Positions 1-64,000 of a DNA stretch of 64,000 nt are shown here, piece by piece (position 1 is the stretch's first letter; every line of letters begins with the position of its first letter). The notes beneath the pieces are model-generated. The model was not told the origin of the DNA. It saw nothing but the letters and a program-made list of their open reading frames with translations, and did no database searches. This stretch comes from Harriotta raleighana (taxonomy: Eukaryota), in the NCBI GenBank assembly GCA_050575255.1, contig JBNZDD010013696.1, positions 3,863,557-3,927,556 of the forward strand, read 5' to 3'. Both the position numbers and the translations under genes were made by a program.

Positions 1-180
1 TTGTTTCATAATTACAGTGACAGTTTAAGATCAGCTAAATATTTCAATGTAGATGTAAGGTGGTAAGCTAGTGTATTTTAAGTTTGCTGTAACTTGGTGA
101 TCTGCGTACATGTTGTGTATCAACTGGAAAAATATGCACTCCGAATAAAAGAAATACGGTTACTCTATTCAGGACTATTC

Positions 181-336
181 TATTGTGGGACATTGCTGTG
201 CGTACCTGGCTGCCGCGTTTCGTCCACGAAATACACGGTCAATCCACTTTAAAATATCTACTGTGAAGTGCTTTAAGATGTCTAAACGGCATGATAAGGC
301 GCAATATCAAACTTAAACATTATATAATTATTATTG
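181..336 (+). mobile_element. 5'-truncated SINE (Deu-like core plus L2-type tail)
   Basis: TTGTGGGACATTGCTGTGCG...GGCTGCCGCGTTT...GTGAAGTGCTTT...AAGGCGCAATATCAAA and ATT repeats, homologous to the full copies below. Confidence 0.75.
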
Positions 337-3300
337 AAACTGAATATAGTATTTCTGCCCCCCCTTCCCCTCCAAGAAAAAAAAACTTGCTGAAGAAATA
401 CGCTATGTGGTCTGGTTCTGAGCAATACTGATTAGGAAGTCTGTGCTGAGTAAGGTGATCTGAGGCAGGATTGAGTACTAAAGAAAAATTCAGCCAGGGT
501 TTCCTGTACTTGATTGTGAAATAACCCCCTACAACAATTGCAAAACAATGCATGGACTTCGGGTAAAGATAGGATCAAGCTTATCAGGCTTGGCTGTGAT
601 CGACCTCCTTTTCTTCTCTCTCCTCTTCACCCCCCCTCTCTCCCTCCCTCCATCTCTGTGCGCTGCCCGGTTGAGTAGTATGCTAACACTTGCTGTCTTC
701 GACTGTGAAGGATATCCACTTGGTTCAAGTGGCACAGGCTCACTGTTGTCCGTGAAACTGAACCACACCTTTGGGGGAGGTCAAGAGGGGGGTTAATGGA
801 AGATAATCAAAGGCAGAATTGGACAGAGTGAGAGAACGAGACCATTATTTTTGTGGATGGGTTTCCACAGAAATAAATTTGTGGGGGGCGGGGGTTGATA
901 TTAGCGTTTAAGACATAATTTACTGAAATAGGGCACGCACTTCAGAAGGACACACTCGAATAAATCGAGCAGGGCCATATTCTGGTTAAAATGGAAGAAT
1001 GTTTCTATTGGTAATTGAGACACTTTCATTGTGAGTCATTAACCCAAAAGGCAGACCTCAATTACTTCATGAGGTTAAATGGTAGGGCTTTGTAGATTGA
1101 TTGTAAAACTACACCATTACTTGCACAGGCAAGTGTGGTTGCAGGTGTTAATACAGGTGTGATGAGACCACTACATAACCAAGGTGCCTTACTCGTAGAA
1201 TAGTGTGAAGCATTCTGTTCTGTTGGGAGACTTTGCAAATTGCCTTTTGCCTTCGGATTACAGTGACTACACTTTACGGTTAAAATCCTGTGAAGAGCTT
1301 TGGGACATCCTCCCACTATGAAAGGAATGGAAATGCAAGGAATATTTGTTTATTGAATCTGCCTCTTTCTCCCCCAGCCACCCTTTCTCTCCCCAAACCT
1401 TGCCCAAGAGAAAGGACAATAAATACTGGCAGCCTATTACACCATAGAGTGAATCACAGGTAATCTGAGCAATCGATGAGCAAACATGCTCATTGACACC
1501 TCAACTATCTGGCTGAGAGTACAGGCCAGCAAGCAAACTTACAACCTTCTGGGCTCATACTGATCTGGGCACTGCCTTTATCCTCTATAGGACACTGTGA
1601 AGTCCGTCAGCAAATTACTTACTGAGTTGTGTTACTACAGTGGTATAATTCTCAAGATATTTAATATACATGGTTGTCAGCAGGATGTAAAATAATTATT
1701 TCATTATTTCATTATTTTTTAAAAATACTGCATTCGATATTATAGCTCCCTTCACGTGGGGAACACATATCAGAGTGCTTCACAGGATTAACTGGAAAGT
1801 GTAGCAACTGTGTATTTCTTGGTGAATGTACAGTATTTGGTAATATTCATAGTTACATTGCGTAAAAAGAAATCTGTAGAGTAAGCACTATGTTAAGCTT
1901 ATATTTAATTGGTGTGAAACACACTTGTATATGTGGACTAATTGTGCTTGTCAAGTTGACTGACTAAAGTATTAATGGTAGTATTATGTACATTGCACTC
2001 ATAGCATGTAAGCAGTAGATGGTCTTCTTTTGCCTAGGCATCATAATGTATTAATGCGAATGTTGACTCACCTGGAATGGAGCTTGTGTATTTCAGAGAG
2101 GGAAAAATTGGATTTATTCAATGCTAAACCAGCGGAAAATAGCTGTGATATTGTCACCGAAACACAAAACATCCAGAAATGTAAAATACTGTTTGATCAA
2201 ACATGTCTCTCGTTCGTTATTTGCTGAGTTGGAAAACCCAGCTAGAATGATGCCAAGTCTTTTTCAAACATGAAATTACATGGTTCGACGTTTAAAATGA
2301 ATAAAACTGTGTGATCGGTTTAATATTCCTGGATTACAGTGCATTTGTAAATGACACCCATGATTTAAACCTTAACAGCTGCGTTGTTCACTATGGTTCT
2401 TGTGACCTGTGCACCAGGTTGCTGGTAGAGTATTTGAAAGCTGGATGGAGTTTGATGGGTATAAAAAGCCTGTTGTACTTGATTCATGTTGCTAAACTGA
2501 GCAGTTTGGCACAACAATTTGCATGCATTTCACTCAATTGATTATTTTGAAGATTACTTCGAAAATTAAAGCTGGGATGTGTTTTTTTTTTACTGATGCA
2601 TTGCCGTTTGTTTTATAATATTTCAAATGGAAAATCAGAAGTAGTAATTTTGCTTTATCATTCTCTGTGGCCAAATATTTGTCAATTTCCTGAGAATGGA
2701 CAGGACATTTGATCATACTAATTCTGTCCTTCCAGATTCCAAGACATTGGCAAATATCTATTGACTGTGTCTTCATAGTTAGAATTTCTCAGACTTAGTC
2801 AAAAAAAATTAAACCGTTGAGGCACCATACTTGTTTGCTTTCAAATATAGCAGGCACGCAGAAGAACCCACCCAAGTATTTGCACTGTCAGTAAAATATG
2901 ACTTACCAGTTACTTGAAGTATGAATGCTAATAGCTAAATGTGGCTGATTTTATTTTCAACCTTTCCCTTATTACAGAGGCCGATTTTTTTCCTTCAATA
3001 ATGAAGGTAATTTGCCCTGGTTGAGGGATTGCAATTCAAAAGAATTAATCCGGCGTCCCCACTCCCAAGATTTAAACACATCTTAAGACTTTTTCACAGG
3101 TCGCCTGTTAGTGGATGGTGTTACTCTCGCATAGCAGCTAATGGACGTGAACCACAGCGTGTCATTTATTGTTACCTAAGTGTGTAGGTCCTTTGCCCTT
3201 GATAGCGTCTGTAGTGCTTTCCTAACAGAGCAAGTGTGTTTAGTACAGCATAGCATACTTGCCGCATTTTAAATATTAAAGGAAAGTGACTTCCATACAG

Positions 3301-4929
3301 CATGATCAGTGAATAGTGTTAAATGCTTGAAATGGGATTGCTGAAGGAGGTGTAACATGCCCATCTTTGAAATTAAAATTGCTATTGCATTTTTATGCCA
3401 TTTCATTTTGTTGTAACTGTAGATGGGAGCAGTTTGCTTGCTGAGATAATGAGCAATACAGCTAATACAAAAAAATGAGAAATCAAGGAGGCATTTTACA
3501 CCTAATAGGTTTCCAGACCATTTTCAAGTACAAATAACAGCGAAAGAAGCTATCTGCTACAGTGAAGAGAGCTTGCTTTATAAATCTGCTATTTGTCATC
3601 TGTAAAATTTCTGACATTGTTGAAATAAGATGTTTTCTCATTCTCAATTAACTTAAAGCAGGGGTGTTAAAGATGCAGGAAGCTACTGTGGATGATTACG
3701 TACATGAAAATGCAGTATCTTAATGGTACATATTTTCATGTGGCAGCTCTGTTGCTTTTCATTCTGTGGCTAATATGTCTATTCTTATGAGTCATTTACT
3801 TCTTTAATTACCTTTTGGAAGCGAGGCATCGTAATGTATTAATGCGAATGATTTTTACAGCCAGTTTATCATACACTGGCCCTGAAGTTGAAAGATATAA
3901 TTGACTTGGAAGAGCAGCTCATGAATGAAACAATATTTAGTTGACAGTTCCCTTGTAATTTCGGATGGAGTTTAACAAATATATACGAGGCAAAAGAAGT
4001 AACAGACTCAATTAAGCGAAAAAGAAACAGGAGCAGAGTCCCAAATAAATTAATAGAAATTAATCACTTTGCACATAATCTTTCCCCCCCCCCCACCCCC
4101 CAAAAAGAAAGTGTTCATTACATTTTGACAGGTTTGGTATTGTGCTTATTTTGACCTTCTTAGCCCCGCAGAACATTTTCTATCTCTAATAAATGCAACA
4201 ATAATAGTATATCCAATAAATTAGCAGCTTATAGGCAGTAAAGATGTTTTTAAATAAAAATTGCCATTAACCCCAAACGCTCTCATTTGTCGTGTCCGCT
4301 ACCCGTAGATGCTTATTCAGAAAACCGGTGGGACTATATTGCTATATAGTCTCTTCACTGACAGTAATAATTCACTTGTATGCCACAAGTACTAAAGGCA
4401 CTGTCTGCGATCTCCAATTTCCAAAGGGTTAACACTGGTGGGGGGTTTCTTCAACTATTTGCAGTACAGTTCAGCTAACACAATAAAACTTTTCTTGCCA
4501 TCTGTTGTTAAGATAGTGGTGAACAAGGTCGGGATATCCAAACACAGTGCTGGTCTGCTGTAAAATGAACCTGTCAGCTAGGCATAGCTTTGTTGACCTA
4601 CCCAGTGTGCAGGGCAGTATCTGGTACCAGGCACCAAGGTTCATTTATAGCTTACAGGGGGACCGTTGGGGGAAGATGTTTACTTGTCGTCAGTCAGGTT
4701 CCTCTCTCCACCCAAAATGATTTTTTGTGCAGAAGTATTATTTATGTTGGCCATGGAATCAGCCAGTTGCCTCATTTTTGCAATTAGTGTGTAACTCTTT
4801 GCACATTTATTTCCCTTATCGTGTCGAATCAAAATGTTGCCAGGACAAGGATTGTAAAGGCTTTGCTGACCTTAGCCTGGTGTGAGGATGGAGGGGGTCA
4901 GCATTTCACACTCACACAATGTGGTTTCA

Positions 4930-5115
4930 GCGCCTTGGGATCTTGAGACGTCCTTCTGACGTGAAAGGCCCTTATACAAGTGAATTGTAGTTGTGTTGTT
5001 GTTCAACTCTTGCCACCGGTGCTGATACATTCACCCACAGCAATGCAATACAACATCTGCACAACAAATTGCATTTATATAGCGCTTTTCACATCAGGAG
5101 TATGTCCCAAGGATA
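4930..5115. mobile_element. Two L2-type 3' tail stubs in tail-to-tail orientation (+ 4930-5005, - 5055-5115)
   Basis: GTGAAAGGCCCTTATACAAGTG..(GTT)n and the inverted ACAACAAATTGCATTTATATAGCGCTTTTCACATCAGGAG. Confidence 0.65.
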
Positions 5116-6775
5116 CGTGCCACAAACCTCTTAATGTTCTGGCCCCACCAGTCACAGGGAGTATGGAACCGTTACCTTAAAGGGAAAGGCCAATTCAAAT
5201 GTGAAATTAACCAAATTATTAATTTATTTTTCTCAGATTCAGTCGAACGTCTCAGTTCAAATTGATTCGGTTTGGAGCACATTCCTAATAAAAACTGGAA
5301 GCTTCATGTCAATAGTATTTTGCTGGACCCTAAAATTGGATTTTTCAAGCGTTGTTTTTGTGTGTTACCTGCAAATACACACAATCACTGCGCTTCACAG
5401 GGGGAAAAATGGCGCCTTTCGACATCCTCCTGATGCGAAAGGCGCCATACAAATGTCATTTGTTGCTTCTTGTTGTTGAGTCTTTGAGATTTTTTGATGT
5501 GCTGTATCAGACAGACGGAAGGGTCTTTTAGCCTATCAAAAAAGGGAAGGATTTGAGGTGGATCGGAGATGATGTCTTGACGGATTGAATTTGGGATTTG
5601 CTGGGTGACCCACTCGCTGTTAAAACAACGCTAATTTTGTTGTACAAAGGCTCGTATGCAAAGATGCCTTTGACGGCTTTGAGCTCTCCTTTGATAGAGA
5701 TTCTTCGGTGTAAACCTTAATCTTCAAACATACGTTGGATAGGATGTCTGATTTAAATGTCAGTTGTGCTAAGTAGTGAGAAGTGTGAAGCCACACAGAA
5801 AGTCAAGCAGATAACCTTGACATTTGGGACATTGGCTGCGACAATGCAAAGCCTTTTTTTTTAAAAGGGACTACATTAAGGGGTCACCTATTAGTGATGT
5901 TTTTGCTGGATGTCTGAAAGCTCGGCTTGCCTGTCTATTAAACTCAAACTACTGTGTAAACATTCCTCTGTTGTTCCTAGTCTGTACAATGGCCTAAGGG
6001 ATCAGATTTCACCTGCCTGCACATCTTCAAGCAATTATATCAATTAGTTTGAAGTCCATTTTCACATTCAAGGTTTAAAGTGGTATTCAAGACGAGGCAC
6101 TTATTCAAGAGAAATTTAGAATAGCCTCTAATTTTTACAGCTGAATACTTAAAGCAGTTTGACGTTTTATAGATGCAAGATGTTGGTTGATGTGCCATCC
6201 GACTGTATCATTATTAAAAAGTAACAATTTTATTTGAACTGTTTTTTTAATTAAAAAAAGACTTAATAGCAGGAGAAAGGGCCGGCAATCTTAACTGGGT
6301 TCGAAGGGCAGAAATTCCTTTTTGTTTCCTTCTATTTATGTGTTTATTTTTCTCTCCCCACAAAATTATTTTTGCTGCCTCGACAGTCAAGATGGTGTAC
6401 AGCAAATTGGCTTAGCAAACAAACTTAAGACTATTTTCTCACGCCTTGTGCTTTAAATAAAAAAAGATTTCTTTCCATAAGTGAGATGATTTTGAAGCGT
6501 GATGCTGTACTATCTTCAAATTGTCGCCTCTTGGTAAATATGCCTGTACATTTTACCATGAGTCTATTATTTCCAGAGAAGACAGTAATTTTAAACATCC
6601 CTGGTGTTACAAACAGAAGGCTGGATGGAGTATGGTTTCCTGAGAGGAGGGTTGTGATAAAGGCTGCAATGTTGGCTAAATTAGGATTTTAGAATTTTTC
6701 TGCTGTTTATCCCAACACTTTGCTTTAGTTCCGCTAATTCATTGGATCCTGTATAGGATTTCAAAATTGTGACCA

Positions 6776-6900
6776 CATAATAATAATATTAATAATCTGT
6801 GCTCTTGATATAGCACCTGATGTCTTCTAGACGTCTCAAAGAGCTTCACAGAATATACAGTAAAGTGAATTGACTGTATATTTGTGGCCAAAATATGGCT
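6776..6900 (-). mobile_element. SINE 3' fragment
   Basis: (AAT)n followed by the reverse complement of the SINE tail (CTTCACAGAATATACAGTAAAGTGAATTGACTGTATATTTGTGG). Confidence 0.8.
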
Positions 6901-7131
6901 CCACTATCTACTTCATTTAATGATTGTTGTCAATTTGACGTGATTGCCAGCTCATGGGTGTTAGGCAGCATCTTTTCAACTGTGAGCTTCTCCTGGTTTC
7001 CTGGCCAATAGTTCAATAAAATTGGTCACATCACATCATGGTTGTTTGTGGGACATTGCTGTTGCCAAACTAAGTTGCTGCCACATTCACCTCCAATAAT
7101 ATACTGCAAGTCGCTATACTTTATGGTAAAC

Positions 7132-7500
7132 AATAATAATCCTTGCTTTTGGGATAGCGCCTTATCACGTCTTCAAGACATCTCAATGCGCTTCCCGGAA
7201 TATACTGTAAAGTGAATTGACTTTATATTCTGTGGGTGAAATGCGGAAGTCAATTTCGAATTGCAGTGTCCCACAAACAGTCGTGGATTGAAGTCTCCAA
7301 TTTATTACTTCCTTTCAAGGAACTATTACCCCCGGAAAAGTGATCCGCCAATCGACTAACAACCAGGTTACTACTTACTGCTAGCTAAACAAAGGCGTAT
7401 GGAGTAAGGAAACTTGCCCAACATTTTGGTCCGCCAGGAATTGAACCCAGGTCTCTTTCACTTGCGAGGCGGGTGCTCTAACCCCTGAGCTACAGGACTC
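7132..7500 (-). mobile_element. Full-length tRNA-derived SINE
   Basis: The minus strand reads GTCCTGTAGCTCAGGGGTTAGAGCACC...GGGTTCAATTCC (A/B boxes), then the body and an (ATT)n tail. Confidence 0.85.
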
Positions 7501-8539
7501 CGCTTGCCTACAGGGTGTGAAGTACGGCATGATTAAGAGGCTGAGGCTATCCCAAGCAGCTCTCACCCCTCTCCTATTAGGTGATAAAAGGAGCGAAGGC
7601 CTGCGAGACGGTTTTGCACCTGTTCCCTCAACTAAAGGCTGGCGCCGAGCCTGAAGGGAAGCAAAAAGAGGTGTAGAAAATGAAATTCTCTAACGTAAAG
7701 GCATTACAGTAGAAAATTGCAGAAGCAGCCCTGCATTGTATTTTTGAGAAAAAATATTGATCAAATGTCTTGACCATTTAACATCTGAGTTTCGATTGAA
7801 AATTTGGGAATAGCGTGAAAATTGCAGGATCTCACAGTTTGGATGAACGTCTTGAAGGCGATTTATGTGGAGGATACATAGAAGGGAGTGATGATTTCTA
7901 ATGGAATTTCCTCCGAACCATTGCAGAACCTGAAAGCTCACATACACCTCATATAAAATGGAATAACACAGCCCTGTGTGTGAGATGGCAAATACCCTGT
8001 ATCCACTATTCCTCTTAGGTACAATCTGCATGTGACCCACCACTATAAAAAGCTTTGAGATGTTGGCCTACCTTAGGGTTATCCAACTAGTGGCCACTCG
8101 TTTTGATTTCATCCGCTGCCCTCCCTCTCTCATTTCATCTGGTTTACGGTCCACCCACTCCCTTCACTACTCCTAAATGTTTATGTGTCTGGAAGGGAAG
8201 CACACAAGTATTGCTTGCGTGGCCTGGGGACATTTCTCAAGTAGGACAACCAGCTCTCAGCAGCCAAAGGTTGGACCCACCTAACCTGTCCTACCCTGAA
8301 GGGAAGTTCAAAGGCAAGTTGTTGCTGTTGTTGCTGAGATTGTGAACTCCACAGAGTGGAGAGCATCGTTGAATGGAGGCTAACAAGTGCACAACAAGTC
8401 CCCTGGGCCAGCCTTGAGCTTGGTTCAATTATTCACAAGGCTCAGGTTGGAGCGTTCACAGAGAAACGTGCTGGCAGTGAGGCTGACACATGAACCAATG
8501 GTTACAGGCAGCTGTTGCCACTGAGCGGAAGTTTGAGTG

Positions 8540-8801
8540 ACCGGGAGCTGAGGAGAAACTTTTTCACTCAGCGAGTTGTTCGAATCTGGAATGCATTGCC
8601 TGAAAAGGTGGTGGAGGCTGATTCGATAACAACTTTTAAAAGGGAATTAGATCTTTATTTAGGGAGAACAGGTCTATTAGGCTATGGGGAGCGAGCAGGG
8701 CAGTGGGATTAAATCGCTCTTTTCAAAGAGCCGGCACAGACTAGATGGGCCGAATGGCCTCCTTTTGTGCCGTAAACTTCTATGAATCTATGAATCTATG
8801 A
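8540..8801 (+). mobile_element. CR1 LINE 3' end (ORF2 C-terminus plus 3' UTR)
   Basis: Translation LRRNFFTQRVVRIWNALPEKVVEADSITTFKRELDLYL is a typical CR1 ORF2 C-terminus; GGGCCGAATGGCCT stem; terminal 8-mer repeat (TCTATGAA)3. Confidence 0.92.
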
Positions 8802-8865
8802 AACTAACACTACCAGCAAGAAACCCACAGACTCGGTGTTAAAATAATTCACTGGGAAACCCAGT

Positions 8866-9000
8866 CGATTATTATTAATAATAATAATAATAATGTTAAA
8901 TAATAATCCTTGTGATTGATAGAGCGCCTTATGACATCTTTGAGATGACTCAAACTATACAGTATAGGATAAATTGAATTGACTATACATTTTGTGGGCA
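8866..9000 (-). mobile_element. SINE 3' fragment
   Basis: (AAT)n plus the reverse-complement tail through TTGTGGGCAAAA. Confidence 0.7.
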
Positions 9001-9524
9001 AAATTGAGAGCACTGAGCAGAACTCACAAGGCCCAGGACAGCTGCCGATCCGTTAAATTCAACAACCCAAACTTCACAAGTACAGCATTGGCAAGACTTC
9101 CAAATGTCTGTGTGTTTACACACATCAAAATCCCCTGTCCAAAGGTATTTTTAAAATTAGAATAACTTTACATCAACCGCAATTTTTATCTGTTAATTCT
9201 GGTGCCTGGGTAGCTTTTTAGCAACACTTTGCTTGCGAGTATTAGAAGCTATTTATATTAGGATATGAGACACTACAGGTTTGGAATTTTTTAAAAGCCC
9301 AATGTCATGCAAATTTCATAGGCTGAGATTATAGTTACACAGATTGTGTCTGTGCTCCTTGTGTGTGGCTCACTCAACTAACTGGATAATTCTGGAGGTG
9401 CAATTTTTTTGTTCAGAAGATTTCACTTATTTAGGCAAGGATACGAGTGGTTTGCAAAAACCAAACTATTGATGCTATTTTTAAAACAGCCAAAGAGACC
9501 ATTGATGTACAGTGTTCCCACCAT

Positions 9525-9692
9525 TAATAATAACAACAACAGCAATAACATTACATTTGTATAGATCCTTTCATGACCGGAGGATTGAGTCCCAAGACGC
9601 TGGACAGTCAGTGTTTCAGGCCCGAGCTGGGATAGGGATTGGGGAGGGTGGGCGGTGACCGAAGAGGAGAGTCTTGAGGAAGGATTTAAATG
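9525..9692 (-). mobile_element. L2 LINE 3' end fragment
   Basis: (AAC)n tail, then reverse-complement similarity to the 3' end of the L2 copies at 19300-19495 and 32550-32730. Confidence 0.7.
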
Positions 9693-10821
9693 GCAGTGTA
9701 AGAATGCTTTCACACTGAAACTGTCGTTTCAGATAAATAACTGTTCATATTTTATGAAGAGAGTATCACATTCCAATTGCTGGGGTCTGTTATTCTATTA
9801 AAAATGAGTTCCATGACCAGTTCCCCCTCCCCTTTACCTCACCCCCCCACCCCCAATGATACCCTCTGCTTCCGCAATGGCTCAATGAAAGAATACCTTA
9901 TTGACCAAGAAGGTTCGTGGCTTGCCCAGCTCATGTCACCAGCCAAAATAGCAGCTGGGAAAGTAAACCAACTAAAGTGTTCAAACCTACATTTGTTTGT
10001 GTGTTACAATATGTATAAGCTATAAAGGTCACTCAAGTATCAAAGGCTGGAATGCTGATATCAACATAAGGAATGAAAGTCAGACATCTTTGGGGAAAGC
10101 TTTAAAAATGCTTTAAAACTCCCCTGACAGCTCTGTGTGGAGAGCCAGCCATCTCCCAGTGAAGCACTCACTACACCAGCAGGTTCACATGGCTGGTGCG
10201 GTGGAACCTGATCTCAGCTAGAGCAGCACCAGTCAGGCTACAATTTCTTGCAGCTCGATGTGGACAAGGCGAAAGCCATCCTTTTCAATGTTTCCTCACT
10301 CTGGCTGTGATCTCCTGCAACCTCCCTGGCGTGTCTCCCTCTCTCAAACGTCTCTAAAAAATTCTTTTCTTCCTCGATCTTTGGTATCCTGAGCAAGACC
10401 TGACGTAACCCATAACCTCCTGGCTCGAGAGGGAAGAGCGCTGTTGACTAAGCCAGACTGACAGATGTGTATGTGCGGATGTAGGGTGAGGAAAGGTGTA
10501 GTTGTCTCGGATCACCTTTGAGAATAATTTATGACTGTTTGGGAGAGAGGAGAGAGGGATGGAGTACGGAGGTTCAAACCCTGCACAAAAAGTGAATGCA
10601 TTTATTGTCGCTGTGTTTGTGCTCGGTTGCAAAGAGTGAAATTAAAAATAAGCATGTCGGCTATTAACACACTCACTGAATCCCTGGGACACCCACCTGC
10701 TGCTGAGGTTTGCGTTTTCTCATCCAAACCTCTAGGGGGGCCTCCCGTCTGTGAACATATTGACCCCACACAGAGGATGGCTCCTGTTTGCCAAGTCCAG
10801 GGGTGGCGTTGGCATTGGAAG

Positions 10822-11012
10822 ATCATAATAATAATAATAATCTTGGCTTGACACAGACTCACCCAAACGTCTCAAAACGCTTCACAGTTAATTACTATCA
10901 ACTGCAGTGACTGTGTTTGTCGGTGAATGTGGCAGCCAAGTGTGCGCACGGCAGCAACTCCCAATCTGCCAGGAGGTGAATGGCAGACATTTAACTGGAG
11001 GTTGTCAGCCAG
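10822..11012 (-). mobile_element. Decayed SINE (tail plus part of the Deu-like core)
   Basis: (AAT)n, CAAAACGCTTCACAG, GGCAGCCAAGTGTGCGCACGGCAG and GTTGTCAGCCAGGAC match the reverse strand of the SINE body. Confidence 0.6.
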
Positions 11013-12004
11013 GACGTGTCTGGGTAAGTGTGAAGCCTTCTCACAGGGCTTCCCAAATGGGTCAGAGTGCATAACTAGCAAAGCGACACAGTTTGAAGCA
11101 TATCGGGTATCTTCAGAGCGCATGGTTTACAAAAGCTGCAACTGTAGAATGGAGCCTCAATTTAGTATTTTTCAGATCCTGTGTAGTTCCCACTTTCAGT
11201 TAATGGTAAAATACAGTGCAAACGTCTGCCGGTTAAAATGCATTTACTTTTAAGTATATATCCCTTGTATATTTTTTTCCGAGCCGGTCATATGATCCTG
11301 CCTTTTTGAACTTTAATATGCGAACAATCAGTTCCACCTAATATATGTCTCGGTTTTGTCATAATACATACTCAGACAACATGCTGTTGCCCACATTTGT
11401 GAGCTTTAGATACTGCTGCCAGTCAGCCTCTGGTGGGTTATCTCCAGTGTCTGGATTTGCTTTAAGACTTGTACGTCTATCATGGTGGTGTTTCTTTGAA
11501 TGCGAGATCAAAAGAAGATGAATTCCAGCAAAAAAAAATTCCTTGTATGAAGAAAGGAACAGCCTTATGTAAACATCCCCATGACAGCTCCCAATGAGTT
11601 ATTTTACTAGAGCATTAGCGCCTGGGATGACAGACAGGCTGAGGGAGTACGTGCAAAATAACAAATCAGTCCCCCAGAGCTAGCAGGCAGTTGCCACAAC
11701 AGAAATAAGATTTCTAAAGGAATTTTGTCCCAGTTTTATTGTAAACGGTTGTGTGGCAGTTCATCTTTTTACAAGCTGTCTTTGCCACGGAGTCTTGTAA
11801 AAAGCAAGCGCTAGTTTTCTTTTTAACTGAGAGATGTTTGCGTGGAGGCATTCAACCGACCATGAAAGCAGCCGTAATGATGAATAGAGCCTAGGATAGA
11901 TTTGAGGGAAAAGTCAAGATGGGCACTGTAGGGTTTGGTTTATTTGTTATTTACTTATGTGAGCATTGCTACTGTGGAAACGGGCCTGTGAGCTGACCAG
12001 AAAG

Positions 12005-12180
12005 GGCAGCCTTCCAGTGTATTTTCATTTCAGTGTGCTTCAGCTGCACAGCACTTCCTGTTTATTCAACATCTTTACACCATTCTTCAGCCCCCGCTTC
12101 ACAGTAACAGAACAACTGCAAGATGACGGAAATTTAGAGGCTGTGAGATCTTTCGGTAAACTTCCCACTTTCTCTATAAT
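12005..12180 (+). promoter_or_regulatory. Conserved element resembling a FOXP1 alternative first exon/promoter; FOX:ETS composite ACTTCCTGTTTAT at 12053-12065
   Basis: Different frames give FQCIF, SVLQLHSTSCLF, HSSAPASQ*, KMTEI* and FGKLPTFS. These are colinear with the N-terminus I recall for a human FOXP1 isoform (MFQCVFPSSVLQPHSTSCLF...ATPASQ...KKTEI...FAKLFIFS-ALQVARQ). Recalled from memory, not searched. Confidence 0.65.
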
Positions 12181-13009
12181 TGTTTGTGTTGTTTCCAGAG
12201 TTAATCTGCCAATTATAACCATGCCAGCAAGTTCAGTAGCAGTGCTGTCGAAAGATGCAAATGTTATTATTTAATCTTAAAATGATGGCAAATTAGGTCG
12301 CGCAGAGGAATAAAAAAACATTAGGAAGAAGCAAAGTGCATTATATCATTATTAGTGTTTTATGTAAATACCAGAGATGACTGTACAGCCGGTAGAGAAT
12401 AAGTAGAGTCAAATGAGAGACAGTGGGAAACAAAAGAACAGCAAGTCTACTAAAAGTACGTGTTAATTTGCAAAATCAGATTCAACTCCATGAAAGTTGT
12501 CTCTCTCTGATTAGCATTGGGTGGTGAGCTGTTGGCCTGGCCCAGGCTGTTTGTTTAATGGTAGGAGTAATCACATGGTGGGGGAGGGAAGGGAATGGAA
12601 AGAGTGACTGAATGTATTTACTCAGATGTTATGCTGATGTAGGTGTGGAACTGAAAGTCACTGTGGGAACTGTGGGTTGCTTTTTTGTTGGTATCTTCAT
12701 TGCTCTGATGGCCATCACATTTCCCAGCTTTTTGGGTTTTGTTTGTTCTGGACGGACTATATTTGATTATTTGTCAAAAGAAGAGGTGGGGGGAGAAAAA
12801 AAGCCTTCTGTGTTTTATTTTCCAAGCATTAGTTTAGAGTTTAGCATTTTCCAGTTTTTTTAAAGCCATTAAATCTGAATTTTCTCCTTGTTGTATGACT
12901 ATAGATTGTTTTAAAAAAGCATTGGATTCAGTGGAATATCTTCATATTATTTTCTCTTTTTAGTTTACAAAATATTCTATCATCTTCCTCATTCCTGTCC
13001 CCCCACCCA

Positions 13010-13028
13010 CCACACACACACACACACA
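13010..13028. repeat. (CA)n microsatellite
   Basis: Direct read. Confidence 0.9.
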
Positions 13029-13510
13029 TCCCATTTTATTATTCACCCACTCAGAAACATTAGCTGGGATTAGCTGTTTTGTAACATACTAGCTAGGTCT
13101 TCATAATGCAACGTGCCTTTGGAAAATTTGATACCTACTACAACCGTCCATTAATGCAGTCTGCAAATGGAATAGTCTTTTAGTGAGTAAGGGAGATATC
13201 AGAGCTGAGAAATTGTTGTTGATGCAACTTTTATTTCCAACAGAAGCGCTATTAAATCCGAACACACTTTCGGAATGAAATGTTTCAGTTATGTAAGTGG
13301 CACGTTCAATATAATTGAACGCATTTCTATTTCAAAAACGGTTCTTCGCGGGTGTTAGCCTGCAGGTTCAAGTGGTAAAACGAGACATATGGGAGCACCA
13401 TTTACGGTAACTCTTTTGTTTGAGAGGGTAATAAACAGTGTCCCAATGGATACATTTATGGTTGAAGAAAGGTGAATGTTATTCCTTTTTTTTTCCCCCT
13501 CTTAACGCAG

Positions 13511-13600
13511 GCTCTTCAAATTGCAAGACAGCTCCTGCTACAGCAACAAGCCAGTGGGTTGAAGTCTCCCAAGGGAAATGATAAGCAACCGACCCTACAG
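13511..13600 (+). CDS. FOXP1: FoxP1-like coding exon ([30 protein letters not shown]), 90 nt, phase 0/0
   Basis: Polypyrimidine tract plus CAG acceptor ending 13510; donor CAG|GTAAAG at 13601. The translation matches the FoxP motif [13 protein letters not shown]..SGLKSPK.NDKQP.LQ, and NDKQP is FOXP1-type. Confidence 0.93.
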
Positions 13601-14477
13601 GTAAAGTGTGTTCATTTTCAAAGATTGGGTACAAGCAAGAAATGTTTGAGAAAGGAAGAACGTGTGGCTGGACAACTTTCATCGGGGGCTGGCCGGTGCT
13701 TTGTTCAATGCAAATGGCTTTTCTTAATGAGCTGTTGTGCTGGCAAGAACTGACGTCAGGTACTAAAGGAGTGCTTTTGATGTGTAGATCTCTTAAGAAT
13801 TTTGCTAGAAAATTAAACATGACTAGGTTGACCTTTCAGCTGCGAGTTTATTTGTCAGGATTCAAATAAGTTGAAAGGATCAAATCAACCACTTTCCTTA
13901 GTCAAACTGGAAATGTTGTTAAAGAGGTCAGCAGTGGATGCTCAGCACCAGATTCTTCTACAGAGCAATTTGCTGCTACATATTGAGGCTCCAGGCTTTT
14001 GTGAACTAAGGGGAAAATATTATTCATGTTTATCAATGCATACAAGAGTCACCAAATGCATCCCACATTCATTCGAATATCACCTTGATCTTTCCCGCTT
14101 ACATATAGCTGTAAAGTAAAACCTCTGATTCACATTTATACCTGAGTGTTTCTCTTTGCTTTGGTTTGCTTTTTATTATTCATCACGTGAACATTTTCTG
14201 TCAGTTCTTCAGTAGTGTGATTTCACATAGGTTTCGTTTTGATTGGTAGCACCCAATAGATGAGACACGGGCAAATAAAGAGAAGCTATCTTTATTTTCT
14301 TAATTCATGTTTGGGATTTAGAGGCTGAGCTGTTTTTTTTTTAAGAATCACGTTAGCTAGGTTTGCAAAACTCGAGTGGAAGAAAAAAGAATCTGAAATT
14401 AATGAGGGTGAAAATTAGTGCTCATTGTAATGTGTCCCTTTTTTGTATTTTTGTTTGTTGAATTAAAAAGCCTTACT

Positions 14478-14555
14478 TGTATTTTCTGTGGAGAGCTTTG
14501 AGACGTCTAGAAGAGGTGAAAATCGCTATATCAAATGCAAGGATTATTATTTTAA
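14478..14555 (+). mobile_element. SINE tail stub
   Basis: GCTTTGAGACGTCTAGAAGAGGTGAAAATCGCTATATCAAATGCAAGGATTATTATT. Confidence 0.75.
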
Positions 14556-17500
14556 TGCTTTCTTACTCACTGTTCAGCTTCTCTTATGGAAGAGCTTTAT
14601 AATCTGACTGACTGGTGGCCATTGAGTTCAGTATTCAAACTGATGAAGTGACCTCAGTTGACTTCAGGAAAACCAACACATATTAAGGCTCCAGTCTCCC
14701 ATGTACAAAGGGAGCTCAGCTGCTCCATCCACTTACACACAAGGAAAGTAAAGCAGTCAACATGCCAGAATCCACAATATCCTTCTTTTCTGTTTTGTGA
14801 TGACTGTAGATTGCAAATCCATCTTCCACTCGGCTCCTTCGGCTTCAAGGTTTGGTTCCTATCACCTTTAGCGGAATAAACATAGCATTCTTTCTGAGTG
14901 GTTGGCTTTCAGCCACGTTGTGCTAAGTTTGCGGCTCTTGTGAGGTGAAATCTCTTGCATAAAATGTTATCTCGTTCCATATTGGAATATAAAAACTTGG
15001 CTTGGCGATGCGTAAATCAACTCTCCCAAGCTGATGTATGGTACATAACACTATAACATTTTTTTTATGAGGAGAGACCATAGACAAGTTAAGTGTACTT
15101 GACTGGTCATAGACGTGTAAATTGCTAACAATTTCCTCAAATGTCACGTGTAATTATGGACATCCTCTCCCTTCCCAAACTTGGTTTGGTTTGCACCTAA
15201 AATGCAGTATGAGAGAGACTCCCACCTAGCTAATTAACATTATCACTGAAATGGTAGGGTTGAGTCATTAGTTCCATGTGCATTTAATTAGAGGCAGACT
15301 GAAATTGGATTTAACTTATTACTTTTCATGGATCACTTTCTTGTCATCACTTCAAATTGGATTGCAGCCCCAGGTAACTAATTATGGGAGCCACAGGATC
15401 AAGAGCGAAGAAGAAGGTAATTAGGAACCACAGCATTAGACCCTTGCTGATAGTCCACTGGTACTGCGGAGAGAGAGAGAAAAAGCTTGATTTTGTAGCA
15501 CTGCCACAAGCAGGGGCATTAACATTGGGGAAATAATCTGCAACTCTGTTTGGAATCATGAGAAGGTTGCTGCCACCTATTGTGGTTTATGTGATGTGCA
15601 GCTGTGCTGAAGATGTTATGTCCACATGGTTCTACCCTGAACTTCTCAACGCATAGTTTAAACAAGTCAAGTCAACATATTGGACGGAGGCATGAGGTAA
15701 TACAAGAACTATGTAGTCTGACTGTTTTTTTTATTCCGCGTGTGTGTAAAAAAAAATAGCCCATCAAACGAAATTGTGTACCAGGATATGGAACAAAAAT
15801 TTAATGTGTTGGATTAGTGTACACAAGAGTCCTCTGTCCATTGAGATGTAAACAACCGTTTGCTGTTTAGAGTAGTCTCCCATTTGTATTAAGTTTTTAC
15901 TTGGTAAAATACGTCTGAGGCTTAAGGGATCATAAAAAGCTTAAGTATGAGCAACTATGAAAACTTCATGACGTGATTTTGCAAGTATTGCTCAGTGTTT
16001 CCTGCACAGTGTTGGGGCGTTTAGGAAATGAACTGAACTCCAAATATAGACACTTAAACAACTGGCCTTTTACTGTTGTGCATTTCTACTGAAAGCACCA
16101 GTCACCCAAAAGGTTAGAAAAACTTTTGAAAATGCATCTATAATGACGAGTTAAATCATCTTTCTGTGGTTTTAAACAGAATCCCATAGGGTCAAATGAT
16201 GTGGTGGTTTCTCTTTTTCCCAAAAGCTGGCTGAAATGTGTATAGTAGTAGAAGATGAATGTTAACCTTTCTTCAAAGTCTGAAGCATTCGGTTGATGGA
16301 GAGCATTGGGTCCTTTCCCATCGGGTTGTGCAAGGCAGCATTTGAACTACTGTCTGTACACACCATAGCATTGTCCCAGCATATGCACACCACACAGCTC
16401 AAATCTGCAACTCATTACTGCACAGCACTGGAGCCCATCCAGTGGTTAGAATATTTCCTGAAGCTTAGAATAGCAGCAGTGGGTGCAAACGCCACACTAT
16501 GGAAGCAACAATGAGGGGCAGCCCATTCCTCTTGGCTCGGTTCCCAGTCAGGAAAGCCGGTTGAGACGGTGAGATTGTTGCCATCCATATGGCTTGTAGA
16601 GTGGACATGTGTGGATCGAGCAGACATTACCTTTGAGGAAAATGCGGTTGAAAGTAATGGGACATTATCAATCTGCTGCACTCCTTGCTTTACTCGATAC
16701 AGAATTTTGTTTGTGATATTCCCTATGATTCCTTGCAGATGTGAAGTATTTTTCTCATGACTTGAGGACACATAATTACTTTGTAGCTTGCGTTTTTTTT
16801 GCGTTCTGAATCCAGCAATATTTTTAAAAAAAACAAATCTGCCTTTCTTGTCATAATACATGATAAATGTTTGCTGTGTATTATGCCAGATATTAGAACC
16901 AGATTTTGATCATTCTGACCCGATGAAGTAACCTTGCATGCTATTTAGACGTTCTCGTTTTGAAATATGAATGATTTCACATGAATGTTTTCCCTCTTCC
17001 TCCCCACCCACCTCATCCCATATTTGTCTCTTATTCAAAGGTGTGAATTTCTATTTTGTAATTGTGCAAAGGAGCTTTGGTTTTGTTGGCATTTCCATCT
17101 GACGTAAAGGCAGTCTGAGGGAAGGAATGTTGTTGCTGTTTTGGAAAGTTTGGGAATTTTCCCAAGACTTGCATATGACTGAAGTGTCATTAGGAGTCCG
17201 CGTTTCTGACCAAATAAAATAACTCTCTAACGCAGCCTTTGTGTTGCACAGTTGCTGCCGACGGTAATGGGGACCCCACAAGAGGTACGTGGCGGCGTAA
17301 CTCGACAATTGCTGCCTCTCACTCCCACCATAGCTCCAAACCTGCTCAGTCCACCCTTGCAGCGATAATCCTTTTTGCTACCCTGAAGAAAGGCCGCACA
17401 TCAGGAAGACTTGGGAGCCCCAAACCTGCACGGTTGTTTGTGTATCACTGCGGTGCTTGCAATCGTTTTGTGTTTCGTTATACAACCAGGGCAAAATGCA

Positions 17501-18084
17501 CAGAACCAGCAATATTGCAGACATTGCAAAGCTGCTTCTGTTTGAAATGCCTCTGCTCTGTACTTGAACTCAATGGGTTTGGTTGGCGGAGGGGATTTTT
17601 TTTTTGGTGTCGTTTGCATGATGGATCTTTTGTTTGCTTTTAGTTGAGGTTGTGCGGCACAGTGTTGGAAGACATCAGCGGCAAAGCCTCAGCAGGTTTA
17701 AGAATGACAAAGAATACTATAACTAAATGGCCCCAGCTTGACTCTGCGATTGGTAAATAAAATACCCTCTGAAAGATGCGGACCCTGTGAACCATTGCAG
17801 TATCTTTACTCATGATTGGGGTTTCCAATAAGTACCCATGATGGATTGCTTAATATCCCTTCACTATTTAAAAAAAAATTCCGTCATAGCCAAAAGACAC
17901 TCAAGTCTTTGTATTAAACAGTAATTTTCTTTAGATTATCTTTGCACCAACTACTGGAAACCTCTTCAAATGATTGTCAATCTGCCAAAGAGGAAAGATG
18001 AATTGTTAAGAAATAACAGCATTATTTTATTACTGGTTTCTGCCGTCCACCACACCCCACCCTGCCCAAAAGGTCATTGAGTCA

Positions 18085-18305
18085 CTGCTCCCCAAAACTC
18101 TGAACTGCTCTCCCTCAGTCCCCCTATCTCTCCTCGGACTCTCCACTCTCCTCCCCCTTTTCAGGTCTCCCCTGAAAACCGTCTCCTTTGATCATGCTCC
18201 CCTCACTCTCTCCAGGCTCGGAGTCGGGCTCTGCCACTGTTAACTGCTTTCAGAAGCCACCCGGCGTGGAGGGCGCTCTATATACGTGCACGTTGTTACT
18301 GTTGT
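18085..18305 (+). mobile_element. Decayed L2 3' fragment
   Basis: C-rich L2-like 3' region ending GGAGGGCGCTCTATATACGTGCACGTTGTTACTGTTG. Confidence 0.55.
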
Positions 18306-18916
18306 AAATGGCACTAGTGGCTGCATTAAATATGCTGTGGAATATTTATGAAAGAGACATGCTCTTCGTGACGTCTAAATACTGACAAAATTATTTCTAA
18401 AGCCCAACAAGGTTAGTTCCTAATCTCAAACAGGAAAAGGAGTGAAGAGATCTTGAGTCCAAAATGTTGCCTCACTAATTGTTACCAGCAGAGATTTGTA
18501 ACCCTTGTTGAGCCAACAGAGAAATGCAGCATATTGGCCACCACATGACACATCCAGCATGGCATCAAGAGTAGTGCGACAATTTCAACCAATGTCCCTC
18601 TAACAACAACAACTTCCTTTTTTTATAGCTTCCCTCCCCCAGGGTAGCATCCGAGAGTGCTATAGTACGGAGTTCCTGTTCTCTGTTGTGATACACAGGC
18701 TAAGATGCTTCCTCCACTTTGATGAGAAAGATGCACGTTTACTTGTAGCCAGTTCCAGAACAGAATTGGCAGAAACCTAGAAACAGGTCACTTTATCACC
18801 TGGGATCTTAACAACAAAAATAAATATAAATTCGAAATGAATAATTTGGATTCAGTATAGTAGCGTTTGCTTCAGGATGTGTCTTGAAATGCTTCATAGG
18901 ATTTATTCATCACAAC

Positions 18917-19495
18917 CCGGCTCGACTACGTTTGTCGGCCTTCTCAATTCCTCCCTTCATAGGCTGCAGATAATCCAGAACTATGCGGCCTGTGTCCCTT
19001 ACTGCTCCAAGCTTCGTGACTCCATCTCCCTCATTCTCGCGCAAATCCACTGGCTCCGCATCCCAGAGGATTCAATTCAAGATCCTGGTCCTCACATTCA
19101 AAACCCTCCATGAACTCGCCCCACCTTACCTCTGCAACCTCCTAACCCCCTACCATCCTGCACTCCCCCTCTGCTTAGCAGGCTCCGTGACTTGTTCCAT
19201 GTCCCCCGACCCGCCCACCCCACCATTGGTGGGCGGGCCACCAGCAACTATCCACAACCTCTGGAACTCCATACTGCAGTGCCTCCACCTCAAGCCCTCC
19301 CTGCCTCCTTCAAGTCCCGTCTCAAGACTCTTCTTCAATGGTCCCATTGGACACCCCAAATTCCCCCTTTTCCCCCTACCCTCCCTGGCCCTGATCCCAT
19401 CTTGGGTCTGAAACAATGACTGTCCAGGGCCTTGGAACATCTTCCTGAATTGAAAGGCACTATACAAGTGTAGTTTTATTGTTGTTATTGTATTG
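18917..19495 (+). mobile_element. L2 LINE 3' portion (frameshifted ORF2 C-terminus plus tail)
   Basis: Frames give LHRLQIIQNYAA...ISLILAQIHWLRI / RIQFKILVLTFKTLHELAPPYLCNLL...LWNS, typical of L2-clade RT C-termini; the tail ends in (TTG)n-like repeats. Confidence 0.88.
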
Positions 19496-19502
19496 TACAG
19501 TT

Positions 19503-19712
19503 GAGTGACTGATTATTTTGTAAGTGAGGACGGCAGTGTCCCACAAACAGCCATGAAGTGAATGACCAATTTTACTTGGAGGATTGTTGGCCAGGACACA
19601 GGGAGAAACCACCATCTCTTTTTGTTTAGTGCTTTGAGCTCTTTAACATCCACCTGGACAATTAAGACAGGTCCTCGGTTTAACTTCTCATCCGAAAAGC
19701 CAGCACCTCTAA
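19503..19712 (-). mobile_element. Deu-domain SINE fragment (SacSINE1/AmnSINE-like)
   Basis: The reverse complement reads GAGGTGCTGGCTTTTCGGATGAGAAGTTAAACCGAGGACCTGTC...CAGGTGGATGTTAAAG...GTGTCCTGGCCAACA...GTTTGTGGGAC, the Deu-type core. Confidence 0.75.
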
Positions 19713-20944
19713 ATGCTGACTTGCTTCTTGACCTGGAACCTCAAGGGGAGAAAGAAAAGGGCGGTCAATTCAACTATTGTAACTAACCCTCAAGCAACAG
19801 TTTTGAATCATGGCTTAAAATTCAGAAGCTTTCAGAACTATTGGATGAAGGGCTGAGGCTGAGCTTCGGAATTTGCCAACATTCTGCACCACCTGAAAGA
19901 TTAAGACTTGAGGCTAAAACCACACAGAATATCAGACTCCAGATAGTATCCATGTTAGTTGTTTAGGGTTACTATTACATTGATAGAGATACCTATGAAT
20001 TCAGATATTGTGAGTGCCTCTGGGGATCTTTACTGCAGCGTCTTAACTCCGCGACAGAGTTGTCTCTACCCGATTTATAGAGAGTCAGCAACATAACGTC
20101 CCAGAACAACACATCCAGGCATTGGGTTCATTGCATATTCGTCCACGTGCTAGCCATGGAAGACCTGAAACAAAACTTGACAAAGTGTGAATCCTCCAGG
20201 GTGCTGGCTGCCACCGGGCTTGATTTATGTCAGTTGTTTTCGTATCGCTTTTCCACAGAATATCAGTGTTGGCAGAATGGCTTCCTGTGCTGTAAATTCT
20301 TTTGGTAGTGTTCTCTCTGGTCACCAGAAGCGCAAAAATAAAGCCATTATTGTGGTTGGACTTTGGTACGTGTTGAATAATGAGCTGTTAAGATGACCCT
20401 TTTAGATGAGCGGTTAGCTGATTAGCATTTACAAAGGTGAGGCTGGGGACCATCAATCTCCTACTTAAGGGTGCATGTGTATGTCTGCATTGCAAAACCA
20501 TACATTTAAAGGAATATTATCCTTATTATTATACACTTTATAGAAGAGTTGTTGATGGAAATGAAGGGGAAACTTCCTTTAAATAACTGTATGCTTCAGC
20601 AAGCAGGGAATATCTGTAACTGCTACATACGTGAGAGGAATGCACTCGAAGCATTGACTTTGCCAAAATTAGTGAGAGGCCATTTTTATATCTGCCCATT
20701 AAGCCTCTGACAGCTGTTATTAAAAAGAGACAGACAGGAACTTCTAACGGGTTGTCCCATTCAGGATTTATTTTGGGGAGCGGAGTTTTTGATGAGCTAG
20801 AAGCTAGGTTCTCTCTGATGGTGCAGGGATTGGTTTGCACTTTGTATGATTCTGTAGGAAAAGCAATTATTTGCACTTCATCACCAATGCTGAGATATGG
20901 CACTTGGAGGACACTGGGAATTACATGGAATCACGAAGGTTTCT

Positions 20945-21112
20945 TTAAATGCCGCTGTGATGCATTCAAGAGGAAGCTAGACTTTCTTTTACATGAGGGA
21001 GAGGGGAATAGAAAGGTCATGGGAGGGAGTAAGGAATTGACAGAGACAGGTGTTGAGCATAAGTATTGTCACAGACTGGTTGGGCCGAGTGGCCTGTTTC
21101 TATGCTGTACAA
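20945..21112 (+). mobile_element. Decayed CR1 3' end
   Basis: DAFKRKLD-like translation and TGGGCCGAGTGGCCTGTTTCTATGCTGTA. Confidence 0.7.
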
Positions 21113-21336
21113 TCTCTTTTTGCCTTTTGACGGTCGTTTGGCATCACTGAATGATGACTTCATTCAAAGTTTTAATTTGTTAAGAGTCATCAAATCCATC
21201 TGTTTTCTTGAACTCGCGTCCCACATTGTTGCACCCAGCTGGGAGCTTCTAGCATAGAACATTGATATCTCTGTCCAGCAGACAGTGCCATATTTCAAAT
21301 GCTGAAAACTGACTGCCATTGTGCATAGATGTGAAG

Positions 21337-21445
21337 TAATAGTAATCCTTGCATTTGATACAGCGCCTTATCACATCTTCGAGACATCTCTAAGCGCTTT
21401 ACCGAATATACTGTCGAGTGAACTAATGTACACTTTGTGGGCCAA
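21337..21445 (-). mobile_element. SINE 3' fragment
   Basis: TAATCCTTGCATTTGATACAGCGCCTTATCAC...TTGTGGGCC. Confidence 0.75.
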
Positions 21446-22833
21446 AAAAGTGGAGATTGATTCTTGAGCTTTTTTTAAAACTCCCGACGCATGTTACTTT
21501 GTGAGCTTGCCTCTAGGAGATGCTCTTGAGGAGCCGAGTTGTCTCTCTCCTTGGGTTACGGGATGAAACCACTGGCTTCAGGTCGACACCTCTCCCATCC
21601 GTTAACATGGTTGAGGTGTAAATTTTCATATGTGGGGAGTCATTGTCAGTATCTTGCACTTGGACACTGTGTGGCTCAATGGGACAGTGCTTCAGTGCAT
21701 CGTCACACTACAGTGGTCTTCAGTGCAGTCAGTTAAGATTTGCGTCACACTATCCTGCACGCAAATTGCGATTGGAAAATTCTCCCGATTAATATCCGTT
21801 CATTAACAGATTGTTGTGCAACGAGGAGGAAGGTAGCAAATTTGATTTTCCGTGACCCCGGCCTGAAATAAGGCTTTAAAATATAGTCTTTCATTGTGAT
21901 TTTATCATATGCATGTGTTTAAAGGTATAATAAATTACATTACTGTGAATAGGAATGGGTTTGTCTGCAAAAAGATGATCTTAAGTAGGATTTGATTAAA
22001 TCAGAGTTCATCTTAAGTGTTGGTTGCAGTGTACATGCTTTCCCATTAAAATTAAATTAATTACAGAATTGTGTTTTGATCGAGCAGTGCAAATTTTTTT
22101 TATTTTGGATGCCATTACGTGAGTGGTTCGTAACTGAAACCAGTCATCAAAATAAAAAAAACAAAATTTAATCAGGCCATTATTTTTTTTCATGTCTGGC
22201 AGAATTTCAAGCGCCTAATCAAATAGTGCTGTGAATGTTTAGCTAATGCAAGAAGTCGTCTTCACAGATGTTTGCACACAGCAAGGAGCATAATTGCATT
22301 CCGGGGCTAGAATCTGTTGAATGAAAAAGTAAAAGCATTCCTTTGAACAAAGTAAGTATTGTCTGCTAACACATCGCAAACAGCAAATTAGACCAGTTTT
22401 TCACCAATTTAGCTTTTTTTAAAAAAAAATAACATTTATACAATAGGTATTAGTGTGTGTGCTGGTGCATTGTTTGTCCCCTCCAACCCCCACCTCAAAG
22501 TGATCGTCCATGAATAAAAGATTCAGAAGCAGCTACCAATGAAAGTAATTAAGAGTGTCTTTGGCAGTGGTGTTCCTGAAAAGAGTGACAGTAATCAAAA
22601 CCACAGGGTAGTAATATTTGAATCTGCAGTCATGATCTAAATAGGATCTTGCACCAGTGTTGGTGTGTTAGGGTGCCCCACCACATGAGTGAAAGAGACG
22701 GGTCACACTCCACTGGTCTTTGTTGTGATATAGAAAGCCTCAGTGTAACATGCTGACAATGGTGTGATCTGTTAATGTTATGGGCGTCATTGGAATGTTT
22801 CCCAGGATATACTAACCAGTTTAAATTTAAACA

Positions 22834-23228
22834 AATCCTTGCATTTCATGTGTAGTGGAAGCCTCAAAGCACTTCATAGAGTTTTGCTGTGAAGTCTGGT
22901 GACTATTTTTGTAGGCGGATGTGACCGTCAGTTTACGCACCTCAATGTTCCCACAAACAGCCAAGAAGTGAATGACCAACTTTATCTGGAGGATTTATTG
23001 GCTAAGACAATAGTACCATGGGATCATTAACATCCACTTGAATAAGCAGCCAGAATCTTGGTATTAATGTTTCATCCAAGGGATGCCAGCTTCAACAATG
23101 CAGTGTTCCCCAACATTGTATTGTAGTATCAGGCCCATGACTGTTGAGGCCAAAATACCAATATGGGTCTTTGAAAACATAACATTCTGACTCGGGAGCG
23201 AGAATGCTACCAACTGAGCCAGGCTGAC
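22834..23228 (-). mobile_element. Old near-full-length tRNA-Deu-L2-tail SINE
   Basis: On the minus strand: head GTCAGCCTGGCTCAGTTGGTAGCATTCTCGCTCCCGAGTCAGAA, then the Deu core (TTGGATGAAACATTAA...GTGGATGTTAATGATCCCATGGTACT), GTTTGTGGGA and the tail. Confidence 0.8.
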
Positions 23229-23984
23229 GCATAATTTTGCAATTCACTGTTTCATAGTTCAGAATTGAGTGATTACTAAGAGCGTTATTTAAACCATCAA
23301 TACAGTTAGTGTTCCGATTTCTGAGACTTCCCAGAGTCTCATATCAGTAATCATATGGGACACTTACAGAAGTTTGGCATGGTCTTTCGAACCAAAATGG
23401 TCCCTTAAAGCAGCTTCTGTAAAAATTTTGTGTAAATCACACATGGAACTTTTACACCTTGTCCACTAACAAGAGCACACTTGGGCATAGAGCTTATAAG
23501 TAATTCTAGGAACTACAGTACACCGTGAATTGTATCATTGTGTACATCCCTTTTGCCTTGACATTTTTATAATCTTGTTTAAAAGTTGAATGAGTAAAGA
23601 ATATGTAGATTGTGACCTCACCTCAATAGTATTAAATATTAAAGTATCACTTGTGGTTTTCCAGTAACCTACTGCTAACTGGTCTAGACATAGCAAAATG
23701 ATTGCAAAACTCTTCATTCTGTGAGTATGAACAGCTTTTGTCCCAACTCTGACCCTTCAAATAAACTAAATGGTACTTCAGTCAAACAATTCATGTCTTT
23801 CAACAGGATCTTTAGCTAGTTAGCCAGTGAATTTCTTTCCTTATTTAAAAAGGAGGTGGAGTGATTATTTTTCAAATTTAGATACATGGCCCTGAGTGCA
23901 ATATACTATCAAGGTTAACAAGAGTCCCAGAGAAAATCCCAGTGAAAGTCCAAGCCGGAGTTTTGAAAGCCTCTAGCTAGTATA

Positions 23985-24545
23985 TGGAATGGAAAGGTTT
24001 GAAAAGTTCCACAGTCTTGGTGGTCCTGGTGAGAATAAATTGGAGGAGTTGATAGAGAGATGAATTTTGATTGCAACACAGACACGGAAAGATGTAAAAT
24101 GGCGGTATTTGAAGTTTGGTTGGAATAGGAGTGGGATGTTCTGAGCATTAAGAGATAGAAATCATTGTGATCGTGAGAGAGAATGGAGGGCACCAGTAAC
24201 GGAAGCTTCACCTATCAGATAACACTTTTATTTCATTGTATTCTGCCCCGAAGTGCAAGCGAGTTGCTGGAAATAAATTCTCAGATTTAGAAGTACTGTA
24301 TTATTAAAACTCTTGGGACAGACCTGAGGTTTAGAAGGTTTAGAGATTTGAGAAATGTTAAGTTTAAGGACTATGAAAGTTTGGCAACAAAAGAAACTGG
24401 AGGCGTTTTGGAGGCTGGAAAATTCCTGTGCGATCATGATGTTAATAGCCGAAGAGTCCAGAGGGGAATTATTCACACTGAGATGTTGTGACTTGTGAGA
24501 GTTACTTGATGCTTGGGCAATAGATACATTAATGGGCCGAATCCC
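23985..24545 (-). mobile_element. Highly decayed LINE (L2/CR1-like) fragment
   Basis: Purine-rich + strand; the reverse complement of 24000-24035 (TTCTCACCAGGACCACCAAGACTGTGGAAC) resembles the RT C-terminal RLWN motif. Confidence 0.4.
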
Positions 24546-24626
24546 ATGCTGTCTTCTAAATGTGACAAACTTTTCATCACTTCTTATTTAATGTTTAATG
24601 CCTCCTGACGAGATTGACACTATCCA

Positions 24627-24943
24627 AATAATAATAATAAATAATCCTGCCATTTGATGTAGTTCTTTTCACATCTTCAACGCATTTCACAGAATACTGT
24701 ATACTGTAAAGTTAATTGACTGCATTTGTGGGCAAAACATGGCAGCCAATTGCACACAGCAGTGTCCCACAAACACCGGTGGATTGATTTAACCAATTTA
24801 TTATTGTGTTTGGGGTTTTGTTCTTAAGGGATTATTATCAGATGTGTGGGTTAAGGAAACTTGATTAAGGTTTCGCCCAGCCGAAAATTGAACCCAGGTC
24901 TCTCACTTGCAAGGCGAGTGCGCTAATCACTGAGCTACAGGAC
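24627..24943 (-). mobile_element. Full-length tRNA-derived SINE
   Basis: The minus strand begins GTCCTGTAGCTCAGTGATTAGCGCACTCGCCTTGCAAGTGAGAGACCTGGGTTCAA and ends in (ATT)n. Confidence 0.88.
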
Positions 24944-25907
24944 ACATGTAATTTGTTATTGTTTGTTGTTGTTTATTTCCCATCAGTGATCGGAATGTGA
25001 TTCTCCCCCATCGACATTGTACAAACGCATGGGGCAGCAAACCAAAGTGAATTAAGCTGGTTCTTTTAAAAGACACCAAAATAATGTTTGGTTATTTAGA
25101 TTTCCCGCTTAGAAAACATGTTGTATAAATCGACCCTGAAATGGATTCTATTTGACCTCATAAAATGTAGGAAAAAGGCAGCTGATGTGGATTTGCAGAT
25201 ATGTGTTTTTTTTGCGTGTGAGAGAGAATGAGTGTGTGAGAGAGAAAGAGGGGGGGTGGGGGGAGGAGAAAAAATAGGCCGTGCCCCTTTGTGTTTAGGA
25301 AACAAACCTCTTGAAGGAGCCTTGCCTGTTTTATGCGTATGACTGCAATTTTTTTTTAAAAACATAGAAAATGGGCGAAACAGCTTAGCGAGCAAGTTGC
25401 CCTAAAAGCACACTGTACACCAGGAGGGCTACAGAACAAATGGCTGACGCGCTCTGCTTTTGAGTACTTTAAATGTATCATAATACCTAAGGGACCAGTG
25501 AAGTAAGTAGTCTGTCCAATTACCGTTGAAGAGGATTTATATTATCTTATTGCCGACACTGGATTTCTGTTGTCACCAAAAATTGTTTGGTTTTGATGTG
25601 TTTTTGATGCGCTTCAATACTATTTTGAAAGGGTCCACATATTCACCAAGTTTTTATGTTGTATCCGTGCTTAAAATTTCAAAGTAAATTCAATTTTCCT
25701 ACCAATTTGGGGTTAATTGTGCGCTCTTCTGCTTTGCTCTGTACTTATTTTTGTGTACCAGAGCACAGCTGGTAGGGAGAGCTGACAAATCTATCCCTAG
25801 GTCTCTCTCTGCATGTGCAACACCCCAACTTTGTTACCTGGAATGCGCAGGCGTAGGGCAACACGACAGACTAATGTCCCCCAGCATCACACAGTCAAGG
25901 ATGTGCA

Positions 25908-26220
25908 GACCCGTAGCTCAGTGGTTAGAGCACTCATCTCGCAAACAATGGGACCTGTGTTCGAATCCGGGCAGATCAGGGCGAAACCTTGGGCAAGTTT
26001 CATTACTCCACATGACTAATAATAATTTGTCCAAAGAAAACTCACAATAAAAAAAATTGGTCATTTCAATCCACGACTGTTTGTGGGACACTGCTGTGTG
26101 CAATTGGCTGCCACGTTTCGCTCACAAATATAGTCAATTCTCTTCACAGTATATTCTGTGAAGTGCATTGAGACGTTGATAAGATGTGAAAAACTCTTAT
26201 CAAATGCAAAGATTATTATT
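25908..26220 (+). mobile_element. Full-length tRNA-derived SINE
   Basis: A box TAGCTCAGTGG, B box GTTCGAATCC, body GGGCAAGTTTC..TACTCCAC, core TGTTTGTGGGACACTGCTGTG, tail ATCAAATGCAAAGATTATTATT. Confidence 0.9.
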
Positions 26221-38775: not shown

Positions 38776-41700
38776 ACAATCCCAGGGTGTGCAGTCCGCG
38801 CACTTTCGCCCCAGAGGATCCACGCTTATCTGACTGCATAGCGTTCAGGGGCAAATTGGAGTTGGGACACCCACAGGGTGTATTGTGGCAGCTCTGAATC
38901 CCACTGGGGAAAAAATACAAGCTGAGCCATTGGGAAACCTTAGAGAAGAACTGTCCTGAGCGCGCTCCCTGTGCTAACAGCTTTAGTGAGTCTTAATAGG
39001 ACTGAGCGAGTAGCGACAAGCCCATATGAGTCAGGACTTTTAATCAGGGAGCATCTGTTCTGAAATTCCAACACACCATCCATGTATGGATCACATATGA
39101 ACACAAGCTGTTCCTCCTTATAAACACTAGATTATTTATAAACCCATGATGTATCAAATATACGATGGATATGTGATTGCTGTCAGGTGCGGTGAGCAAC
39201 TTATTCACCAAGGATCCAAATCCAGTGACTGAAGAAGAGCAATCTTAGTCTTGATAACAATAACTTGAACAATGTGTGTGTGTGTATACATGAGCCCCGT
39301 ATAGCTCAATTGAACCACATCTATACATTTGTTTCACAAAGTGAAATTTATTCCTGTATAGACAAGTTAGCACAGATTTTCAGCGGAGGAGACACCTTTA
39401 ATGCGTGCACACCTAATTCCACTATGGAATCCATTCCTCTGTCTGTTAGTTATTGCTTGCACAAAACACAAGCCCACAAATAAAATTTTGAATTGGAAAA
39501 TACGTCATATTGTGGTTATGCTTTTGACTTAAAACCACATTTAACCCCTGAGATAACTATTTAGCTATTTGGTTTTAGGTTGTTTTATCAGAATTGTACT
39601 TTGCTTATCTGATTGAACATCTAACTTGTCTTAAGGTATGATCAATTATTATTTCTATTTTCCGATGAAAAAAAATTGTATTTTGTTTTCAGTTTTTGAA
39701 ATGAAGTATTTATTTCAAAGGGGAGAATGTCTTTGACACAAATTTCACAAGTTAGTTTATCTAAACTGTCCCATGTTATGAGGAAGTAAAATGTACATAG
39801 TCATTCTTTGTCATTGTAAAGAGAATTGTTAACTTTGTTTCAAGCAAATGAATATTCACAGTGACTTTAAGACACGACAGGGGTAGGTTTGACTTTGATC
39901 CTTGTCTCTATTTGTGATTACTTTAATTGTTGAGTTCCATAATGCTTTTCCCCTAGAGAAAATCTTACGTAATGGTTAAGTCACCTCCTTAAGGTATTGT
40001 GTTGTGCTGGTAAAGTGTTTAATATGCAATTACTGTATGTCTTTTTTTTCTATTTTACTGTTAAAGCATTCTCTCTGGTGTGCCTTATAGCAGTTTTGCA
40101 GTCGTTCAACAAGGGATTAAATGGCTGTAGTTGGAGTGATCAATAGGTTAAGAACAGTACAAATCACTCTTGCTGCTAATGACCTCTGTAGTAATGTGTA
40201 ATAAAGTGTGTGCTATAATAGCCTACTGCCAATGCTCCATGCTCTTTGATTTCTGACATTAGTTACTACACAAAAGGCCATAGGACAGTGCATCAGCATT
40301 TACAATGTGAGCTGTTTTCCTCTCCCCCGCCCCCCCACCCCACCACCACCTGGGAAAAAAAAGGCAGTGAACTTGGTGCCCAAGCATTTGAATGGAAATT
40401 AACTGCTGCCGTGTAGGTATGAGAGAGATCTGCATAGAGTTTAGGATGTGCCATTGTCTGACCTTCATCAGTGATTTAAGTTCGTCAAGATTAGTGATGC
40501 TGAGAAATCAGGACATCAGTGCATAATGACTGTGAAATTAGGAAAATGAATGCACTATGCAAATGGCAAGAGAAACCAGTCAAGGTGCTGGGTTAGAAAC
40601 GGTAAAATGAAATAAAATGCTGTTAAAAACAGAGAGGCTTAAATTGTACTTCTGCACCATGACACCGAAGAAGTTTGCTGTTCACTGAACTCTGTATTTA
40701 TGGGTTTTTGTTATTCAATAGCTTTTTAAATCCTTTCTCTGGTGCAGACCTATATTTAGATTGGGAAAATATTCCCCCAGGAAGGCACAAAGCTGTAGAT
40801 CAGTTTACACTTCCATCTCCCTACCTTGGTGGTGATCAATGGAAGTTTGCATCCGGGTGTGACGTACATGTAAAACCAAATAGAATTCAGGACCAAGATT
40901 GTAAGCAACACATCTGTAAAATAATAGGCAGGACGACATTCTGAGAAGACACATTTTCTTTCACAAGGATTTTAAAAGCTGTGCCACAATCCGGGAGACT
41001 TTAATGAATATTTCAGGCTGTAGAAGATATTACGAAATAGATCTTCCCTGGTTTGCATTGTTTTCAAAACCGGATTAAAGATAAGTCCTGCTTTCCAATG
41101 AGTTTAAAAAAAATTGAGAGTCCAGTATTCTGGAGTTTCCACAGCAATGTAGTGATTGATTTGAATAGCTGAATTACATTCGACAAACATGTAAAATTTA
41201 TAGGATTGTCATTAAATATAAGCTTGGATACAACTGTGCTAACCCTGTTCGAGACGTACTGTCATTTTAATGTCCACTTCATTATCAGAACAAGAAATCA
41301 TCCTTCACAGGCAATGTGCAGGTTACTCGGTTTCAGCTGAGAAAGATCTCTGTGGACATGTGAACAGTTGCAAATGTGAAAAGCTATCAAGTTCATCACT
41401 GTAGCTGTTTGTCACTAAAATGTCACTGAGAAGAGTTGTTAAGGTTATGTCAGTAATATGAAAAAAACCCCAGCAGTATCTTCATGCAGGTAGATTCAGA
41501 TCAGAATATGACTACACTGTAGCTGCTTTCATCTGAAGATACGATCAGACGAATGCAATTACGACTTGTGTTTTTAAGGATAGCGATATTGCTTCTGTTT
41601 GTTGTTCATTTGCACACAGAACGCGATTAACCCCCAAAAATCTCCTGCATTACAGGATGTCATTTTGAAACTCGGAAGTTAAACATTGCATTTAAAAGTC

Positions 41701-42041
41701 ATTTCATTTTAAATATTTTCAAAAATGACAGAAAACTGGCTTGAAATTTCAGGCCGTGCTCGCTGAAATCTGGATGCTCCAAAACACTGCGTATATATAA
41801 AAAACATAAGTAAATCTACACCCAGGTAAAATGTGCCACTGACACTCTCCACTGAAAGAGGCATAAAATCGTGCTGTCGGGCTCCGTGTTTGTCAAGCGC
41901 AGAGTTGGGAAGAAATAGGGAGCGCAGAGTGGAGCCCACTGCCCATAGCAAACGTGGGGCATATTTGGATTTTTTGTTTGCCTTTGCTACCCCCAAAAAT
42001 CTACAAAGTCTGCAAACGATTCCGTTCACAAACTGCTTTGA

Positions 42042-42317
<276 letters not shown>

Positions 42318-42327
42318 TGAAACAGCG

Positions 42328-42653
42328 CCTGTAGCTCTGTAGTTAGAGCACTCGCTTTACAAGCGTGAGACCTGTGTTTGAATCCAGGCAGGTCAGGGTG
42401 AAACCTTGGGCAAGTTTCTTTACTCCACACGCCTAGTAATAATAATCCCTCCAAAAAAAATTCAATAATAAAATTGGTAATAAAATAATAAAATTTCAAT
42501 CCACGATTGTTTGTGGGACACTGCTGTGTGCAATCTCTGCCGCGTTTCACCCACAAATATACAGTCAATTTCCTTTACAGTATATTCTGTGAGACGTCCA
42601 GAAGACGTGAAAAGCGCTATATCAAATGCAAGGATTATAATTATTATTATTAT
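42328..42653 (+). mobile_element. Full-length tRNA-derived SINE
   Basis: CCTGTAGCTC..GTTAGAGCACTCGCTTTACAAGCGTGAGACCTGTGTTTGAATCCAGG...ATCAAATGCAAGGATTAT. Confidence 0.9.
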
Positions 42654-42814
42654 TTCACATCAGAAGGATGACTTGAACTGTGTTGCAGGATTTGCTGTTT
42701 TGTGCTGACTGTTTTATAGGCAAACGTGTCTGCTAGTCTGCGCACAGCCACATCCTCACAAACATTCATGAATGAATGATCCAATTTTTATTTAAGGGAA
42801 TGTTGGCCCAAAAA

Positions 42815-42915
42815 AATAGTTAATTTCACTTGACAGTATATTCTGTGAAGCACTTTGAAACGTTTCAAAGACAAGATGAGGCACTATGTAAAATGTAGGG
42901 ATTATTATTATTATT
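42815..42915 (+). mobile_element. SINE 3' stub
   Basis: CAGTATATTCTGTGAAGCACTTTGA...(ATT)5. Confidence 0.7.
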
Positions 42916-43458
42916 CTTGACCAGTGTCTTTAACGTCTGCTTGAATGAACAGCCTTAATGTCTCATCTGAAGGATGGCACCTCCAACAACTCAGTGGACA
43001 TCCAGCTTTATAATGGAGGGTTGGCCTATACTTATGGGTTCCCTGCCTCCTCGCCTCTGACCCCCTATGCTCACCCAAACCACCACCACCAAGCCTCCCA
43101 AAACTCATCTGCGCTTTAATCTAGGAGTCAACTGGTGGGCTGTTGTTTCGTGGAGTTCATGTGCTTAATCAAGTAGACGAGGGAAGAGCGGTCAAACTGG
43201 TAGTTATTTGGTCCAATTGAAACCGAAGCCAAACGCACAAAACATTTAATTCTTCTCAAAATAAAAATATAAGCTTTGATTGATTGAACTGCGGTAAATA
43301 TCGTTCCTTCCCCATGGTATTTTTGAGTGTGCAGACTTCTGCACCAGCCTCCACCAGTCAGCTATTTTATCCTTTTCTCAACTCCACTGCACTTGCTCTC
43401 TGAGTCTTTCAGTGGCTTTAGTTAGAGACCCTTGTTCTTACTTTTAAATACCTCCGTG

Positions 43459-43497
43459 GCCTCAGCATACCCTACCTCAGCATACCCTACCTCAGCA
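43459..43497. repeat. 15-bp tandem duplication CCTCAGCATACCCTA (about 2.5 copies)
   Basis: Direct read. Confidence 0.85.
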
Positions 43498-43534
43498 CTA
43501 AAACCCCTCACTTTGATGAGCACTAAATAAAACT

Positions 43535-43740
43535 ATTGTAATGACAATTACAACTTGCATTTATATAGCGCCCTCCACGCTACGCGACGTCTCACAATGC
43601 TTAAGAATGGCAGAGCCCGAGGCTGAGCCAGGGGGAGGTGACTAAGCGTGGTCAAAGAGTAAGGTCTTCAGGTGCGACCTGAATATGGGGGAAAGAATGG
43701 GTTGAGGGAGGGAGTTCTGCAGATTCAGGGCACATTGTCT
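43535..43740 (-). mobile_element. Decayed L2 3' fragment
   Basis: ACAACTTGCATTTATATAGCGCCCTCCACG followed by a purine-rich inverted L2 3' region similar to 18085-18305. Confidence 0.6.
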
Positions 43741-45691
43741 GAAACTGAATTGTGCAGCATCGCTTGAGATGATTACATTTCTACACAAATATCCCACAAT
43801 ATTTTCGGGCTAAATCGCATTGTCGTTTGTCTGGAAGAGATGCCAATGTTTGGTTCTCAGTAGCATTTTACACTGTCGTGCTCGCTTTTCCCTCTGCTGT
43901 GTTTAAATCACAGTTCTATTTCTGTATTGCTGTAATTGCATATTCCAAAAATACCCAATAAGGCAGCCCGTCAGTATAACCCTGTCTGGTATCCCGTGAC
44001 CTCTGATATAACACACATTGTTTTATTGCTCCTCCATTAATAGAGAAACCATATAAAACACTCGCGGCTACATTTTGTTCAAGGCTTAGCTTCTGCTTCT
44101 AGGCATGCGTGATGTTTACTGCAGTAAAAGGGTTAATCAGAGCTCCGGCAGTAATGGCACACATGTTGAAAGAGGAATAAAAGGCAGTATTGTGAGTGAC
44201 GCCAGTCTTGTCCTTTAAGAAACAGAAGTTCAGTCATGCTTTTATTTGTACATTGCAGTGTACATTTTTTCTCTTACACCGCTGTGTTACAGAGGTCATA
44301 ACTGAGGCAGGGATGGATGAAATCAGACCTCTGAAATCCAGTCTGTTTGAGCTGATTTCTTGAACTTTGAATTAGTGCCATTGCAAACCAGATCCACCTC
44401 AGGGGGTTTGGCTTCACACAGGCATTGATTAGGAAGCATTCCAGTGTAACCTGCACTGGACTTGATCCAGAATCACCATACATACCCTCTCCTTCTTACT
44501 GTAACAACAACAAAACTACAACTAAACTACATTTATAGAGTGCCTTTCACATCGGGAGAACATCCCAAGGCCCTGGACTATGTTATCCACTACATTGTTC
44601 AGCTTACACTGGGAAAATCTAGCGCCAAGAGGTAACTCCAATAACAATCAACCTGTACACGTGATTTATAATTCAGCACAGGTGACGGCGTTGGGTTTTA
44701 GTATAATCATTTTATTAGATTTCACGAGGGCTGGCATTTCCCACTTAGTGTTTTTCTGGAGCCACTGCTCATACATATTAGCAGGTATGTTTTTTTTTTA
44801 AAAAGAGAGAGAAACGAGTTTTTACAAAGAGGCTTTGCTGCGATAATTAGAAAAATATTCCAAAAAATTGACAATAATTCAAGCCGTACTCAGGAGGCCG
44901 TATTTTCCTTTTCCCAATTAGTCGGAGCGACATCCTCTGAATTGGTAGTAGTTTGACTTAAACTGTGCTATGTAAACATCATGGATTTGGAGGGATTTAC
45001 GCACAGTGCCCCACACGCCCACCACATGGATTCTACACAGGCAGAATGTGAGGAACGAGAGTGAATTTGCGGCACGCTGATCAAAACTGACTTCAATTCC
45101 CTGTGAAAATGGAGCTTTTGTCAAATTCAGCTTTCAAGCGAATTTGCATCTTTTTTTCCAGTAGGATTCCTCCTGAAATAATGCCACTAATTCTGGTGCT
45201 GTGCCCTTGCACTAGCTACATTAGAGGAGGTTGACTGCTCTTGCTTACGGATCACTTTTGAGTGACCTGTTTAGAAAATTGCTAATAATTACTCCTGTGA
45301 AATATTGCATTGACTAGCCCTGCGATCCATTCTCAGCAAGGGCATCTCTCGCTCTCTCTCTCTCCCTCCCTCCCTCTCTTTACACTGTAAAAGCAAAAAG
45401 GTCACTTCTTGCCTTATTTTAATTAGTTAGTGTGGAAAATGGTATGTTTTTTCATCAGTTCATTTTGAAGATTAGTTCTGAAATGATAATGCTAAGAATA
45501 GTTTGTGCACCGCTGGATTTATTGGCAAGTTTTGATCTGAAAGGTCAGATGAACATTGATAAAGAGCACATGACCCAAGCATATACAGATATATATATAT
45601 ATTTTTGCAAATTACTGCTCACAAACAGCGACTGCAAAAAAAAATGCTTTTATTCTACGAAACAAATGTTTTATTTTCGACTCCACATTAA

Positions 45692-45895
<204 letters not shown>

Positions 45896-46204
45896 TAGTG
45901 AAGACTTTCCAGTGGCCTCCCAGCATTGTTTCCTTTCTGTTTTCTAATTCAGAGCAGCTTACGCATCAGCTGCAGTTCAGTGTGCATTAATGACTTGGGG
46001 ATGCAGGCGTCGAGATGGACAAAGAAATGATTATTGTGTACTCAAAAAGAAGTTCAAAGCCAGATGGGCAAATTTCATTTATTTCCCCCCAGCCCCACTC
46101 CCATCTTTTTCTCTCTTCCCCCCACTCCCCCGATACACATTTTTAGAGCATATAAATTAAACCAATTTTTTTTTAAAATCTTAACATCTGAGCAGAGTCT
46201 TCAA

Positions 46205-46350
46205 AGTTGCAGCTCTCTAATTAATGAACTGTGAGCTGCAGTTTGGACAAGTCGGGAGTTTGATGCCCTCATAAATCAACCTGACAGGCTGGGTTCTCCT
46301 GCTCAGACACCACTTGTCATTGAGTCACATCAGATGTAAACATGATTAAA
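46205..46350. promoter_or_regulatory. Candidate conserved non-coding enhancer with Pbx-Hox and Meis sites
   Basis: TCATAAATCA (reverse complement TGATTTATGA) at 46269 followed by TGACAG at 46283; TAATTAAT, TGAGTCA and GTAAACA nearby; non-repetitive sequence. Confidence 0.4.
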
Positions 46351-47949
46351 AAAGAGAGAATCTGAAGAAGGTGCAATTGATCAGCAGAATTGGTGGAAAA
46401 ACCAACTTTTGAAGCACATTATATATGATCACAGGAAATGGCTGTAACCTCGAGAGATTTTCCCCCCTTTTTTAAAAATAGAATTTCTAACAGCCTTCAA
46501 AAGTGGAATAGGAATTACTTAGCTTCTCTCCTGTGGTTTACAGGCCGTAGCCCCCTGTTGTTTCTTTGTGTAGCTTTCTTTTAACAGCATCAAAAGTTTT
46601 TTTTAAGATCCTTACCACTATATTTGAAGCCCAACAATTGAAAGACTGTCAGTGTCATTCTTATCAGATGTAAGGGATTGTGTTTTTGTTTCTTCCCAAT
46701 GCCGCATTTTATTAACCTTTAATTTGGTCTAATATGTTCAGTCTCGTATTGCTATGCAGATGTCCTGCGAGAACACACGTCAACGAAAAATTCAGATGGG
46801 ACTGGAAAAACATGTCAGGAAAAATTTTGAGTGCTTCAGATGCAGCTGTAGATATAAAGGGTTACTTTTTGTGAGCCTCCAAGAGCAATTACATAGCTGA
46901 CAATTTACATAAGAGCAATGGGGAGTAGCCCAGGGAAGGAAAGTGGACCTTTGACAACCATTTGAGGGGAGGGAAGTGAGGTACAAGTTTATCTGGATAT
47001 TTCAGTATTTCAACACTGATTACTGACCTGACAACAGAACTGTTGGGAGACCTTTTTTGTATGCATTCAATTGTAAGAAGTAAACAAACTGGGTTGTATC
47101 CTGTGTTTGATAACTGGGTGGGGAGTTCATTTTGGCAGCGTGTTTGGTGCTTTTAAATTCCTTGCTCTGACAATCGGTCTTGTATACTTTTATATCCTGA
47201 TTGATCATTTGTAAAACTGTGGGATTGATTCCCTCTCTCCCTTCCCATTTGACGTTTGTGTCATTCCAGACAAACATTGAATGAAAGTGAGGAGATTAGT
47301 TTTTCTAATGCGATATAATCTGAGATGCTAAAAAGATGCCACATTAGTGTAACTAACACTTTAATTGACTTTCCAGAATTGTTAGGGATGATTTGGATAA
47401 CATAATCAGAATTCATTATGATTTAGAGTAGATTCTAAATGTTAGATAATCTCCTTCCATCTACAGTTTTGTGGTAACGGCACAGCTTTTTATTATTTTA
47501 TCACTCAGATAATTAATCTAGGAAATCTGCAGAAAAGTTTTGACTGCATTTGGCCAATTTTCTAAATGACTGTATAAAATTTCTCAGCTTTTCTATAAAC
47601 CTCTGCTGACATTGTTTAGCTTATTGGTGCAATAAATTATCTCTTCATCAAACACTCGGTTCCTTTCAAAACAAGGCAAGCTGAAAACTATCAGTACATC
47701 TCATTTGCTCTTCAAATTAAGGATACAATTGAGATTATCAAATTTATTGCAGATATTTGGACTCTTATGGTTAGTGATTTTAATGGAGAGGCCTCTTTCA
47801 GCCGGCATTTATTTTTGTTTTTTTAAGGATGGGAAAAAAGGGGAAAGTTTAGAAATTCATATTTTTATTGAGTCGACAACCAATTTTTTGTAGTGAGCTG
47901 TTAAGGAGATCAATGTTCCATAACATGGCTTACTGCTGAATCCTCACTT

Positions 47950-48225
47950 TACAACAACAACAAAATTACACTTGTATAGTGCCTTTCATGTCAGTAGATC
48001 ATCCCAAGGCATGTGCCTTCAGTGTATAGTTTTCGCATCACAGCTAGTCACTCGATGGAACAATTTGATAACCTTTACTATCAACTGGAACATCACTGTA
48101 TGCAATTGGCTCCTGTGTTTCACCAAATATACACTCATTTCACTTTACAGTATATTCTGTGAAGCGCTTTGAGGCGTCTAGAAGACGTGGAAAGCATTAT
48201 ATCAAAGCAAGGATTGTTATTATTA
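47950..48225. mobile_element. L2-tail stub (-, 47950-48010) and SINE 3' part (+, 48090-48225)
   Basis: (AAC)n...TATAGTGCCTTTCATG; then CAATTGGCT...CACTTTACAGTATATTCTGTGAAGCGCTTTGAGG...GCAAGGATTGTTATT. Confidence 0.7.
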
Positions 48226-51104
48226 ACTTGCTTTTCACCTGACTAATGGGGGGTGGGGAGAATGGGACAGGAATGCTGTTTTCCCAATGTAATCCCAATA
48301 ATTAACATTTGTTTACATCTCTGCTGATTGGTGTGAATCTCTTGTTTTTGCTAACTCTATGAATCACACTTCAAAATTTATTGCATAGTTCTCGTTTTCC
48401 TAATTGTTGGAAGAACTTTTTTTTAAACAGTCTTGAGTTACTATCTTGAAATTAGCTTTGCCTCCTACTCTTTCTCTTGAAGTCTGTTTCACGTGCAAGA
48501 TTTCAATCCTAGAGCACACAAAAGAAACTGCGTGCATGCTTTTCTTGCATTTAAGAATTTAATGTGGAACTCCCCTAAGCTATTTCCTATATTGTACAGT
48601 ATCATGTGACTTCCTTGGTTTGCAAATACCTTCTCAGATCCACACCTATTTGGTTCTGTTTCTCCCATCCTTTTCATATTGCCCCTTTATAACTGTTCAA
48701 CGGTTTTATCAGTTTTCGAGTGTTGCCAAAGCATATTCTCCAGATAAAGCAGATCTTTCTGCAAGTTCTAACTTTGTAACTAGTCCCAATAATTTTTTTT
48801 CATGCAGGCTAAGGAATAGCTAAAATTTGTCAGATTATTCCCATTCTGAATAAACAAATTGGATGCCTTGTATACCCACAAAACATACAGTAACTGCACT
48901 CTGTAGCATATCTTGTGAAGTGCTTTGGAACGTCCTCCTGACACTGTCAGAATCAGAAATGTCTCGCTATCCTTGAAGGACTGCAATTGTAACTTGCGCT
49001 CCCTTTATTCAGCTCTTCAATTCCATTCTGTATCCCCTTTTGAGGGATGTTTTACTTAATATATTAATATAATATAATAAAAATAATAATGATTGCGTTA
49101 ATTGTTGCGCCTTTCATATTGGATGAACATCATAAAGCGCTTCACAGAATGTTACTGTATGGTGTAGTGGGGAGAACACCTATAATTTGCCCCTTCTTTA
49201 TTGCTTTGATTGTATTGTGCAGCCTCTTCTGAGGGATGTTGTCTTGTGCTTTATGCTGCTGAACACTGGTGCATGATTTTTCACAGTGACTGGGAGGTGG
49301 TCAGTTTGGGAGTTTGAAGAGATAGCTGAAATGTTCAGCCTGTTTGTAAATTGCATCACCTTCATTGTCGATTTGGCTATTGGCAACCTTTGGGTCCACT
49401 CGTGGAGTATTTCACTCCCCAATTCTAGCATTTATGCAGGAAAGCAAAAATGGTCTTGCAGATCAGCTACACTTGAGTGACTGAAATAAATGCAAAGTGT
49501 TCCTATTCCAGATCCCAGAATCCCTGAGGTGTCAATCAATTGGTAAGGAGATTGGTTGTATGTATTTCCTAATTCCTTCTGATTCCACTGGTTTGGTAGA
49601 CAAGTAAGACAGAACATGAATAATCTGTAATGCTCCCAAGTGATCCTGACAGCCATGTTCCCAGTACCTGTTCTCTGTCGGACAGACCACAAACGTTTTC
49701 TTCCAAAGGGATATATTTTCTCTCTCAACGTTTGAGAGAAGTGGAGCATCTGGTTTTCCCAACCAGCTAGCACCAGACTGACGCTGTTGAATATGCCACT
49801 AGCCGAACACTTTTGGTTAGAGGTAAACAAGAATCACTCGGTCGCAAGGAAATTATCGATTTGTTCTTTTGATTAGAACTGATTCGAAGAGACATGTTGA
49901 CAAAATTCACCTCATATCCTATTCTGCATGGATTCCCTATGATTCTGGGCTATTTAGTTCATCAAAGCCCAGTTCAGCTGTTTGTGTGTGTATACGTGTG
50001 TGTGTTAAGTTTTTTCAGTGCCTCATTATAAGGTTCTGTGGAGGCTGTTGTAGCTGGTGATGAAACTGTTGGAGTTGATCCCAAGTAGTTGGATTGTGAA
50101 CGAGTTCCTCTCAATGCATCCTCACTGACAAAATATTTCCACAGCTTAAATATCGCACTTCACACCTATTATTATATATGCGCTGCTCCCTGTCTTAGAA
50201 GGTCACCATCCTTGCGGTTGTGGTCTTAGCTAATCGAAGTCTTCCTTATCTCTAGATTTTCAGTGACGTGGTAATCTTCCAGCACAACTAAACTCTCAAG
50301 TTCTCTCTTATCACTCTTCGATTATAATAAAAACACAATACTGCAAATGCACTGCAGGTCAGTCAGCAGCTGGAAGAAAAAAAAATAGGTTAATGCCTCA
50401 CGGGGGTGGCTAATCATTCATCAGATGCTGTTTTTTTTTCAGCATAGACTGTTTTCGTTTCAAATTGCCACCACCTCTTTGAGTTTACTTTTCAACTTCA
50501 TTCTTCCTTCCTTTGCTTGCTTCTTGCAGACATGAAGTAGAGCACACATTTATTTTCTTGCGACATTGCATTCGGAATGTGTTTTGGGCCCGCGTATGAA
50601 CACATTTTTCAGCAACCACAAAAAAGACAGATTTTCTTCAAGGGTCACTGTTTGTGGAGTCACTTCGAGCAGGAGGGCATTGCATTACAGAAAGCCTCAT
50701 TTATTTCTCCCTAGTTTCTTACTGCTTTGGTCAGGGGTATTTTTTTCAAAAATCATAAGTTTTGATTTCACAGTTCAGTGCATAATATCTAGCTTTCTGT
50801 CAATTGATGTTTCTCACTTGCTATTGATTTAGAATTTGTTTTTCAAAATTAAATTAAAAGTCCCCCCTTTTTTTAATGGTAGAAAACGTTTTTTCCCTGA
50901 TTCAAATTAATGTATTAAAATTCCGATCACAAGATGGTAAGCAAATTAAAACTCGAACAGAAAAGCTTGATTTGGAAACAGTAGAATAGTTTAACAAAAA
51001 CCTAAATGGAATTACACAAGCTACATTCTGTATTAATGACTGCAATTACTTGTAGACCTGTTGCATTGCAAATTTCATTCTCCAGTTGTACTACGTCTTT
51101 GCAT

Positions 51105-51368
51105 TTTAAATCACCATTTAACCACATAGCTTAACACCATTGAAATGTTTCAAAGCACATCAGAATTTTCTGTAAAGTGTAGTGACTCAGTATTTGTAGA
51201 CTAAATTAGCTAATTTAATGACACAGCAATGGCCCATAAACAGCTGCGAGTTGAGTGACCAATTTTTAACTAGCGGACATGATCAGTACTCCCCCACCAC
51301 TACACTGGAGTGGTTTATGAGATCAGAGTCCTGACGTGGGCTTGAACCCACAACCTCCTGAATCAAAG
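51105..51368 (-). mobile_element. Decayed Deu-type SINE
   Basis: CAAAGCAC..CAGAA, ACAGCAATGGCCCATAAACAGC, TACACTGGAGTG and GGGCTTGAACCCACAACCTCCTGA match the inverted SINE. Confidence 0.55.
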
Positions 51369-52615
51369 GCACCACTCGATGTAGGGCTTGCGTAGGGAGT
51401 TATTTTGATTTGCTTTACTATTATACACAGTTCTGCTATCTGCTCCAGATCATTTGCCTTTGGTTGAATTCAAATTCTTATACTGAAACTTAGTTATAGC
51501 TAACTTTATTTAAAGAATCCAAAGTGGCCACTGGCAGTTTAATAACCAATAAGGGTCATCCAATGGATATAAATTTAATTAAGTTCAAAAAATTATAGTA
51601 CCACCAGCTACAGTGAAAATGAAACTAAGCCTTGTAGACTTTGATTTGATTCTGAAATCACTTTCAGGAGATGGTTTTGGAAGGGTGATTTGGCAGCCAA
51701 TTGTTGCCACTTTATTTGGCGTTCCTCTGAACTTTGTGTTGGTTTTATACTGAAGCCGTACTCAGTGGCCTTTTGAGATGTAAAACTGGGTCACTTTGGA
51801 GGTTGTGGAGCAAAACAGCTGGCTCAATTGGTGGAGAGACCAAATGGTCCTTTTTTCTTAATCAGTTGCATAGTTAAGTCAATTAATGGAGAGAAAACCA
51901 AACTCCTAAAAGTGAAATTGATAAATATAAGAACACTCTATACACTCAATCAATATCAGGGCTTTCTGAAACGGAATGACGTATTGGGACACCAATATTC
52001 GAGTCAGATGCTGTTTGCTAAATTATAAATGTCTGTAATTAAAATCCAGGGGCTGTTTCTATGAATGATTTAGTATGTTATTTCATGTTTTGTCATGCCT
52101 GATTAACAACATTAAATGAACTTTTTCTTCAGTTCTTTGACTTTTCCCATTTAGTTTTAAAGAGACATTGTCAAAAGAGTATTTTGTGGGGGGCCTTACA
52201 CGACATGCTTTCTTTCATGAAAAAGAGTAAGTGCATACCAAGTCTCACCCATGGGGTACTCTGAATAGGTTGGAAATATTTGGGAAAACTTTTTAAACTC
52301 TATAAAAGAATTTTACAGTAGAATTTATGGCAGGGCGAATTAGACACTGCCATTTCAGACCTTTACCTCCAGCCCTAAATTGACCATGTTTTACTTCGAA
52401 GAATTTTTCTTATAGAATTCTTCATAGTGCTGTGTGCTCCTTTCTCAGGTCTGAACTCACCCCGATTTGGTCTCTCTCCTGTTAAGCTCAACCTATGTCA
52501 TTTTATTTTATGATTATTTTAGTTTCTGTTAAGAGGGCATGGTTCTCGTGCGAAATGGATTGATATCATACAATGAATCATTAATCTGAAATATTTCCTC
52601 CTTTTCTTATTTTAG

Positions 52616-52769
52616 CAACATCAGCCATTGTCTCACCAGTTAGCTCTGCAGCAGCAACTTTTACAAGTGCAACAACTTCAGCAGCAACACATTATGACAT
52701 TGCAGCGTCAAGGCTTGCTCACAGTTCAGCAAGGACAGCCGACTCTCTCTCTACAAACACTGGCACAAG
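52616..52769 (+). CDS. FOXP1: FoxP1-like coding exon ([52 protein letters not shown]), 154 nt, phase 0/1
   Basis: Strong pyrimidine tract plus TAG ending 52615; donor AAG|GTAGGT at 52770. [19 protein letters not shown] is FOXP1-type. Confidence 0.94.
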
Positions 52770-54791
52770 GTAGGTGCTCAAGCCCGACATGGGTCCCTTT
52801 TTCAAGTGAGCCTGTGTATCAGTCGGTGCAAATGGGGGCTGCAAAGCCACAGCAGTTAAGTTGTTCAGGAGAGGGCAATTGAGCAATGACAGGGCACACC
52901 AGCGTATAATATGAAAGCTATGAGTGTGACGATGCATGAAGTGTAATCTGTGCAGCAACACATCAGGGACACCCTTAGGTAATTCAGCGGCCATGTCATT
53001 GATTGATTTGAATAGTTGTATGTTATAGCTAGCTGTTCCTGTGGTGTTTAAGGAGCATATTTAAAGCCTAAGGGTGTCTATCTGTGAGCCATTGACGAAA
53101 TAACCTAAACAGAGTTGCTTCAGAGCTACAGTTCTAGTGGTGCAGTAAACTAATAGTGGTGACATCTGTCCCTATGGAACCAGGGTCTTTGGAAAGCAAC
53201 TGAGAGTTTTGGGCAGGCAGAAATACAAAGCAATTTTTTATCACTGTGATAATAGCCCAAAACTGATGTCATTATGAACCTTAAATCAACTTTATGCTTG
53301 CTTGAACATGGTCACCTGGGTATAGAGGTACAAGGACGAAAAAGGTTGAGCAACTGTGTTTGTCTTTCAGCCAGTACTACCTGGGATTGGGAAATTGAGT
53401 TCTATGAGCAGTAATCAATCACGTTTTCCAACAACACACATTTTTCAAAGTAGTGTCCATTTTTTTTCATAATGAGGGAACAGCGGTGAATGTGTTTAAA
53501 ATCAAATGAAACGTATCTTAGATCCATCGGAGAGAATCCTTTCAGCCTAATCTGGTTAAACACCTGGCCTACCCGCTGTATCTATGGGGTTAGCATCGGA
53601 CGTGCCTGTTCACTTTCTTTTTTTTGTTTCAACTGTTTTGAGCAGTGGCCTTAAGGTCAGCAGTGGTAGGTGGTGGGTAATTGTTGTCGAGTCGGCAGCT
53701 TTGTTCAGCCTAGGCTTGCTATAAATAAATACATCCAGCATCTTCTCTTGCAGAAGGTGTTTGGAAATGGTGGGAGGGTGCAAGGAAATAGGACAGTTCT
53801 GCATGGTGTCTTGCTCTGACCTTCTTCCTGATAGATTTGCCAGTCATTATTACAGTCTGTGAGAATCTAGGAAGGTTGTTCCACTGTCCTGCTATAATTT
53901 GCCGTTCTTTGATATGCAAACGATCTGCTGAGAATATGTAAAAATCCTATCAGTCTCATTTCACACTTCTTAACCACTTAGACTCTCTGGAGTCTATTGC
54001 CTTATTAGACCTACACTCTCCAATGCTACCGTAATTAAAATCTTTAGCAGTAGTTTAGTAAAGTAAAGATGTTTTGGCTGATCACTTTGAGATTATTATC
54101 TAATTCCTGCACCCAAAATGAAAGTAATAAATTAGATTCTGACCCTAGTATTCTTACTGATCTGAAATGCTTGAATATTTAATTGTGATTTGTAATTAAA
54201 ATATAGTTACAACCACAGGTTTTTACTTTCTGCTTTGAAATTTCCACATTGGCTTTCAGAATGAAATAAAATTTTAATGATAAAGACAGGTGATTAAAAA
54301 ATAATTACTGACATAATATTCTAATTTTGTAGTAAAATTGTAAAAGGCCTTTGAATATGGTTTAAATGAACCCGTTGCGTTTACAGCACATTATTTTAAA
54401 TTGTACTTTTTATATTTAAAGATGAATGTGTTTTGCCGTTAATACATTGCAAACTATCTGCAGTAATAACTTGAAGTGCTTTGATTTCAATAGCAGAGTG
54501 AATATGCAGAGAAGCCTTAGTCGTGTTGCAATTCATGGTAAAATAAGCAGATCAATTATTACAGACATCTGAAGAATTTACTTTTAATTATCAACACTAA
54601 CCGAATATTCACTGGGTTATATTATGTCTTGTTGCAAGTAATGTGGCACGTAGGAATATTGTTAAGGATTGTCTAATTAACATCAGACCTTGTTTACATA
54701 CACTTTGGTTTTTAATTAGTGTGTGAAGAGGGTTTAGTCTGCTCTACATGGATCTGATTATATAATGTGGGGCTATTGCTGTTTGACACAG

Positions 54792-54990
54792 GCATGACTC
54801 CAACAGAATTGCAGCAGCTGTGGAAGGAAGTGACTGGAGCTCACATAATGGAAGAAAGTATAACCAAAAATGGCAGCCTAGATCTTTCCACAAGCTCAAT
54901 TTGTTCTCCCTCAACAGCAACACCTAAGACCTCACTACCAGGATCCCTGATGAACGGACAGTCCACGCTTCACACTCCAAAAAGGGAAGG
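54792..54990 (+). CDS. FOXP1: FoxP1-like coding exon ([67 protein letters not shown]), 199 nt, phase 1/2
   Basis: Acceptor ACACAG ending 54791; donor AGG|GTAGGT at 54991. The motifs [17 protein letters not shown] and NGQ...HTPKRE match FOXP1. Confidence 0.94.
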
Positions 54991-55539
54991 GTAGGTACCA
55001 GCAAGATGTGATTTGTCCGACATGATTTCCTTTACCTTCCAAAACCGTTTTTATAGCCCAAGCTTTCAAATGTCGATACGTCCACCATTCATCATTACCC
55101 ATTATGGGTTACGATGCCTGATTGTCTTGCCTGTATTTCCTTTTATATGTAGAAAAGTCAAACCTCAGAAGGATTGTGTGGGCAAGCAGCCGTGCAGTGC
55201 TAATGGGAGATTATTTGGGGACAAAGAGCGCCCAGTTTTTTTGCCGTCCTTCTATTTTGTAACAGTCTCCGATTTGATCGCTACACTTGCTTGTTTTTCG
55301 AGTTGGGAGGAATGCACCCTTTTAGTTGCAAAATTCACAGCAAAAAGATCCTGGAGATGAACTGTGTGCTGGTTGTTACTGCTGTGTTTTTAAAATTAAA
55401 TTTATACTTCTCAGCACCTAGTAAAATCCCATTTCGCAAACGCAACCATTTCGCGCCACCCTTATCTGACAGTTCCAAGTAGTATTTGAGTTGAAAAAAA
55501 ACAGTACTGAATGAATATTGCAAAAAAAAACCTTCAAAC

Positions 55540-55730
55540 GACAACAAAATTGCATTTATAGAACACCTTTCGCATCGGGAGGACGAAAGAAATCTTTCAA
55601 AAGAAACCTTTCGCCCACAAAATATACAGTCAATTCACTTTACAGTTTGTTCTGTGAAGTGCTTTGATATGTCTAGAAGATGTGGAACGCGTTACATCAA
55701 ATGTAAGGATTATTGTATTTTTATTATTGA
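55540..55730. mobile_element. L2-tail stub (-) adjacent to SINE 3' part (+)
   Basis: ACAACAAAATTGCATTTATAG...CATCGGGAGGACG; then TTCGCCCACAAAATATACAGTCAATTCACTTTACAG...AAGGATTATT. Confidence 0.72.
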
Positions 55731-56657
55731 AAGAACTTAATTCCGACATGTTGTCCAATGAATATACCCCTAAATTTTATTTAATAAAGATTTTTTTTAA
55801 AAGAAATAGATTATTTTAAGATCTTCATCATAAATTGATCTCTCCTGTGCTTCTCAAACTCAAACCACAGAATATGCTAATTTGTTACTTCTCTGCCTAT
55901 GCAACCACTGCTCTTCCCCTCCCTTCCCAACCACTCCTTTTCCACGATAGTGTTCAGTGAGCAGCAAACACTGCTGACAGCTGATGCTCAGCAGGAAATC
56001 CACCACACTCTTTCTGATGGCTCAGTTGGCAATGTGTTTATCCCAGGTGTACAAGTCTCAGTTCAACGTCCAGTCTGTTCTGAGTTAGCTGGTCTTAAGT
56101 TACCTCATTGAGGTAACAATGAAAGTGTTACAGTTTGAGGTGGACTCAGGTGTAACGTCCACTGCTGTGTATGCCAAAGGCTATTTCTTTGAGGAGACAA
56201 ATACTGCCAACACCTGAAGCTATATATAGTTCAGTAAAAGTCTGAGGAAGAACAGAAAACATAAAGAAACGAACAAAAATGATCGCATATCCATTAAAAA
56301 ATAGCAAAGGATGTAGCCCAGACAGTATTTAAATTTAAAAAATCAATTTTTCCTACTTTTTTTGCCCAAACAAAATTGAAGCCGGGTATGTTTTTTGGTT
56401 TGGTTACAAATGCAGTAGCTTCCCCTGGAGCGATCGGTTAAAGATCTCAGTGCCACAGATCTTTTGATGTGCAGTTGTAATGGAATTCCCTGTTCAGAGT
56501 CGTACGTCTCACTGCGATTCGTGAGCGGAGCAACTAACTCCCTTTGTTTTTCTTGTCGGGTCATCGATATTTTCCAACCTCATAACCCCTCATTTGTTTT
56601 TGCGTGCATTCATGCATATTGGCTTCCTTTTTCTGAATGAAGTTCTCAAACGATCTC

Positions 56658-56850
56658 AATAATAATAATAAATAATAATCTTTGCATCTGATCGTTCTTT
56701 TCATATCTTCTCAAACGCTTCACAGAATATACTATAAAGTGAATTGAATGTATATTTGTGGGCAAAATAGAAAGTAATTAATATTTTAGCACAGAGAGGA
56801 GGAGATCATGCATCCCATCATGGCTGTGCTGGCTCTCTGAAAGAGCAAAG
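56658..56850 (-). mobile_element. SINE 3' fragment (56658-56765) and decayed CR1 3'-UTR piece (56787-56850)
   Basis: (AAT)n plus inverted tail; AGCACAGAGAGGAGG...CCCATCATGGCTGTGCTGGCTCTCTGAAAGAGC is the inverse of the CR1 3' UTR at 8717-8770. Confidence 0.65.
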
Positions 56851-59800
56851 AGCTATTCAGTGCAATATTGGTTGCATAATGCAATGAAATTTAGATCAGA
56901 ACATGTTTTTATTTCATAAGCAAAACGACAACCGTTTGAGTCTGTTGTTATTACTGTTACCACAGCCTAACAGTAACCCAGTAAAGGGAGTGTGCCTCCT
57001 ATCCTTTTTGGTTATTGTCCCAAATATGGAAATCATTCCCAGATGAAAGCTTGGTTGGAGCCCCAACCTCTCTCTCTCTTTTTTAAAAAAAAGAAAACAA
57101 TCACATTTAGCTTTCCATCGATTCGTAACATTTTTGTAATACAACTAAAGACTTCTGTTCCGACAAACCAGCTTCACAATGAATTGATTGCATTGAACAA
57201 ATGGGGTTAAATCCTACAATAATTTCAGGGCAGGGAGGAGGTAATGGGCAGTTTAGTTTGATGTGGTTTTGTTTTGCTTCTCTTTGTACGCTGTAGGTGT
57301 ATGCTATCCATTTGCTCAGAGGGATTGAATTACAGCTGTGTCCTTAAGTAGGGCATAAGAATAACTGAGGAAGGGTGCCCGCAAATGCATTTAGGGTTTT
57401 AGTTGCAGCCTTGTCAGGCATCTTGGTGCCTGAACAGATTTCATGTGACACATGAAACTTTGCTTCTTTAGCTGAATGCTGCTCGGTTTTCATTATAAAT
57501 GAAGACAGGACCGGGGGCAAACAAACCTGTCAGCGGGACAGACTACTGGTTTTTTTTTCCGCTGCTGGGAATAAAGACAACTTTCTTAGGACTCCCGAAG
57601 TACGTCAATGACATGTTCGAAGAGGAAATGTTCACGGAAGTGTCGGCTTTTGCCCACTTGTAAGGTGAACAGGAGAACATGCAAGATTCTGTCTGTCCCA
57701 TATTCAGCTCAGCATCCATCAAGCCGCAGCTCTGGGCTTTGGAGCTACAGCAATCTGTTAAGGAGATAAATAATCTGATTTGGCATGACACTCCCACTCT
57801 CCTCTTTAATTTGTCTTACACAAGGAAAATTATAATTAAATCATTCAGGGTAAAACCCTTGAGTGTATGGGAGGAAAAATAGTTTGATGGAGATTGCCAG
57901 TGGAGACCATCAGCCCTGTTGTGGTCTGGAGATATTTATCCATTGAAAGAAAGAAAAGAAATGCTTCTACATACATTGTGTGGGTAATACGTATACTCAA
58001 ATCAAAGCCTTTATAAAATAAACATCTAGCCTCTGTGGTGGGACTTTAAAAGGCAACAAGAGAGTCAAATAATACTTTTTTGTGTGTATGTGAGTGTGTA
58101 TGTGTGAGAAACTACGTACAATAGTTTTTATTATAGTCATTATGGTTTTAGAGGAAAAAAACACATTGTAAAGTTATTTATATCAATTCTGTCAAGCATA
58201 CTAGAACGCCATTGGGCACTGATGTGTGATTTTTATTGTATATTGCTATTGACTGAACAAAGCTGCTGCCTAGCCACAGCAGCTGTTGAAACCAGAATAG
58301 TCGATAGGAAAAAAAATGCTGAAAATTGCTGGTAGGAGCATAGAAGATTTACCTTGTTAGAAGACATAAAATAGCACATGAATAAAATTTGATTATTTAA
58401 AGTTGTTTTCATGTTGGGGTCAATTATTCTTTTTTTTACAAAAAAGCACATCTTAAATAATTAGTGCCGACATAATTAACATTTAACACATACATCATGT
58501 ACTTTACAGTTTAACTTTACACAGTCTTGTATGGCATTTTACGCATTTGCTTTCATATTCCGTAGCTTAAGATCTTCCTGTTAAATCGTGACTGATCTTT
58601 TTTCCCTGTTGGAATTTTTGGGGGTTTTAGTGCCATGATTCAGATGTGAATCATTATACAATGTATCAATCAGAATTTTTTTTTGGTAGGGAGGGGAGTG
58701 GAAGAGAGAGGTGGGGGGAAGAAAAGCTTGTTTATTTTAAACGGATATCTGAATGATATCCTTATTTAGACTTGACTTCACGCACCAGGGCACAATAGTG
58801 TATAATGAGTTTTAACATCTCTTTCTCAGATCAATTTGCAAAATCATAATATAGGTTCTTGATATGTAATTGTCACTTTTAAAGGGGTTTTTCGTCTGAA
58901 GAAGTATAGTTAAATCTCACTGTGAACGCTTCAGCAGATTTTGATTGCAGTGCAGTTATGACTTGTTATGCAAAATACCCAAAAGTAATTATATACTTTG
59001 TAGAAAAGCTGTTACAACACCTTCAATTAAATGCTCCTGGTACAGCTTCACCTGTACCTAGATTCTATTTTGTTCATATAATGCCTTTCAGTGGGCAAAT
59101 CAATGTAAATTTGACCTACTCAAAAAGTCTAGCAGACTTTGGTGCACATTTGACCTACTGCTGGATATGAAATATGTTCTTGAGACCCTAATGGCCAGTT
59201 CATATTCTCAAAGAGATTTGATAGCACAGGTGGTGCTAATGTAGGACAGACCCCTAGGCACTTGTAGTCCAGAGTTGTACAGATTGTAAGCTGTCTCAGT
59301 CCATATGGCAGGCTGTCCCACTCTCTGAAAAGCACTGGAGATGTGCCTGCAGGTGGAATGGTCAGTTTGGGGTAAAAAAAAAGATATTTTTTTTAACCAT
59401 TACCATCCTATTCTGACCAAAAAAAGACAAAGAATGTGTTTTCTGATTCCCTTCTGATCACATTGTTTTTTATAGTTCATCTGGTTTTGCTGAGACTTTG
59501 CTCAGGATGCGGTGATCCAGAATTGCACTTACCCACTTTACATTATACAACCCCTAAACTCTCAATTTTTAAAAAAAGTGCATCATTTTGTTTGTCCTTC
59601 CGAGTAAGCAAGGCTTGGAATTATAAATAGAAATTGTGAGCTGCCTTTTTGAAATGTACAGTGACAAAATGCTGCCCTACTTTAAACAAAGGATATTTAT
59701 AAAATAGATATATTTCTTCCCCCCCACCCTCCTCACCCCCATGTTTTTTGTTTTTTTTCTCTCTCATTTTTCTCTGCTGTAATTAGAATCTTGACGATTA

Positions 59801-61160
59801 ACTATTTGGCTTGGGGGTAGGGGAGCAATTGGACAATTTGATCCATTAGTTGGGCACTAGTCATGCTTTAATAATTCTTTAGAAGAATTCTATTACACTT
59901 TTGAACCAAACTCTCTGATTGAAAATAATAGCGAGTTGGTACCAAAGTGTGTTGAATCTTTCCTGTGAGCTCTGGTTAATATTATGGGACAGGCTGACTC
60001 CAGAATTGCCAGGATACACTTGTGGTGAGTTTCATCAGATCTCAACCAAAGTTTAAGCCCTGCTTATCAAAGAGGAAGGAAAAATCAGAAGCTCAAGTCA
60101 TCCCTGGCTCCTCTTGCATAATTCTTAGCAACTGGTTATAGAGTCGACTGAAAGATGGGAAACAACACAAGAGCTTTTTTTTAAATCCCACCCAATGACA
60201 CCTCCAGAATACCTCCACACACCCCAATACCCCCTCTCCACGCAGCAAATTTAGGTTAATTGTGTCCCTATAGGTTAATTATGTCCCTTAATAGGAGACT
60301 CTGTTGTCATTCTGAATGCAAATACCACTTGAAAACAAGTCAGCAGAAATACATATATGGACTTGTAAGTAAACTTCTGTGCGCCAACTCTCAATTTTCT
60401 GATGAATTGAGCAGTAAATGTATCAGGGCTTCGTTGAAAATAAATAAGTATCTGAAATGTCCTTTACTAATGGCAGCACAGTTTGCTTTGTGGAGTGGGG
60501 CGTTGGGGGTGGTTGGGAGGGGGGGGGGTTGGGGTAGGGAGGAATGTGGTTTAACACTCGGTTGAACAAAGATAAGATCTTGCTGTTTACCACATGACCT
60601 GGATCAGTCTTTTGACTCAGATCTATGCAGTTGAATCATTCCGTTTCAGTCTGGTTATAACAAGAACAATGAGCAATATAGGCAAATTTACATGATATTG
60701 AACCCCCAAAATATTTATTTTTAGAATAGTGATAGTTTTCACCAGCCTGCTCGTACTCTCGCCTGCCTGTCGCTAACCTCCAGCAGAAAAAGTGACAGTC
60801 CAACAATCACCAATTTTCCAGCGCTGTTTTGATAAATTGAGGTGTGGCAGGTGCACAATCGCTCAGTAACGTGGCTTAGCAATGGCCAGAGTCCTGGTAG
60901 CACAGACGAGAATGGTTCAACCTACATGGTGAGTGGAGTGGATGTGAGCCTCTGGCATAGCTGCGGTTAGGAAAGCTCCCCATTAGCCAAAACGTGACCC
61001 CAAATGGTTTTACAATGCATGTGTATTGGGAGGGGGGAAAAGCAGTCTTTTTTTTTTAAAATTAAAAACATTCAAAGGAATAATCCTGTGTGGCACAACA
61101 ACACCGACATGTTAATCAACTTTTTAACAATATTTTCTGTGTTTATATAATCCCACCTGG

Positions 61161-61433
61161 AGTCCTGTAGCTCAGTGGTTAGAGCACTCGCCTGACAAGC
61201 GTGAGACCTGTGTTGGAATCCAGGCAGGCGAAACCTTGGGCAAGCTTTCTTACTCCACACGCCTAATATTAATCCCTCCCAAAAAAAATTGGTCATTTAA
61301 ATTTCAACCCACGACTGTTTGTGGAACACTGCTGTGTTTCGCCCACAAATATACAGTCAATTCACTTTACATTCTGTTGAGATGTCTAGAAGACATGAAA
61401 AGCGGTATATCAAATGCAAGGATTATTATTATT
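61161..61433 (+). mobile_element. tRNA-derived SINE (short internal deletions)
   Basis: GTCCTGTAGCTCAGTGGTTAGAGCACTCGCCTGACAAGCGTGAGACC...ATCAAATGCAAGGATTATTATT. Confidence 0.9.
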
Positions 61434-62108
61434 ACTTTATACTGTATGCCATTTATAACAATGTATCTTGCATTTATTTAGCATCTTTCGCCCTGGGTAA
61501 AGTCTCGGAGTGCTTCAATGTTGCAATATCTAATATATTTAATGTTGTTCAGGTAAAAATCCCAGAAAGGACTACGGTTTGGTATTCACAAAGAGCGAAA
61601 GGTTTCACAGAAACTTGAGGTTCAATGATACGTCTGTTGAAATGCTGTGCAGAAATACAGTTTACAATTGTATGAAACCTTTCACGCAAAGAGGACATCT
61701 CCAAGAGCTTGATCCATGAATAGTTCTGTCACTGAGAAGACTTTCTTGCAATGTGGGCATTCAATGTTGCTGCGGCGGCAGATCAGATTTAAAAATCGTA
61801 TTCAGTTTTCTATGCAGATTTATTTGATTAATCGCTTGGAAGTCTCAACGAGCCTGGATAGATTATGAAATCGCAGTTGATCAGCTTCTGCAAATCACTA
61901 CGACACTGCACTTGTACCTCTTTACATTGGTGTTGTAATAGAATAAAATATTCTCCCCAAACCCCCAATTTAGGCTTGTTTGATACTGCGTCACCTTCAA
62001 TATATATTAAATTACATTTTGAATGGGTTATTAATTGAGGAAACCTCTTATAAATGCATACCCATTATAACTCTTTGACATATCATAACCGAGGAACTAT
62101 TTTTAAAA

Positions 62109-62148
62109 ATATATATATATATATATATACATATATAAATATATATAA
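62109..62148. repeat. (TA)n microsatellite (interrupted)
   Basis: Direct read. Confidence 0.9.
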
Positions 62149-62297
62149 CTCTCATTTCTTATTTTATAACATTATCAACCTTCTATAATTTGGTTTGAGT
62201 GTGATTCACACGCTGTAGGCTTATTGAGGGGCCCGACTCATTGCACTTGCTGTTTGTGGCAGCAGTGTAAATGTTCCCTTTTCTCTTCTTGCTTTAG

Positions 62298-62402
62298 GTT
62301 TTCCCATGAGGAACATGCGGGCAATCATCCATTGTATGGCCACGGTGTGTGCAAATGGCCTGGCTGTGAGGCATGCTGTGATGACTTTGGACATTTCTTA
62401 AA
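62298..62402 (+). CDS. FOXP1: FoxP1-like coding exon with the first half of the C2H2 zinc finger ([36 protein letters not shown]), 105 nt, phase 2/2
   Basis: Pyrimidine tract plus TAG ending 62297; donor AA|GTAAGT at 62403. [15 protein letters not shown] is the FoxP zinc-finger signature. Confidence 0.96.
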
Positions 62403-64000
62403 GTAAGTCAACTTTTTTTTGTGTGTGTGGCAATTTGATTGATAATTGGTTTGGTTTTTGATCCACTTGGGAATCTAGCAGATGCATGCATTTGACCTGA
62501 AAACCTCACCCGTCCATTTTGTAACATTCCAGTGGTTTGATACTACAACAGCAGTTATGGAGGTGGGGGGGTGAGTGAGGGTGTAAAGGAAAGCAAGCTT
62601 GTTGCCTTGTGTATTGCTGGGTGAGGCAGGAGATGGAAGCCAAGGTGTATGATGCCTCCAGTTGATCTAGGTCTAAGTATACCATCAAATCCCATTATTA
62701 AACTAACATCACATGCATACAATTCTTAATGTTTTATTTCTGTGAACACCAAATACTGTGAGCAGATATGTATATTTATTTCCTTATTTGCTTTTCGACT
62801 TGGCTGCAATCTCGGCTCATAAATTCCTGGTTGTTAATTAACAGCCACCCGTAATCAGCCAACTGTTGGTCCAGGTTGGGGATGGGACCCCACCGCAGTG
62901 CCAAGAGGTGCACTTTCTGTGTGAGAACTCATCAGCAAATGCCATTGTCCACAAACAGTTTCCTCACCCCAATTCCGACTCGAAAAAGTCCAACCAACAC
63001 ATCAATTAATAAACAGAACACAAAATACTACAGTTGCTGGGAATCTGAAACAAAAACATCAATTAATAAAGCCATATTCATACCGATTTGACTTTATTTA
63101 AAAATCAAATCACTGTGGGAAAGTCCATGAATACAACTCGAATACCAAGTGATCTCAAAACTGCAGATGTCATTTAACACTTTGAGGACTTGTTCGCCCC
63201 GAAAATCCAATGGGTTTACGGGATTTCATTGAAAGAAATATTATGTCTGATTCATTTTATATGGTTATTGGCAATGGGTATTCACAGGCAAAGATCAGTG
63301 TTAAATAATGAGATAATTATCGTGTTTTATAAACCGAGGACATTTCAATAGCTAAACTTGCAGGAGATTAGGTAGATTTCAGACACAAATAGAGTCCCAT
63401 CTGTTTTTAATGCTGAAGTATACAAACAGCATTCCAGAAAGGAGTCCAGCACTTGAAACAAATTACTGACAACTTGACTGTTGCATATTAGTTCAACTTC
63501 CTTTAATAAAACCTTACACCCAAAGGACTCGACTAAAATTTAAACTGTACAGAAAATAAAAGGCTTATTATAAGTGAAACTTTTACATAGCACTTTTTTT
63601 TTAGGTCTCTGTGGCATAGTTCAGTTGTTTGTGCAGACTATTCAAACTCAGTAAAACATTTAAAGAAAAACTTTAATTACAAAGAAACTACTATTTTGCA
63701 AGCTCTCTGGTTATAAGGCTGCAAAATTCTCTGCTTGTAGGTGCTGTGGACAGGCGCAGAAAATTGCAGTTTCAATTCTTTGTCCTTTTGAGAGAAGAAT
63801 ATGTTTAACTATCTATATATGCAAATACTGCTAAATTGTTTTAGCAAACGTTTGCACAATTTAGGATTGTGCCAGGAAACTATTGCCAACGTTTAGGTAA
63901 ATTATCATTTTCATGTGACTCATTCATACTCTGCTATTCCCCCCTCCCCTACCCCCTCCAAACAGTTTTTAAAGATGAATTCAGGAGGACATTAAGCTTT

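Follow-up and report, generated by a model that had tools for sequence, protein, structure and literature searches.

An intronic FoxP1 element of Harriotta raleighana is homologous to a mammalian alternative exon and carries a predicted forkhead-ETS site

Introduction

Some placental FOXP1 proteins begin with an alternative N-terminus that is spliced to exon 7. A 64,000-base stretch of the Harriotta raleighana genome (the window) resembles the exon for that N-terminus in broken reading frames, which raises the question of whether the peptide or the underlying DNA is the older of the two, and what the DNA would do in FoxP1.

An excerpt of PMC3887110 describes exon 6b transcripts as common in lymphoma 5' RACE. 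It gives exon 6b as common to 64 kDa and 76 kDa Ensembl isoforms and names FOXP1-009 and FOXP1-011 as human transcripts with this exon, with FOXP1-011 given as 76 kDa. A short FOXP1 protein without exon 6 (FOXP1-iso) starts in exon 8 at M101, as stated in an excerpt of PMC5394978. Activation of lymphocytes induces short FOXP1, which is also abundant in ABC-type lymphoma, according to an excerpt of a review whose authors ask that it be made clear which isoforms are conserved (PMC9576946). For human and mouse, excerpts of PMC7145990 and bioRxiv 2023.02.02.526696 describe internal promoters and alternate 5' exons. Among the literature matches listed, from a search that most subscription papers fall outside, none links the exon to cartilaginous fish or dates its frame, and the deep homology of the element as ortholog of a known human exon is not in the published matches found.

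Results

The element lies in the expected FoxP1 intron

Six FoxP1 coding exons, which correspond to human exons 7-12, lie on the plus strand of the window. Over the aligned pieces, identity to Callorhinchus milii FoxP1 is 89-100%, short of a complete match, and identity to two elasmobranchs is lower. The canonical start exon was not found within the 64 kb. The element lies upstream of exon 7 on the same strand, and 1,335 bases separate its end from that exon, in agreement with the 1.3 kb given in the earlier note. Short decayed frames at 8494-8709 and 18841-19416 resemble what we take to be remnants of LINE-type retroelements.

Table 1. Features of the FoxP1 locus in the window
Feature	Position	Strand	Basis
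Conserved element equivalent to mammalian FOXP1 alternative exon (probably exon 6b); no mammalian peptide encodable	11967..12175	+	Alignments, anchor offsets
GCC where placentals and marsupial share ATG	12009..12011	+	Alignment of cat P0100, window sequence
Predicted forkhead-ETS composite site, ATAAACAGGAAGT	12053..12065	-	Exact 13/13 match to FOXO1:ELK3 k-mer RTMAACAGGAAGT
Longest block in which all peptide-fixed bases match (a 1-base indel lies in an A run)	12053..12076	+	Back-translation alignment, anchors
Weak candidate donor TCG/GTAAAC, score 4.1	12153..12161 (cut 12155/12156)	+	Weight matrix; no in-frame ATG reaches exon 7
Equivalent of mammalian exon end, TCT/ATAATT, no GT, donor score -7.6	12173..12181 (12175)	+	Alignment and anchors
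FoxP1 exon equivalent to human exon 7 (ALQIARQ)	13511..13600	+	Window sequence and protein comparison
FoxP1 exon 8, with short-form start at 42168	42150..42287	+	Sequence comparison; human M101 start (PMC5394978, excerpt)

The element is homologous to the mammalian alternative exon

The earlier note had read colinear peptide fragments in different frames as the homolog of a human FOXP1 alternative exon. All five fragments are present and colinear, in two frames and with in-frame stops. The human isoform described there also exists, as UniProt Q9H334-3 (P0217 in our protein set), with one early residue different from the sequence given. The 62-residue N-terminus of this isoform gave a frameshift-aware score of 101 at the element; the best score elsewhere in the 64 kb, both strands included, was 49, and none of 40 shuffled peptides scored above 66 (extrapolated P about 4e-7). 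The marsupial 61-residue N-terminus scored 113, with 45 as the best elsewhere (extrapolated P about 1e-12), and the tamandua and cat peptides scored 96 and 107. For these four peptides, the best scores elsewhere on either strand were 44-49, and 40 shuffles per peptide peaked at 51-66. The bowhead peptide was not significant in this protein test (P 0.82). With tblastn, the top two matches of the human peptide both fell at the element in different frames, with E values (0.002 and 0.005) that are modest for single pieces.

Degenerate back-translation gave identity at 73 of 87 fixed bases for human and 68 of 76 for the marsupial, that is, 83-89% at inferred fixed bases, figures that are inflated because the alignments maximize matches. 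Nucleotide-profile scores were 71.7 bits (human) and 60.3 bits (marsupial), whereas the maxima of 15 shuffles were 26.0 and 27.5. The mammalian DNA used here was deduced from predicted peptides only and is visible only when a gene model is in frame. Taken together, these alignments make a well-supported case that the element is homologous to the mammalian FOXP1 alternative exon. The span of homology begins about 40 bases farther upstream than the earlier note had placed the element.

The peptides' upstream extensions (cat, desman, and primate type) and the bowhead downstream piece gave no alignment above shuffles, apart from a marginal match of the desman extension at 5465 (27.2, shuffled maximum 24.9). 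A 103-codon stop-free frame at 11963-12271, whose first ATG comes only at 12221, is nothing unusual, since many similar frames occur in the window. A protein search with the window's open frame returned nothing at E values up to 10 among 14 candidates, which is weak evidence.

The intact peptide is found in placental mammals

Our set of 332 proteins came from a search with primate exon 7 (best 120 of 198 matches) and from cluster members (15 of up to 1449). At least 17 of the 332 join an intact 62-residue alternative N-terminus to exon 7. Besides human P0217, they include entries from apes, monkeys, fox, panda, elephant seal, Geoffroy's cat, black rhino, camel, alpaca, and tamandua. Among the matches listed, none from a rodent, bat, ruminant, or cetacean has the frame intact. 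Across five placental orders, the peptide is identical to human at 57-61 of 62 residues (92-98%). The canonical first coding exon is less conserved, at 51-54 of 60, as expected if the DNA of the alternative exon is what is held. Two entries from the marsupial Dromiciops have a 61-residue N-terminus in which the first three and last four residues are as in placentals and the middle is different. The koala and Tasmanian devil entries listed have canonical or exon-8 starts only, and the peptide is absent from the cartilaginous-fish, coelacanth, sturgeon, amphibian, and reptile FoxP1 entries among the matches listed. One desman protein (P0336), named "40S ribosomal protein SA," consists of the FOXP1 alternative exon and exon 7 and looks like a misjoined or misnamed model.

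In fox and alpaca, the full-length form with the alternative N-terminus is 76.2 kDa, which fits the 76 kDa given for FOXP1-011. We infer that the 62-residue exon is human exon 6b. Brown (2016) reportedly names its forms 6b(s) and 6b(L).

Other N-termini are also joined to exon 7. An 11-residue alternative N-terminus occurs in three sharks (P0010, P0067, and P0085) and snapping turtle (P0282) with 7-8 of 11 residues identical, a hint of another old alternative exon that is possibly coding. A placement of this N-terminus by eye at 11975-12004 was rejected, because scores there were low (5.1-9.6 bits) and the window has 13-108 peaks as high. Two further shark N-termini likewise had no placement in the window. 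Several models (P0006-P0009, P0080, P0199, P0240, and P0309, from sharks, paddlefish, sturgeon, and sheep) join a single Met to exon 7, so that an upstream exon ending in ATG is implied.

The reading frame probably arose after the DNA

What a coding alternative first exon would have is missing from the element: GCC stands in place of ATG, no open frame is in phase with exon 7, and there are in-frame stops. ATGs within 11900-12200 are found at 11919, 11957, and 12123, and none of them reaches the FQC codons without a stop, in line with the earlier note. The distance from the ATG position to the exon end is 167 bases in the window, compared to 186 in human and 183 in the marsupial. Between nine anchors, the offsets relative to the window are +1, 0, 1, 1, 0, 9, 4, and 3 for human and tamandua and +1, 2, 1, 0, 0, 9, 0, and 3 for the marsupial, so that the indels are not confined to triplets, as the earlier note had suspected. 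At two indels, where human and tamandua have +1 and +4, the state of the window is that of the marsupial; at one, where the marsupial has +2, it is that of placentals. By this comparison, two frame-shifting insertions are placental only. The marsupial start and splice end are those of placentals, and the frames between them differ.

Codon periodicity is also absent. Marsupial-fixed bases match the window at 25 of 29, 15 of 16, and 28 of 31 sites for human codon positions 1, 2, and 3, respectively; third positions are thus conserved like first and second ones, and 14 of 15 four-fold sites fixed by the marsupial peptide match. Since the frame-shifting insertions are placental only and third positions are equally conserved, what is ancient appears to be the DNA and not the peptide. 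Constraint on the DNA outside placentals is shown by these alignments, in line with the earlier note's proposal, and the mammalian peptide likely arose after the DNA element. As in conserved noncoding elements, we found non-triplet indels and no codon periodicity, with the mammalian DNA deduced from peptides. In the desman gene model, the element carries an additional base, and the bowhead model changes frame there. Both models are automated; the indels fall in short base runs and may be errors of assembly. The anchor test failed for bowhead.

By parsimony, the ATG of the marsupial-placental ancestor would have been 181 bases from the exon end and out of frame with exon 7. In-frame states would then have been reached separately, in placentals by +1 and +4 (186 bases) and in Dromiciops by +2 (183 bases). 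This reading relies on one outgroup, the window fish, and on predicted peptides. The earlier note had suggested that the human peptide was a by-product or a late exaptation. The late origin of the frame is supported, but the frame is placental and common to primates, carnivores, rhino, camelids, and anteater. An intact frame in five placental orders leaves room for later selection on the peptide.

A predicted forkhead-ETS site sits in the best-kept block

The sequence ACTTCCTGTTTAT lies at 12053-12065 on the plus strand. Read on the minus strand, it is the same at all 13 bases as the CAP-SELEX k-mer taken as reference for FOXO1:ELK3 (excerpt of PMC6949242), so the composite FOX:ETS site proposed in the earlier note is present as a predicted site. 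The k-mer has one match in the 64 kb against 0.01 expected, and 1 of 100 shuffles matched. All 13 bases agree with mammals; every one is fixed by one or more of five mammalian peptides (pooled over three frames). The earlier note had called the motif the best-kept part; it does fall inside the best-kept block, but the perfect block runs on to 12076, and there is no mismatch either in a further two 13-base stretches, 12031-12044 and 12092-12104. Other sites in the element therefore probably matter as well. De Val (2008) is said to have described an endothelial FOX:ETS motif.

The window site is one base from a test sequence, GTAAACAGGAA, that is given as noncooperative in the same excerpt of PMC6949242, so ETS help may not be needed for a forkhead factor to bind. 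In vitro, FOXP2 binds TGTTTAT only about 3-fold below its optimum, as given in an excerpt of PMC3695516. With an affinity this near the optimum, FoxP binding at the predicted site is plausible by analogy. Among the literature matches listed, none gives direct support for FoxP autoregulation at the site. A FOXP2 ChIP peak near FOXP1 (excerpt of PMC3695516), which lies 100 bases from the NM_032682 start, was rejected as support. Taken alone, the 8-mer AACAGGAA shows no enrichment (6 occurrences, 3.9 expected).

Further forkhead-type sequences occur nearby. The interval 11560-12310 holds six forkhead-type 7-mers compared to 2.24 expected, which is only suggestive as the interval was picked after looking. 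Two such 7-mers, at 11941 and 11948, are directly upstream of the element. A second, looser forkhead-ETS match, GAAAACAGGAAG, lies at 26887-26898 in the intron after exon 7.

Exon use in the fish is doubtful

The donor that the earlier note had proposed, CG/GTAAAC, is present and weak, as it had said, but it lies 20 bases upstream of the equivalent of the mammalian exon end, where there is no GT. With a generic donor weight matrix, the best four GT sites in 11940-12300 score 5.7 (11958), 4.8 (11987), 3.9 (12142), and 4.1 (12155), compared to 7.9-10.1 for the six real FoxP1 donors in the window. An in-frame ATG (11919) is available to just one of these candidates, 11987. By eye, the cat and desman peptides diverge from the primate-type one at an acceptor-like site some 45 bases upstream of the mammalian ATG, which suggests that mammals can also enter the exon by splicing. 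The fish has TG where mammals have the acceptor-like AG (by eye). Because neither the mammalian donor nor this AG is kept and the candidate donors are weak, exon use in the fish is doubtful. No CpG island (observed/expected ratio, 0.33) and no Rfam family was found at the element, and its RNA fold is no better than shuffles (z score, 0.90; 164 of 200 fold as well).

FoxP1 annotations in Callorhinchus, sharks, and rays include short isoforms that start with MMTPQ. These isoforms fit internal 5' ends, without locating them. An out-of-frame ATG at 13578 in exon 7 opens a 14-codon frame that runs into 42150-42171; in ATGA, the stop of this frame and the start codon of exon 8 overlap. This layout of overlapping frames could tune translation of the short isoform.

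Discussion

We think it reasonably probable, judging from sequence, that the element is ancient and cis-regulatory, with a core for forkhead and ETS factors, that it drives or boosts the internal transcription giving rise to short FoxP1, and that the peptide came later. Forkhead and ETS factors would bind the 13-base core, and the element would probably promote transcripts whose translation starts in exon 8. We draw its connection with internal promoters and the short isoform from mammals. The ancestor of placentals and marsupials would have had an ATG out of frame, and the frame would have been gained later by insertions. A bolder version, which we put forward tentatively and regard as doubtful, makes the element an internal promoter of short FoxP1 as old as jawed vertebrates, set by an ETS factor and FoxP at one 13-base site. 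The ATG, out of frame in the marsupial-placental ancestor, would have been brought in frame twice, giving two unrelated peptides, and the human isoform 3 peptide would be a shadow of regulatory constraint.

The same DNA could act purely as an enhancer, at a distance on FoxP1 promoters, with the exon gained only in the mammalian line through an ATG, an acceptor, and a donor. The absence of a GT at the homologous donor and of an ATG, the weak candidate donors, and the lack of a CpG island all point this way, as does the finding that none of the tested alternative shark N-termini lies significantly at the element. However, ATAATT at the exon-end position differs from the donor consensus GTAAGT at two of six bases, which fits a decayed donor, and the short isoforms annotated in cartilaginous fish make internal 5' ends likely somewhere. 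The DNA constraint and the late peptide are common to this account and to the promoting element favored above. We consider a pure enhancer unlikely. Quite improbable, in our estimate, is a role at the RNA level, in which the stretch would serve as a 5' untranslated region or in splicing or translation control of the short-isoform mRNA and the motif match would be incidental. The stretch is exonic in mammals, and by the parsimony reading, the ancestral ATG would open an out-of-frame upstream open reading frame. Yet neither an Rfam family nor a fold better than shuffles was found, the best-kept block contains the exact k-mer of a transcription factor pair, and splice signals are the parts that were not kept.

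An old coding exon, its peptide ancestral, decayed in the fish, and scrambled in the marsupial, would account for an open frame that is 92-98% identical across five placental orders and for a UniProt human isoform, Q9H334-3. We judge it very unlikely, as fish and marsupial agree at the two indels needed for the placental frame, there is no codon periodicity, and the peptide is absent among the non-mammal FoxP1 entries listed. The modest E values of single tblastn pieces are what chance resemblance or assembly error would have in its favor. The joint scores are far above their nulls, so chance is refuted; the match sits in the expected intron and orientation; and errors would have to account for six indels, for in-frame stops, and for the absent ATG together, with two of the indel states recurring in a marsupial. 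We give this account next to no credence.

If our favored reading of a promoting element is right, FoxP1 has a precise candidate control site of 13 bases, roughly 450 million years old. The 92-98% identity of the placental peptide probably reflects constraint on DNA. This matters for isoform annotation and for whether human variants in the alternative exon are read as regulatory rather than missense. Human exon 6b and the class of conserved elements were already known, which limits the surprise.

Among known systems, human exon 6b (Q9H334-3) is the closest likeness. Sequence, intron, and orientation correspond. In mammals, the exon is spliced to exon 7 and has an ATG, an open frame, and a GT donor, whereas the window element has none of these three. 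The exon-8 start of the N-truncated human FOXP1-iso is also present in the window, and any transcript from the element would use it, barring the weak donor at 11987. Conserved noncoding elements that cartilaginous fish and mammals have in common close to developmental regulators are like the window element in being about 200 bases long, intronic, and open to indels of any length. Unlike them, this element is annotated as coding in placental mammals, and so it would probably be masked from catalogues of noncoding elements.
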